Source: an uncultured Hylemonella sp.
GTDB lineage: Bacteria; Pseudomonadota; Gammaproteobacteria; Burkholderiales; Burkholderiaceae_C
Assembly: GCA_963513295.1 (NCBI GenBank)
Contig: CAUPQO010000001.1
Span: 4,367 to 68,366, forward strand
DNA: 64,000 nt
Reading direction: 5' to 3'
Shown: positions 1-64,000 of the stretch, piece by piece
Position numbering within the stretch: the stretch's first letter is position 1
How the letters are laid out: each line of letters begins with the position of its first letter
Notes under the pieces: model-generated
The model's database searches: none
What the model was told of the DNA's origin: nothing
The model's input: only the letters and a program-made list of their open reading frames with translations
Translations under genes and position numbers: made by a program

Positions 1-1
1 G

Positions 2-166
2 GCCCTCATCACCCCCGAAGTTGCCGCGCGCGAGATGCTGGCCGGCTGGGCCCGCGGTGACTTCGAGCTGCATTTCCCCAAACGCTTCACACGCTGGCTC
101 AAGTTCATGCGCCTGCTGCCCTACCGTCTCTACTTCCCTCTCATCAGAAAATTCACCGGAGCCTGA
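2..166 (+). CDS. C-terminal fragment of an SDR-family oxidoreductase (runs off window start)
   Basis: Frame 2 reads ALITPEVAAREMLAGWARGDFELHFPKRFTRWLKFMRLLPYRLYF..., typical SDR C-terminus; TGA at 164-166. Confidence 0.7.
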   Translation, partial: ALITPEVAAREMLAGWARGDFELHFPKRFTRWLKFMRLLPYRLYFPLIRKFTGA

Positions 167-170
167 TCCC

Positions 171-599
171 GTGTCCCATGCCGTCGAGAAAATCGCTGTC
201 TTCTTCGAAACACTGACGCCCCAGAGCATCGAGCGTTTCAGCCAGTTCTATACCGAAGACGCCTACTTCAAGGACCCGTTCAACGAAGTGCGGGGTGTGC
301 CGGCCATCCAACGCATCTTCCAGCACATGTACCAGACGCTGGATGAGCCGCATTTTGTCGTCACCACCCGAGTGGTCGAGGGCGAGCAGGTCTTCCTGAG
401 CTGGGACTTCCATTTCCGCTTCCGCAACTTCAAGAGCAGCGAACTGCAGACCATCCGCGGGGCCACGCACCTGAGGCTGGCCCACGACGGGCGCATCCGT
501 TCGCACCGCGACTACTGGGACGCGGCCGAAGAGCTCTACGAGAAGCTGCCGCTGGTGGGTGCACTCATGCGCTGGCTCAAGCGCCGCGCGAACAGCTGA
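171..599 (+). CDS. SnoaL-like / NTF2-family protein
   Basis: GTG start 4 nt after upstream stop; motifs YTEDAYFKDPFNEVRG and HRDYWDAAEELYEKLP. Confidence 0.85.
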   Translation: MSHAVEKIAVFFETLTPQSIERFSQFYTEDAYFKDPFNEVRGVPAIQRIFQHMYQTLDEPHFVVTTRVVEGEQVFLSWDFHFRFRNFKSSELQTIRGATHLRLAHDGRIRSHRDYWDAAEELYEKLPLVGALMRWLKRRANS

Positions 600-600
600 C

Positions 601-1473
601 TCAGAGGAACAGCGCCTCGAAGCCGGCCTCCGGCACGAAACGTTTTCCCTGGTAGCGCAGCCGCGTGGGGCCGGGCAGGGCGCGCGCGCCGACCGTGTGG
701 CGTGGGTCGCCAGGGTAGCAGAGTACGCGTACCCCGTTCTCGTCGTCGTAGGGCTCGGGCTGTACCAGGGCGGGTGTCTTGCCCCGTGCCTCGGCCAGTA
801 CGCCGGCCACGCTGGCGTGCCGCGCCAGGTGCGCCAGGCTCATGATCTGCGGTGGTGCCAGGTCGATGATGCTGTCGCGGTACTGTTCCAGCGCAGCGCG
901 TGGTGCCACCCAGAGGCTCTCGGTGGCTTCATGGTTGTCATGGCTTGCCGTCTGCACCGCCGGCACGGCAGCGACAAAAAAGCGCGTGTCGAAACGTTTG
1001 CTGCTGACCGAGGCCATCCTGGGCGTGACCCAGCGTGACCAGGGCAGCACGCTGCGGGTATCGAGCTTCAGGCCCATGCGTGTGAGCACCTCGGCAAAAC
1101 CATGGCCCTCACGTAGCAGGGTGGTGGCCTGGGCCACTTGTTGCGCACTGGCACCGTGCGCGTACAGTACGCCCGATTCCTCGAAAGCCTCGCGCAGTGC
1201 CGCCACGTAGCAACTGGCGGCCAGCTCGGCCGCCGTTTCAGGTTCGCCCAGTGCGCCGTGCAGGGTGGCCAAAGGCTGGTCCAGCTGTGGAATGAGTGCG
1301 GCGTCTTCGGCGTCGATCTTGCCGCCGGGAAACACATAGGCCCCGCCCAGCACATCGGAGGCGCTGTGGCGCTTGAGCAGGAATACCTCCAGCCCGGTGG
1401 GCGCATCGCGCAGCATGACCACGGTGGCTGCGTCGCGCGGCGGGGTTTCAATGAGGGTGCGGTTCAGTTCCAT
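601..1473 (-). CDS. NUDIX hydrolase
   Basis: PRDAATVVMLRD, YVFPGGK, ALREAFEESG Nudix box, RFDTRFFVA; start trimmed to ATG at 1473. Confidence 0.9.
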   Translation of the reverse strand: MELNRTLIETPPRDAATVVMLRDAPTGLEVFLLKRHSASDVLGGAYVFPGGKIDAEDAALIPQLDQPLATLHGALGEPETAAELAASCYVAALREAFEESGVLYAHGASAQQVAQATTLLREGHGFAEVLTRMGLKLDTRSVLPWSRWVTPRMASVSSKRFDTRFFVAAVPAVQTASHDNHEATESLWVAPRAALEQYRDSIIDLAPPQIMSLAHLARHASVAGVLAEARGKTPALVQPEPYDDENGVRVLCYPGDPRHTVGARALPGPTRLRYQGKRFVPEAGFEALFL

Positions 1474-1545
1474 CGTGTCGGGTGGGAGACGGGGTGGGTC
1501 ATGTTCGTCCGATAAGATTTGAACATACGTAACCAAGGAGACAGC

Positions 1546-2457
1546 ATGATCGACTTCAAGGGCCGTGTGGCCATCGTGACCGGGGCCGGTGGCGGACTGG
1601 GCCGCCAGCATGCGCTGGCTTTGGCCCGGCGCGGCGCCAAGGTGGTGGTGAACGACCTGGGCGGCGCACGCGACGGCTCGGGCGGTTCGGCCAGCGCTGC
1701 GCAGCAGGTGGTGGACGAGATCCGTGCCGCGGGAGGGGAGGCCATCGCGAACGCCGCGTCCGTCACCGACTTTGATGCCGTGCAGGCCATGGTGCAGCAG
1801 ACGATGGATAGCTGGGGCCGCGTGGACATCCTGGTCAACAATGCCGGCATCCTGCGCGACAAGACCTTCGCCAAGATGGAGCTGGCCGACTTCCGCCTGG
1901 TGCTGGACGTGCATCTCATGGGCGCCGTGCATTGCTGCAAGGCCGTCTGGCCCCATATGACGGCGCAGAAATACGGCCGCATCGTGATGACCACCTCGTC
2001 CAGCGGTCTCTACGGCAACTTCGGCCAGTCCAACTACGGCGCGGCCAAGCTGGCCTTGGTGGGCCTGATGCAGACGCTGTCCCTGGAAGGCGCGAAGAAC
2101 GACATCCGCGTCAACTGCCTGGCGCCGACCGCAGCCACGCGCATGACCGAAGACCTGATGCCGGCCGAAGTGCTGCGTGCCCTGCAGCCCGAGGCCGTGG
2201 TGCCCGCCATGCTGGTGCTGGCCAGCGCCGATGCGCCCACGCGCACCACGCTGTGCGCCGGCGCGGGTAGTGTCGAGGCCGCTCACATCACCATGACGCA
2301 GGGTGTATGGATCGGCATCGACGAGAGCGCCGACGTGCGCCTGCAGCAGCACCTGGCCGAAGTGCTGGACCGCACCAACGAGATGGTGCCCGGCAGCGGC
2401 GGCGCGCAGGGCACGCACGAGGTGGGGCGGGCGATGGCGATGCTGGGCCAGGGCTGA
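1546..2457 (+). CDS. SDR oxidoreductase (3-hydroxyacyl-CoA dehydrogenase/MFE-2-like)
   Basis: TGAGGGLG, VVVNDLGG, NNAGILRD, YGAAK; AAGGAG SD before ATG 1546. Confidence 0.9.
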   Translation: MIDFKGRVAIVTGAGGGLGRQHALALARRGAKVVVNDLGGARDGSGGSASAAQQVVDEIRAAGGEAIANAASVTDFDAVQAMVQQTMDSWGRVDILVNNAGILRDKTFAKMELADFRLVLDVHLMGAVHCCKAVWPHMTAQKYGRIVMTTSSSGLYGNFGQSNYGAAKLALVGLMQTLSLEGAKNDIRVNCLAPTAATRMTEDLMPAEVLRALQPEAVVPAMLVLASADAPTRTTLCAGAGSVEAAHITMTQGVWIGIDESADVRLQQHLAEVLDRTNEMVPGSGGAQGTHEVGRAMAMLGQG

Positions 2458-2466
2458 GTGCGTTTT

Positions 2467-2760
2467 TCAGCGCAGCCAGTCGTTGCCCTGCAAGGAAACC
2501 AGCAGCACGAAGACAGCCATATGGATCAGGACGGTGAGCCAGAACAAGGCGAGGAATCGGGTCTTGCTGGATTTGTGGCGCAAGTGTTGTTGGGCCAGCA
2601 GCGCACCGGGCCAGCCGCCCAGCAAGGCGAAGATGTGCAGCATGCGTTCCGGCACGCGGCGCCGGCCTCCCCGTGCCGCCGCCTTGTCCGCGGCGTAGAC
2701 GGCATAGGTGATGAGGCTCATGAGCCCATAAGCCAGGCCGGCGAGAAGGACGAGTTTCAT
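2467..2760 (-). CDS. DUF1294-family membrane protein
   Basis: YAADKAAA..RRVPE..LH..ALLGGWPGALLAQ..LRHKSSK signature. Confidence 0.85.
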   Translation of the reverse strand: MKLVLLAGLAYGLMSLITYAVYAADKAAARGGRRRVPERMLHIFALLGGWPGALLAQQHLRHKSSKTRFLALFWLTVLIHMAVFVLLVSLQGNDWLR

Positions 2761-2770
2761 GGGGGCACGC

Positions 2771-2998
2771 TCAGGCCGGCAACCGAAGCTCGGCTTCCTG
2801 TCGCCAGTACTCAGCCGCCGCATAAAAACCCTCCCACACGCAGCCGTTGCAGCCGCGCCCGCAACAGGCGGTGGGCAGAGGCGGCGGAGGGCGCAGGCTC
2901 AGGCCGGCGGCTGATGCGCGCTGCTGCAGCACGGCAAACATGGCCTGGGTGCTGGTCAGCGGGCCTTGGGTGATGGGTGTGCTCAGGCAGTCGCTCAT
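2771..2998 (-). CDS. Small oxidoreductase-like domain protein (PPxPxxCCGxGCxxCVW)
   Basis: PPPLPTACCGRGCNGCVWEGFY motif. Confidence 0.75.
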   Translation of the reverse strand: MSDCLSTPITQGPLTSTQAMFAVLQQRASAAGLSLRPPPPLPTACCGRGCNGCVWEGFYAAAEYWRQEAELRLPA

Positions 2999-3099
2999 GC
3001 AGGGGGTGCGCGCGTCACTTGACCCCGCGCAGCAGGGTTTATCCCCTCATGGTACCTTCCGTGTCCGATTACAAAGAGAACAGTCCGCTGGATTCCCGC

Positions 3100-4656
3100 A
3101 TGAGCAACCCGTCCACCCCTCCTTCCCTGACCGCGGAGCGCCTGCTGGGTATCCGTCGCGGCATCGAGAAGGAAAGCCTGCGCGCGTTGCCTGACGGGAT
3201 GCTGGCGCTCACGCCGCATCCGGCGGCGCTGGGCTCGGCGCTCACGCATACGCACATCACTACCGACTACTCCGAGTCCCAGCTGGAGCTCATCACCGGC
3301 GTGCATGCCGGGGTGCAGGCCTGCCTGGACGAACTCACCGAAACCCACCAGTACACCTACCGCACGTTGCGCGAGGCTGGCGAGGAGATGCTCTGGGTTT
3401 CCAGCATGCCCTGCGGGCTGCCCACCGACGAGACCATTCCGCTGGGTCGTTACGGTTCGTCCAACATCGGGCGCGCCAAGAGCGTCTACCGCATGGGCCT
3501 GGGCCACCGCTACGGCCGGCGCATGCAGACCATCTCGGGCATCCACTACAACTGGTCGCTGCCCGGTGTCAGCAACGCGCAGTACTTCGCGCTGATCCGC
3601 AACTTCCGCCGCCACGCCTTCCTGCTGCTGTATCTCTTCGGCGCCTCGCCGGCGGTGTGCTCCACTTTTGTCGAGGGCCGGCAGCACGAGCTGCAGTCGC
3701 TGGACGGCAAGGCGCTGTACATGCCGCACGGCACCTCGCTGCGCATGGGGCGCCTGGGTTACCAGAGCGACGCGCAGGCCTCGCTGGCGGTCAGCTACAA
3801 CAGCCTGGAAGGCTACGCTGCTTCGCTGCACGACGCGCTCACACGGCCCTGGCCGGCCTACGAGGCCCTGGGCGTCTTGAACCCCGGGGGCGACTACATC
3901 CAGCTCGCCACCAGCCTTCTGCAGATCGAGAACGAGTTCTACGGCACCATCCGCCCCAAGCGCACCATCTTCCAGGGCGAGCGCCCGCTGCACGCGCTGC
4001 GCGAACGCGGCGTGGAGTACGTGGAGGTGCGCCTCATGGACCTGGACCCCTTCGAGCCCGTGGGCATCAATGCGCAGACCATGCGTTTCCTCGACGTCTT
4101 CCTGCTGCACTGCCTGCAGAGCGAGAGTCCGAACGACACGCCGCAGGAGATCGCCGAGCTGGCGCGCAACCAGCACCTTACCGCTGCGCGCGGGCGCGAG
4201 CCGGGCCTGCAACTGCTGCGCGGCGGCCAGGCGGTCACGCTGAAAGACTGGGGCGGCGAACTGGTGCAGGCCTGCGAGCCCATCGCGCGTGCGCTGGATG
4301 CTGCGCATGGGTGCAGCGACTACAGCGCGGCCCTGGCCTCGGCCCGTGCCGGCCTGGACGATCCTTCGACCCTGCCTTCGGCGCGTGTGCTGGCCGAGAT
4401 GGCCAGCGGGCACGACAATTCTTTCCTGCGTTTCGTGCGCGCCCGCTCGCAGCAGACGCGCCAGGATCTGCTGGCCCGGCCGTGGGCCCCGCAGCAGCAG
4501 GTGAAATACGAGGCGATGGCACGCAAGTCGCTCGAAGACCAGCGCGCCATCGAGGCGGCTGACACCATGCCCTTCGAGATCTTCCGCCAGCAGTACGTCT
4601 CGCCGGCTCGGCTTGGATTACCCGCCCGCGCGGCGGCGCAGGTAGTAGCGGCCTAA
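3100..4656 (+). CDS. gshA: Glutamate--cysteine ligase
   Basis: RGIEKESLR, ITTDYSESQLELIT, MQTISGIHYN, LQIENEFYG, RGVEYVEVR; start could instead be 3049. Confidence 0.95.
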   Translation: MSNPSTPPSLTAERLLGIRRGIEKESLRALPDGMLALTPHPAALGSALTHTHITTDYSESQLELITGVHAGVQACLDELTETHQYTYRTLREAGEEMLWVSSMPCGLPTDETIPLGRYGSSNIGRAKSVYRMGLGHRYGRRMQTISGIHYNWSLPGVSNAQYFALIRNFRRHAFLLLYLFGASPAVCSTFVEGRQHELQSLDGKALYMPHGTSLRMGRLGYQSDAQASLAVSYNSLEGYAASLHDALTRPWPAYEALGVLNPGGDYIQLATSLLQIENEFYGTIRPKRTIFQGERPLHALRERGVEYVEVRLMDLDPFEPVGINAQTMRFLDVFLLHCLQSESPNDTPQEIAELARNQHLTAARGREPGLQLLRGGQAVTLKDWGGELVQACEPIARALDAAHGCSDYSAALASARAGLDDPSTLPSARVLAEMASGHDNSFLRFVRARSQQTRQDLLARPWAPQQQVKYEAMARKSLEDQRAIEAADTMPFEIFRQQYVSPARLGLPARAAAQVVAA

Positions 4657-4851
4657 CAAAGCCAGGCCCAGCACCAGCGAGAACCAGCCCACCACGCGTC
4701 CTCCGGTCAGCAGTTCCTGGACGGACGGGGAACGCGCGAAGTGCGGCCCCAGCAGGATCGCCACGCCGATCAGCGCGATGACGATGCCCTTGAACAGCAG
4801 TTCCTGGTCGGCCTTGCGGCGCTCGGTTTCCTGTCGGACGGGATTTGTCAT
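4618..4851 (-). CDS. Small two-TM hypothetical membrane protein
   Basis: 77 aa with two hydrophobic segments; GATAAT 6 nt upstream of ATG; 3' end overlaps gshA by 39 nt. Confidence 0.6.
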   Translation of the reverse strand: MTNPVRQETERRKADQELLFKGIVIALIGVAILLGPHFARSPSVQELLTGGRVVGWFSLVLGLALLGRYYLRRRAGG

Positions 4852-4932
4852 GCGGTGATTATCGGTGCCAGGTCCCGGCCTGGCGAGTGCTGTGGTGTTG
4901 CCTGTGCGTCCGGACAGTGCGGGGCCCGCAAC

Positions 4933-4960
4933 GCAAAGGGCACCCGAAGGTGCCCTTTGC
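4933..4960 (-). terminator. Hairpin after rne (perfect 12-bp stem, cUUCGg loop on minus strand)
   Basis: GCAAAGGGCACC-CGAA-GGTGCCCTTTGC; weak U-tract. Confidence 0.6.
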
Positions 4961-4979
4961 AGTGCCAGCGCCGAGAAAA

Positions 4980-7883
4980 TCAGTTCTGGGCAGAACCCTG
5001 CTCGAAGGGCAGGGTCATGTCGCGCAGGTCCTTGCGCGTCTCGACCAGGATCAGCGGACCCTCGTCGATCACCACCGGCGCCGGCCGCTCGCGCGGCACA
5101 TGCACCGGCTTGGGTTCGGCGGCGATGGCAGCCTGGACGACGGCGATCTTCCCGGCATCGGAGTTGACCCATTGCAGGCCCGCCGTGCTGGCGATCTGGT
5201 CCAGGTCGGACAGGGGCAGGGTGTAGGCTTGCACGTGCGGCAGCGCACGCCCGGTCGCCGCGGCAGCAGGTGCAACGGCCTTGGCGGGGGCTGCTGCAGG
5301 CGTGTGCGGCGCACGGATGTCGGCCAGCGCTGCGGCCGGCACGCTCTCGGGGCTCACGAGCGCATCGGCTGCGACGGCTTCCTGTGCCGGGCGCTCCTGG
5401 CGTTCACCACGCTCGCCACGTTGGCGGTCACGGCCGTAACGGTCACGCGAGCGGCGCTCACGCTGGCCGTTGCTGCCGGCATCGCCTTCGGGGCGTACGT
5501 CGTACATGGGCTGGGTGTCGGCTTCGCCCTGGGCTTCAGGCGCCAGTTGCTGCTCCGCAGCGGCAGGCACCGGCTGGCGCAGGTCCTCGACGGGCCGACG
5601 CTCGCCTTCGGGGCGCGGGCCACGCTCAGTGCGCTCGCCGCGTTCCTGGCGTTCACCACGCTCGCCATTGCGGCCACGCTGTTCGTTGCTGCGCGGGGCG
5701 CGTTCCTGGCGCTGCTGCTGCTCACCACCTGCCTCTGCCGTCTGGGGTGCACGTTGCTCGGCTTCACCGCGCTGACCTTGACGGTCGCCACGATCGCCAC
5801 GGTTGCCACGTTCCTGGCGCTCGCCACGTGGTTGGTCACCGCGCTCGCCGCGACCACGCTGCTCGCCGTTGCGCGGGGCACGCTCTTGGCGCGGCTGCTG
5901 TTCAACGCCGGCCTCTGTGGTCTGCGGTGTGCGCTGCTCGGCCTCGCCGCGCTGGCCCGGGCGTTCGCCACGGTTGCCGCGCTGTTCGCTGCGATCGCCA
6001 CGTTCCTGGCGCTCACCGCGCTCGCCCCGACCACCGCGGCCACCACGGCCCCGGCCTTCACCGCGACCTTCGCTGCGGCTGCCGTCACGGCCGCCACGGC
6101 CTTCGCGTTTCTCTTCCTTCTTCTCGGCGGTCTTGGCCGGCTCGGCGGCCGGCTTGCTGCCGAACAGGCCCTTGAGCCAGCCGACGAAGCCTGTGCTGGC
6201 CGGTTGCTCGGCCTTGCGCGCCACAGGCTTGGCAGCGGGCTGCGGCTCGGCCGCCGGCTTCGGTGCCACGATCGGGGCCGGTGCATCGGGCAGCACGCCC
6301 TTGATGAGCGGGGTCTGCTTGTTGGTCGGTTCCTGCGAGCGACGCGTGACGGCGGTGGGATCTTCGATCTCCTCGACCATCTGGTAGCTGGCTTCGATGT
6401 GGTCCAGGCGCGGATCGTCGTGCTTGAGGCGCTCGAGCTTGTAGTTCGGCGTTTCCAGCGACTTGTTGGGCACCATCAGCACGTTCAGGCGCTGCTTGAG
6501 TTCGATCTTGGTGATCTCGTTGCGTTTCTCGTTGAGCAGGAAGGAGGCCACGTCCACCGGCACCTGCACGTGCACGGCGGCGGTGTTGTCCTTCTGGGCC
6601 TCTTCCTGGATGATGCGCAGGATCTGCAGGGCCGAGCTCTCGGTGTCGCGGATATGGCCGGAGCCGCCGCAACGCGGGCAGGGGATGGAGGCGCCTTCGG
6701 ACAAGGCCGGGCGCAGGCGCTGGCGGCTCATCTCCATCAGGCCGAACTTGCTGATGGTGCCGAACTGCACGCGGGCGCGGTCCTGGCGCAGGGCGTCGCG
6801 CAGGCGGTTTTCCACCTCGCGGCGGTTCTTCGACTCTTCCATGTCGATGAAGTCGATCACGATCAGGCCGCCGAGGTCGCGCAGGCGCATCTGGCGCGCC
6901 ACTTCGTCGGCGGCTTCCAGGTTGGTGCGGGTCGCGGTTTCCTCGATGTCTCTGCCCTTGATGGCGCGCGCCGAGTTCACGTCCACCGAGACCAGCGCTT
7001 CGGTGTGGTCGATCACGATGGCGCCGCCCGAAGGCAGGTTGACCGTGCGGGCGTAGGCCGACTCGATCTGGTGTTCGATCTGGAAGCGGCTGAACAGCGG
7101 CGCGTTGTCGCGGTAGCGCTTCACGCGGGCGGCATGCTCGGGCATGACGTGCGCCATGAACTGCTGGGCCTGCTCGTACACGTCGTCGGTGTCGATCAGG
7201 ATGTCGCCGATATCGTTGTTGAAGTAGTCGCGGATGGCGCGGATCACCAGGCTCGATTCCTGGTAGATCAGGTAGGCGCCCTTGCCGCCCTTGGCGGCGC
7301 CGTCGATGGCGGTCCACAGCTTGAGCAGGTAGTTCAGGTCCCACTGCAGTTCGGGCGCGGCGCGGCCGATGCCGGCGGTGCGCGCGATGATGGACATGCC
7401 GTTGGGGTACTCGAGCTGGTCGAGCGCTTCCTTCAGGTCGGCCCGGTCGTCACCCTCGATGCGGCGGCTCACGCCACCACCACGCGGGTTGTTGGGCATC
7501 AGCACGACGTATCGGCCGGCCAGCGAGACGAAGGTGGTCAGGGCGGCGCCCTTGTTGCCGCGTTCTTCCTTTTCCACCTGGACCAGCAGTTCCTGGCCTT
7601 CCTTGATGGCGTCCTGGATGCGGGCCTGGCTGACCGAGACACCCTGCTGGAAGTAGTTGCGGGAGATTTCCTTGAAGGGCAGGAAACCGTGGCGGTCTTC
7701 GCCGTAGTCGACGAAGCAGGCTTCCAGCGAGGGCTCGACGCGCGTGACGACGGCCTTGTAGATATTGCCCTTGCGCTGTTCGCGCCCTTCGACCTCGATT
7801 TCGTAGTCGAGGAGCTTTTGCCCGTCGACGATGGCCAGGCGGCGTTCTTCGGCCTGCGTGGCGTTGATCAGCATCCGTTTCAT
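4980..7883 (-). CDS. rne: Ribonuclease E
   Basis: [22 protein letters not shown]1 domain, [17 protein letters not shown] zinc link, long R/G/E/Q-rich disordered C-terminal half. Confidence 0.97.
5640..6010 (-). repeat. Imperfect in-frame duplication (~180 nt / 60 aa period) in the RNase E C-terminal region
   Basis: [33 protein letters not shown] vs [33 protein letters not shown]; matching DNA at 5941 and 5761. Confidence 0.8.
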
Positions 7884-8340
7884 GGGATGTTTTCCTTTAC
7901 ATCAGTACACATGCCCTGTGCGGGCGCACGATGCCGGAACAGACGCTTCGAAACGGATGGAATTGCCGGAGAACCGCGGACTCAGCTTGTGAGCCGCGGC
8001 ATAGGCGCGTGGATGGGGGCGAGGGGAGGTGAGTGTGGGGCCACCACCAACTTGGTGGCCCAGGCGGCCCGCACTGCGGGCGCTGACGGCTGATCCGTGC
8101 CATTGAGCAGCACGCGTACACGCTGCAGGCACATGAGTATCAGGCTCATCAACACAAACATTTCGCTTAGATCCGGCTGCCAGCTTGTGGCTGGCAGCAC
8201 TGGGTATTCCGTTCAGTGTTTCAAGGCGTCGGTTGCGCCTTCCACTGGGCAGGCCACGGCAAGCAGCTGGCTTGCGGTTTGCGTACCCGGTGGTCGGTGA
8301 CATCGACCTTCCAGCGAGGCCGGTGGTGTCATGTGGACTA
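7884..8340 (-). promoter_or_regulatory. Long structured rne 5' leader / rne-rluC divergent control region
   Basis: Many hairpins, e.g. 8038-8061 and 8176-8198; long rne leaders are established autoregulatory elements in enterobacteria. Confidence 0.55.
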
Positions 8341-8351
8341 AACTCCAGACA

Positions 8352-8364
8352 AATCAACCACTTA
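8352..8364 (+). promoter_or_regulatory. IHF-like site
   Basis: AATCAACCACTTA matches WATCAANNNNTTR. Confidence 0.45.
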
Positions 8365-8377
8365 CAGCGCGTCGCTA

Positions 8378-9427
8378 GTGAAACACATTATAGGGGGCAA
8401 ATCGGCCCCCGCCAGCCCTGAAGTGAAACAGGTCGAAGTCGACGAGGAATCGGCCGGCCAGCGCCTGGACAACTTTCTGCTGCGCCAGCTCAAGGGTGTA
8501 CCCAAGACCCACGTCTATCGCATCATCCGCAGTGGCGAAGTGAGGATTAACAAAGGCCGGGCCTCAGCAGATACGAGGGTCGAGGCCGGTGATGTGGTGC
8601 GGGTGCCGCCGGTGCGCCTGTCCGAGCGGGCCACTGAAAAGGCCGAGGCCATGGCGGGGCTGGTGGCCAAGGGGGCGCCGGCGCGTGAATTCCCGGTGCT
8701 GTTCGAGGACGATGCCGTGCTGGCCATCGACAAGCCGGCCGGCGTGGCGGTGCACGGCGGCTCGGGCGTGAGTTTTGGGGTGATCGAACAGTTGCGCATG
8801 GCCCGGCCGCAGGCCAAATTCCTGGAACTGGTGCACCGGCTGGACCGTGAGACCAGCGGCATCCTCTTGCTGGCCAAGAAGCGCAGTGCGCTCAAACACC
8901 TGCAGGACCAGTTCCGCGAGCGCGAGACCGGCAAGACCTACCTGGCCCTGGTGGCCGGGCAGTGGCCGCTGAACAAGAAGGTACTGGACAAGCCCTTGCA
9001 CAAATACCTGCTGGAAGACGGCGAGCGCCGGGTCAAGGTGGTGGCGCGCGACGACCCCGATGGCATGAAGTCCGTCACCCTGGTCAAGGTGCGCAGCCGC
9101 TCGGAGGGGAAGGTGGCCCCGGCCGCCGCGGGTTACAGCCTGCTGGAGGTGACCATCAAGACCGGCCGCACCCACCAGATCCGCGTGCACCTGGCTTCCG
9201 AAGGCCTGCCGATCGTGGGCGACGACAAGTACGGCGATTTCGAACTCAACAAGGCCTTGCAGAAACCCGCCGCCCCGCAGGGACGAGTGCCTCTGCGCCG
9301 CATGTTTCTGCATGCCTGGCGTTTACAGTTCAACCATCCGGCCAGCGACGAACGCATCGAGCTGCTGGCCCCCTTGCCGCCGGAGCTGGAACAGTTCCTG
9401 GCTCAGGCCATTCCCGACAAGACCTGA
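8378..9427 (+). CDS. rluC: 23S rRNA pseudouridine synthase RluC
   Basis: GQRLDNFL S4 domain, LVHRLDRETSG, TGRTHQIRVH; divergent from rne. Confidence 0.93.
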   Translation: MKHIIGGKSAPASPEVKQVEVDEESAGQRLDNFLLRQLKGVPKTHVYRIIRSGEVRINKGRASADTRVEAGDVVRVPPVRLSERATEKAEAMAGLVAKGAPAREFPVLFEDDAVLAIDKPAGVAVHGGSGVSFGVIEQLRMARPQAKFLELVHRLDRETSGILLLAKKRSALKHLQDQFRERETGKTYLALVAGQWPLNKKVLDKPLHKYLLEDGERRVKVVARDDPDGMKSVTLVKVRSRSEGKVAPAAAGYSLLEVTIKTGRTHQIRVHLASEGLPIVGDDKYGDFELNKALQKPAAPQGRVPLRRMFLHAWRLQFNHPASDERIELLAPLPPELEQFLAQAIPDKT

Positions 9428-9434
9428 AGATTTC

Positions 9435-10100
9435 ATGAGTTCCCGACCAAGACAGTACGACCTGATCGCCTTCGACTGGGACGGAACGCTGTTCGACTCC
9501 ACGGCCATCATCACGCGCTGCATCCAGAACGCGGTGCGTGACGTGGGCGGTACCGTGCCCGGCGACAAGGAGGCCGCCTATGTGATCGGCATGGGCCTGA
9601 TGCAGGCGCTGGCCCATGCCGCGCCCGATGTGCCGGCCGACAAATATCCCCTGCTGGGTGAGCGCTACCGTTTCCACTACATGGCGCACCAGAACGATCT
9701 GAGCCTGTTCACCGGCGTGCTGGAACTGCTGGCCGACCTGAAACAGCGGCACCACTGGCTTGCCGTGGCCACGGGCAAGAGCCGGCGCGGCCTGGACGAG
9801 GTGCTGCACACGGTGCAGCTCAAGGGTGTGTTCAACGGTTCGCGTACCGCCGATGAAACCGCCGGCAAGCCGCATCCGCGCATGTTGCAGGAGCTGATGC
9901 GCGAGTTCGGCGTGGAGCCCGAGCGCACGCTCATGATCGGCGACACCACACATGACCTGCAGATGGCGCTCAATGCCGGCTGCCCCAGCGTGGGGGTGAG
10001 TTATGGCGCCCACGAGCCCGAGGCCTTTCATGCCCTGCAGCCGCTGCATGTGGCGCATTCGGTGCGCGACCTGCACGACTGGTTACTGCACAACGCATAA
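9435..10100 (+). CDS. HAD-IA hydrolase (phosphoglycolate phosphatase-like)
   Basis: FDWDGTLFDS, ATGKS, KPHP, IGDTTHD. Confidence 0.9.
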   Translation: MSSRPRQYDLIAFDWDGTLFDSTAIITRCIQNAVRDVGGTVPGDKEAAYVIGMGLMQALAHAAPDVPADKYPLLGERYRFHYMAHQNDLSLFTGVLELLADLKQRHHWLAVATGKSRRGLDEVLHTVQLKGVFNGSRTADETAGKPHPRMLQELMREFGVEPERTLMIGDTTHDLQMALNAGCPSVGVSYGAHEPEAFHALQPLHVAHSVRDLHDWLLHNA

Positions 10101-10104
10101 GGTC

Positions 10105-10476
10105 ATGGAGGCCGAGGAACTGATCCCCCTGTGCAACTCGGCTGACCTGGCCGACGGCGGCCTGGGTGTGCCTTTCGATGTGGTCTATGGCGGCCAGACC
10201 TGCCGTGCCTTTGCCATCCGCTACGCGGGACGAGCGCAGGCTTACCTGAACCGCTGCACGCACGTGGCCATGGAGCTGGATTACCAGCCCAACCATTTTT
10301 TCGACATCACCGGCCACTGGCTGATCTGCTCCACGCATGGCGCCCTCTATTCGCCCGAGTCCGGCGCCTGCCGCGGCGGGCCCTGCCGTGGCGGACTGGT
10401 CAAGATCGCCCTGACGGAGCACGATGGTGTCGTGCACTGGCATACTGCCTACAACCTGAAACCCCTCGAGTTCTGA
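10105..10476 (+). CDS. Rieske [2Fe-2S] protein
   Basis: NRCTH ... CSTHGALY motifs. Confidence 0.9.
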   Translation: MEAEELIPLCNSADLADGGLGVPFDVVYGGQTCRAFAIRYAGRAQAYLNRCTHVAMELDYQPNHFFDITGHWLICSTHGALYSPESGACRGGPCRGGLVKIALTEHDGVVHWHTAYNLKPLEF

Positions 10477-10477
10477 C

Positions 10478-11470
10478 ATGAGTGACAACTTTGGCGCCGA
10501 ATCCGGCAGCCCTAAACAGGAAGCATCCACGTCCGCGGCCCAGGCCCCGGGCTGGGAGCGCGCCGTGCTGGAAAAACTGGCCTTTGCCGCGCTGGAGGAA
10601 CAGCGCGCGGCACGGCGCTGGAAGATCATCAGCCGTCTGGGCTGGCTGGCTGTTTTCGGGGTGCTGGTCTGGCTGGTCGCCGGTCTGGGGAACTCGGGGT
10701 CTGCACCCAGCACGCGCCACACCGCCCTGGTGGAGATCCAGGGTGAAATTGCCTCGGACAGCGAGGCCAGCGCCGATCTGGTGGTGGGCGCGATCCGCAA
10801 CGCCTTCGAGGACCATGGGGCCCAGGCCGTGGTGCTGCTGATCAACTCGCCCGGCGGCAGTCCGGTGCAGGCCGGCATCATCAACGACGAAATCCGCCGT
10901 CTCAAGGCCAAGCACAACAAGCCGGTCTACGCCGTGGTGGAAGAGGCCTGTGCTTCGGCGGCCTATTACATCGCCGTCTCGGCTGACAAGATCTACGTGG
11001 ACAAGGCCAGCATCGTGGGCAGCATAGGCGTGCTCATGGACGGCTTCGGTTTCACCGGGCTGATGGACAAGCTGGGCGTCGAGCGCCGCCTCATGACGGC
11101 CGGCGAGAACAAGGGCTTTCTCGATCCCTTCAGCCCGCAGACCGAGAAGCAGCGCGCCTTTGCCCAGGCCATGCTGGACCAGATCCACAAACAGTTCATC
11201 GACGTGGTCAAGACCGGGCGCGGCAAGCGCCTGAAGGAGACGCCGGACATGTTCAGCGGCCTGTTCTGGACCGGCCAGCAGGCCGTGGACCTGGGCCTGG
11301 CCGACCAGCTGGGCAACCTGGACTACGTGGCGCGCGAGGTGGTCAAGGCCGAGGAGATCGTCGACTACACGCGCCATCCGAATGTGGCCGAACGTCTGAT
11401 CAAGCGCTTTGGCGCAGCGATCGGTGATGGCTCGGTCAAGGCTGTGCGCGCACAGCCTGCCTGGCGCTGA
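10478..11470 (+). CDS. S49-family peptidase (SppA-like)
   Basis: INSPGGSP, ASAAYYIA, VGSIGV. Confidence 0.9.
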   Translation: MSDNFGAESGSPKQEASTSAAQAPGWERAVLEKLAFAALEEQRAARRWKIISRLGWLAVFGVLVWLVAGLGNSGSAPSTRHTALVEIQGEIASDSEASADLVVGAIRNAFEDHGAQAVVLLINSPGGSPVQAGIINDEIRRLKAKHNKPVYAVVEEACASAAYYIAVSADKIYVDKASIVGSIGVLMDGFGFTGLMDKLGVERRLMTAGENKGFLDPFSPQTEKQRAFAQAMLDQIHKQFIDVVKTGRGKRLKETPDMFSGLFWTGQQAVDLGLADQLGNLDYVAREVVKAEEIVDYTRHPNVAERLIKRFGAAIGDGSVKAVRAQPAWR

Positions 11471-11485
11471 GCCGGGATTTGCGCG

Positions 11486-12685
11486 TCAAGCCGGACGGCC
11501 GGGCCCTTGGCCTGCACCCTGCGCGGTTGCGGAGGGGCGCTGCTGGTAGCCGTAGATCCGTTCCGGAGGCATGCGGGCGACCAGCGTCTTGTCGGCCACG
11601 GCCCCGACGATGGCGTACGGCGCCTGGGAGGTGTCGCGCTGGACGGTGTGGACCGTCGGGTAACCCTTGTCATCGGTGATGGATGCCACGATGGGGCATT
11701 TCACGCTGTCGGTGCGTCGCATCACGACCCCGATCTCTCCGCTGCTCAGTTTCACGACCTCGCCTGGCGGGTAGAGTCCGAACTCCTTGATGACGGCCGA
11801 TGAGAGTGGGCCGCCATGGTCTTCACGGAACAGCTGCCGGGCCGCCTCCTGGATCGGCAGTGCGGCCCGCAGTTTGCGGGGACTGATCTTGGCGGTGAAG
11901 ACATCGGCGACACGCAAGGCGACCGCCAGGTCGGTGGGATCGGTCCTGCCCTGCGGATAACCGTTGCCATCCGCATGCTCGTGGTGCTGGGCGATGGCCG
12001 TCAACCAGTCGCCATCGGTGACGCCGGCCTCGGTCAGCCATTGGACCGCCAGTTCCGGGTGCGCGTGGATCTGCGTTTTCTGGCTTTCACGCATGGGCTC
12101 TTCCTGCTCGGCCATCACACCCTGCAGCTGCAGGATGGGCATGTTCATGGTGAGTGCGGCGTGGACCAGGCTCAGGTTCCTGGCTTGCGGCCACTGCAGC
12201 CGGCGCGCCATCAGCAGGCAGATAACGGACGCATGGATGGCGTGGTTGTAGCCGTAGTAGTAGAGGTGCGCCGATTCCTGCCGGACCATGTGATACAGGG
12301 CCATGTCCACGTCCTGGTCCACCAGATCGATCAGCCGGTGGGCAAAGTCGGTGATCTGGGGCAGCGCGGGCGGCATCTCCGGCAGCTTGGCCATGAGCTG
12401 GTGCATCTGCTCGGTACTCTGGTCCCACAGGCTGAACAGATTTTCCGGGCGTTTCAGGGCGGAGAGTTTGGCGCGCTCTTTTTCGGCCAGGTCCGCCAGG
12501 TGAGCGACCGCACGGGCTTCCTCGAAATCGACGAACGCACCACGGGTCAGCAGCGCATCGAGTTGTTCCTCGCTCTCGACGATGTGGCCCCGCGACAGCA
12601 GGAGCCGGGTGCTCTCGTCACGGATATTCCATGGCAAGGGTTCCCCGAGCCTGACCTTCGAGCGGGGCAGTCGAAGCAGCTTCAT
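11486..12685 (-). CDS. HD-GYP-domain protein with degenerate HD site
   Basis: HHEHADGNGYPQG, ADVF, YPPG..VKL..GEIGVV; HD position reads AALTMNM. Confidence 0.8.
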   Translation of the reverse strand: MKLLRLPRSKVRLGEPLPWNIRDESTRLLLSRGHIVESEEQLDALLTRGAFVDFEEARAVAHLADLAEKERAKLSALKRPENLFSLWDQSTEQMHQLMAKLPEMPPALPQITDFAHRLIDLVDQDVDMALYHMVRQESAHLYYYGYNHAIHASVICLLMARRLQWPQARNLSLVHAALTMNMPILQLQGVMAEQEEPMRESQKTQIHAHPELAVQWLTEAGVTDGDWLTAIAQHHEHADGNGYPQGRTDPTDLAVALRVADVFTAKISPRKLRAALPIQEAARQLFREDHGGPLSSAVIKEFGLYPPGEVVKLSSGEIGVVMRRTDSVKCPIVASITDDKGYPTVHTVQRDTSQAPYAIVGAVADKTLVARMPPERIYGYQQRPSATAQGAGQGPGRPA

Positions 12686-12744
12686 GCCGGACCATTATGG
12701 GGAAGATCCTCCTGGGCAACAAGCGGGGTTGCCCCGCGATGGGG

Positions 12745-13509
12745 TCAGCGTCCGATGGCGTAGACCGCCGGCGTATCTTTGTCCGGCACCAGCGGCTGCT
12801 GCTTCCAGTTCTTGACGGTGTCGCTGCGCAGCTGCGCGGTGGCCAGTGTCAGCCCGCTGGCCACCGCCAGACGGGTGTTGTGCTGCAGGGTCTTGAGCAG
12901 GGCTTCCTGCAACGCGGCGTTGCGGTAGGGCGTTTCGATGAAGAGCTGGGTCTGGCCGCTTTTGAGCGCCAGCGACTCCAGTTCGCGGATGCGCGTGGCG
13001 CGCTCGGTGGCGTCCTGCGGCAGGTAACCGACGAAGGCAAAGTTCTGGCCCGACAGGCCGCTGGCGGCCAGTGCCAGCAGCAACGAGACCGGGCCGACCA
13101 GGGGGATGACTTCAATACCCAGTTCGTGCGCTGCGCGCACGACAGACGAGCCCGGGTCGGCCACGGCCGGCATGCCAGCCTCGCTCAGCAGTCCGATGTC
13201 ATGGCCGGCCAGGGCCGGGGCCAGTAGAGGGCGGGCGTCGAAACTGGTGCTGCCGTGGTCACCCTTCTTGTGGACTTCGCGCGGCAATTCCTGGAGGTCC
13301 AGCGCCTGTAGCGTATTGGCCAGGGGGTGCAGTTCGCCAACGCGTTTGAGGTAGGCGCGGGCGCTCTTGGCGTTTTCGCAGATCCAGTGCTGCAACCGTG
13401 CGGCCGTGGCCAGTGTGCCGGCAGGCAGCACGTCGGTCAGGGGCGTCTGTGCTTTACAGCCGAAGTCCAGCGGTGCCGGCACCAGATAGAGCTTGCCGGG
13501 CGTTGTCAT
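12745..13509 (-). CDS. SAM-dependent methyltransferase, tetrapyrrole methylase/RsmI-like
   Basis: GKLYLVP, SEAGMPAVADPG, GPVSLLLALAASGLSGQNF, FIETPYRN. Confidence 0.85.
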   Translation of the reverse strand: MTTPGKLYLVPAPLDFGCKAQTPLTDVLPAGTLATAARLQHWICENAKSARAYLKRVGELHPLANTLQALDLQELPREVHKKGDHGSTSFDARPLLAPALAGHDIGLLSEAGMPAVADPGSSVVRAAHELGIEVIPLVGPVSLLLALAASGLSGQNFAFVGYLPQDATERATRIRELESLALKSGQTQLFIETPYRNAALQEALLKTLQHNTRLAVASGLTLATAQLRSDTVKNWKQQPLVPDKDTPAVYAIGR

Positions 13510-14120
13510 GCGGCGCTTCGGGAGGGTGTCAGCAGTGACAGCCCGGCTGCCTGCAGCAGCCGCGCCGTGCGGATGAGCGGCAGGCCGATCAGTGCCGTGG
13601 GGTCGTCGCTCTCGATGGATTCCAGCAGCGCAATGCCCAGACCCTCGCTTTTGGCGCTGCCGGCGCAGTCATAAGGCGTTTCGGCGCGCAGGTAGAACTC
13701 GATCTCTGCGTCCGTCAGTTGGCGAAAGCGTACGTGAACCGGTGCCAGCTCGGCCTGTTCGAAGCCGCTGTCCTGGCAGACCACGGCCACGGCCGTCTGG
13801 AACACCACGGTGTGGCCGCGCATGCGGCGTAGCTGGGCCACGGCGCGCTCGTGCGTGCCGGGTTTGCCCAGCGCTTCGCCGTCCAGGTCGGCGACCTGGT
13901 CCGAGCCGATCACCACGGCTGCCGGATGGCGTGCGGCCACCGCGCGCGCCTTGGCCAGCGCCAGGCGCAGGGCCAGATCACGGGGCGTTTCATCCGGCCG
14001 GGGGGTTTCGTCGACCTCGGGTGAAGACACCTCGAAGGGCAGGCGCAGGCGGGCCAGCAGTTCGCGGCGGTAGGACGAGGTCGAGCCGAGGATCAGGGGG
14101 CGGGCGGCGGGGGCGGTCAT
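13506..14120 (-). CDS. Maf-family nucleotide pyrophosphatase (YceF-like)
   Basis: LILGSTSSYRRELL, IGSDQV, DCAGSAKSEGLG, LIGLPL. Confidence 0.9.
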   Translation of the reverse strand: MTAPAARPLILGSTSSYRRELLARLRLPFEVSSPEVDETPRPDETPRDLALRLALAKARAVAARHPAAVVIGSDQVADLDGEALGKPGTHERAVAQLRRMRGHTVVFQTAVAVVCQDSGFEQAELAPVHVRFRQLTDAEIEFYLRAETPYDCAGSAKSEGLGIALLESIESDDPTALIGLPLIRTARLLQAAGLSLLTPSRSAA

Positions 14121-14145
14121 GCGTCGATTCTCTTACACTGCGGTC

Positions 14146-14694
14146 ATGACCCAAGAGTTTCATGCGCGCCGGCTGGATATCCAGGCCTTTGCCCAGGCAG
14201 GGGCATCGCTGTCCGGTTGTGATTTGCTATCAAAATATGAGCGCCTACTGGCCGAAACCGGCGGGCAGGGGGCGGACCGCCCGGTGCAGTGGGAGGCACA
14301 CGGTGAACTGCTGGCCCACGCCAGCGGGCAGGGGCAGATCTGGCTGCATCTGAGCGCCCGGACCAGCCTGCCGCTGACTTGCCAGCGTTGCCTGGGGCCG
14401 GCCGATATCGGGGTGGCGGTGGAGCGTTCTTTCCGTTTCGTCGCCAGCGAAAAGCAAGCCGAAGCCGAGGACGAAGAGGCCGAGGAGGATGTGCTGGCCT
14501 TGAGTCGGGACTTCAATCTCCATGAACTGATCGAGGACGAACTGCTGATGGAGTTGCCCGTGGTGCCGCGCCACGAGGTGTGCCCGACCGAGGTCAAGCT
14601 CGTCGCCCAGGATGCCGATTTCGAGGCGGCCCAGGCCGATAAGCCCAATCCCTTTGCCGCCCTGGCCGGGCTCAAGGGTGGCAAGCCTGGCTGA
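14146..14694 (+). CDS. yceD: YceD/DUF177 ribosome-assembly protein
   Basis: CQRCL, LIEDELLMELP, NPFAALAGLK; upstream of rpmF. Confidence 0.88.
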   Translation: MTQEFHARRLDIQAFAQAGASLSGCDLLSKYERLLAETGGQGADRPVQWEAHGELLAHASGQGQIWLHLSARTSLPLTCQRCLGPADIGVAVERSFRFVASEKQAEAEDEEAEEDVLALSRDFNLHELIEDELLMELPVVPRHEVCPTEVKLVAQDADFEAAQADKPNPFAALAGLKGGKPG

Positions 14695-14727
14695 AGTGAT
14701 TGGGCTTGGTTTGTGAAACTGGCCTGG

Positions 14728-14749
14728 AATCAACAAGTTAGGCTATAAT
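14728..14749 (+). promoter_or_regulatory. rpmF promoter: IHF-like site and -10 TATAAT
   Basis: AATCAACAAGTTA at 14728-14740; TATAAT at 14744-14749. Confidence 0.55.
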
Positions 14750-14768
14750 TCGTGGTTTCGCGCAGCCC

Positions 14769-14813
14769 CAACCTGTGCCGAGCCGTCCAACCCTTGAACA
14801 ACCTGTGCCGAGC
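14769..14813 (+). repeat. Perfect 15-nt direct repeat, 30-nt period, in rpmF leader
   Basis: CAACCTGTGCCGAGC at 14769 and 14799. Confidence 0.85.
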
Positions 14814-14847
14814 GTCCGTCGCGCGGCCTGATTACCAGGAGCCAACC

Positions 14848-15030
14848 ATGGCAGTCCAGCAAAACAAGAAGTCGCCCTCCAAGCGCGGCATGCACCGTTC
14901 GCACAACGCCCTGAACGTGCCCGGCATCGCTGTCGAGCCGACCACGGGTGAGACCCACCTGCGTCACCATATCAGCCCCAACGGCTTCTACCGTGGCCGC
15001 AAGGTGCTGAAGACCAAATCCGAAGCCTGA
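14848..15030 (+). CDS. rpmF: 50S ribosomal protein L32
   Basis: [19 protein letters not shown]...[17 protein letters not shown]; AGGAG SD. Confidence 0.97.
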
Positions 15031-15043
15031 TCATTCCAGGTTG

Positions 15044-15084
15044 CAAAGGGCCCGACGCTACAACGCAGGTAGCTCGGGCCTTTG
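15044..15084 (+). terminator. Hairpin after rpmF (leaky terminator or stabiliser)
   Basis: CAAAGGGCCCGA...TCGGGCCTTTG followed by TCTT. Confidence 0.5.
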
Positions 15085-15140
15085 TCTTGATGCTGAGCGT
15101 CTTTCCCGGTCTTTACCGCGCCTGATCGCGCTGCCAACCC

Positions 15141-16166
15141 ATGATCACGATTGCTGTGGACTGCATGGGGGGCGATCACGGCCCCCGCGTCACGCTGGCG
15201 GCGTGCCGCAACTTCCTTGACCATCACCCGGATGCCGAGTTGCTCCTGGTCGGCCTGCCCGACCGCCTGAGCGGCCCCGCCCATGCGCGTGCCCGTGTGG
15301 TGCCCGCCAGCGAGGTGGTGGGCATGGACGATCCGATCGAGGTGGCGCTGCGCCGCAAGAAGGACTCTTCGATGCGCGTGGCCATCGAGCAGGTCAAGGC
15401 CGGAGTTGCGCAGGCGGCGGTTTCCGCCGGTAATACCGGCGCCCTGATGGCGATTGCCCGTTATGTGCTCAAGACGGTCGAGGGGATTGACCGCCCGGCC
15501 ATTGCCACCCAGTTGCCCAATGCCGCCGGTGGGGCCACCACGGTCCTGGACCTGGGGGCGAACGTGGATTGCACGGCCGAACACCTGCTGCAGTTTGCCG
15601 TCATGGGATCGGCCCTGGTCTCGGTCCTGCGCAATGATCCCAACCCTTCGGTAGGACTGCTCAATATTGGCGAGGAAGTCATCAAGGGAAGCGAAGTCAT
15701 CAAAAAAGCCGGTGAATTGCTTCGATCTGCAGCTAACTCTGGCGATTTGAATTTTTACGGCAACGTTGAAGGCAACGATATCTTCAAGGGCACCACGGAT
15801 ATCGTGGTCTGCGATGGTTTCGTGGGCAATGTGGCGCTGAAAGCCAGCGAGGGCCTGGCTTCGATGATTGGGGGCTTCCTCAAGCAGGAGTTCTCGCGCA
15901 ATATTTTTACGAAAATTGCGGCCATCTGCGCCCTTCCGGTTCTTTCAGCATTTAAAAAGCGGGTTGACCATCGCCGCTACAACGGCGCGGCCCTGCTGGG
16001 CTTGCGTGGGCTGGTGTTCAAGAGCCATGGTTCGGCCGACGAACTTGCTTTTGAGCAGGCCCTTAACCGCGCGTATGATGCAGCCCGGAACAAGCTGCTT
16101 GAGCGGGTCCAGGCCCGTATCGCGCATGCCGCTCCGCTGTTGGCCGGCGTGGCCGCCGCGGAGTAG
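15141..16166 (+). CDS. plsX: Phosphate acyltransferase PlsX
   Basis: [37 protein letters not shown]. Confidence 0.96.
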
Positions 16167-16214
16167 CCCGGGCGGGCTGCCTGGCCGGCCCTGGAACCCA
16201 CTACTGAAACATCC

Positions 16215-17192
16215 ATGAGACGTTATTCCCGCATCACCGGTACCGGCAGCTTTCTGCCGCCCAAGCGCCTGAGCAATGCCGACCTGGTGGCCCAGCTGGC
16301 CGCCGATGGCGTTGAGAGTTCCGACGAATGGATCGTCGAGCGCACCGGCATCCGCGCGCGCCATTTCGCCGAGACCGGCGTGACCAGCAGCGACCTGGGC
16401 GCCGAGGCCGCGCGCCGCGCGCTGGACGCTGCCGGCGTGGCGGCCAAGGACATCGACCTGATCATCGTGGCGACCTCGACGCCGGACATGGTCTTTCCCT
16501 CGGCGGCCTGCATCCTGCAGAACAAGATCGGTGCCAACGGCTGCCCGGCCTTCGATGTCCAGGCAGTCTGCAGCGGCTTTGTGTATGCCCTGACCGTGGC
16601 CGACGCCATGATCAAAAGCGGTGCGGCGAGCCGGGCGCTGGTGATCGGTGCCGAAGTCTTCTCGCGCATCATCGATTTCAAGGACCGGACCACCTGCGTG
16701 CTGTTCGGTGACGGTGCAGGGGCGGTCGTACTGGAAGCCTCGGACGAGCCGGGCCTGCTGGCCAGCGACCTGCACGCCGATGGCAAGCATGTCGACATCC
16801 TGTGCACGCCGGGGCATGTCTGCGGCGGCATCGTGCTGGGCGACCCGCTGCTCAAGATGGACGGCCAGGCGGTCTTCAAGCTGGCCGTGGGCGTGCTGGA
16901 AGAGACGGCCCGTGCGGTGCTGGCCAAGGCTGGCAAGCAGGAAAGCGACATCGACTGGCTGATCCCGCACCAGGCCAATATCCGCATCATGACGGGCACG
17001 GCCAAGAAGCTGAAGCTGCCCATGGACAAGGTGATCGTCACCGTGGACCAGCATGGCAACACCTCGGCGGCCTCGATTCCGCTGGCCCTGGATGCGGGCG
17101 TGCGCAGCGGTCGTGTCAAGCCGGGTGATCTGGTCATGCTCGAGGGCGTCGGCGGCGGCTTCACCTGGGGCTCGGTCCTGCTGAAAATGTAG
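16215..17192 (+). CDS. fabH: Beta-ketoacyl-ACP synthase III
   Basis: [31 protein letters not shown]. Confidence 0.96.
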
Positions 17193-17251
17193 GCAGGGGC
17201 TGCCACACAGGGCAGCCCCACTCCCAACCACACACTCTTCAAGTCAACACC

Positions 17252-18202
17252 ATGAAACCGTTTGCCTTTGTCTTCCCGGGCCAGGGTTCGCAGTCGGTCG
17301 GCATGCTCGACGCCTGGGGCGATCACCCCGAGGTGCGTGAAGCCTTGCACGAAGCCTCCGAGGCGCTGGGCGAAAACCTGGCCCAACTGATCAAGGACGG
17401 CCCCAAGGAAGCCCTGGCGCTGACCACGAATACCCAACCCGTCATGCTGGTGGCCGGCGTGGCCGCCTACCGTGTCTGGATGAGCGAGACCGGTGTGGCG
17501 CCGGCAGCCGTGGCCGGCCATTCCCTGGGCGAATACTCGGCCATGGTGGCCGCTGGCGTGCTGACGCTGTCGCAGGCTGTGCCGCTGGTGCGCTTCCGTG
17601 CGCAGGCCATGCAGGAAGCCGTGCCGGTAGGGACCGGCGCCATGGCCGCCATTCTGGGCATGGACGCAGCCAAGGTGATCGCCGGTTGCGCCGAGGTGGT
17701 GCAATCCTTTGGTCCGGATTCGAGCGAGGTGGTCGAAGCCGTGAATTTCAATGATCCGGCCCAGACCGTGATCGCCGGTTCCAAGGCGGCGGTGGAGAAG
17801 GCCTGCGAAGTGCTCAAGGCCAACGGTGCCAAGCGCGCCCTGTCACTGCCGGTGTCGGCACCCTTCCACTCCAGCCTCATGAAACCGGCCGCCGAGAAGC
17901 TGCGCGAGCGTCTGGAGGATGTGGAACTGGGCGAGCCGCAGATCACCCTCATCAACAACATCGACGTGACGGTCGAGGTCGACGCCGACCGGATCCGCGA
18001 CGCCCTTTATCGCCAGGCTTTCGGGCCGGTGCGCTGGGTGGAGTGCGTGCAGGCCATCAAGGCGCATGGCATGACCCACATCGTGGAATGCGGTCCGGGC
18101 AAGGTGCTGGCCGGCATGGTCAAGCGCATCGACCCCGAATTGATCGGCATGGCCCTGTTCGATCCCTCCACGCTGACAGAAGTCCAAGGAGCTTTGGCAT
18201 GA
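17252..18202 (+). CDS. fabD: Malonyl-CoA:ACP transacylase
   Basis: FPGQGSQ, GHSLGEY, VSAPFHS. Confidence 0.96.
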   Translation: MKPFAFVFPGQGSQSVGMLDAWGDHPEVREALHEASEALGENLAQLIKDGPKEALALTTNTQPVMLVAGVAAYRVWMSETGVAPAAVAGHSLGEYSAMVAAGVLTLSQAVPLVRFRAQAMQEAVPVGTGAMAAILGMDAAKVIAGCAEVVQSFGPDSSEVVEAVNFNDPAQTVIAGSKAAVEKACEVLKANGAKRALSLPVSAPFHSSLMKPAAEKLRERLEDVELGEPQITLINNIDVTVEVDADRIRDALYRQAFGPVRWVECVQAIKAHGMTHIVECGPGKVLAGMVKRIDPELIGMALFDPSTLTEVQGALA

Positions 18203-18945
18203 GTGAGATGAAATTCGACGGCCAGGTGGCCCTGGTCACCGGCGCTTCGCGCGGCATTGGTGCGGCCATCGCGCACGAGCTGGCCCATCAGGGCCTCAAG
18301 GTCATCGGTACCGCCACCAGCGACGACGGGGCCGCCAGGATCAGCGCTGCCCTGGCGGCCTTCAATGGCTGCAAGGGCATCAAGCTCAACGTCAACGACG
18401 CGGCAGGCTGCGAGGCCGCCATCGATGTCATCGTCAAGGAACACGGTGCTCTGCACGTGCTGGTCAACAACGCCGGTATCACGCGTGACAACCTGGCCAT
18501 GCGCATGAAGGATGGCGAGTGGGACGAGGTGCTGGACACCAATCTCAAGGCTGTTTTCCGCATGAGCCGGGCCGTGATGCGCACCATGATGAAGCAGCGT
18601 TACGGCCGCATCATCAGCATCACCTCGGTCGTCGGCGCCTCGGGCAATCCGGGTCAGGCCAACTACGCGGCTGCCAAGGCCGGTGTGGCCGGCATGACGC
18701 GGGCCTTGGCGAGAGAGCTCGGTACGCGCAACATCACGGTGAATTGCGTCGCGCCGGGTTTCATCGAAACCGACATGACGGCCCACCTGCCTGAAGAGCA
18801 GCAGAAAGCCCTGCTGGGACAGATTCCGCTGGGCCATCTGGGCAAGCCGGCCGACATTGCGCACGCGGTGGCCTACCTGGCCTCGCCGCATGCGGGCTAC
18901 GTGACGGGGCAGGAGTTGCACGTCAATGGCGGCATGTACATGTAA
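18199..18945 (+). CDS. fabG: 3-oxoacyl-ACP reductase
   Basis: TGASRGIG, NNAGITRD, YAAAK; ATGA overlap with fabD. Confidence 0.96.
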   Translation: MSEMKFDGQVALVTGASRGIGAAIAHELAHQGLKVIGTATSDDGAARISAALAAFNGCKGIKLNVNDAAGCEAAIDVIVKEHGALHVLVNNAGITRDNLAMRMKDGEWDEVLDTNLKAVFRMSRAVMRTMMKQRYGRIISITSVVGASGNPGQANYAAAKAGVAGMTRALARELGTRNITVNCVAPGFIETDMTAHLPEEQQKALLGQIPLGHLGKPADIAHAVAYLASPHAGYVTGQELHVNGGMYM

Positions 18946-18983
18946 CGAGACAAGAATCAAGCCGAATTATCCGTACGGCAGCA

Positions 18984-19291
<308 letters not shown>

Positions 19292-19406
19292 TGGCCAACC
19301 GGCGGTTGCGGCGCAGCCGTGCCGCCCGCCTCTGCAAGCGGCCTGTCCATCCGGATGGGGTCTTCCGCTTGCGGTGGTTCCTGTTTCCTAGCCTGCACAG
19401 AAAACT

Positions 19407-20651
19407 ATGTCCCGTCGTCGCGTCGTCGTAACAGGTATGGGCTGTATCAGCCCGGTCGGCAATACCGTGGCCGAGTCCTGGTCCAGCCTGCTGGCCGGTC
19501 GCTCCGGCATCGATCTGATCACCAAGTTCGATGCCGGCAACTTCGCCTGCAAGTTCGCCGGCGAAGTCAAAGGTTTCGAGCTGGAGAAGTACATCGGCAG
19601 CAAGGAAGCGCGCACGATGGACACCTTCATCCACTACGGCATCGCCGCTGCCGTGCAGGCGGTCGAAGACGCTGGTCTGCCCACCGGTGCAGGTCTGAAC
19701 GAAGAGCAGGCCGTGCGCATCGGCTGCCTGATCGGCTCGGGCATCGGTGGCCTGCCGCTGATCGAAGAGACACATGCGGAGTACACGAGTCGTGGTCCGC
19801 GTCGCATTTCCCCGTTTTTCGTGCCGGCGTCCATCATCAACATGATTTCCGGTCATGTCTCGATGCGCTATGGTTTCAAGGGACCGAATCTGGCCATCGT
19901 CACGGCCTGCACCACGGGTCTGCACAGCATCGGCCAGGCGGGTCGCCTGATCGAGTACGGCGACGCCGATGTGATGATTGCCGGCGGTGCCGAGGCCACG
20001 GTGTCGCCCCTGGGCGTGGGTGGTTTTGCCGCCATGCGTGCGCTGTCCACCCGCAACGATGATCCCAAGACGGCTTCGCGCCCCTGGGACAAGGACCGCG
20101 ACGGCTTTGTGCTGGGCGAGGGGGCGGGTGTCATGGTGCTCGAAGAGTACGAGCATGCCAAGGCCCGCGGCGCCAGGATCTATGCCGAACTGTCCGGTTT
20201 CGGCATGAGTGCCGACGCCGGCCATATGACGGCGCCCAATATGGACGGCCCGCGCCGCGCCATGCTGGGGGCCATGCGCAATGCCGGTGTCAACGCCGAT
20301 CAGGTCGATTACCTGAATGCCCATGGAACCTCGACGCCGCTGGGTGACATCAACGAAACCAACGCCATCAAGGCGGCGCTGGGTGAGCACGCGAAGAAGA
20401 CCGTGGTCAATTCGACCAAATCCATGACCGGTCACCTGCTGGGCGGGGCCGGCGGTATCGAGTCGGTCTTTACCGTACTCGCGCTGCATCACCAGAAGAG
20501 CCCGCCGACCATCAACATCTTCAACCAGGATCCGGAGTGTGATCTCGACTACTGCGCCAATACTGCGCGGGACATGAAGATCGACGTCGCGGTGAAGAAC
20601 AACTTCGGTTTCGGCGGAACCAACGGTACCCTGGTGTTCAAGCGCATCTGA
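19407..20651 (+). CDS. fabF: Beta-ketoacyl-ACP synthase II
   Basis: [35 protein letters not shown]. Confidence 0.96.
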
Positions 20652-20672
20652 CGCGCAGCATCCGCCAGCCAT

Positions 20673-21137
20673 ATGTACAGCGCCCCAGCGGTTTCATATC
20701 CGGTGGGGCGTTCTTCCATGCGCATGGCCGGTCTGCTCCTGCCCTGGCTGCTGGCGGGGCTGTCCTGCACAGCCTGGGTCCTGCAGTCGGATTCCCGGTC
20801 TGCCGTCCAAGACCTGGCGCTGCTGGGGTGCTTGGGCGGTTTGTGGATGGCTTACCGGCTGGCGCGGCGCCTGGACGAGGGCCAGCTGGACTGGGATGGC
20901 CAGTCCTGGGTGTGGGAAACACCGGGACAGCGTCGCATCGGCGAGGTCCGGGCCCGTCTGGACTGGCAGCAGGGCCTGCTACTGGAGTTCCTGGCGCAGG
21001 ACGGCCCGGGTGCCTGGCTCTGGCTGGAGCGCGGCAGGGCGCCCCTGCGCTGGGATGAGATGCGGCGAGCCGTTCACGCGTCTGCGGCAAGGGTGTCGAC
21101 ACCGTCAGCGGCGGCAGGGCAGGGGGCTGCATGGTGA
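20673..21137 (+). CDS. Membrane protein, YgfX/CptA-like (tentative)
   Basis: Two N-terminal TM segments, LxWDGQxW, Trp-rich C-terminus ending WDEMRRAV; overlaps rpoE start. Confidence 0.55.
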   Translation: MYSAPAVSYPVGRSSMRMAGLLLPWLLAGLSCTAWVLQSDSRSAVQDLALLGCLGGLWMAYRLARRLDEGQLDWDGQSWVWETPGQRRIGEVRARLDWQQGLLLEFLAQDGPGAWLWLERGRAPLRWDEMRRAVHASAARVSTPSAAAGQGAAW

Positions 21138-21757
21138 AGGAGGCGGCTGATACACCCGGTGACAGTGATGCCCAGCTCGTGGAGCGCACGCTGGCCGGTG
21201 ACGCCCGCGCTTTTGAGCTGCTGGTCATCAAGTACCAGCGCCGCATCCAGCGCCTGATCGCGCGCATGGTGCGCGACACCGATCTGGTGGAAGACATCGC
21301 GCAGGAGACCTTCATCCGTGCCTACCGGGCACTGCACCAGTTCCGCGGCGATGCCCAGTTCTACACCTGGCTGTACCGGATTGCCGTCAACACGGCCAAA
21401 AAAGCCCTGCTAGATCTCAAGCATGACCCCTTGATCACCGAGGCGGCACTGCGACCTGATGGTGATGACGATGAAACTTTCCAGCCCGGACGGGAACCAA
21501 TAGGAGAAGAAACGCCGGAAACCCTGCTGGCAGCGCGCGAAATCGTCACTGCCGTGCAGGCCGCCCTGGAAGCGCTGCCGGAGGACTTGCGACAGGCCGT
21601 GACACTGCGCGAGATCGAGGGCATGAGCTATGAGGACATCGCCACCATGATGAATTGTCCGATCGGCACGGTGCGCTCCCGGATTTTCCGGGCGCGTGAG
21701 GCGATATCGGCAAAGGTGCGTCCCATGCTGGAGCGCCAGACAGGCAAACGTTGGTAG
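21131..21757 (+). CDS. rpoE: ECF sigma factor RpoE (sigma-24)
   Basis: AFELLVIKYQRR, FYTWLYRIAVNTAK, CPIGTVRSRIFRAR. Confidence 0.95.
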   Translation: MVKEAADTPGDSDAQLVERTLAGDARAFELLVIKYQRRIQRLIARMVRDTDLVEDIAQETFIRAYRALHQFRGDAQFYTWLYRIAVNTAKKALLDLKHDPLITEAALRPDGDDDETFQPGREPIGEETPETLLAAREIVTAVQAALEALPEDLRQAVTLREIEGMSYEDIATMMNCPIGTVRSRIFRAREAISAKVRPMLERQTGKRW

Positions 21758-21759
21758 GA

Positions 21760-22359
21760 ATGGAAGCGATGCACGAAACCAAGACACAGCAGACGGAGCA
21801 GGCCCATGAACTGGTGTCGGCATTGGCCGATGGTGAATTGCATGGTGCCGAGTTCACGCGGGCCCTGGCGGTGCTGGCGTCCAGCCCGCAGGCTCAGGCC
21901 CATTGGCACAGCTACCACCTGGTCGGCGATGTCCTGCGGGCGGGCGCTGGCACAGTGGTCGGCGCCCATGATGCTGCGTTCGTGGCGCGCCTGCGCTTGC
22001 GACTGCAGCAGGAGGGTGCTCCTGTCCTGCCGGGCACCGGGGTTGGCCGCGTCAACGTGCAGCCCAGCGCCAACGACAGCATCTGGCGCTGGAAGCTGGT
22101 GGCCGGCTTGAGCTCTCTGGCCGTGGTCGCCGTGCTGGGCTGGCAACTGGCGGTCCCCTCGCAGCCAGCCGCGCAGATGGCGGCTTCCGGGCCGCCGTCC
22201 GTACCGGTGGCGCAAGCCGGTGCTGAAGCGCCCGTCATGATCCGTGATCCCCGGCTGGACCAGTTGATCGCCGCTCACCAGCAACTGGGTGGGACATCGG
22301 CCTTGCAGATGCCGGCGGGTTTCCTGCGCAATGCAACCTTCGAGCGCCCGGCGCGTTGA
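21760..22359 (+). CDS. rseA: Anti-sigma-E factor RseA/MucA
   Basis: SALADGEL..W.SYHLVGDVLR, single TM; start approximate. Confidence 0.88.
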   Translation: MEAMHETKTQQTEQAHELVSALADGELHGAEFTRALAVLASSPQAQAHWHSYHLVGDVLRAGAGTVVGAHDAAFVARLRLRLQQEGAPVLPGTGVGRVNVQPSANDSIWRWKLVAGLSSLAVVAVLGWQLAVPSQPAAQMAASGPPSVPVAQAGAEAPVMIRDPRLDQLIAAHQQLGGTSALQMPAGFLRNATFERPAR

Positions 22360-22366
22360 AGCCGGC

Positions 22367-23404
22367 ATGGACATGGTGTCTCCTCTGTCGCTCCTCAACT
22401 GGCTGCGCCTGATCGTCCTGGTGGCGCTGCTGCCGGGCCTGCTGCCCGTGGCCGGCGCCGATCAGCCGGCGGCCCCCGCAGCCTCGCCGGCAGCGCGTGA
22501 GCGCAGCATTTCCGAGTGGCTGCTGCGCATGCACGAGGCCTCGCGCCGCCGGGCCTATATCGGCACCCTGGTGGTGTCTTCGGGGGGCAGCATGGCCAGC
22601 GCCAAGGTCTGGCACGTCTGCGATGGACAGCAGCAGATGGAGCGCGTCGAGTCGCTGACCGGCACGCCGCGCTCGACCTTCCGGCGCAATGACGAAGTGG
22701 TCACCTTCTCGCCGCAAAGCCGTGTGGCCGTGGCGGAAAAGCGCGAGGCCCTGGGCCTGTTTCCGCACCTGCTCAAGTCGGTGGACGCGGCGATCGAGCA
22801 GCACTACAGCGCTAGTGTGCAGGGCAGTGAACGCGTGGCCGGGTTCGAAGCCGACATCGTGCAACTCGCGCCCAGGGATGGCCTGCGTTTCGGCTACCGC
22901 ATCTGGAGCGAAAAGCGCACCGGCCTGGTGGTCAAGCTGCAGACCCTGGATGCCCAGCAACAGGTGCTGGAGCAGGTGGCGTTTTCCGAGTTGCAACTGG
23001 ACGCGCCCGTCAGCATGGACAAGCTCAGCCGCATGATGGGCAATACCGAAGGCTACAAGGTCGAGACCCCTGCGCTGGTCAAGACCACGGCCGCCGCCGA
23101 AGGGTGGCGGCTGGCCCAGGAGGTGCCGGGTTTCAGGGCCATGAGTTGCTACCGCCGACCTTCGGCTTCGGGTATGGGCGCCGTGCAGTGGGTTTTTTCC
23201 GATGGCCTGGCCTCGGTCTCGGTGTTCATCGAAAGTTATGACCCCCGCCGTCATGGCCAGGAGGGCCAGCAGGCACTGGGGGCGACCCATGCACTGGTGC
23301 GCCGCCTCACGTCGGGCAGCTCGTCCTGGTGGCTCACCTTTGTGGGCGAGGTCCCGGCCCAGACTTTGCAGATGTTTGCCCAGGGGCTGGAGCGCGCGCC
23401 ATGA
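22367..23404 (+). CDS. rseB: Periplasmic regulator RseB/MucB
   Basis: Signal peptide, SDGLASVSVFIE, VGEVP; position in the rpoE operon. Confidence 0.88.
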   Translation: MDMVSPLSLLNWLRLIVLVALLPGLLPVAGADQPAAPAASPAARERSISEWLLRMHEASRRRAYIGTLVVSSGGSMASAKVWHVCDGQQQMERVESLTGTPRSTFRRNDEVVTFSPQSRVAVAEKREALGLFPHLLKSVDAAIEQHYSASVQGSERVAGFEADIVQLAPRDGLRFGYRIWSEKRTGLVVKLQTLDAQQQVLEQVAFSELQLDAPVSMDKLSRMMGNTEGYKVETPALVKTTAAAEGWRLAQEVPGFRAMSCYRRPSASGMGAVQWVFSDGLASVSVFIESYDPRRHGQEGQQALGATHALVRRLTSGSSSWWLTFVGEVPAQTLQMFAQGLERAP

Positions 23405-23461
23405 GCCCGCGCCTTCATGGGTATCTTTTTTCTCTAATTGTTTGATCACATGAGGTTCAAC

Positions 23462-24934
23462 ATGTCTGCGATGGTTGTGTCGTTTTTCCTCCGATTCAAG
23501 CGCAAGGTCCACCCGCTGGGGGCGGTGTTGCTGCTGGTGCTGGCCCCGCTGTTCCTGAGCAGCCCGGCGACGGCCCAGGTGCGTGGTTTGCCGGATTTCA
23601 CCGAACTGGTTGATCAGGTCGGGCCGTCGGTGGTGAACATCAGGACCCTGGAGAAGGTCAGCGCCCGCTCGGCGGAAGACGGCAGCGGCATGGACGAGGA
23701 AATGCTGGAGTTCTTCCGCCGTTTCGGCCTGCCGGTGCCGCCCAATCTGCCGCGCCAGCCGCCGCGTTCAGGGCGCCCGCAGCCGGAGGAGCAGCCGCGG
23801 GGTGTGGGTTCGGGTTTCATCCTCTCGGCCGACGGTTACATCATGACCAATGCGCACGTGGTCGATGGCGCAGACGAGATGCTCGTGACCCTGACCGACA
23901 AGCGTGAATTCAAGGCCCGCCTCGTGGGGGCCGACAAGCGTACCGACGTGGCGGTCGTGAAGATCGAGGCCACGGGCCTGCCGGCCGTGAAGGTCGGTGA
24001 CGTGAACCGCCTCAAGGTCGGCGAATGGGTGATGGCGATCGGCTCACCCTTTGGCCTGGAGAACACCGTGACGGCCGGCATCGTCAGTGCCAAGCAGCGC
24101 GATACGGGTGATTACCTGCCCCTGATCCAGACCGACGTGGCCATCAACCCCGGCAATTCCGGCGGACCGCTGATCAACCTGCGCGGTGAGGTGGTGGGCA
24201 TCAACAGCCAGATCTATTCGCGCTCGGGCGGCTACATGGGCATTGCCTTCGCCATCCCGATCGACGAGGCCATCCGGGTGAGCGAACAGCTGCGCACCAG
24301 CGGGCGCGTGACGCGTGGTCGTATCGGCGTGCAGATCGACCAGGTGACCAAGGAGGTGGCCGAGGCCATCGGCCTGGGCAAGCCCCAGGGCGCGCTGGTG
24401 CGCGGGGTGGAGACCGGTTCGCCGGCCGAGAAGGCCGGGGTGGAAGCGGGCGACATCATCACCCGGGTCGATGGCAAGGCGATCGAGAAATCGACCGACC
24501 TGCCGCGTGTGGTGGGCAGCCTCAAGCCGGGCTCGCGCAGCACGCTGTCGGTGTTCCGCCGCGGCGCCAGCCGTGACCTCACGGTGACCATCGGCGAGTT
24601 CGAGGCCGAGAAACCGGTGGCTCGCAAGGAGCGCGAGGACAAGCCGCGTTCGGGCGCCGCACCGACGCTGGGCCTGACGGTGACCGATCTCACCGAGGCG
24701 CAGAAACAGGAGCTCAAGCTCAAGGGCGGGGTACGGGTGGAGTCGGCGGTCGAGGCCGCCGCCCGGGCCGGCCTGCGCGAAGGGGACGTGATCCTGGCGC
24801 TGGCGAATGTCGAGGTGGCCAGCGTGCGCGAATTCGAGGCCTTGCTGGGCAAGCTCGAAAAGGGTAAACCGGTGCATGTTCTGTTCCGCCGGGGTGAGTG
24901 GGCCCAGTACGCGGTGATCCGGCCCTTACGTTGA
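23462..24934 (+). CDS. DegP/MucD-family serine protease with two PDZ domains
   Basis: GSGF, TNAHV, TDVAINPGNSGGPL; start approximate. Confidence 0.92.
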   Translation: MSAMVVSFFLRFKRKVHPLGAVLLLVLAPLFLSSPATAQVRGLPDFTELVDQVGPSVVNIRTLEKVSARSAEDGSGMDEEMLEFFRRFGLPVPPNLPRQPPRSGRPQPEEQPRGVGSGFILSADGYIMTNAHVVDGADEMLVTLTDKREFKARLVGADKRTDVAVVKIEATGLPAVKVGDVNRLKVGEWVMAIGSPFGLENTVTAGIVSAKQRDTGDYLPLIQTDVAINPGNSGGPLINLRGEVVGINSQIYSRSGGYMGIAFAIPIDEAIRVSEQLRTSGRVTRGRIGVQIDQVTKEVAEAIGLGKPQGALVRGVETGSPAEKAGVEAGDIITRVDGKAIEKSTDLPRVVGSLKPGSRSTLSVFRRGASRDLTVTIGEFEAEKPVARKEREDKPRSGAAPTLGLTVTDLTEAQKQELKLKGGVRVESAVEAAARAGLREGDVILALANVEVASVREFEALLGKLEKGKPVHVLFRRGEWAQYAVIRPLR

Positions 24935-24947
24935 GGGGGATGCCGAT

Positions 24948-24978
24948 ACCCCCAACCTGAGTCGGGTTGGGGGTTTTT
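24948..24978 (+). terminator. Rho-independent terminator
   Basis: ACCCCCAACC...GGTTGGGGGT plus TTTT. Confidence 0.8.
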
Positions 24979-25153
24979 GTCGTGCAAACCGCCCGTCGAA
25001 AAATATTAATTTTCAGAGCGGACGTTTGAATGATAAGTTTGCATTCACTGACTTGTTGTCAGGACTCGACAATTTGGTTAGAATGCAGCTGGTTCAGACA
25101 GGCATTAGGTGCATATAGCCCTGTCCTGAATCCACCATGCGGGATCCTGTGAC

Positions 25154-25233
25154 TTTCATACAGAAACATCCACAGATCACCCACAACTTGTTCAAGACTG
25201 GCGCGCAAGAATCTGTTGATAAACTGTTGATAA
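25154..25233. promoter_or_regulatory. Cluster of DnaA-box-like 9-mers
   Basis: ACATCCACA (25166), TCACCCACA (25177), TGTTGATAA twice (25214, 25225; reverse complement TTATCAACA), weak TTTCATACA (25154). Confidence 0.55.
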
Positions 25234-25423
25234 AATCATGTTGTGACGTCGCAACGACGGAAATATGCGATTTTTCGGGCTGTACGGAGGTGCCTTTTTG
25301 CCTACAATGAAGCTCCAACTATCGCAGTTGCCATAGATTGTTGGTTCAGGGCGCATCACAACCCGACGCGCCCTTTTTCTTGCCCGCGTCTTTTTAAATT
25401 CAACCACTTAAGCGTTCTCGTTG

Positions 25424-27231
<1,808 letters not shown>

Positions 27232-27232
<1 letters not shown>

Positions 27233-28206
27233 TGCAGATCCTCACCTCCATGGTGCTGGCGGCCTTCGCCGGTTATATAGGGGCCTGGTATTTCGGGTCG
27301 ATCGAAGGCAATTTCGCCCTGCTGCTTTTCCTGGCTTCGGTGGTGACCGGCCTGTACTGGCTGGCCGAGCGCTTCTATTTCCTGCCGCAGCGCCAGGCCG
27401 CAGCGGTCAGGCTGGAGGCCGAGGCGCAGGAGCGCCGGATGGCCAACGAGAAGCTCGGCATCAAGAGCGACGAGGGCGGCGAACTGGTGCAGGCCCGCGA
27501 ACGCCTGCTGATGCAGCCCTGGTGGCTGGACTGGACGGCTGGCCTGTTCCCGGTGATCGTGGTGGTCTTCCTGCTGCGCTCCTTCCTGTTCGAGCCCTTC
27601 AAGATTCCTTCCGGTTCCATGATCCCCACCCTGCTGGTGGGCGACCTGATCCTGGTCAACAAGTACCATTACGGCATCCGCCTGCCGGTGCTCAACACCA
27701 GGCTGACAGAGGGCAACAAGCCCGAGCGTGGCGATGTCATGGTGTTCCGCTACCCGCCCCGGCCCAGCCAGGACTACATCAAACGTGTCATCGGCGTGCC
27801 GGGTGACGAGGTGGCCTACCTGAACAAGCGGCTGACAATCAACGGCCAGCCGGTGGCGACCAGCGAGATGCCCGAGTTTTTCGATGAGGACGCCATGCGC
27901 TATTTCAAGCAGTATGGGGAAGCCCTGGGGGCCAAGCCGCACCGCATGATTGTCGACGCCGAACGCCGTGGGGGGTTTTCCGAGGATGAGATCGGCGACT
28001 TTCCTGCCCGGAAAAACTGCCGTTACAGCGTCGAAGGGGTGGTCTGCAAGGTGCCCGAAGGACACTATTTCATGATGGGCGACAATCGCGATAATTCGCT
28101 GGATTCGCGCTACTGGGGCTTCGTGCCGGACCAGAACATCGTGGGCAAGGCCTTTTTTGTCTGGATGAACTTCGGCAATCTCAAGCGCATTGGTGCGTTC
28201 AACTGA
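27232..28206 (+). CDS. lepB: Signal peptidase I
   Basis: EPFKIPSGSMIPTL, YIKRVIG, MGDNRDNSLDSR. Confidence 0.96.
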
Positions 28207-28234
28207 TATAGATGATGGATAGACGGGGGAAACT

Positions 28235-28591
28235 ATGGCAAGGCAACTGAAATCGGCACAGCGTGGCATCACCTTTATCGGCCTGCTTTTTATCGGTGGC
28301 ATCCTGGCGGTCAGCGGGGTCATCCTGGCACAGATCGTCCCGACGGCGATCGAGTTGCAGGCCATCCACAAGGCGGCCAAGAAGGCAGCGGCTGAGGGCG
28401 GGACTGTCGCGGATGTGCGGGCAGTTTTTGACAGGGCCGCAGTAATCGATGACATCAAGTCCATCAGCGGCAAGGACTTGACCGTGACCAAGAACGGGGA
28501 CAAGGTGGTGGTCAGCTTCGCTTATGAGCGTGAGATCCATCTGACCGGTCCGGCCTGGTTGACGCTCAAGTACGAAGGGCAGACCAAATAG
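28235..28591 (+). CDS. DUF4845-family protein with pilin-like N-terminus
   Basis: QRGITFIGLL N-terminus; conserved lepB-X-rnc position. Confidence 0.8.
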   Translation: MARQLKSAQRGITFIGLLFIGGILAVSGVILAQIVPTAIELQAIHKAAKKAAAEGGTVADVRAVFDRAAVIDDIKSISGKDLTVTKNGDKVVVSFAYEREIHLTGPAWLTLKYEGQTK

Positions 28592-28592
28592 C

Positions 28593-29279
28593 GTGGCTGA
28601 TGGACTGACCGCGTTGCAGGATCGGCTGCAGCATCTTTTTGCCGATCAGACCCTGCTGGTGCGTGCCGTCACGCACCGCAGTTTCGCGGCGGATCACAAC
28701 GAGCGCCTGGAATTTCTGGGGGACTCCGTCCTCAATCTGGCAGTGGCCGACCTGCTCTACCAGCGGCTCAGCACCCTGCCGGAAGGTGATCTGTCGCGCA
28801 TCCGTGCCAATCTGGTGAAGCAGGACACCCTGCACTTGCTGGCCGTCAACCTGGGCCTGCCCGAGGTGGTCCGGCTGGGCGAAGGCGAGGTGCGCTCCGG
28901 CGGCAGTCGCCGACCCTCCATCCTGGCCGATGCACTGGAGGCCCTGATCGGCGCAGTTTATCTGGATGCCGGATATGCTGCGGCACAAGGGCTGGTGCAC
29001 CGCCTCTTTAAGGAAGTGGAAATCAATCCGCAGATGCAGGCCAGCGCCAAGGACCCCAAGACCGAGTTGCAGGAATGGCTGCAGGCGCGCAAGCTCAAAC
29101 TGCCCTTGTACCGGGTCATCGGCACCCTGGGGGCGGCCCACCGGCAGACCTTTGATGTCGAATGTGAAGTGAACGAACTGAATCTGAACGAACGGGGCAT
29201 CGGCAGTTCGCGGCGGGCTGGTGAACAGGCGGCCGCAGCCGCCATGCTGCAATCCCTCAAGACGCGGGACCCAGGCTGA
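28593..29279 (+). CDS. rnc: Ribonuclease III
   Basis: [13 protein letters not shown], ds[12 protein letters not shown]. Confidence 0.96.
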
Positions 29280-29284
29280 GCATT

Positions 29285-30220
29285 ATGGAAACTTCCTCCC
29301 CCTCATTGCCCGCCGATGTGCCGCGCCGTTGCGGCCTGGTGGCCATCGTCGGCAAGCCCAACGTTGGCAAGTCCACCCTGCTCAATGCCCTGGTGGGGCA
29401 GAAGATCAGCATCACCTCGCGCAAGGCTCAGACGACGCGCCACCGCATCACCGGCATGCGAACCCTGGGCGCGACTCAGTTCGTGTTTGTGGATACGCCG
29501 GGCTTCCAGACCGTGCACGGAAATGCGCTCAACAAATCGCTGAACAAGACGGTGGTGGGCGCGGTGTCCGACGTGGACCTGATCTTGCTGGTTGTGGAGG
29601 CCGGCAGCTTCACCCCCGCAGATGCGCGTGTGCTGGCCCTCTTGGGGCAGGGCATTCCTACCCTGCTGGTGGCGAACAAGCTCGACAACGTGCACCGCCG
29701 CGGTGACATCGCCCCCTGGTTGCAGGTAATGCAGGCCAAGCACGCCTTTGCCGAGTTCGTGCCCATGTCGGCCAAGAACGCCAAGGACATCGAGCGCCTG
29801 CTGGGTATTTGCGAAAAATATCTTCCCGAGCAGGACTGGTGGTACGCCGAAGACGAGCTGACCGATCGCAGCGAAAAATTCCTCGCCAGCGAGCTGGTAC
29901 GCGAAAAACTCTTCCGCCTGACCGGCGACGAATTGCCCTATACGTCGACCGTGGTGATCGATAAGTTTGAAGAGGAAGCGCCGCAGAAGAAAGGCCAGAA
30001 GCGCCTGGTGCGCATTGCGGCCACCATCGTGGTGGAACGCGAGGGGCACAAGGCCATGGTGATCGGTGACAAGGGTGAGCGCATCAAGCGCATCGGCACC
30101 GAGACCCGGGTCGAGCTGGAGAAGCTCATGGATGCCAAGGTCTTCATCGAACTCTGGGTCAAGGTGCGTTCGGGTTGGGCCGACGACGAGGCGCGGGTGC
30201 GCAGTTTCGGCTACGAGTGA
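29285..30220 (+). CDS. era: GTPase Era
   Basis: [20 protein letters not shown] domain VIGDKG. Confidence 0.97.
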
Positions 30221-30244
30221 ACGGTCGCCAGGCCGGTCCGTGCG

Positions 30245-30994
30245 ATGGCGAGCAAACGCATTTCCGATGAGCCGGCCTATGTGCTGCACCGCTACGACTG
30301 GAGCGAGACCAGCCTGATCTTGGAGGTGTTCACCCGCCATCACGGACGCATCGCCCTGGTCGCCAAGGGCGCCAAACGGCCCAGTTCCAGCTTCCGTCCT
30401 GTGCTGCTGCCCTTGCAACCGTTGCAGCTGAGTTATGGCGGCGATGCCGAGATTCGCACGCTCAAGGGTGCCGAATGGATGGGTGGGCATGTCATGCCCA
30501 CGGGTGAGTCCCTGTTGTCGGGTTATTACCTCAACGAACTGCTGCTGCAACTGCTGGCGCGGGACGATCCGCATCCCGCCTTGTTCGATGTCTACGCCAA
30601 TGTGGTGCGGGTGCTGGCCTCTGAGCATGACGAAGTGCTGCAGGCCGCCCTGCGCACCTTCGAGCTGCTGCTGCTGCGCGAGATCGGCCTGCTGCCGCGG
30701 CTGGACCACCAGACGCTGACGCTGGCGCCGCTTGCGGCCGACACCTTCTATACCCTGGTGCCGGAGGGCGGGCTGCGCGCCCGCAGCGAGGTCGATCGCG
30801 GCGGCTTGAGCGGTGCGCAGTGGCTGGTTTTGCAGCGCACGCTGGAAACCGCCGCCCCTTTTACCGACACCTTGCGCGCCTGTGCGGCGGTGATGAACGA
30901 GCTCAAGCCACAGCTGCGCGCACTGCTCCAGTACCATTGCGGGGGCGGCACGCTGCGTACCCGGCAGATGATGGTCGATCTCCAATCGTTATGA
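30245..30994 (+). CDS. recO: DNA repair protein RecO
   Basis: [23 protein letters not shown]; synteny. Confidence 0.93.
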
Positions 30995-31740
30995 AACAAA
31001 CAACCGCGCTTTCCGTCAACGTCAACAAGGTCGCCCTGGTGCGCAATACGCGTCATCTGGGCATCCCCAGTGTCACGCGCGCAGCCGTCTTGTGCCTGCA
31101 GGCCGGTGCCCATGGCATCACGGTGCATCCGCGTCCCGATGAACGCCACATCCGCGCCCAGGATGTGTTCGATATCGCCGCCCTGATGCAGGACTGGCCG
31201 GACCGCGAATTCAATATCGAGGGCAACCCTTTTCACAACCTGATGGACTTCATACGCCAGGTCCGCCCGCAGCAGGCCACCTTCGTGCCCGATGCCGAGG
31301 GGCAATTCACGAGCGACCACGGCTGGACTTTCCCGCAGGATGCCGAGCGGCTGCGCCCGCTGATCGCCGAATGCCATGCTCTGGGTGTGCGCGTCAGCCT
31401 GTTCATGGACCCGAACCCTGAGCAGATGGCTGCGGCCAAGGCGGTGGGCGCTGATCGTGTGGAGCTTTATACCGAGCCCTATGCAGCGTCCTGGGGCAAG
31501 GCCGACCAGCTGGCCCAGTTGCAGCGTTACGCGGCAGCAGCCCGGGCGGCGCTGGACGCCGGTCTGGGCGTGAATGCCGGCCATGACCTGAACCGCGACA
31601 ACCTCACCGAATTCCTGCGCCAGGTGCCCGGCGTGGCCGAGGTGTCGATCGGACATGCCTTGATGGCCGATGCGCTGGAGCTGGGCTACGGCGCCACGGT
31701 CAGGGACTACCTGCGCTGTATCAGCGACGCTGCCAGATGA
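30991..31740 (+). CDS. pdxJ: Pyridoxine 5'-phosphate synthase
   Basis: [38 protein letters not shown]. Confidence 0.95.
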
Positions 31741-32159
31741 TCTACGGCATCGGCACCGACATCTGTGACGTGCGCCGCATTCGTCTGAGTGTCGAGCGCC
31801 ATGGTGAGCGCTTTGCCCAGCGCGTGCTCAGTGACGCCGAGTTCGCCACCTGGAAGGCGCGCAGTGTGCGCTGGCCCGAGCGCGGCCTGCGTTACCTGGC
31901 CACCCGTTTTTCCGCCAAGGAGGCGTTCTCCAAGGCGATCGGCCTGGGCATGCGTTTGCCCATGAGCTGGCGTTTGTGCGAGGTGGGCAAGCTGCCCAGT
32001 GGCAAGCCCTTCATCGTGCTCCATGGCGAGCTCAAGACCTGGTTCGAAGCCCAGGGGTTGAGTGCCCACGTGAGCGTGACCGATGAGACGGATTACGCGG
32101 CCAGTTTTGTCGTGGTCGAGAAAAATTCGGCCACATCTGGTGAATCGCCCAACCCTTGA
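31737..32159 (+). CDS. acpS: Holo-ACP synthase
   Basis: [21 protein letters not shown]. Confidence 0.95.
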
Positions 32160-32178
32160 TCTCCTGCGAAAGACCCGT

Positions 32179-33237
32179 ATGAGCCAGCACGCACCCCTGA
32201 TCATCGACATCGCCAGCACCACCCTGAATGCGGACGATCGCCGCCGCCTGGCACATCCGCTGGTGGGCGGCATCATCCTGTTTGGCCGCAACTGGCAGGA
32301 CCGCGTCCAGCTCTCTGCCCTGTGTGCCGACATCAAACGCATCCGGCCCGACCTGCTGATCTGCGTCGACCATGAAGGCGGGCGCGTGCAGCGCTTCAAG
32401 ACCGGGGGCTTTACCCATCTGCCACCCATGCGCGCCCTGGGGGAACTGTGGTTACGCGATCAGCTGGGTGCCACCAACGCGGCCACCGCCAGCGGCCTGG
32501 TGCTGGCCAGCGAGCTGCGCGCCTGCGGCGTGGACTTCAGCTTCACGCCGGTGCTGGACCTGGACTATGGTGAGAGTGGTGTCATCGGCGACCGTGCTTT
32601 CGGCCGCGACCCGCGCGTCGTCACCCTGCTGGCCAAGAGCCTGATGCACGGCCTGCGCCTGGCTGGCATGGCCAGCTGTGGCAAGCACTTTCCCGGCCAT
32701 GGTTTCGTGAAGGCCGATTCGCACACCGACATCCCGGTGGATAAGCGCAGCCTCAAGGCCATCCTGGCCGACGATGCCGCGCCTTATGGCTGGCTCAGTA
32801 CTTCACTGGACAGCGTGATGCCCGCCCACGTGATCTACCCCAAGGTCGATGCGCGGCCGGCGGGCTTCTCCGAAAAGTGGCTGGGTGAGATCCTGCGCGG
32901 TCGTTTGCGTTTCCAGGGCGCCGTCTTCAGCGACGACCTCAGCATGGCCGGCGCACGCATGATTGACGGGCGCCAGGTCAGCTACACCGAGGCTGCCGTG
33001 ACCGCGCTGAACGCCGGCTGCGACATGGTGCTGCTGTGCAACCAGTCGCTCGATGGCGGGCAGGCGGTCGATGAGTTGATCGCCGGCATGACCGAGGCGC
33101 AGGTCAGGGGCCGGTGGCAGCCGGACGAGACGGGTGAATCCCGGCGCCTGGCCCTGCTGCCGCAGACGCCGGCACCGGACTGGGATGAACTCATGATCAG
33201 CCCGGCTTACATGCACGCTCTGGATCTGCTTCCCTGA
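32179..33237 (+). CDS. nagZ: Beta-N-acetylhexosaminidase
   Basis: VDHEGGRVQR, KHFPGHG..ADSH, SDDLSM. Confidence 0.95.
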   Translation: MSQHAPLIIDIASTTLNADDRRRLAHPLVGGIILFGRNWQDRVQLSALCADIKRIRPDLLICVDHEGGRVQRFKTGGFTHLPPMRALGELWLRDQLGATNAATASGLVLASELRACGVDFSFTPVLDLDYGESGVIGDRAFGRDPRVVTLLAKSLMHGLRLAGMASCGKHFPGHGFVKADSHTDIPVDKRSLKAILADDAAPYGWLSTSLDSVMPAHVIYPKVDARPAGFSEKWLGEILRGRLRFQGAVFSDDLSMAGARMIDGRQVSYTEAAVTALNAGCDMVLLCNQSLDGGQAVDELIAGMTEAQVRGRWQPDETGESRRLALLPQTPAPDWDELMISPAYMHALDLLP

Positions 33238-33250
33238 AGTCTGGCCTCGA

Positions 33251-33283
33251 GTGTCATGAAAGCGTAACGCGACGGTCATAAAC
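33251..33283 (+). promoter_or_regulatory. Pho-box-like triple direct repeat upstream of the chemoreceptor
   Basis: GTGTCAT-GAAA-GCGTAAC-GCGA-CGGTCAT-AAAC, 11-bp period. Confidence 0.55.
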
Positions 33284-33337
33284 TTTCTTCGTCACACATG
33301 AAGGCCACGCCTGTGGTCAGGTGGATCGAGGAGAGTT

Positions 33338-34921
33338 ATGAAAGCGCTGAAGCTGACGCTGGTGCAGCGGATTGAACTGACCATCGGGTTGTTGCTGGGG
33401 TTGATGCTGGTCGCCGGTGGTTTCACTGCCTGGTCGGTCTACGGGATCCACCAGCAGGCCAGGCAGATGGTGGAATCCGATCTGGTGAAGTTGCTGCGCA
33501 TGTCGAACATGCAGAAGAGTGTCAGCCAGGCACGCAGAGCCGAAAAGGACGTCTCGATCGACCTGCTGATGAAAATGGATCGGGTGCCACAGCGCATTGC
33601 TGAATGGAAGCAGCACGTCGCCGAGGCCAACGCCCTGATGCGTACCGTGAACGAGGCTGAGCTCCATCCGCAGGTGCTGGATTCGATCCAGCAGGGCGCA
33701 CGAGAGTTCGAGGCCTACACCTCGCGACTCAGCGGCATTCTGGCGCGCATCGAGAGCAAGGAAATTCTCGATCAGGCCGTCTATGAAGAGGAAATCCAGG
33801 CGCACCTGAAATCCGCGGTGGCTGCCGAAGCGCAGATAGGCCAGGCCATGCTGCACACCAGTGAATTGACCACGCGGGGCGGCGAGCAGGTGAGTGCAGC
33901 CGTCCGTCAACTCTTCTGGATCGTCGGGCTGGGGTTGACGGGTGCCATGGTCTTTGGCCTGTTGCTGGGCCAGTCCTTGTTACGTGGCATCCGGCGGCCG
34001 CTGGCGCATCTGACCCGGGGCATTGCCAGTGTCAGGGCCGGCAATCTGTCCCAGGAGGTCCCCGTCTATTCCAGCGACGAGCTGGGACAAATGGCCGGCG
34101 ACTTCAATACCATGGTGGCCTCGCTGCGGGCCATGGTGCAGGAGGTCCGGCAAGGCGCCGAGGGCGTGACCGAGGCGAGTTCGCAGATTGCCAGCGGCAA
34201 CAATGACTTGAGCAGCCGCACCGAGCAGGCTGCCGCCAGCCTGCAGCAGGCCGCAGCGTCCCTGGACACGCTGACCAGTACGGTGCGCAAGACGGCCGAT
34301 TCGGCGCACGCGGCCAACGGGATCGCATCGTCCGCGGCTTCCTCGGCGGGTCAATGCGGCGATCTGGTCCAGCAGGTCGTGCTCAGCATGGCCGGCATCC
34401 AGACCTCCAGCAGTCGCATCGCCGATATCACGGCCGTCATCGACGGGATTGCCTTCCAGACCAATATCCTGGCGCTCAATGCGGCGGTAGAGGCTGCACG
34501 GGCGGGTGAACAGGGGCGGGGATTTGCCGTCGTCGCCGGTGAAGTCCGCCTGTTGGCCCGGCGTTCAGCCGAGGCGGCCCGCGAGATCAAGGCCTTGATC
34601 GAGGCCAGCCGCGACGAAGTGGCGTCGGGTTCCCGTCTGGTGCAGGAAGCCGGGAGCGCGATGTCGCAGATCGTGCGGCAAGTGGCCGAGGTCAGCCACG
34701 TGATCCAGGCGATCACGCAGGACGCCCGCATCCAGTCGAGCGAGATCGGGGGGGTCAACCAGTCCATGGGACAGCTCGAACAGATGACGCAGCAGAATGC
34801 CGCGCTCGTCGAACAGGCGGCAGCCGCTTCCGCCAGCCTCAGGGACCAGGCCGACCGCATGGCCGACGTGATGCGGATGTTCAACGTGGGCCGGGAACAT
34901 CAACTGCTGTTGGCGGTCTGA
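33338..34921 (+). CDS. Methyl-accepting chemotaxis protein (two TM, four-helix-bundle-sized sensor, HAMP)
   Basis: [30 protein letters not shown]; DELG HAMP motif. Confidence 0.95.
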
Positions 34922-34959
34922 AGCCGGACTACACTGCGGCCTGATTCCGGAGGCCCCTC

Positions 34960-35295
34960 ATGTCGACGCATCAGTTCGCACAGCTGCCAGCACCGCCGTA
35001 TTACGCCGTGGTCTTTTCTTCCCTGCGGACGGCGGGTGACGACGGCTATGAACAGACGGCCGAACGCATGGTTGAGCTGGCCGCAGGTCAGCCCGGCTTC
35101 CTCGGCGCCGAGAGCGTGCGCAGTGCAGATGGCTTCGGCATCACGGTGTCCTATTGGCTGTCCGAAGCGGCGATCGCCGCCTGGCGGGCGCATGCCGAGC
35201 ACCGCATCGCACAGGAAAGCGGCCGCACGCGCTGGTACGAGCACTACGAAATCCGTGTGGCACGGGTCGAGCGGGCCTGGGGCAAGCCGGCCTGA
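34960..35295 (+). CDS. Antibiotic biosynthesis monooxygenase (ABM)-family protein
   Basis: PYYAVVFSS, QPGFLG.ES, GITVSYW, W..H.EH..AQ..GR..WY. Confidence 0.85.
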   Translation: MSTHQFAQLPAPPYYAVVFSSLRTAGDDGYEQTAERMVELAAGQPGFLGAESVRSADGFGITVSYWLSEAAIAAWRAHAEHRIAQESGRTRWYEHYEIRVARVERAWGKPA

Positions 35296-35318
35296 GAGGC
35301 CGCTGCCGGGCCTCGGCC

Positions 35319-35882
35319 TCAGCCCACGGGGCAGGTCGGCTGGCTGAGAAATTCAATCTGGGTCAGGTACAGACGCAGATCGAACTCCAGCTGGTGGTAG
35401 TCGGGTTCCATGTGGGTGCAGAGCTGGTAGAAGGCTTTGTCGTGGGCCTTTTCCTTGAGGTGAGCCAGCTCGTGTACCACGATCATTCTCAGGAACTCGG
35501 GAGGCACGTTCTTGAACAGGGTGGCGATGCGAATTTCGCGTTTGCTCTTCAGCCTGGATCCTTGCACCCGCGAGACGCTGGTGTGCGTACCCAGGGCATG
35601 GTGGACGACGTGCAGCCTGCTGTCAAAACAGATCTTGTTCAGTGGCTCGGCACTGCGCAGGTATTCTGCCTTGAGGCCCTGCACGTAGTCGAACAGGGCC
35701 TTGTCGCTGCGGATGTCATGGGTGTCCGGGTACTTCTTGTGCAACACCTTCCCCAGCTGCTCGTTGGCCAGGAGCTGCCGCACCTGTTCCAGAACCGCTG
35801 GCTGGTACCCGGTGAGGTAGCGTAGCGGGTCTCTGGGTTGCGGCAGAGGTGTGGCGGCGCTGGGCGGCCGGGATGGTTTCAT
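35319..35882 (-). CDS. YgjP-like (M48/DUF45) HExxH metal-dependent hydrolase
   Basis: LRYLTGY, MIVVHELAHLKEKAHDKAFY, YHQLEFDLR. Confidence 0.88.
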   Translation of the reverse strand: MKPSRPPSAATPLPQPRDPLRYLTGYQPAVLEQVRQLLANEQLGKVLHKKYPDTHDIRSDKALFDYVQGLKAEYLRSAEPLNKICFDSRLHVVHHALGTHTSVSRVQGSRLKSKREIRIATLFKNVPPEFLRMIVVHELAHLKEKAHDKAFYQLCTHMEPDYHQLEFDLRLYLTQIEFLSQPTCPVG

Positions 35883-35889
35883 GGCTGCG

Positions 35890-35955
35890 TTAGCAATCCT
35901 TTAGGAATTTTCTAGTGAGTTCTTAAGAGACATGAGGCGGCCAGATTTCTAGACT
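35890..35955 (+). promoter_or_regulatory. Four 11-bp-phased direct repeats plus putative -10 for the hemerythrin-like gene
   Basis: TTAGCAATCCT/TTAGGAATTTT/CTAGTGAGTTC/TTAAGAGACAT at 35890-35933; TAGACT at 35950-35955. Confidence 0.6.
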
Positions 35956-36032
35956 TCCTGCATGTTCCTGCTCGGGGTGAGCGGGGACCAAGACCAGCCC
36001 GGCAGTTCTTCCGGGCCACCAGGAAGTAAACC

Positions 36033-36773
36033 ATGAAAATTGACACGAATGAAATGGCGAAGGTCGAGCGCGCCACCGGCACCGCCCCGAGGGTGGACCT
36101 TTACAGCGGCATCCACAAGGCCCTGCGAGCCCTGATGGCTGACATTCTGGTGGCCGTCGGCCGCATGGACCCGGAGGATGAATCCGAATTCGACTGGGTC
36201 AGTTCGCGTGTGCTGCAGCTGGCCGACGTCTGCACCTCGCATCTGATGCACGAGAACGAGTTCGTGCACGGGGCCATGGAGGCCTGCCAGCCGGGCTCCA
36301 GCGGGCGTATCGCCCATGAACACCTTGAGCATGGGGATGCGATCGCCCGCCTCAAGGACGCGGTGCAGCAGATGCGTGCCAGCCAGGGTGCGCGGCGTGC
36401 CGGCGAGGCCTTGTCCCTGTACCGGCAGCTGGCGCTGTTCGTTGCCCATAACTTCGAGCACATGCACACCGAGGAAACGGCGCACAACCAGGTTTTGTGG
36501 GCGCATTACAGCGATGAAGAACTGATGGCACTGCACGCCCGTCTGGTCGCTTCGCTGCCACCTGAGGAGAACCTGTTCGCACTGCGCTGGATGGTGCCTG
36601 CCATGACGCCGGCGGAACGCCTGCAGGTGCTCGGGGACATGCAGGCCCACGCTCCGGCACCAGCCTTTGCGGCCGCTCTGGACGTGGTGCAGCCGCACCT
36701 GGACCTGCGCGGCTGGGGCAAGCTTTCACGCGGCCTGGATCTGGCGCCGGTGGCAGGCCTGGTCGAGGTCTGA
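36033..36773 (+). CDS. Hemerythrin/HHE cation-binding domain protein
   Basis: IHKALR...HLMHENEFVH...HEHLEH...HMHTEE (H..HxxxE..H..HxxxE spacing); AGGAAG SD. Confidence 0.8.
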   Translation: MKIDTNEMAKVERATGTAPRVDLYSGIHKALRALMADILVAVGRMDPEDESEFDWVSSRVLQLADVCTSHLMHENEFVHGAMEACQPGSSGRIAHEHLEHGDAIARLKDAVQQMRASQGARRAGEALSLYRQLALFVAHNFEHMHTEETAHNQVLWAHYSDEELMALHARLVASLPPEENLFALRWMVPAMTPAERLQVLGDMQAHAPAPAFAAALDVVQPHLDLRGWGKLSRGLDLAPVAGLVEV

Positions 36774-36785
36774 GCCGTGGCGAGC

Positions 36786-38132
36786 CTAGTCGCCCTCACT
36801 GAGTTCGAGGGCGGCAGCCACGCACAGCCTGAACTGGCCACGGCCTGTCTTCTCGATGCGGATGGGCTGAGCCTGCTCGGCCAGCCGGCGCTCCAGCAGG
36901 ATCAGCCGGGCTTCCAGGTTGTCCACCACCTCCGGCAGGCCGATGCCGGGATCCAGTCGCAGTTCGCGGTTGCTGAATTCCGTTCGGCCGCGCTGTCGAT
37001 AGTCCTGCAGCAGCTTCCAGAAGATGGCGCCGGCCACGCCTTTGATGACATAGTGGTCGTTGAGAAAGATGCTGTTGTTGCTGCGGTAGCGGCGCACCTG
37101 CACCGTACCCTGCGCGACGGGACACGGCGCCGTGGTCGGCGGAGCCGCGGGCTCTGCCGTGGTGCCCGTGTCCAGGCGTAGCAGGTCGATGGCCGCTCCG
37201 AGGTGACCGGCGACGGTGACCAGGACATCCTCGTCTTCGAAGGTGAAGCGCAGTTCCTGCGTGCTTTCGACGAAGATCACACCCAATACCTGGCCGGTCG
37301 AGAGGATGGGTACGGCCATCTGGCTCTGCGGCCGGGGCAGGCCCGGGTAGGGGATGTCGGTATTGAGCGCCAGGCCAGGCTGCCCGCTCTCCATATTGCG
37401 GCGCACGGCATGGCTGTAGAGGCTGGCACTGGTCATGTGGGGGATGCGCACCGGGGTACGCTCGCGCGCCGCCATGCCGATCACGCCCTGGCCCAGTTCG
37501 ATCTCGGAGCCCACCCCGGACTCGGCGTAGCCATGGCTGGTCACGGTATAGAGGCGCTGCAGGGTCGGGTCCAGCAGCAGGATCATGGCGTGGGCGGTGC
37601 CGAATTCCTGTGTCAGGGTGGCCATCACCGCGCTCAGCGCATCGTCGAGCGTGCTGCAGCGTGCCAGCCGCTCGCTGCAGCGGCGCATCTGGCCTAGGAG
37701 GCCGCAGCGCGGCGGCGGAGCCTCCATGGCGTCACCAGGCACCTGCTCGATGGCCTGGATCTCGTAGATGTCCGATCCTTTGAGCTCGAACACGTCGGCC
37801 ATGCCGCTGTGCGAGGCGATTCCGGCCAGTTGGGCCCGCATGCTCTCGAACAGGGGCCCTTCGGTTTCGGTGTGCTGGTAACGGATCTGCAGCCGGTAGA
37901 AGATGCAGGTCTGGGGGTGCAGCAGCAGCAGCGTGGCCTGTGGGTGCGCCAGGATGTTCTGCCGTGTCTTGTTGAAAAACTGGAAGGACAAGGCGACGTG
38001 GCCAGCGTCCAGGTAATAGACTTGGGACAGATAGGCCACATTGGGGGTGCCGTCGGGCGCACAGGTGGCAATCATCGCAGGGATGATGCCTTCCAGGCAG
38101 GGCCGGATGTCGTCCAGGGTGGGTTCGTTCAT
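36786..38132 (-). CDS. PNPOx-like split barrel + GAF + C-terminal winged-helix protein (putative one-component regulator)
   Basis: ATCAPDGTPNV..KTRQNI..HP; GQGVIGMAA..SQMAVPI..LGVIFVES..FTFEDE; C-terminal LILLERRL..IRIEKTGRGQFRL. Confidence 0.8.
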   Translation of the reverse strand: MNEPTLDDIRPCLEGIIPAMIATCAPDGTPNVAYLSQVYYLDAGHVALSFQFFNKTRQNILAHPQATLLLLHPQTCIFYRLQIRYQHTETEGPLFESMRAQLAGIASHSGMADVFELKGSDIYEIQAIEQVPGDAMEAPPPRCGLLGQMRRCSERLARCSTLDDALSAVMATLTQEFGTAHAMILLLDPTLQRLYTVTSHGYAESGVGSEIELGQGVIGMAARERTPVRIPHMTSASLYSHAVRRNMESGQPGLALNTDIPYPGLPRPQSQMAVPILSTGQVLGVIFVESTQELRFTFEDEDVLVTVAGHLGAAIDLLRLDTGTTAEPAAPPTTAPCPVAQGTVQVRRYRSNNSIFLNDHYVIKGVAGAIFWKLLQDYRQRGRTEFSNRELRLDPGIGLPEVVDNLEARLILLERRLAEQAQPIRIEKTGRGQFRLCVAAALELSEGD

Positions 38133-38659
38133 GCCCGAGCTCCGCTGCCCGGCAATTGCGATCCGGCTTTGGGGCCGGGGGTCTGGTCGTAGGCCTGCTC
38201 CGGCGCGAAGCTGACGGCGACGACATCGGCCAGCTGGTGCGCCAGCATGGCGCGGGTCTGCTCAGCCCGGATGCCCACGTGGGCGAGCTGTCCTTCCATG
38301 GCCCGCAGATAGCGTTGCAGCAGATCCGATTCGGCCGGCAGGGCCGCGCGCAGCTGCACGGCGCTGGCTTTCACCTGGACCGTGCGGTGGGTGGAGGGCT
38401 CGCTGAACACCACGGCAATGTGTCCCGTGGCCTGCAGGTCGGCCAGCAACTGGGCGGAGCTGGGACGGTTCAGGTAGACGGTGATGCGATCACCCTGAGG
38501 CGTGATGCTGGCGCCGACCGCCCGCATCAGGCTGGGGCGCTGCGCAGCGTCGCGCGAGGCGACGATGGTGGACACCCCGCTGTCTATCAGGGCGATGTGT
38601 TCGGCGCTGAGCAGGCCTGGTCCGCCTGTCGTCTTGCCTGTCATGGGGGTGTCCTTCAT
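38129..38659 (-). CDS. Stand-alone PNPOx-like split-barrel protein
   Basis: IVASRDAAQRPS, IAVVFSEPSTHRTVQVK, YDQTPGPKAG; stop overlaps the next start (ATGA). Confidence 0.72.
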   Translation of the reverse strand: MKDTPMTGKTTGGPGLLSAEHIALIDSGVSTIVASRDAAQRPSLMRAVGASITPQGDRITVYLNRPSSAQLLADLQATGHIAVVFSEPSTHRTVQVKASAVQLRAALPAESDLLQRYLRAMEGQLAHVGIRAEQTRAMLAHQLADVVAVSFAPEQAYDQTPGPKAGSQLPGSGARA

Positions 38660-38678
38660 GCAAGCAGGCCGTTGCGGA

Positions 38679-40211
38679 TCAGCCCTCGCGGCGCAGCGCG
38701 GGGAAGAGGATCACGTCGCGGATGCTGGGGCTGTCGGTCAGCAGCATCATCAGGCGGTCGATGCCGATGCCGCAGCCGCCGGTGGGCGGCATGCCATATT
38801 CGAGGGCGCGCACGAAGTCATGGTCGAAGAACATGGCCTCGTCGTCGCCGCTGTCCTTGGCCGCCACCTGGCTGTGAAAGCGTGCGGCCTGCTCCTCGGC
38901 ATCGTTGAGCTCGGAGAAACCGTTGCCGAACTCGCGGCCGGTGATGTAGAGCTCGAAACGTTCGGTCACGTCCGGGCGCGTGTCGCTGGCGCGCGCCAGC
39001 GGCGAGATTTCCACCGGGTGCTCGCAGATGAAGGTGGGCTGCCAGAGCTTCTCTTCCACCACTTCTTCGAAGTACAGCACTTGCAGGCTGGACAGTGAAC
39101 GGGTCGAGAGCTTGTGCTTCTCCTCGTTCATGCCGAGTTTCTTGAGCGCGTTGATCAGCCAGGCGCTGTCGTCGACGAAGGCGCTGCCGGCTTCGCTGTG
39201 GCGGATGATGGCTTCGCGGATGGTCAGGCGCTCGAAGGGCTGGGCCAGATCCACCGGCTTGCCGCCGTAGCTCAGTTGCAAGGTGCCCGTGGCCTGCTGG
39301 GCGGCATGGCGCACCAGGCCTTCGGTGAAGGTCATGAGGTCCTGGTAGTCCCAGTAGGCCGCATAGAACTCCATCATGGTGAACTCGGGGTTGTGGCGCA
39401 CCGAGATGCCTTCGTTGCGGAAGTTGCGGTTGATCTCGAACACGCGTTCGAAACCACCGACGATCAGGCGCTTGAGAAAAAGTTCGGGCGCAATGCGCAG
39501 GAACATCTCCTGGTCCAGCGCGTTGTGGTGCGTGATGAAAGGCTTGGCATTGGCGCCGCCCGGGATCGGGTGCAGCATCGGCGTCTCGACTTCCAGGAAG
39601 CGATGCGAAACCATGAACTCGCGGATCGAGCTCACGGCCTTGCTGCGCGCGACGAAGCGCTGGCGCGCCTCCTCGTCGGTCATCAGGTCCACGTAACGCT
39701 GGCGGTACTTGACCTCCTGGTCGGCCACGCCATGGAACTTGTCGGGCATGGGGCGCAGGCTCTTGGTCAGCAGGCGCACGCTCGTCGCCTGGATGGACAG
39801 CTCGCCGGTCTTGGTCTTGAAGACCAGGCCTTCGGCGGCCACGATGTCGCCCAGGTCCCAGTGCTTGAAGGTCTCGTAGGCCTCTTCGCCGATCTCGTCG
39901 CGCTTGACGTAGATCTGGATGCGGCCGCTGCTGTCCTGCAGGGTGGCGAAGCTGGCCTTGCCCATGACGCGCTTGAGCATCATGCGGCCGGCCACGCTGG
40001 CGCGACTGGCCTGGGCCAGCAGGCCCTCGGGGGTCTGGCCGGCGTGGGCGGCGAAGAGGTCGGCCGCACGGTCGGCCGGCTTGAAGTCGTTGGGGAAGGC
40101 CGGGCCCTTGCCCTCGACCTGCCGCTGGCGGATGGCCTTGAGCTTTTCGCGCCGTTCGGCGATCAGCTGGTTTTCGTCCTGGGCGGGGGCAGCGGTGTGT
40201 TGTTCTGACAT
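38679..40211 (-). CDS. lysS: Lysine--tRNA ligase (class II)
   Basis: [43 protein letters not shown]. Confidence 0.98.
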
Positions 40212-40311
40212 GAGAGGGCCGGGTAGGAGGTGGCCCTGAGAGAGGGCCAGAACCCGCTATTTTAATGACGCTATCATCCCTTCAGCTTTTTCCCTTCTGT
40301 CCGGGCCCGTC

Positions 40312-40872
40312 ATGCTGTTCCAGATCTTTTCCCTCTTGCTCGAAGTCGTGGCCGGCGTACTCGGTGGCGCCTGCCTCTTGCGCCTGTACATGCAGTACCA
40401 GCGCATTCCCATGTCGGCGCGCTCGGGCAATCCGCTGGGTCGTTTTGTCTTTGCCTTGACCGACTGGCTGGTGCTGCCGCTGCGCCGTTTCGTGCCATCC
40501 GCCGGCCGCTGGGACTTGTCCAGCCTGCTGGCGGCCTGGCTGATCGAACTGGCCATGTTCTCGCTGCTGTGGGTGTTCACCAGCTTCGTCGCCAGCTATG
40601 TATCCGTGCTGATCCTGGCCGCTTTTGGCGTGGTGCGGCTGGTGATCTCCGGCCTGACCGGCCTGGTCATCGTTTATGCCGTGCTGTCCTGGGTGCAATC
40701 CCACACGGTGCTGTCCGACATCATCGAGCGCCTGGTGGCACCCTTCCTGGCGCCGATCCGCCGCTTCGTGCCGCTGGTGGGCGGGGTGGACCTGTCGCCC
40801 CTGGTGCTGCTGGTCCTGCTGCAGGTGGCGGCCATCGTGCTGGGCCATCTGCAAGGACTGGCACTGCTGTAA
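40312..40872 (+). CDS. YggT-family membrane protein
   Basis: Two YGGT-type repeats, NPLGRFVFALTDWLVLPLRR, GGVDLSPL. Confidence 0.88.
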   Translation: MLFQIFSLLLEVVAGVLGGACLLRLYMQYQRIPMSARSGNPLGRFVFALTDWLVLPLRRFVPSAGRWDLSSLLAAWLIELAMFSLLWVFTSFVASYVSVLILAAFGVVRLVISGLTGLVIVYAVLSWVQSHTVLSDIIERLVAPFLAPIRRFVPLVGGVDLSPLVLLVLLQVAAIVLGHLQGLALL

Positions 40873-40895
40873 AAAAGCCGGCGCAAGGCCGGCTT
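40871..40895 (-). terminator. Terminator between convergent yggT and accD
   Basis: AAGCCGG..CCGGCTT; the A6 run gives a U-tract on the minus strand. Confidence 0.65.
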
Positions 40896-40914
40896 CTGGC
40901 GGGGCTGGCGCGGT

Positions 40915-41787
40915 TCAGATCACGGCATCGGCCGGCTGGCGCTGCAGCATGGCCAGGGTGTTGGCCACGGTCTTGCGCAGTTCGCGGCGGTCGCAGATGA
41001 AGTCCACGGCGCCCTTTTCCTGCAGGAACTCGGCACGCTGGAAACCTTCGGGCAGTTTCACGCGTACCGTGGACTCGATCACGCGCGGGCCGGCAAAGCC
41101 GATCAGGGCTTTGGGCTCGGCAATCACCACGTCGCCCAGGAAGGCGAAGCCGGCGCTCACGCCGCCCATGGTCGGGTCGGTCAGCACACTGATGTAGGGC
41201 AGCTTCTTCTTCGCCAGGCGGGTCAGGGCCGCGTTGGTCTTGGCCATCTGCATCAGCGAAAGCAGGCCTTCCTGCATGCGGGCGCCGCCGGTGGCGGTGA
41301 AACACAGGAAGGGCACTTTCTGCTCGATGGCGGTCTCGACGCCGCGCACGAAACGTTCGCCGACCACCGAACCCATGGAGCCGCCCATGAAGCCGAACTC
41401 GAAGCTGGCCGCCACCAGGCTGATGCCGTGCACGGCACCGCCCATGACCACCAGCGCGTCGGTCTCACCCGTGGCTTCCAGGGCTTCCTTCAGGCGCTCG
41501 GGGTACTTGCGGCTGTCCTTGAACTTGAGCGCGTCGACCGGCAGCACCTCCTGGCCGATCTCGAAGCGGCCTTCGTTGTCCAGGAAGAGGTTGAGGCGCG
41601 TGCGCGCGTCGATGCGGTGGTGGTGGCTGCAGGTCGGGCAGACGTTCTGGTTCTGTTCCAGGTCCGTCTTGTAGAGCACGGACTCACAGCTCGGGCACTT
41701 GATCCACAGGCCCTCGGGCACGCTGCGGCGGTCGGCCGGGTCGGTGTGCTGGATTTTCGGGGGCAGAAGTTTTTCGAGCCAACTCAT
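40915..41787 (-). CDS. accD: Acetyl-CoA carboxylase carboxyltransferase beta subunit
   Basis: WIKCPSC..CPTC zinc finger, [18 protein letters not shown]. Confidence 0.97.
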
Positions 41788-41844
41788 GGGATGCTTCCTT
41801 TAATTGGGGTCAGGTTCCAACGACGGTCAGGCGCAAGACCGGGA

Positions 41845-42663
41845 TTATGAATCCAAAGCCTGTCGAATTTCCCGCAGGAAATCCGAGGCCACGGTAACGA
41901 CTTGTGCCCGGGGCAGGGGGTCGATCAGCTGGATGATGCGGCTGCCGATCACCACGGCGTCGGCCACCCGGCCCACGGCCTTGGCGCTGGCGGCGTCCCG
42001 GATGCCGAAACCCACGCCCACCGGCACCTTCACGTGCTGGCGGATGCGAGGCAGCATGGCTTCCACGGCGGCGGTGTCCAGGGTCCCGGCGCCTGTCACG
42101 CCCTTGAGCGAAACGTAATAGACGTAGCCGCTGGCCACGCGGGCCACCTGGGCCATGCGCTCGTCTGTGCTGGTGGGGGCGAGCAGGAAGATCAGGTCCA
42201 GGCCGTGCTGCTTGAGTGCGGCGGCGAAGGCTTCACACTCCTCGGGCGGGTAGTCCACCACCAGCACGCCGTCAACGCCGGCCGCTGCGGCATCGCGCGC
42301 GAAGGCGTTGGGGCCGCCGGCCTGGTGTAACTGGTCGTAGCGCTCGATGGGGTTGGCGTAGCCCATCAGCACCACCGGGGTACTGCTGTTCTTCTGGCGA
42401 AAGACACGCACCATCTCCAGCACCTGGCGCAGGCCGATGCCGGCGGCCAGGGCCTTGTCGCCCGCCGCCTGGATGACCGGGCCGTCGGCGCTGGGGTCGG
42501 AGAAGGGAACACCCAGCTCGATCACGTCGGCGCCGGCCGCCACCATGCCGTGCATGAGCTCGGGCGTAATGTCGGGATAGGGGTAGCCGGCCGTGATGAA
42601 GGGGATCAGGGCCTTGCGCTGGCTCTTTTGCAGCGCGGCGAACGTGGAAGCGATGCGGCTCAT
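41845..42663 (-). CDS. trpA: Tryptophan synthase alpha subunit
   Basis: [30 protein letters not shown]. Confidence 0.97.
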
Positions 42664-43949
42664 TTTTTCAACTCGATCTTTTGTTCGGCCAAACCACCCT
42701 TGACGGCCTGGCCCTTGCAGCTCGGGCGGCAGTAGAAGTCAGCCTGGCTCAGGTCGGCCACGGTGCCGATGTCCTTGTCACCCCGGCCGGAGAGGTTGAC
42801 CAGGATGGACTGGTCAGCGCGCATGGTCTTGGCCAGCTTCATGGCGTAGGCCACGGCGTGGCTGGATTCCAGCGCGGGGATGATGCCCTCGGTGCGGCAG
42901 AGGTAGTGGAAGGCAGCCAGGGCCTCGGTGTCCGTGATGCCGACGTACTCGGCGCGGCCGATGTCCTTGAGGAAGGCGTGCTCAGGGCCCACACCGGGGT
43001 AGTCCAGGCCGGCGCTGATGCTGTGGGTCTCGGTGACCTGGCCGTCCTCGTTCTGCAGCACATAGGTGCGGTTACCGTGCAGCACGCCCGGGCTGCCGCG
43101 CTGCAGCGAGGCCGAGTGCTTGCCGCTGTCCATGCCCTCGCCGGCAGCTTCCACGCCGATCAGGCGCGTCTTGTCGTGCTGGATAGAGGGGTAGAAGATG
43201 CCCATGGCATTGCTGCCGCCGCCCACGCAGGCGACCACGGCGTCGGGCTGGCTGCTCTTGCAGCCGGTGCGCTGCAGCATCTCGGGCATCTGCACCAGGC
43301 ATTCCTCACCGATCACGCTCTGGAAGTCGCGCACCATCATGGGATAAGGGTGCGGGCCGGCCACGGTGCCGATGATGTAGAAGGTGTTGTCCACGTTGGC
43401 CACCCAATCGCGCATGGCCTCGTTGAGGGCATCCTTGAGCGTCTTGCTGCCGGATTCGACGGGCACCACGGTGGCACCCAGCAGCTTCATCCGGTAGACG
43501 TTGGGGCTCTGGCGCTTAACGTCTTCCGAGCCCATGTAGACCACGCACTCCAGCCCGTAGCGTGCGCAGATGGTGGCCGTGGCCACACCGTGCTGGCCGG
43601 CGCCAGTCTCGGCAATGATGCGCGTCTTGCCCATGCGGCGGGCCAGCATGGCCTGGCCGATGGTGTTGTTGATCTTGTGCGCGCCGGTGTGGTTCAGGTC
43701 CTCGCGCTTGAGGAAGATCTGTGCGCCGCCCTGCTCGCGGCTCATGCGGGCTGCGTGGTAGACCGGCGAGGGGCGGCCGACGAAGTGGGCCAGCTCATAC
43801 TTGAACTCGGCGATGAAGTCCGGGTCGTGCTGGTATTGGGCGTAGGCCGCGCGCAACTGGTTGATGGCGTGGGTCAGTGTTTCGCTGACGAAGCTGCCCC
43901 CGTAGATGCCGAAATGGCCCTTGGCATCGGGCTGGTGATAGTCGAACAT
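42660..43949 (-). CDS. trpB: Tryptophan synthase beta subunit
   Basis: [39 protein letters not shown]. Confidence 0.98.
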
Positions 43950-43952
43950 GTT

Positions 43953-44624
43953 TTAACCTGCGAGTTGTGCGTCGGTGGCACGCACGGCCGCGACGAACTG
44001 GTGGATCTTGGCGGCGTCCTTGATGCCCTTGGCGAGCTCGACGCCGGAACTGACATCAACGGCCAGCGATTTACAGCGCGGCCGCAGCTGTCGTATGCCT
44101 TCGGTCACGTTTGCAGGCGTGAGTCCACCACTCAAGACGAGGTGAGCGTCGACGCTTGGAGGTAGAAGTGACCATTCGAACGATTTGCCGCCGCCGCCGA
44201 ACCCCTCGACATGCGCGTCGAGCAGGACGGCCTGGGCGGCCGAGTAATGCTGGGCGTATTTTACGAGATCGAAGCCACGGCCGGCTTCGCCCAGGGGTAT
44301 GCGGGCGGCGCGCAGGAAAGGGCGGGCGCCGGCCGCCGCCAGGCATTGCTCCGGCGTCTCGTCGCCATGGAATTGCAGGGTGGCGTTGGGGATCAGGGCG
44401 CAGGCGGCCTGGATCTGTTCCGGGGGGGCGTTGACCACGAGCAGCACCGGCGTCATGAAAGCGGGCAGGCGACGGACCAGCTCGGCGGCGCGTTGTGCCG
44501 TGACATGACGGGGGCTTTTCTCGTACAGCACAAAACCAACGGCATCGGCGCCGGCCTCCACGGCTGCCTCCACGTCCTGTTCACGCGTGAGGCCGCAGAT
44601 CTTGATGCGGGTTCTTGCTGTCAT
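43953..44624 (-). CDS. trpF: Phosphoribosylanthranilate isomerase
   Basis: RIKICGLT, LQFHGDE, LSGGL, VDVSSGVE. Confidence 0.96.
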   Translation of the reverse strand: MTARTRIKICGLTREQDVEAAVEAGADAVGFVLYEKSPRHVTAQRAAELVRRLPAFMTPVLLVVNAPPEQIQAACALIPNATLQFHGDETPEQCLAAAGARPFLRAARIPLGEAGRGFDLVKYAQHYSAAQAVLLDAHVEGFGGGGKSFEWSLLPPSVDAHLVLSGGLTPANVTEGIRQLRPRCKSLAVDVSSGVELAKGIKDAAKIHQFVAAVRATDAQLAG

Positions 44625-45403
44625 GGCAACCAATCATACGCAGGCGTACGGTCCGGCAGGCCCCAGCGGGTCTCGTAGCGCGGCCCCAGGAAGTACAGGC
44701 CATCCGGGGCGAAGGTCGGGGCGGCGGCGTCGCGGCTGCGCGCGGCGATGACCTCGGCCATCCACTCGGGCGGCTGCTTGCCCTGACCGATGGTGATGAG
44801 ACAACCCATGATGTTGCGGATCATGTGGTGCAGGAAGGCATTGGCCTCGAACTCGAAGCGCCAGTAGGCACCGCGGCGGCTGATATCGATCCGCATGAGG
44901 TTCTTGACCGGCGACAGGGCCTGGCAGGCCGAGGCACGCAAGGAGGTGAAGTCGTGTTCGCCCAGCAGGTGGGGCAGTGCCTGTTGCATCCGTGCCAAGT
45001 CCAGGGGCTGGAACACCCAACCGACGCGATGGGTGTCGATGCTGGGGCGCACCGGCGACTCCAGCAGCAGGTAGGCGTAGCGCCGTGAGGTGGCGCTGGC
45101 GCGGCAATGGAAGGCCTCGGGGACGACCTGCGCCCATTGCACGGCGATGTCGCGGGGCAGGAAGCTGTTGGTGCCGCGCACCCAGGCGTAGGGAGTCCGT
45201 TCGGCCGTAGTGTCGAAGTGCACCACCTGCATCAGGCCATGCACGCCGGCATCGGTGCGGCCGGCACAGAGGGTGGAGATGCGCTGATCGGCGAACTGGC
45301 CCAGCGCTTTTTCCAGCTGGTCCTGGACCGTGCGGCCCGACGGCTGGCTCTGCCAGCCGTCGTAAGGGGTGCCGTCGTAACTGACGCCGAGGGCGAGCCT
45401 CAC
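44621..45403 (-). CDS. truA: tRNA pseudouridine(38-40) synthase
   Basis: SYDG..Y.GWQ, AGRTDAGVH, ANAFLHHMIR. Confidence 0.96.
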   Translation of the reverse strand: MRLALGVSYDGTPYDGWQSQPSGRTVQDQLEKALGQFADQRISTLCAGRTDAGVHGLMQVVHFDTTAERTPYAWVRGTNSFLPRDIAVQWAQVVPEAFHCRASATSRRYAYLLLESPVRPSIDTHRVGWVFQPLDLARMQQALPHLLGEHDFTSLRASACQALSPVKNLMRIDISRRGAYWRFEFEANAFLHHMIRNIMGCLITIGQGKQPPEWMAEVIAARSRDAAAPTFAPDGLYFLGPRYETRWGLPDRTPAYDWLP

Positions 45404-45434
45404 GACACGGCCTGCAGGGACGAGCCCGGCCGGA

Positions 45435-47897
45435 TCAGCCGAGCGCGGCCAGTGCCTTCTGGGCCCTGGACTTCATGTCACCCGAGGCTTCGGCAATGAT
45501 TTCCTCGATCAGGGCGCGGGCACCATCGGTGTCACCGATAGCCTTGAACTCGTCGGCCAGCGCCAGCTTGGTGGCCAGCGGGTCGTCCGAGCCGCCACCC
45601 GGCTGCTCCGAGGGCGAGTCCAGGTCGAGCGACAGGCCACCCATGTCGAAATTCATCATATTGTCTGCAGCCGGGGCGGCGGCGGGTGCCATGCTGATCT
45701 CGGGCAGGGGCGGGGCCTCAAAAGCCATGCCATTGTCGGGTGCCGTGGCGATCGGCGCGGGCATGGTGGCGGCCGAAGGGGCCGGGCCGCGTGACTCGGC
45801 TTCGTCGAGCGAGAAGTCCAGGTCCAGATCCAGGTCCATGCCGGCACCTGCGGCCGCAGCGGCTGCCGCGGGGGCGGCTTGTCGCACGGGCTGGCTGGCA
45901 TAGCTGCCGGAACTGGCCTGCAGGGGGGCGGGCGCCGAAGCGGGCGGCTCGCCTCCGGGCTGGTAGGCCTCGTTGTTCGGGTCGATGCCGCGGCCGAGTT
46001 CACAGATGTGTTCCCATTCGCTGCCGCTGCCGCCGGTGACCTTGTAGGCTTCCTTGGCGATCACGCCAAAGTTCTTCACGTCGCGCCGCTTGGCGTAGAT
46101 TTCCAGCAATTTCTGGTGGATGGCGACGCGGCTGGGGTGGTTGCGCAGCGCTTCCTTGAGGATTTCCTCGGCCTGCAGGTCACGGCCGTAAGCGAGGTAG
46201 ACATCGGCTTCAGCGACGGGGTCGACATCGTCGCCAGCATCAAGCTGGCTGGGCGAGTAGACCATGGACGAGGAACTGCTGGCACCGTTGTCATTGGTGT
46301 CAACTCGTTGTCCGCCGCTTGCTCCGAAAAAAGAGTCAGGCTGGAGACGGCTCTCCAGGTAGGCGCTATCGACTTGGGAGGCGTTCTTGCGCTGACGGCT
46401 GCGGTAAAAGGCCAGACCGGCCAGCAGGGCCACCAGACCACCAGCCGCCGCCGGGATCAGCGGGTTGTCCATCAGCTCGTCGAGCAGGGAGGGCTCTTCG
46501 ACCACGGGGGCCGGCCTGGGGGCCGATGCCACCGGACGCGGCATCGGCGCGGTGGCCTGGGGGGCAGGCGCCGGGGCGCTGGCCGCCGGAACTGCTGCGG
46601 GCGCCACGGTGACCGTGGGGGCGGGCGTCGCGACCGGCGCAGAGGCTACCGGAGTCGCGGCCGGCACAGCGGGTGCCGCCGGTTTGGCCGGCGCCGAGGC
46701 CACCGGTGCGGGTGTGGCGGCTGCCGTCTTGCTGAGTTTTTCCAGTTCAGCGACGTTCTTGGACAGGGCCTCGGTGCGGGCTGCGGCGTCCTTGGCACTG
46801 CGCTCCATGGCCAGTTTGTCTTCCGGCGCCTTGGCCTGGACGGCGCCCTTGGACAAGGTCAGCTTGTCGGGGGCGGTGGTGGCCGGCTTCTTTTCCTCGA
46901 CCTGGGGCTGCACGCTGCCGCTGGTCTTGCGGTCGGCGGCCGCTTCGGGGCTGGCCGGGGCACTGGCCGCCAGGCGGCGGCGGAATTCGTTGAAGTCCCT
47001 GCTCTGGGTCTGCAGGATCTGGCGGGCCTCGTCGGCCGGGGTGGCTTGTGCCTCCTCGGCGCCGGGCATGTCCAGCACAGCGCCCTTGCGCAGCCGGTTG
47101 ACGTTGCCACCAATAAAGGCTTCCGGGTTGCTGCGCAGCATGGCGACCAGCATCTGGTCGAGTGATACGTCGGCCGCTTTCTGGGCCAGGGCAATGCGCC
47201 CGGCCGTATCACCGGCCTTGACGGTCAACTGCTGTCGTCCCGCCACGGCCGGGGCTGGGGGCTCCGTGCTCTTGGGGGGCTCGGCGGTGGCCACCGGGGC
47301 GGGCTCCGGACTGGGCTGGGCAGGTTCGGCCACCGGGGCGACCGATTGTGCAGGCGCCACCGGGGCGGGAACCACGGCCGGGGCTTCGGCCGGTGCAGGT
47401 GCGGGTGCCGCGGGCGGTGCGATCTGGACCGGCACGGCACTGACCTGAGGGGCCTGCGGCGTGACGGGCTGCGATCCGTTGAGGACCGGAGGATCAAAAA
47501 GCATCGTGTAATCGCGCACGATGCGGCCGGAGGACCAGTTGGCCTCCAGGATCAGGTCCACATAGGGCTCGTTGATGGCGCGTGAGTTGCTCAGACGCAG
47601 GTACTGCTGTCCGTTCGCGCGTTTCTGCAGGGAAATCTGCAGGCCATTGAGGGCCGAGCTGTACTCCATGCCACTGGCCCGGTAGGTATCCGGCAGGGCG
47701 ACACGGGGCCGTAGGGAGGAGGCTTCGTCCTCGTTGATCTCGAGGATCTCGATTTCGGCACGTAGCGGTTCGCCCAGCGCCGACTGGACCACGATGCGGC
47801 CCAGGGAGAGCGCAGCAGCTTGCGTGCCCCACAAACCGAGAACCGTGGCGGAGGCAATCGCCAGGGCTCTTTGCCAGCGTTGTGACTTAGCAATCAA
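45435..47897 (-). CDS. fimV: FimV/HubP polar landmark protein
   Basis: LGRI.VQSALGEPLRAEI, LysM-like NPEAF..NVNRL, EADVYLAYG, C-terminal TKLALA; start uncertain (TTG). Confidence 0.9.
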   Translation of the reverse strand: MIAKSQRWQRALAIASATVLGLWGTQAAALSLGRIVVQSALGEPLRAEIEILEINEDEASSLRPRVALPDTYRASGMEYSSALNGLQISLQKRANGQQYLRLSNSRAINEPYVDLILEANWSSGRIVRDYTMLFDPPVLNGSQPVTPQAPQVSAVPVQIAPPAAPAPAPAEAPAVVPAPVAPAQSVAPVAEPAQPSPEPAPVATAEPPKSTEPPAPAVAGRQQLTVKAGDTAGRIALAQKAADVSLDQMLVAMLRSNPEAFIGGNVNRLRKGAVLDMPGAEEAQATPADEARQILQTQSRDFNEFRRRLAASAPASPEAAADRKTSGSVQPQVEEKKPATTAPDKLTLSKGAVQAKAPEDKLAMERSAKDAAARTEALSKNVAELEKLSKTAAATPAPVASAPAKPAAPAVPAATPVASAPVATPAPTVTVAPAAVPAASAPAPAPQATAPMPRPVASAPRPAPVVEEPSLLDELMDNPLIPAAAGGLVALLAGLAFYRSRQRKNASQVDSAYLESRLQPDSFFGASGGQRVDTNDNGASSSSSMVYSPSQLDAGDDVDPVAEADVYLAYGRDLQAEEILKEALRNHPSRVAIHQKLLEIYAKRRDVKNFGVIAKEAYKVTGGSGSEWEHICELGRGIDPNNEAYQPGGEPPASAPAPLQASSGSYASQPVRQAAPAAAAAAAGAGMDLDLDLDFSLDEAESRGPAPSAATMPAPIATAPDNGMAFEAPPLPEISMAPAAAPAADNMMNFDMGGLSLDLDSPSEQPGGGSDDPLATKLALADEFKAIGDTDGARALIEEIIAEASGDMKSRAQKALAALG

Positions 47898-48102
47898 TTT
47901 AGGGGCCTCCGGTGCTCGGGCGAAGTAGGTGTGAACGCCACGGTTTTTAGTCCAAAACCATGATCATGAAACTGGAAAAGTACGTTAACATCAATATGTT
48001 AGCCTGACAAGCTGAGAAAGCGCTTAACTTTCTTGGCCTAAGCTCCTGGCTCTGGTTCAGGCTGTATTTGTTGTTAACGGACAACGAATATCTGTCTCCG
48101 CA

Positions 48103-49242
48103 TCAAGCTTGCAGCAGGATGCGCAGCATGCGACGCAGCGGCTCGGCCGCACCCCACAAAAGCTGGTCGCCGACCGTGAACGCGCCCAGGTAGTCATTGC
48201 CCATGGCCAGCTTGTGCAGGCGGCCCACCGGCACGGTCAGCGTGCCCGTCACGGCGGCCGGCGTGAGTTCACGCTCGGTGATCTCGCGCTGGTTGGGGAC
48301 CACTTTCACCCAGTCGTTGGCGCCGGCCAGCAGGCTTTCGATCTCGGCCAGCGGCACGTCCTTCTTCAGCTTGACCGTCAGGCCCTGCGAGTGGCAGCGC
48401 ATGGCGCCGATGCGCACGCACAGGCCGTCGATCGGGATGCTGCCGGCGCTGCGGAAGGCCGGATTGCCCAGGATCTTGTTGCACTCGGCGCCGCCCTTCC
48501 ACTCCTCCTTGCTCTGGCCGTGCTCGACCGGCACGTCGATCCAGGGGATCAGGCTGCCGGCCAGGGCCGTGTTGCGGAAGTTCTTGGTCGGAAAGCTGGC
48601 GTCGCGCATGGTGGCGGCCACCTTGCGGTCGATGTCCAGGATGGCCGAGGCCGGGTCGGCCAGCTCGGCCTTGACGGCGTCGTGCAGGGCGCCCATCTGG
48701 CTCAGCAGCTCGCGCATGTTCTGCGCGCCGGCACCCGAGGCTGCCTGGTAGGTCATGGCGCTGACCCACTCGACCAGACCGGCCTTGAACAGCCCGCCCA
48801 TGCCCATGAGCATCAGGCTGACGGTGCAGTTGCCGCCGATCCAGTTGCGGCCGCCCTTGGCCAGCGATTGGTCGATGACGTCGCGGTTGACGGGGTCCAG
48901 GATGATGACGGCGTCATCGGCCATGCGCAGCGAAGAGGCGGCGTCGATCCAGTGGCCTTTCCAGCCGGCAGCGCGCAGCTTGGGGTAGACCTCCTTGGTG
49001 TAGTCGCCGCCCTGGCAGGTCAGGACGATGTCGCACTTCCTGAGGTCCTCGATGCTGTTGGCGTCCTTGAGGGTGGTTTCGTTCTTGGCCAGGGCCGGGG
49101 CTTTGCCGCCGGCATTGGAAGTGGAGAAGAACACCGGCTCGATCAGGCCGAAGTCGCCCTCGGCCTGCATGCGGTCCATCAGGACCGAGCCCACCATGCC
49201 TCGCCAGCCGACGAGGCCCACCACATTGCCTACCTTGCTCAT
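48103..49242 (-). CDS. asd: Aspartate-semialdehyde dehydrogenase
   Basis: [30 protein letters not shown]. Confidence 0.97.
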
Positions 49243-49314
49243 CACATGCCCTTTCAATCAAATCCTGTTAACCCGGCTCGTCGGCCGGGTGGGCGTGACG
49301 AACCGAGAGCTGTT

Positions 49315-50397
49315 TCAGCCCTTGGTTTTCGTAATGGCGGCGACTACGGCGTCGCCCATCTCGCGGGTGCCAACCTTCGTGGTACCTGCCGACCAGATGT
49401 CTGCCGTGCGCAGTCCGGACGCGAGCACGCTCTTGACGGCCGACTCGATACGGTCGGCGGCCGTGGCCTGGTTGAGCGAGAAGCGGAGCATCATGGCAGC
49501 AGACAGTATTGTAGCCAGCGGGTTGGCGATGCCCTTGCCCGCGATGTCGGGCGCGCTGCCGTGGCTGGGCTCGTACAGGCCCTGGTTCTTGCTGTTCAGG
49601 CTGGCCGAGGGCAGCATGCCGATGGAGCCGGTCAGCATGGCGGCTTCGTCGGACAGGATGTCGCCGAACATATTGCCGGTGACGATCACGTCGAAGCTCT
49701 TGGGCGCCTTGACCAGCTGCATGGCGGCGTTGTCCACGTACATATGGCTCAGTTCGACGTCCGGGTACTGCTGGTGCACTTCGGTGACCACGTCCTTCCA
49801 GAACTGGAAGGTCTCGAGCACATTGGCTTTATCGACGCTCGTGACCTTCTTGTTGCGCTTGCGCGCGGCCTGGAAGGCGGTGTGGGCAATGCGCTCGATC
49901 TCGGGTTTGCTGTAGCGCATGGTGTCGAAGGCTTCCTCGGCGCCGGGGAAGGCACCGTCGGTGGCCGTGCGGCGGCCGCGCGGCTGACCGAAGTAGATGT
50001 CGCCGGTCAGTTCGCGCACGATCAGGATGTCCAGGCCGGCGATCAGCTCGGGCTTGAGGCTGGAGGCACCCACGAGTTCTTCGTAGCAAATGGCCGGGCG
50101 GAAGTTGGCGTACAGGCCCAGGTGTTTGCGCAGACCCAGGATGGCCTGCTCGGGGCGCAGGGCCCGTTCGAGCTTGTCGTATTTCCAGTCACCGACAGCG
50201 CCGAACAGGATGGCGTCGGACGCCTTGGCCAGGTTCAGCGTGGCATCGGGCAAGGGATGGCCGGCGGCCTCGTAGGCCGCGCCGCCCACGGGAGCGGTTT
50301 CCATCTCGAATTTCAGATCCAGGACCTGGAGGACCTTGACGGCCTCGGCCACGATTTCGGTGCCGATGCCGTCACCCGGAAGAACTGCGATTTTCAT
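49315..50397 (-). CDS. leuB: 3-isopropylmalate dehydrogenase
   Basis: [30 protein letters not shown]. Confidence 0.97.
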
Positions 50398-50427
50398 GAG
50401 GTAGTTTTGCTATGAATTTGTGAGCGA

Positions 50428-51078
50428 TCAGCCCATCATGGTGTGGGCGAGCCAGGGCTTCTTGGCCAGGCGTTCGGCTTCGTAAGCCGCGATCTTGTCC
50501 TTGTGGCGCAGGGTCAGGCCGATGTCGTCGAAGCCGTTGAGCAGGCAGTACTTGCGGAAGGCCTGTACCTCAAAGGGGATCTCCTCGCCTTGGGGCTTGG
50601 CGACGACCTGGCGCTCCAGGTCGATGGTGAGCTGGTAGCCGGGGAAGGCCGCACATTCGTCGAACAACTGGGCCACTGTGGCCTCGGGCAGTACGATGGG
50701 AAGCAGGCCGTTCTTGAAGCTGTTGTTGAAGAAGATGTCGGCAAAGCTGGGCGCGATGATGGCGCGGAAGCCGTACTGGTCCAGCGCCCAGGGCGCGTGC
50801 TCGCGCGAGGAGCCGCAGCCGAAGTTCTTGCGTGCCAGCAGCACTGAAGCACCGGCATAACGCGGCTGGTTCAGTACGAAATCAGGATTGGGCTTGCGGC
50901 TGGCCGGGTCCTGGCCCGGGTAACCAGCGTCCAGGTAACGCCACTCGTCGAACAGATTGGGACCGAAGCCGGTCTTGCGGATGGACTTGAGGAACTGCTT
51001 GGGGATGATGGCGTCGGTGTCGACGTTCTCGCGATCCATCGGGGCCACGACCCCCTTGTGTACGGTGAACTTCTGCAT
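50428..51078 (-). CDS. leuD: 3-isopropylmalate dehydratase small subunit
   Basis: [24 protein letters not shown]. Confidence 0.97.
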
Positions 51079-51086
51079 GGCGGGCC

Positions 51087-52508
51087 TCAGGAGAACTTGC
51101 GGATGTCGACGAAGTGACCGTGCACGGCGGCGGCGGCGGCCATGGCCGGGCTGACCAGGTGGGTTCGACCACCGGCGCCCTGGCGCCCTTCGAAGTTGCG
51201 GTTGCTGGTGGAGGCGCAGCGCTCGCCGGGCTCCAGCCGGTCGGCATTCATGGCCAGGCACATGGAACAGCCGGGTTCGCGCCATTCGAAACCGGCGGCC
51301 TTGAAGATCTCGTGCAGGCCTTCGCGCTCGGCCTGTTCCTTGACCTGGCCGGAACCGGGCACCACCAGGGCCAGCTTGACGTTCCTGGCGACCTTCTGGC
51401 CCAGTTTCTTGACCACGGCGGCGGCCTCGCGCATGTCCTCGATGCGGCTGTTGGTGCAGGAGCCGATGAAGACCTTGTCGATGCTGATGTCGGCCAGCGG
51501 CTTGCCGGGCTCCAGACCCATGTAGGTCAGGGCGCGTTCAATGGCGCCGCGCTTGTTGGCGTCTTTTTCCTTGTCCGGGTCGGGCACGCGGCCGTCAATG
51601 CCCAGCAACATCTCTGGAGAGGTGCCCCAGGTGTCCTGCGGCAGGATCTGCGTCGCGTCGAGTTCGACCACGGTGTCGAAGGTCGCGTCCGGGTCGGACT
51701 GCAGGGTCTTCCAGTAGGCGACGGCCTGCTCCCACTCCACGCCGGTGGGCGAGAGCGGACGGCCCCGGACGTACTCGATGGTCTTGTCGTCCACGGCCAC
51801 CAGGCCGGCGCGCGCACCGCCTTCGATGGCCATGTTGCAGACCGTCATGCGGCCTTCCATGGAGAGTGAACGGATGGCCGAGCCTGCGAACTCGATGGTG
51901 TAGCCCGTGCCGCCGGCGGTGCCGATGCGGCCGATGATGGCCAGCACGATGTCCTTGGCGGTCACGCCCTTGGCCAGGGCACCTTCCACCTTGATCAGCA
52001 TGTTCCTGGCCTTCTTGGCCAGCAGGGTCTGCGTGGCCATCACGTGCTCGACTTCGCTGGTGCCGATGCCGTGCGCCAAGGCGCCGAAGGCGCCGTGGGT
52101 GGATGTGTGGGAGTCGCCGCAGACCACGGTCATGCCGGGCAGGGTGGCGCCATTCTCGGGGCCGATGACGTGCACGATGCCCTGGCGCCTGGACAGGAAG
52201 GGGAAGAAGGCGGCGGCGCCCGATTCCTTGATGTTGGCGTCCAGCGTGGTGATCTGTTCCTTGCTGATCGGATCGGCGATGCCGTCGTAGCCCAGTTCCC
52301 AGCCCGTGGTGGGGGTGTTGTGGTCGGCCGTCGCCACGATGGACGACACGCGCCAGACCTTGCGGCCCGCCTGGCGCAGGCCTTCGAAGGCCTGCGGGCT
52401 GGTCACTTCGTGGACCAGGTGGCGATCGATGTAGAGGACGGCGGTGCCGTCTTCCTCGGTGTGGACGACGTGCTCGTCCCAGATCTTGTCGTAAAGGGTG
52501 CGTCCCAT
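51087..52508 (-). CDS. leuC: 3-isopropylmalate dehydratase large subunit
   Basis: [35 protein letters not shown]. Confidence 0.97.
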
Positions 52509-52573
52509 GGCTGTTGTCCGCGTTGCAGTTCTAGGCAATCTGCCATTTTATGCGGACGTTGCGAAGAGGGGCT

Positions 52574-52957
52574 TCAGTCCAGGATATCCAGCTTGGGCGA
52601 GAACTCACGCACCCGGTGGTCCACGTAATAGCCACCGTACTCGGTGTAGCGCAACAACTGCCGCTGGCAGGCCTGGCAGCGCCAGAGCTCGCAGCGGTTG
52701 TAGGGGAAGAACTCGATCGCCACCGGCGCGTCGGGCGAGTCGTAGCGCGTGCCCTGCGGGTGACGTTCCTCGAAGGTCGGCTCATGGACCTCGGGGTCGC
52801 GCAGCGTGGCCAGGGCCTGCATCTGCGCGGCGGGCCAGCGCTCCTCGGTGAGGCTGGTCCAGCCGGGGCTGGGCCCCAGGCCGCAACTGCAGTGGGCAGC
52901 GAGCGGGCTGTCGGCCTGCAGGGCACGCAGTTCAGCGGCGAGTCGGATCAGTTTCAT
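52574..52957 (-). CDS. Cys-containing hypothetical protein
   Basis: 127 aa filling the gltA-leuC gap; CSC, FFPYNRC..W.C..C, LRYTEYGGYY. Confidence 0.65.
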   Translation of the reverse strand: MKLIRLAAELRALQADSPLAAHCSCGLGPSPGWTSLTEERWPAAQMQALATLRDPEVHEPTFEERHPQGTRYDSPDAPVAIEFFPYNRCELWRCQACQRQLLRYTEYGGYYVDHRVREFSPKLDILD

Positions 52958-52975
52958 GCGGCACGGGCCTTGAAG

Positions 52976-53009
52976 AAAAAAGCCCGCCGACGTTGCCGTG
53001 CGGCGGGCT
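52976..53009 (-). terminator. Rho-independent terminator after gltA
   Basis: AGCCCGCCG..CGGCGGGCT with a U6 tract on the minus strand. Confidence 0.75.
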
Positions 53010-53024
53010 GCGTGTCTGCGCGGT

Positions 53025-54335
53025 TCAGCGCTTGGACAGCGGCGGCACGTCGCGGCGCGGCGAACCGGTGTAGAGCTGGCGCGGGCGGCCGATCTTGTAC
53101 TCGGGGTCGCTGATCATCTCGTTGAGCTGGGCAATCCAGCCCACGGTGCGGGCCAGCGCGAAGATGCCGGTGAACAGGTTGACCGGGATGCCGATGGCGC
53201 GCTGCACGATGCCGGAGTAGAAGTCCACGTTCGGGTAGAGCTTGCGCTGCACGAAGTAGTCGTCTTCCACGGCGATCTTCTCCACGGCCATGGCCAGCTT
53301 GAACAGCGGGTCTTTCTCCAGGCCCAGCTCGGCCAGCACTTCCTTGCAGGTTTCCTGCATCAGCTTGGCACGGGGGTCGTAGTTCTTGTAGACGCGGTGG
53401 CCAAAGCCCATCAGGCGCACGCCCGAGTTCTTGTCCTTGACCTGCTCCATGTACTCGCCGACCTTGGCAATGCCGCCCTGGCGCTGGATGTCCTCCAGCA
53501 TGTTCAGGCAGGCCTCGTTGGCGCCGCCGTGTGCCGGGCCCCAGAGGCAGGCCACGCCGGCGGCGATGGCCGCAAACGGGTTGGTGCCCGAGGAGCCGCA
53601 CAGGCGCACGGTCGAGGTGGAGGCGTTCTGCTCGTGGTCGGCGTGCAGGACGAAGATGCGGTCCAGCGCACGTTCGAGCACCGGGTTGACCTTGTAGTCC
53701 TCGCAGGGCGTGCCGAACATCATGCGCAGGAAGTTGCCGGAGTAACTCAGGTCATTGCGCGGGTACATGTAGGGCTGGCCGATGCCGTACTTGTAGGCCA
53801 TGGCGACCAGGGTGGGCAGCTTGGCAATCAGGCGGATCGCGGCGATTTCGCGGTGCTCGGGATTGTTGATGTCGGTGCTGTCGTGATAGAAGGCCGACAG
53901 GGCGCCGATCAGGCCGGTCAGCACGGCCATGGGGTGGGCATCACGGCGGAAGCCGCGCAGGAAGAACTGCATCTGCTCGTTGACCATGGTGTGCATGGTC
54001 ACGCGCTGGGTGAATTCGACCTTCTTCGCGGCGTTGGGCAGGTCGCCGTAGAGCAGCAGGTGGCAGGTTTCGAGGAAGTCGCACTGGGTGGCCAGCTGCT
54101 CGATCGGGTAGCCGCGGTACAGCAGCTCGCCCTTGTCACCATCGATATAGGTGATGGCCGACTGGCAGGAGGCGGTCGACAGGAAGCCCGGGTCATAGGT
54201 GAACATGCCGGTCTGGCCGTACAACTTGCGGATGTCGATGACGTCCGGGCCGATATTGCCCTGGTAGACCGGCAGCTCGACGCTGGGCTTGCCGTTACTG
54301 AACGACAGGGTGGCTTTGTTATCAGCAAGTTTCAT
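53025..54335 (-). CDS. gltA: Citrate synthase (type II)
   Basis: [37 protein letters not shown]. Confidence 0.98.
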
Positions 54336-54345
54336 TTTTGACCTT

Positions 54346-54624
54346 TCAGCAGGTGGTTCTCAACATCTTCAGTACTTCGCGTACCTCTTCGCGATCCAGC
54401 CCGGGTTCCACCTCGGCCAAGGGCTTGCGGCCGAGGTGCAGGTCGAGCAGGTCGTTGTCGCTCAGGTCCATCAGGGCGTTCAGGCCCTGCGACTGGCGCA
54501 CGGTCAGGGTGGACTCGAACTGGCGGAAAAATCGCTCGATGAAGAGGTCGTTTTCCAGCAGGCCGCGGCGGCAGCGCCACTTCAGCTTGCTCAGTGCCCT
54601 CGCATCAATCAGTTCATTGTCCAC
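54346..54624 (-). CDS. sdhE: FAD assembly factor SdhE
   Basis: [14 protein letters not shown]. Confidence 0.9.
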
Positions 54625-54644
54625 GGTCTACCCTGGTGCTTTGC

Positions 54645-55349
54645 TTACACCGCGCGGGCGACCATCATTTCCTTGATCTTGCCGATCGCCTTGGTCGGGT
54701 TCAGACCCTTGGGGCAGACATCGACGCAGTTCATGATGGTGTGGCAGCGGAACAGGCGGTAGGGGTCTTCCAGGTTGTCCAGTCGCTCACCGGTGGCCTG
54801 GTCGCGGCTGTCGGCGATGAAACGGTAGGCCTGCAGAAGACCGGCCGGGCCGACGAACTTGTCCGGGTTCCACCAGAAGCTCGGGCAGCTGGTGGAGCAG
54901 CTGGCGCACAGGATGCATTCGTACAGGCCGTTGAGCTCCTCGCGCTCCTCGGGCGACTGCAGGCGCTCCTTCTCGGGCGGCACATCCTCGTTGATCAGAT
55001 AGGGCTTGATCGAGTGGTACTGCTTGAAGAACTGCGTCAAGTCCACGATCATGTCGCGCACCACCGGCAGGCCGGGCAGTGGCTTGAGCACCACGGTGCC
55101 CTTGAGCGTGTTCATATTGGTCAGGCAGGCCAGACCGTTCTTGCCATTGATGTTCATGGCATCCGAGCCGCAGACGCCTTCGCGGCAGGAGCGTCGGAAG
55201 GACAGGGTGGGGTCGACCGCCTTGAGCTTGATCAGGGCGTCCAGCAGCATGCGCTCATTGCCGTCGAGTTCGACCTCGATGGTCTGCATGTAGGGCTTGG
55301 CGTCCTTGTCCGGGTCGTAGCGATAGATCTGGAAGGTGCGTAGGGTCAT
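54645..55349 (-). CDS. sdhB: Succinate dehydrogenase iron-sulfur subunit
   Basis: [34 protein letters not shown]. Confidence 0.97.
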
Positions 55350-55371
55350 GGTGGTCTCTCGGCGTGACGTC

Positions 55372-57168
55372 TTAGAAGGTGCGAACCTTGGGCGGGACGG
55401 ACTCGACCGTCAGCGGCTTGAGGTTGACAGGCTTGTAGCTCAGGCTGTTGTTCGCGCTGTGCCACAGGGTGTGCTTCATCCAGTTGGCGTCGTCGCGGCC
55501 CAGCGGTGCCACGGCATCGTCCACCGGGCGCTCGTAGTCGCTCACGGTGTGGGCACCGCGGCACTCCCTGCGGGCGGCAGCCGAGACCATGGTGGCCTGG
55601 GCGCACTCGATCAGGTTGTCGACCTCCAGCGCCTCGATGCGCGCGGTGTTGAAGACCTTGGAGGTGTCCTTCAGCCCGACGTGCTTGCTGCGCTCGCGCA
55701 GTTCGGCGATTTTCCTGACGCCCTCGTCCATGCTGGCCTGGGTACGGAACACGCCGGCGTGTTGCTGCATCGTGGCGCGCATGTCGTTGGCCACGTTCTG
55801 GGCATATTCACCGTTACTTGCCGAATCGAGGCGGGCCAGGCGTGCCAGCGTACGGTCGGCGGCATCGGCCGGCAGCACCTTGTGCGACTTGGTCCGCGAG
55901 GCGAACTCGACGATGTGGTTGCCGGCGGCGCGGCCGAAGACCAGCAGGTCCAGCAGGGAGTTGGTGCCCAGGCGGTTGGCGCCGTGCACGCTGACGCAGG
56001 AGCATTCACCCACGGCGTACAAGCCGTTGACGACCTTGTTGCTGCTGCCGTCATGCACCACCACCTGGCCGTTGATATTGGTCGGGATGCCGCCCATCTG
56101 GTAGTGGATCGTGGGCACAACGGGGATGGCTTCCTTGGTGATGTCCACGTTGGCGAAGTTCACGCCGATCTCGTAGACCGAGGGCAGGCGTTTGTGGATG
56201 GTCTCGGCGCCCAGGTGGTCGAGCTTGAGCATCACGTAGTCCTTGTTCGGACCGCAGCCGCGTCCTTCCTTGATCTCCTGGTCCATGCAGCGCGAGACGA
56301 AGTCGCGCGGTGCCAGGTCCTTCAGGGTCGGGGCATAACGCTCCATGAAGCGCTCGCCGTTGCTGTTGAGCAGGATCGCGCCCTCGCCGCGGCAGCCTTC
56401 GGTCAGCAGCACGCCGGCGCCGGCCACGCCGGTCGGGTGGAACTGCCAGAACTCCATGTCCTGCAGCGGAATGCCGGCACGTGCCGCCATGCCCAGGCCG
56501 TCGCCGGTGTTGATGAAGGCATTGGTGGAGGCGGCAAAGATGCGGCCGGCGCCACCGGTGGCCAGCAGCACGGTCTTGGCGTGCAGCACGTGCAGGTCGC
56601 CGGTTTCCATCTCGAGCGCGGTCACGCCGACCACGTCACCCTCGGCATCGCGGACCAGGTCCAGCGCCATCCATTCGACGAAGAACTGGGTGCGTGCTGC
56701 CACGTTCTGCTGGTACAGGGTGTGCAGCATGGCGTGGCCGGTGCGGTCGGCCGCGGCGCAGGCGCGCTGCACGGGCTTCTCGCCGTAGTTGGCCGTGTGG
56801 CCGCCGAAGGGGCGCTGATAGATGGTGCCGTCGGGGTTGCGGTCGAAGGGCATGCCCATGTGCTCGAGGTCGTACACGACCTTGGGCGCTTCACGGCACA
56901 TGAACTCGATGGCGTCCTGGTCGCCGAGCCAGTCGGAACCCTTGACGGTGTCGTAGAAGTGGAAGTGCCAGTTGTCCTCGGACATATTGCCCAGCGAGGC
57001 GCCGATGCCGCCCTGGGCCGCCACGGTGTGCGAGCGGGTCGGGAAGACCTTGGACAGCACGGCCACGTTCAGGCCGGCACGCGCGAGCTGCAGTGAGGCA
57101 CGCATACCGGAGCCACCGGCTCCGACGATGACGACGTCAAATTTGCGCTTGGATACGGAATACGACAT
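55372..57168 (-). CDS. sdhA: Succinate dehydrogenase flavoprotein subunit
   Basis: [29 protein letters not shown]. Confidence 0.98.
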
Positions 57169-57171
57169 GGC

Positions 57172-57537
57172 TCAGAGTCTCCACAGGACTTGGATGGCCC
57201 AGCCGGCGCAGCCGACCAGCCAGACGATGGTGAATACCTGCAGGGACAGGCGCAGCCAGACCGGCTTGATGTAGTCCATCAAGATGTCGCGCATGCCCAC
57301 CCAGACGTGCCAGATCAGCGCGACGATGATGGCGAAGGTCAGCACCTTCATCCACTGGGCGGCGAAGATGCCGGCCCAGAGTTCGTAGCCGATGGGGCCG
57401 CGGGTGAACAGGACCTGGGCCAGCACCACGAAGGTGAAGAGGACCATCAGGGCGGCGGTGATGCGCTGGCTCAGCCAGTCGCGCAGACCGTAGTGCGCGC
57501 CGACGACGATGCGCTTGGAGCCGTAGTTGACGGACAT
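57172..57537 (-). CDS. sdhD: Succinate dehydrogenase hydrophobic membrane anchor
   Basis: GLRDWLSQRITA, H.W.GMRD..MDY. Confidence 0.93.
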   Translation of the reverse strand: MSVNYGSKRIVVGAHYGLRDWLSQRITAALMVLFTFVVLAQVLFTRGPIGYELWAGIFAAQWMKVLTFAIIVALIWHVWVGMRDILMDYIKPVWLRLSLQVFTIVWLVGCAGWAIQVLWRL

Positions 57538-57556
57538 GTGTTGCTCCTTGTTCTTC

Positions 57557-58000
57557 TTAGTAGAGGCCGAACAGCTTGGCGCCCAGCACGACGGTCAGGG
57601 CCGCGCTCAGCACCAGGGTGACGATGGCTGAACTGTGGCCGAATTCCTTGCTCACGGCATGGGCCACGTCCATCCAGAGGTGACGGATGCCGGCAATGAT
57701 GTGGTGCAGATAGGCCCAGATCAGGGCCAGCGCGACCAGCTTGAAGAACCAGCCGGGTACAAAGCCTGCGCCGGCGCTGAACAGGGCGCTGAAACGGGCG
57801 TAGGAATATTCGGAGCTCACCGAGGTGTCGAACAGCCAGATGAGGAAGGGCAGCAGCAGGAACATCAGCGCACCGCTGACGCGGTGCAGGATGGACACCC
57901 AGCCGGCCGGAGGCAGGCGGTAGCTGGGCAGGTCTTTCAGCGCGTGGATGTTGCGGAACTCGGGCCGCTGTGGCCGGGAGGAGGGGACAAGCTCAGTCAT
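57557..58000 (-). CDS. sdhC: Succinate dehydrogenase cytochrome b556 subunit
   Basis: SILHRVSG, H..AGIRHL.MD. Confidence 0.93.
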   Translation of the reverse strand: MTELVPSSRPQRPEFRNIHALKDLPSYRLPPAGWVSILHRVSGALMFLLLPFLIWLFDTSVSSEYSYARFSALFSAGAGFVPGWFFKLVALALIWAYLHHIIAGIRHLWMDVAHAVSKEFGHSSAIVTLVLSAALTVVLGAKLFGLY

Positions 58001-58057
58001 GGATGGGCTTTCTGTGGATGTAACCGCTTTGTAATTTTCGGGCCTAAACAGTGCCAA

Positions 58058-58077
58058 ATTCTATTGCAATGCAGCAT
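58058..58077 (-). promoter_or_regulatory. sdhC -10 (TAGAAT) with adjacent TGC-N3-GCA box
   Basis: ATTCTA at 58058-58063; TGCAATGCAGCA at 58065-58076. Confidence 0.45.
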
Positions 58078-58132
58078 TCAATCGGGCCTGACGCTGCTTC
58101 ATTCTGCGCTCGGATGCTGGTAACCAAGTTTC

Positions 58133-58930
58133 TCAGCTCAGTACATTCCGATAGTGGTGGGTGTCGGTCAGGTACAGGCCGCGGCGCAATTCCATGGGCA
58201 CATCGTTGTAGGTATAAGCGATGCGCTCCACGCTCAGCAGCGGGGTGGTTTTGGGCACCTTCAGGAGTGTGGCCTGGGCGGCATCGGGCAGTACGGCACG
58301 GATTTTTTCCTCGGCCCGCACCATGCGCACGCCGAATTCGGTCTCGAACAGTTCGTACATATGGCCATGGTGCTGGCTCAGGCGCTCGGCGGTCAGCCCC
58401 TTGAAGGGGGTGCCGGGCAGCCACAGGTCTTCCAGGATGGTGGGGCGGCCAGCGAAGGAGAGGACGCGCCTGGCCTGCAGCACGCTGTCGCCCGTACGCA
58501 GCGCCAGGGCGCGCGCGATCTCGGCTGGCGCGCGCAGTCGCTTGCAGTCGATGATGTTGCGCTCGGCCGGCCCCTCGCTCTGGCGGTCACCCTGGTCGGG
58601 CATCAGGCGCAGGAAACGGTACTGCACATGCTGCTCGGCATGGGTGGCCACGAAAGTGCCCTTGCCCTGGCGGCGCACCAGCAGGTGCTCGGCGGCCAGT
58701 TCATCGATGGCCTTGCGCACCGTGCCCTGGCTGACCCGGTAGCGTGCGGCCAGATCCATCTCGCTGGGGATGGCTTCACCCGGTTTCCACTCGCCGGATT
58801 GCAGGCTTTGCAGGATCAGTCCCTTGATCTGCTGGTACAGGGGGCTGAAGGCGGGGGCGGGTGGCGCCGAAGCGCCGTTGTCGACGGCGGCCGAAGTGCT
58901 GTCAGCCAGAGGGGGGGCGCTGGAGTTCAT
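58133..58930 (-). CDS. GntR-family regulator, HutC/UTRA subfamily (SdhR-like)
   Basis: PLYQQI, PSE..LA....VSQGTVRKA, R.QGKGTFV, UTRA C-terminus; between mdh and sdhC. Confidence 0.92.
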   Translation of the reverse strand: MNSSAPPLADSTSAAVDNGASAPPAPAFSPLYQQIKGLILQSLQSGEWKPGEAIPSEMDLAARYRVSQGTVRKAIDELAAEHLLVRRQGKGTFVATHAEQHVQYRFLRLMPDQGDRQSEGPAERNIIDCKRLRAPAEIARALALRTGDSVLQARRVLSFAGRPTILEDLWLPGTPFKGLTAERLSQHHGHMYELFETEFGVRMVRAEEKIRAVLPDAAQATLLKVPKTTPLLSVERIAYTYNDVPMELRRGLYLTDTHHYRNVLS

Positions 58931-58970
58931 GCGGTGTGCCGGGTCGGTTGGGGGTGCGAAAACAGTTCGA

Positions 58971-59028
58971 ATCATATCTTATATAAGACATAAGACAAAT
59001 TGATAAATCAGGGTTTTCGCGCTACACT
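58971..59028. promoter_or_regulatory. Palindromic operator plus mdh promoter
   Basis: TCTTATATAAGA at 58977-58988 with ATAAGAC repeated; TTGATA-17-TACACT at 59000-59028. Confidence 0.7.
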
Positions 59029-59112
59029 CCCGGGCACATCCGGGGTACTCGCCGGCCGGTCCGGCATCCCCCCGCGGTCGCCGATTCCCTATCACTTTCT
59101 GGAGTTTCCACC

Positions 59113-60099
59113 ATGAGCAAAAAGCCCGTCCGCGTCGCCGTCACCGGCGCCGCCGGCCAAATCGGTTACGCCTTGTTGTTCCGCATCGCCTCAGGCGAAA
59201 TGCTGGGCAAGGACCAGCCCGTCATTCTGCAACTGCTGGAAATTCCGGACGAGAAGGCCCAGAAGGCGCTCAAGGGTGTGATGATGGAATTAGAAGACTG
59301 TGCCTTCCCGCTGCTGGCCGGCATGGAAGCCCACAGCGACCCGATGACCGCCTTCAAGGACACCGACTACGCTCTGCTGGTGGGCTCGCGTCCGCGCGGC
59401 CCGGGCATGGAACGCGCCGAGCTGCTGGCCGTCAATGGCGCCATCTTCACGGCCCAGGGCAAGGCCCTGAACGCCGTGGCTTCGCGCAAGGTCAAGGTGC
59501 TGGTGGTCGGCAACCCCGCCAATACCAATGCCTACATTGCGATGAAGAGCGCCCCGGACCTGCCGCGCAAGAATTTCACCGCCATGCTGCGCCTGGACCA
59601 CAACCGTGCTGCCAGCCAGATCGCCGCCAAGACCGGCAAGGCCGTGGCCGACATCGAGAAACTCACTGTCTGGGGCAACCATTCGCCCACCATGTACGCC
59701 GACTATCGCTTCGCCACCATCAAGGGCGAGAGCGTGGCCAAGATGATCAACGACCAGGAATGGAACGCCAACGTGTTCCTGCCCACCGTGGGCAAGCGCG
59801 GCGCTGCCATCATCGAGGCACGCGGCCTGTCCTCCGCCGCCTCGGCCGCCAACGCCGCCATCGACCATATGCGCGACTGGGCCCTGGGCACCAATGGCAA
59901 GTGGGTCACGATGGGCATCCCGTCGGACGGCCAGTACGGCATCCCGAAGGACGTCATGTTCGGCTTCCCGGTCACCTGCGAAGGCGGCGAGTACAAGCTG
60001 GTCGAGGGCCTGGCGATCGATGAGTTCAGCCAGAAATGCATCGACAAGACCTTGGCCGAGCTGATGGGCGAGCAGGACGGCGTCAAGCACCTCCTCTGA
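59113..60099 (+). CDS. mdh: Malate dehydrogenase
   Basis: [30 protein letters not shown]. Confidence 0.98.
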
Positions 60100-60106
60100 T
60101 CCTGTC

Positions 60107-61204
60107 ATGGCCCATCCGCGCGACATCCTCCTTGGCGCCCAGGCCGCAGCCGGCTTCCTGCCGGTCTGCGACCATTACAGTGGCGTCGAGGTACGCATGC
60201 GCAAGAGCCTGCAGCTGCAGGCCGAGATGACAGCCGAGTTCGGTGCTTGCGTGTTCGATGTCTCGCTGGATTGCGAGGACGGTGCGCCAGTCGGTGGCGA
60301 GCGCGACCATGCCCAGATGGTGGTGGTGCTGGCCAACGAAGCGCAAGCCGCTGCCCGCCAGGCGGCGCTCCCGGTGGCACCGCGCGTCGCGGTTCGTGTG
60401 CATCCGGTGGACCATGCCGCCTTCGAGCAGGACGTGGCCACCATCGTCGGCGGCGCCGGCCATGCCTTATGCCATCTGATGATCCCCAAGGTCGAGTCGG
60501 TGGCCGACGTGGAGCGCGCCGTAGCCGCGGTCGATGCGGCCGCCCGCAGCGCCGGCCGGGTCGCCCCCTTACCCTTGCAGGTGCTGCTGGAGTCGCCGGC
60601 CGCCGTGCATCGTGCCTTTGACATTGCGGCGCATCCGCGGGTGCAGTCGATCAGCTTCGGCTTGATGGACTTCGTCTCGGCGCATGGCGGGGCCATCCCT
60701 GACAGCGCTATGAGTTCGCGCTCGGACAGCGTGACTGGCGAGTTGGGCCAGTTCACGCATCCCCTGGTGCGGCGCGCCAAGCTGGAGATCGCCTCCGCCT
60801 GCCATGCCCACGGCAAAGTGCCTTCTCATTGTGTGGTGACTGAATTCAGCGACACTGAAGCCATGAAGGCTGCTGCCCGCAAGGCCTCGCGCGAGTTTGG
60901 TTACACGCGCATGTGGAGCATCCACCCGAGCCAGATTCGCCCCATCCTGGATGCGCTGGCCCCCAGTGGCGCTGACATCGAACGTGCGGCTACCATCATT
61001 GCAGCAGCCGAATCGGCGCAGTGGGCCCCCGTGAGCTATGAAGGGCAATTGCACGATCGCGCCAGTTACAGCTATTTCTGGCAGGTGCTGGAGCGTGCCC
61101 ACCAGACCGGGCGCGTACTGCCCGCCATCATGCAGGCTTATTTTGCGAGCCCTACCATCCTGAAACCCCCGCGGTTCCCGCTTGAGGCGGGAGCGCATTT
61201 TTGA
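60107..61204 (+). CDS. HpcH/HpaI aldolase / citrate lyase beta (CitE)-like protein
   Basis: LDCEDGA, MIPKV, LLES, FGLMDF, WSIHPSQI. Confidence 0.85.
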   Translation: MAHPRDILLGAQAAAGFLPVCDHYSGVEVRMRKSLQLQAEMTAEFGACVFDVSLDCEDGAPVGGERDHAQMVVVLANEAQAAARQAALPVAPRVAVRVHPVDHAAFEQDVATIVGGAGHALCHLMIPKVESVADVERAVAAVDAAARSAGRVAPLPLQVLLESPAAVHRAFDIAAHPRVQSISFGLMDFVSAHGGAIPDSAMSSRSDSVTGELGQFTHPLVRRAKLEIASACHAHGKVPSHCVVTEFSDTEAMKAAARKASREFGYTRMWSIHPSQIRPILDALAPSGADIERAATIIAAAESAQWAPVSYEGQLHDRASYSYFWQVLERAHQTGRVLPAIMQAYFASPTILKPPRFPLEAGAHF

Positions 61205-61225
61205 AATTGCCAAGAAGGAGTCATC

Positions 61226-63811
61226 ATGTTGCAAGCCTACCGCGCCCATGTCGCTGAACGCGCCGCACTCGGCATCCCCCCGCTGCCGCTGACGGCCAAA
61301 CAAACCGGCGAGCTGATCGAACTGCTGAAGAACCCGCCCAAGGGCGAGGAGAGCACCCTGGTCGAGCTGATCACGCACCGCGTGCCGGCCGGCGTGGACG
61401 ATGCCGCCAAGGTCAAGGCCAGCTACCTGGCCGCCGTGGCCCACGGTACCGAAAAATGTGCGCTGATCTCGCGCGAGAAGGCCACCGAACTGCTGGGTAC
61501 CATGCTGGGCGGCTACAACCTGACCCCGCTGATCGACCTGCTGGACGATGCCCAGGTGGGCAAGGTGGCGGCCGAGGGCCTGAAGAAGACCCTGCTGATG
61601 TTCGACCAGTTCCACGACGTGCAGGAAAAGGCCGCCAAGGGCAATGCCAACGCCAAGGCCGTGGTCCAGAGCTGGGCCGATGCCGAGTGGTTCACCAGCC
61701 GCCCCGAAGTGCCCAAGAGCATCATGCTGACTGTGCTCAAGGTGACCGGCGAGACCAATACCGACGACCTGTCGCCCGCGCCCGACGCCTGGAGCCGCCC
61801 CGACATTCCGCTGCATGCCCTGGCCATGCTCAAGAACAAGCGCGACGGCATCACCCCCGAGGAAGACGGCAAGCGCGGCCCGATCAAATTCATCGAAGAC
61901 CTGCGTGCCCGCGGCAACCTGGTGGCTTATGTGGGCGACGTGGTGGGCACGGGTTCTTCCCGCAAGTCCGCCACCAACTCCGTGCTGTGGTTCACCGGCG
62001 AAGACATTCCCTTCGTGCCGAACAAGCGCTACGGCGGTGTCTGCCTGGGCTCCAAGATCGCCCCGATCTTCTACAACACCATGGAAGACGCCGGCGCCCT
62101 GCCGATCGAGCTGGATGTGAGCCAGATGAACATGGGCGACACGATTGAGCTGCGTCCCTACGAAGGCAAGGCCCTCAAGGATGGCAAGGTCATCGCCGAG
62201 TTCACGGTCCGCAGCGACGTGCTGTTCGACGAAGTGCGTGCTGGCGGTCGCATTCCGCTGATCATCGGCCGCGGTCTGACCGGCAAGGCGCGCGAGGCCC
62301 TGGGCCTGCCCCCGAGCACCCTGTTCCGCCTGCCGCAAGTGCCCAAGGCCACCGGCAAGGGTTTCACGCTGGCCCAGAAGATGGTGGGCCGTGCCTGCGG
62401 CCTGCCCGAAGGCAGGGGCGTGCTGCCCGGCACCTATTGCGAACCCAAGATGACCTCGGTCGGTTCGCAGGACACGACCGGCACGATGCCGCGCGCCGAG
62501 TGGAAAGATCGGGCCTGCCTGGGCTTCAGCTCCGACCTCGTGATGCAGTCCTTCTGTCACACCGCTGCTTACCCGAAGCCGGTGGACGTGAAGATGCACC
62601 ACGAACTGCCCGAGTTCATGAGCAACCGCGGCGGCATTTCGCTCAAGCCCGGCGACGGCATCATCCACAGCTGGCTCAACCGCATGCTGCTGCCCGACAC
62701 CGTGGGCACCGGCGGCGACAGCCACACCCGCTTCCCCATCGGCATCTCCTTCCCGGCCGGCTCTGGCCTGGTGGCCTTTGCCGCCGCCACTGGCGTCATG
62801 CCGCTGGACATGCCCGAGTCGGTGCTGGTGCGCTTCAAGGGCAAGATGCAGCCCGGCGTCACCCTGCGGGACCTGGTGCACGCCATTCCGCTGTACGCCA
62901 TCAAGCAGGGCCTGCTGACGGTGGAGAAGAAGGGCAAGAAGAACGCCTTCTCCGGCCGCATCCTCGAGATCGAGGGCCTGCCCGACCTGAAGGTGGAACA
63001 GGCTTTCGAACTGGCTGACGCCTCGGCCGAGCGCTCCGCTGCCGGTTGTACGGTGGCCCTGAACAAGGAGCCGATCATCGAGTACATCAACAGCAATATC
63101 GTGCTGTTGAAGAACCTGATCGCCCAGGGCTACCACGACGAGCGCACCATCGCCCGCCGCATCAAGGCCATGGAAGCCTGGCTGGCCAAGCCGGACCTGC
63201 TCAAGGCCGACAAGGACGCCGAGTACGCCCATGTGGTCGAGATCGACCTGAACGAGATCACCGAGCCCATCGTCTGCTGCCCGAACGACCCGGACGACGC
63301 CAAGACCCTGTCCGACGTGGCCGGTGCCAAGATCGACGAAGTCTTCATCGGTTCGTGCATGACCAATATCGGCCACTTCCGTGCTGCCTCCAAGCTGCTC
63401 GAAGGCAAGAGGGACATCCCGGTCAAGCTCTGGATGGCTCCGCCGACCAAGATGGATGCGCAGCAGCTGAACGAAGAGGGGCACTACGCGACCTTTGGTG
63501 CCGCCGGTGCCCGTATGGAAATGCCGGGCTGCAGCCTGTGCATGGGCAACCAGGCACAGGTGAAGGAGGGCGCGACCGTGATGTCCACCAGCACCCGCAA
63601 CTTCCCCAACCGCCTGGGCAAGAACACCAATGTGTACCTGGGCTCGGCTGAACTGGCCGCGATCTGCTCCAAGCTGGGCCGTATCCCGACCAAGGCCGAG
63701 TACCAGGCCGACATGGGCGTGCTGTCGGCCAACGGCGACACGGTCTACAAGTACCTGAACTTCGACCAGATCGGCGAGTACAAGGACGTGGCCGACAAGA
63801 TCACGGCCTGA
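61226..63811 (+). CDS. acnB: Aconitate hydratase B
   Basis: [42 protein letters not shown]. Confidence 0.97.
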
Positions 63812-63830
63812 GTCGCGTCTACCTGACCAG

Positions 63831-63862
63831 AAGCCCTGCGGTGTGAGCCGCAGGGCTTTTTT
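63831..63862 (+). terminator. Rho-independent terminator after acnB
   Basis: AAGCCCTGCGG-TGTGAG-CCGCAGGGCTT-TTTT. Confidence 0.85.
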
Positions 63863-63887
63863 CATGAGTCCACCGATAATTTCGGCC

Positions 63888-64000
63888 ATGAACACCCTCC
63901 AGAACCTACCTTTTCCGCTGCAGACCGTGCTGCTGCTGATCGGCAGCAATGTCTTCATGACCGTTGCCTGGTATGGCCACCTGAAGAACCTGGCAAGCGC
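63888..64000 (+). CDS. DMT-family (DUF486-like) membrane protein, partial (runs off window end)
   Basis: MNTLQNLPFPLQTVLLLIGSNVFMTVAWYGHLK. Confidence 0.75.
   Translation, partial: MNTLQNLPFPLQTVLLLIGSNVFMTVAWYGHLKNLAS

Follow-up and report, generated by a model that had tools for sequence, protein, structure and literature searches.

Paired split-barrel proteins and a conserved predicted operator suggest a kinase-free transcriptional regulator

Introduction

In an uncultured Hylemonella sp., a gene for a hemerythrin-like protein lies next to two genes for split-barrel-like proteins. Do these two proteins form a sensory module that controls their neighbor, and if so, through which DNA site and in response to what? 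To answer this, we analyzed a 64,000-nucleotide stretch of DNA (‘the window’) together with related loci from genomes and metagenomes. Our best reading is a transcriptional activator that consists of two proteins, works without a kinase and serves a small redox regulon, and for which DNA binding, cofactor and signal are predictions. The locus comprises the following genes.

36033..36773, plus strand: hemerythrin-like gene, predicted target (246 aa)
36786..38132, minus strand: regulator gene (448 aa), encoding a split barrel, a GAF domain and a likely OmpR/PhoB-type winged helix, without a receiver domain
38129..38644, minus strand: partner split-barrel-like gene, likely 171 aa from Met6; the open frame extends to 38659 (176 aa)
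38679..40211, minus strand: lysS, the upstream neighbor in this lineage only

Results

Gene layout of the locus

In the ORF calls, the 176-aa frame and the 448-aa gene overlap by ATGA, as a preliminary description of this DNA had reported, and the hemerythrin-like gene runs convergently to the regulator gene, leaving a gap of 12 nt. The small barrel frame lies 19 nt from the end of lysS (38679), and a search of the interval between lysS and the small barrel gene returned no terminator-like site. Both of these earlier observations held. The proposed 176-aa start is likely to need correction, as the small barrel gene probably begins at Met6 (38644; 171 aa). We prefer this start because in 86% of 147 homologues the start Met falls on Met6, an AAGGA sits 7 nt upstream of it, and one same-genus locus lacks the first ATG while keeping that of Met6.

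lysS linkage was seen in 6/6 same-genus loci and in five close metagenome loci, and is absent in L001, L004 and L005. A functional tie to lysS was rejected on account of this local linkage; lysS probably supplies read-through transcription to the barrel pair. The window had been described as encoding neither receiver nor kinase, and a Pfam scan of 53 of its 61 called ORFs indeed gave no match to either family.

The regulator combines a split barrel, a GAF domain and a likely winged helix

Three parts can be delineated in the 448-aa protein.

37731..38132, minus strand: N-terminal split barrel, aa 1-134 (PNPOx_N E 2.3e-9; fold matches)
37167..37712, minus strand: GAF domain, aa 141-322 (Pfam GAF_2 E 1.6e-16; low-confidence insert at aa 234-257)
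36792..37106, minus strand: predicted C-terminal winged-helix domain, aa 343-447 (model pLDDT 85.9; predicted recognition helix DNLEARLILLERRL)

Pfam places PNPOx_N (PF01243) above cut-off at aa 7-122 and the GAF match at aa 160-316. Alignment of 81 homologues revealed conserved barrel residues at N31, S36, Q51-F-F, K55-T56, N59, H108 and M111. The GAF domain is nearest to small-molecule-binding GAFs (fRMsr, PtsP, NifA), with fRMsr (3mmh, Z 21.6) and the PtsP GAF (3trc, Z 21.4) as fold neighbors. Free methionine-R-sulfoxide reductases carry conserved catalytic cysteines in the GAF pocket; the regulator's only cysteines conserved above 50% are at positions 12, 24 and 159, with none in aa 160-322, and this enzymatic identity was rejected.

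Whole-protein fold searches were filled by GAF matches, and the C-terminal domain was therefore folded alone. The resulting model matched BaeR (4b09; rmsd 2.7, 96 aligned residues) and the five fold-search rows after BaeR all belong to the OmpR/PhoB family, at scores that are middling (Z 10.2; Foldseek best E 0.006). PDB sequence searches placed neither this domain nor the partner, and Pfam Trans_reg_C matched none of 35 regulator family members at E values up to 1. An Atlas search with the C-terminal part of a homologue returned unnamed clusters plus one Trans_reg_C cluster at 0.87, a lead only. Judging from the model, the C-terminus is likely an OmpR/PhoB-type winged helix with a presumed DNA-binding function. 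The preliminary description, which had proposed this three-part architecture and suggested fold searches on each domain, is thereby supported.

Because the DNA-binding domain escapes Pfam, the regulator family is hidden under database labels such as ‘GAF domain-containing protein’, ‘adenylate cyclase’ and ‘histidine kinase’. We rejected the JGI label ‘adenylate cyclase’, as the 448-aa architecture contains no cyclase domain. PdxH/Pdx3 enzymes are marked by a C-terminal PF10590 domain with an EFWxxxxxRxHxR motif (PMC4556617). Neither regulator nor partner matched PF10590 in Pfam, the motif was not seen in their alignments, and PdxH/Pdx3 identity was accordingly rejected for both.

The two barrels are encoded side by side and are predicted to pair

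The partner is characterized by near-invariant Q95-x-K97 and Q159-T-P-G-P-x-A-G166. Six of 25 partner homologues match PNPOx_N weakly (best E 0.0011), and the partner aligns colinearly, in a weak match, with the regulator barrel profile (E 8e-4, probability 25%). Carriers include Rhizobium etli CFN42, whose p42e-encoded partner orthologue is annotated in RefSeq as a pyridoxamine 5'-phosphate oxidase family protein, and Azoarcus olearius (partner homologue); all named matches among those seen are Pseudomonadota.

A contig scan with a single protein returned only two loci, and the following counts stem from wider genome and metagenome searches. The partner lies directly upstream of the regulator in 30/30 loci retrieved by tblastn with the window's own protein, in all 39 distinct genome loci retrieved by profile, and in 79 of 80 metagenome loci (the sole miss has 53 nt of flank), although the metagenome counts are not independent since these 80 loci, the closest to the query, are related. 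Co-occurrence of the pair, which the preliminary description had wished to see surveyed, is thus well documented. Partner-regulator fusions were found in L024 and L028 (one genus), in P0180 (660 aa) and in six proteins of 638-690 aa; L064, considered as another, consists of two separate genes.

Modeling of the barrel pair as a complex yielded an ipSAE of 0.94 in three runs, as compared to 0.01 for the best of three controls, with 100% contact agreement and a partner pLDDT of at least 93; resemblance to the many solved homodimers of split barrels may account for this score. The mark applied to such scores is reached by 116 of 157 solved complexes and by 2 of 215 mismatched pairs. At the modeled interface, regulator N31 touches partner Q95 and K97. 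The model lends support to the earlier proposal of a heterodimer, and we consider it very probable that the two proteins are an obligate pair.

A phased repeat precedes the hemerythrin-like gene

Upstream of the hemerythrin-like gene, we annotated three elements.

35888..35931, plus strand: predicted operator of four 11-bp-phased units (CGTTAGCAATC CTTTAGGAATT TTCTAGTGAGT TCTTAAGAGAC); TTAG units, family core YTTAGS
35950..35955, plus strand: predicted -10 element TAGACT, 18 nt past the fourth operator unit
36021..36026, plus strand: likely ribosome-binding site AGGAAG of the hemerythrin gene, from sequence

A convergent hemerythrin-like gene with a phased direct-repeat promoter had been described before, and both components were recovered here, the former through a Pfam Hemerythrin match (PF01814) at aa 22-148 of the 246-aa protein. 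Its diiron ligand set (H28 / H70xxxE74 / H97-H100 / H143xxxE147), conserved in at least 90% of 26 aligned homologues, corresponds to the H-HxxxE-H-HxxxE motif of hemerythrin-like proteins (PMC12022348). The protein further possesses a conserved C-terminal extension of ~95 aa, and its nearest solved sequence is the FBXL5 hemerythrin domain (E 6e-9). RIC, YtfE and DnrN identities were rejected (20.8, 17.6 and 16.5 bits versus NCBIfam cut-offs of 204.7, 300 and 254), as was a riboswitch or structured leader (no Rfam match; leader z-score -0.33).

The four-unit repeat is far above chance. Using a matrix trained without the window's own locus, the operator emerged as the top match among 6.7 million own-genome positions (28.3, with the next independent site at 14.1), and one of 2151 upstream regions scored above 14; its score is nonetheless weaker than those of same-genus loci (39-50). 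The operator was found in 66 of 80 metagenome loci, including 45 of the 46 that have 1.5 kb or more of sequence on each side, while controls gave 0/80 shuffles and 1/270 own-genome tiles. At the -10 offset, which falls outside the scored matrix, 59 of the 66 metagenome sites carry nAnnnT and 35 carry TAGACT.

The predicted operator follows the regulator

Behind the best site in these 66 loci, the first gene encodes a hemerythrin (51), a cytochrome c (11), E1 alpha/beta (2), a cupin (1) or is unclear (1); elsewhere, the site precedes genes for c-type cytochromes, flavin monooxygenases, cupins or E1 alpha/beta. No operator site was present in two 99%-complete genomes that have the hemerythrin and in which no regulator was found. 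By these sequence comparisons, the predicted operator tracks the regulator, not hemerythrin, and hemerythrin is only one of several interchangeable predicted targets. The earlier assignment of the hemerythrin gene as target hence survives in part: a conserved predicted operator stands in front of it, but it is one predicted target among several rather than the target.

A sister regulator clade (9/81 rows, one branch, support 100) has sites composed of TTAGG pairs spaced 11-(20/21)-11, which is also true for a Cupriavidus member. G128 has no site beside its regulator; a scan of its genome located a single one, which lies on a different contig, carries TACCTT at the -10 offset and precedes an operon containing the diheme-cytochrome family that G290 has as its adjacent target. 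The surroundings of the regulator yielded no site in L049/L106, L059/L103, L067 and L164, and L013 has a degenerate site only (score 3.5). An IUPAC pattern scan, which is less sensitive than the matrix and missed the known site of G242, found none in G162 and G312. The pattern had no matches in 5/5 near-complete genomes without the regulator, with one match for the backwards control. Conversely, G168 (87% complete, 790 contigs) has the hemerythrin and a strong site, and no regulator was found. The held-out matrix identified a single operator site in the own genome. We hold with high confidence that the regulator binds the operator at 35888-35931.

A model for sensing and its alternatives

We consider it likely that the barrel pair is a heterodimeric cofactor-binding sensor on a kinase-free transcription factor that binds 35888-35931 and activates the hemerythrin promoter. 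The barrels would pair as split-barrel homodimers do, but asymmetrically, with the regulator keeping the K55-T56/N59 helix cap and the partner lacking the cap while keeping Q95-x-K97 and the QTPGP tail. As the barrel halves have diverged and kept complementary residues, only the heterodimer would provide one well-conserved pocket. The GAF domain, itself possibly a binder of another small molecule, would relay a redox or ligand change at this pocket to the winged helices. These would form a head-to-tail row along the repeats, with the last one placed at -35, and would recruit RNA polymerase in the manner of PhoB. The output would be a small regulon of redox or detoxifying proteins, with one site in the own genome.

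The pocket occupant would most likely be a flavin, a call that we regard as evenly balanced; that the signal is of an oxidative or nitrosative type we put forward with slightly less assurance. For many proteins that are split barrels or have PF01243 only, FMN is not a ligand (PMC4556617; PMC11602992). It is possible, if doubtful, that the same regulator and operator work with a barrel pair binding heme or no cofactor, the signal being heme, a gas or a GAF-bound metabolite. HupZ (7kpz, Z 14.8) is about as close a fold neighbor of the regulator barrel as FMN-binding Swol_0183 (3in6, Z 15.5), H108 and M111 are conserved in 86% and 96% of the 81 homologues, residues 109 and 111 lie at the modeled interface, many targets are heme or iron proteins, and the GAF's nearest relatives bind small molecules. 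However, H108 is not invariant (Q in 9%), and K55-T56-N59 together with the partner's Q-x-K resembles what we take to be the flavin-phosphate site motif of PNPOx-like structures.

Regarding the direction of control, a protein on the same repeats could repress by covering the -35 position and leaving it upon a signal. The -35 position, which in the window reads GAGACA (4/6 to consensus), lies partly under the fourth unit, and with 8 of 12 bases matching the consensus (GAGACA, 17 nt, TAGACT), the promoter might work unaided. Yet, in relatives the repeat fills the -35 position without TTGACA conservation, and the other three units lie upstream of the -35 at a fixed distance to the -10, which is the usual layout of OmpR/PhoB-type activators. 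Repression appears unlikely to us, and activation by the regulator quite probable.

That the small barrel protein acts on its own, as a flavin enzyme or anti-activator, and is only co-transcribed with a regulator whose barrel is homodimeric, is quite unlikely. Split barrels are usually homodimers, as PMC4556617 states for Pdx3. Speaking for the obligate pair instead are strict adjacency with translational overlap, in-frame fusions and the complementary conservation of the two barrel halves. Finally, the own genome has ten canonical Trans_reg_C matches, TTAA-type 11-bp repeats are known for the response regulators PmrA and SaeR, and G168 has a site without a detected regulator, but it is very unlikely that the repeats are the site of an ordinary response regulator of the OmpR family whose gene lies elsewhere, with the barrel-GAF protein a mere neighbor, given that the site stays beside this protein while the target gene changes, that its spacing changes with the regulator clade, that the five near-complete regulator-less genomes lacked the pattern (one backwards-control match), and that the own genome has a single site.

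Discussion

The pair is likely an unstudied cofactor-based sensor kept together across many Proteobacteria. Tentatively, it may represent the first case of a transcription factor that is gated by a split-barrel heterodimer. The two diverged halves would share a single flavin pocket for redox or nitrosative sensing without a kinase, and the factor would control, across Proteobacteria, a mobile regulon whose detoxification proteins are of the diiron, heme and flavin types and include a bacterial relative of the iron-sensing domain of FBXL5. The regulator family is widespread and comes with a mapped predicted operator, a predicted promoter and a short target list, and the whole system is therefore testable in E. 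coli or a native carrier strain. If the cofactor model is true, sensing on behalf of a transcription factor would be a new role for split barrels. The signal, once found, would point to a function for three orphan target families (the extended hemerythrin, a ~165-aa monoheme cytochrome and a small COX1-like membrane protein), and synthetic biology would gain a compact part in the four-repeat activated promoter. Literature searches returned no description of a barrel-pair/GAF/winged-helix system, in keeping with the preliminary description, which knew of none.

Among known systems, OmpR/PhoB response regulators (BaeR 4b09, GlnR 8hml, AdeR 5x5l, SaeR 4u88, PhoB 1gxp, PmrA 4s04) share the predicted effector fold, modeled as a four-stranded sheet, three helices and a beta wing, as well as tandem direct repeats of 11 bp whose distance to the -10 is fixed, as at the window's predicted operator. 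In contrast to them, the window regulator has neither receiver domain nor kinase, takes its input from a split barrel, a GAF domain and a separate partner, and shows 5-17% identity in fold alignments, with Trans_reg_C at 0/35. OmpR-type winged helices without a phosphorelay also exist in one-component regulators (CadC 5ju7, Z 7.9; ToxR 8b4b, Z 7.1; SARP-type AfsR 8hvr, Z 6.2), and ToxR and TcpP depend on a small partner from a neighboring gene. Compared with CadC, ToxR, TcpP and AfsR, the predicted winged helix here is C-terminal, the model does not span a membrane, and the regulator's own N-terminal domain has a probable relative in the split-barrel-like partner.

As for the predicted target, hemerythrin-like proteins (FBXL5 and BRUTUS/HRZ domains; RIC/YtfE/DnrN) share its H-HxxxE-H-HxxxE motif, and it differs from them as a stand-alone bacterial protein with a conserved C-terminal extension and scores far below the RIC, YtfE and DnrN cut-offs. 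In a survey of split barrels, the regulatory families named are limited to c-di-GMP receptors, a GluTR regulator and CREG-like proteins, and neither GAF nor DNA-binding occurs in the main text (bioRxiv 10.1101/2024.11.13.623527). With FMN, heme and F420 split barrels (Swol_0183 3in6, HupZ 5esc/7kpz, HutZ, PNPOx/Pdx3), the regulator's N-terminal domain shares the barrel fold, and the pair a predicted dimer with an interface pocket; what sets the pair apart is that the dimer is predicted to be a heterodimer and is joined to a GAF domain and a DNA-binding-type domain.

Gene organization at the locus

The window, which looks like a betaproteobacterial chromosome segment, carries on its minus strand a partner–regulator pair that begins 19 nt past lysS, and a hemerythrin-like gene converging on it. 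The preliminary description had reported this spacing without a terminator, an ATGA overlap of the two frames and the lack of a kinase or receiver in the window. The spacing and overlap were confirmed, no terminator-like site was found in the lysS-to-pair gap, and kinase and receiver families matched none of the 53 of 61 window ORFs scanned. The proposed 176-codon frame is likewise present, but Met6 (38644) is the most likely start of the small gene.

Features of the locus (ORF calls)
36033-36773, convergent with the pair: hemerythrin-like gene, 246 codons
36786-38132, minus strand: regulator, 448 codons, overlapping the partner frame by ATGA
38129-38659, minus strand: partner, 176 codons

The nearest named regulator homologues belong to Ottowia, Curvibacter, Hylemonella, Comamonas and Rhodoferax. 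Elsewhere in the window, a 605-aa ORF (601-2418, minus strand) had no Pfam match at E 1e-10.

Domain architecture of the regulator

Pfam recovered the barrel and GAF parts proposed earlier (PNPOx_N, residues 7-122; GAF, 160-316) and matched nothing in the last 110 residues. In a model built from a 42-sequence alignment (mean pLDDT 83, pTM 0.82), the barrel resembled 3in6, which binds FMN (Z 15.5), as well as HupZ (Z 14.8), and the GAF resembled fRMsr (Z 21.6) and PtsP (Z 21.4); an fRMsr enzyme is ruled out, as residues 160-322 hold no conserved cysteine. The suggested winged-helix C-terminus held in the model: folded alone, this domain had only OmpR/PhoB effector domains among its top six fold matches, led by BaeR (Z 10.2, rmsd 2.7, 96 aligned). 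Foldseek placed SaeR and AdeR on top, at E values of only 0.006-0.01. Annotation of the family is uninformative because Trans_reg_C matches none of 35 members.

Distribution and pairing with the partner

The homologue search scored 7998 candidates and yielded 5851 hits. Genomes found to carry the regulator number 28 of 301 in the order (own genome counted), 13 of 401 in the phylum and 6 of 24 in the genus; it also occurs on 20 plasmid records, including R. etli p42e and several from Sinorhizobium. The anticipated co-occurrence of the two genes was borne out by the neighbourhood survey: the partner lay directly upstream of the regulator in 30/30 loci when the window's protein served as tblastn query, in 39/39 distinct genome loci by a profile built from 25 rows, and in 79/80 metagenome loci. 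The L002 copy of the partner carries an internal stop. In-frame partner–regulator fusions were found at L024 and L028 (one genus); P0180 (660 aa) is such a fusion, as are six proteins 638-690 aa long.

The partner, whose profile matches 2273 clusters (50% identity), is by sequence probably a diverged split barrel. Its residue 50 (region 38497-38511) is Cys in 85% of 147 homologues and Ala in the window copy, where a Cys is therefore not essential.

A predicted heterodimeric barrel head

The modelled complex of partner and regulator barrel scored 0.94 against 0.01 for the best control, with 100% of contacts shared between runs and a partner pLDDT of at least 93; the score mark was attained by 116/157 solved complexes and 2/215 mismatched pairs. 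As a model, the heterodimer suggested earlier passes its controls, but the pass may reflect likeness to split-barrel homodimers, since these are solved. In the proposed head, the regulator would give K55-T56/N59, N31 and S36, and the partner Q95-x-K97 and a QTPGP tail. These residues are 82-100% conserved, and N31 contacts Q95 and K97 in the model.

By comparison with PNPOx-like structures, these residues may form a flavin-phosphate site. The barrel pair may bind heme instead, with which the conserved H108 and M111 of the regulator are compatible. A flavin site shared between two chains would have a counterpart in Pdx3, whose FMN cavities are formed by both monomers, according to PMC4556617; the same paper notes that many PF01243-only proteins do not bind FMN, a caution repeated in PMC11602992. 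The pair was rejected as a PNP oxidase.

A predicted phased operator precedes the putative target genes

Upstream of hemerythrin genes adjoining the regulator lie four 11-bp units with the core YTTAGS, in line with the phased direct repeats described earlier. A matrix from 15 relatives, which included neither the window locus nor two near-duplicates nor the degenerate L013 site, gave 35888-35931 the top score among 6.7 million own-genome positions; it was the sole upstream region above 14 of 2151. Scores exceeded 20 in 66/80 metagenome loci outside the training set, the closest 80 of 548 confirmed and hence biased toward kin, and in 45/46 of those with 1.5 kb on both sides. Among controls, 0/80 shuffles and 1/270 own-genome tiles (the window locus itself) did so. 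The predicted operator is thus well supported.

A -10-like hexamer follows 18 nt past the site in 59 of these 66 loci, and in the window at this fixed offset:
35950: TAGACT, ahead of the hemerythrin gene

We infer activation because the last repeat occupies the -35 position and no consensus is present there in relatives; the regulator would activate the hemerythrin promoter from there. It may instead repress. A YgjP/M48-like metallopeptidase gene (35319-35882, minus strand), adjoining the operator in some close relatives only, points away from it and starts 5 nt from it, so its promoter could be affected by bound regulator.

The predicted operator accompanies the regulator

By its distribution in sequence, the predicted operator follows the regulator, not hemerythrin. 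At loci without a neighbouring hemerythrin, the gene behind the site encodes a ~165-aa monoheme cytochrome c, a diheme cytochrome, a cupin or a flavin monooxygenase; hemerythrin and cytochrome share an operon at L140, L171, L174 and L176. In G128 a single site was found, distant from the regulator and ahead of a diheme cytochrome whose family supplies the neighbouring target in G290. Of 22 order genomes carrying this hemerythrin, 19 have the regulator; in two 99%-complete others neither regulator nor site was detected, and a fragmented third has the site with no regulator detected. Counting against this pattern, no site lay near the regulator at L049, L059, L067 or L164, and that of L013 is degenerate.

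A sister clade (34-39% identity; one branch, 9/81 tree rows) has TTAGG pairs spaced 11-(20/21)-11 in 6/11 promoter regions and partial forms (20-11 or 11-31) in 4/11, and L061 retains a four-unit site; its Cupriavidus member has the 11-21-11 form. Two loci of a different class from the window's, L057 and L058, combine a window-type regulator with the 11-11-11 form.

Another predicted target is an E1 alpha/beta pair behind an inverted four-unit site followed by a TAnnnT hexamer (L156:6400-6500, L158, L162, L183, L053), often then a small COX1-like membrane gene; no E2 gene was seen adjoining these pairs. The promoter seems indifferent to which way the operator faces. In G120 (L065:2814-4830), the operator of the hemerythrin gene retains only its last two units; a gene for a PAS hybrid kinase, immediately upstream of hemerythrin, is possibly an insertion that broke the site.

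Predicted targets point to redox or detoxification chemistry

The predicted hemerythrin target carries the H-HxxxE-H-HxxxE set, a hemerythrin-like diiron motif in PMC12022348; among solved proteins, human FBXL5 is nearest to it in sequence. The second commonest target, the exported monoheme cytochrome c (L046:6560-7066 and homologues; CNDCH ... GPWGTTYP ... PPMPWF), falls below Pfam/NCBIfam assignment save for a weak Cytochrom_C match. Operons behind the operator also repeatedly hold a ~125-140-aa membrane protein that has a conserved HxHxNLxGW motif and matches COX1 weakly, no family being above cut-off:
L052:2190-2573
L099:1425-1796
L156:8568-8990

On R. etli p42e (L066, 195000-200900), genes for a cupin, an arylamine N-acetyltransferase and YceI run divergently from the pair behind the variant operator, and genes for a cytochrome c, a GNAT and a PNPOx-family protein converge on it; this company hints at amine or xenobiotic detoxification. 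The target list as a whole points to redox or detoxification chemistry.

Relation to known systems

As the preliminary description had supposed, no account of this two-protein regulator turned up in the literature searched, which left most subscription journals outside. A split-barrel survey (bioRxiv 10.1101/2024.11.13.623527) has no GAF or DNA-binding family in its main text; its supplements could include the cluster. The predicted two-protein regulator is a real and conserved pair, linked to a variable putative redox regulon, and appears to be undescribed. A response regulator is ruled out by the absent receiver, in which the protein differs from PhoB and OmpR; like them, it is predicted to act on tandem repeats, and, by analogy with ToxR/ToxS and CadC, it would need no kinase.
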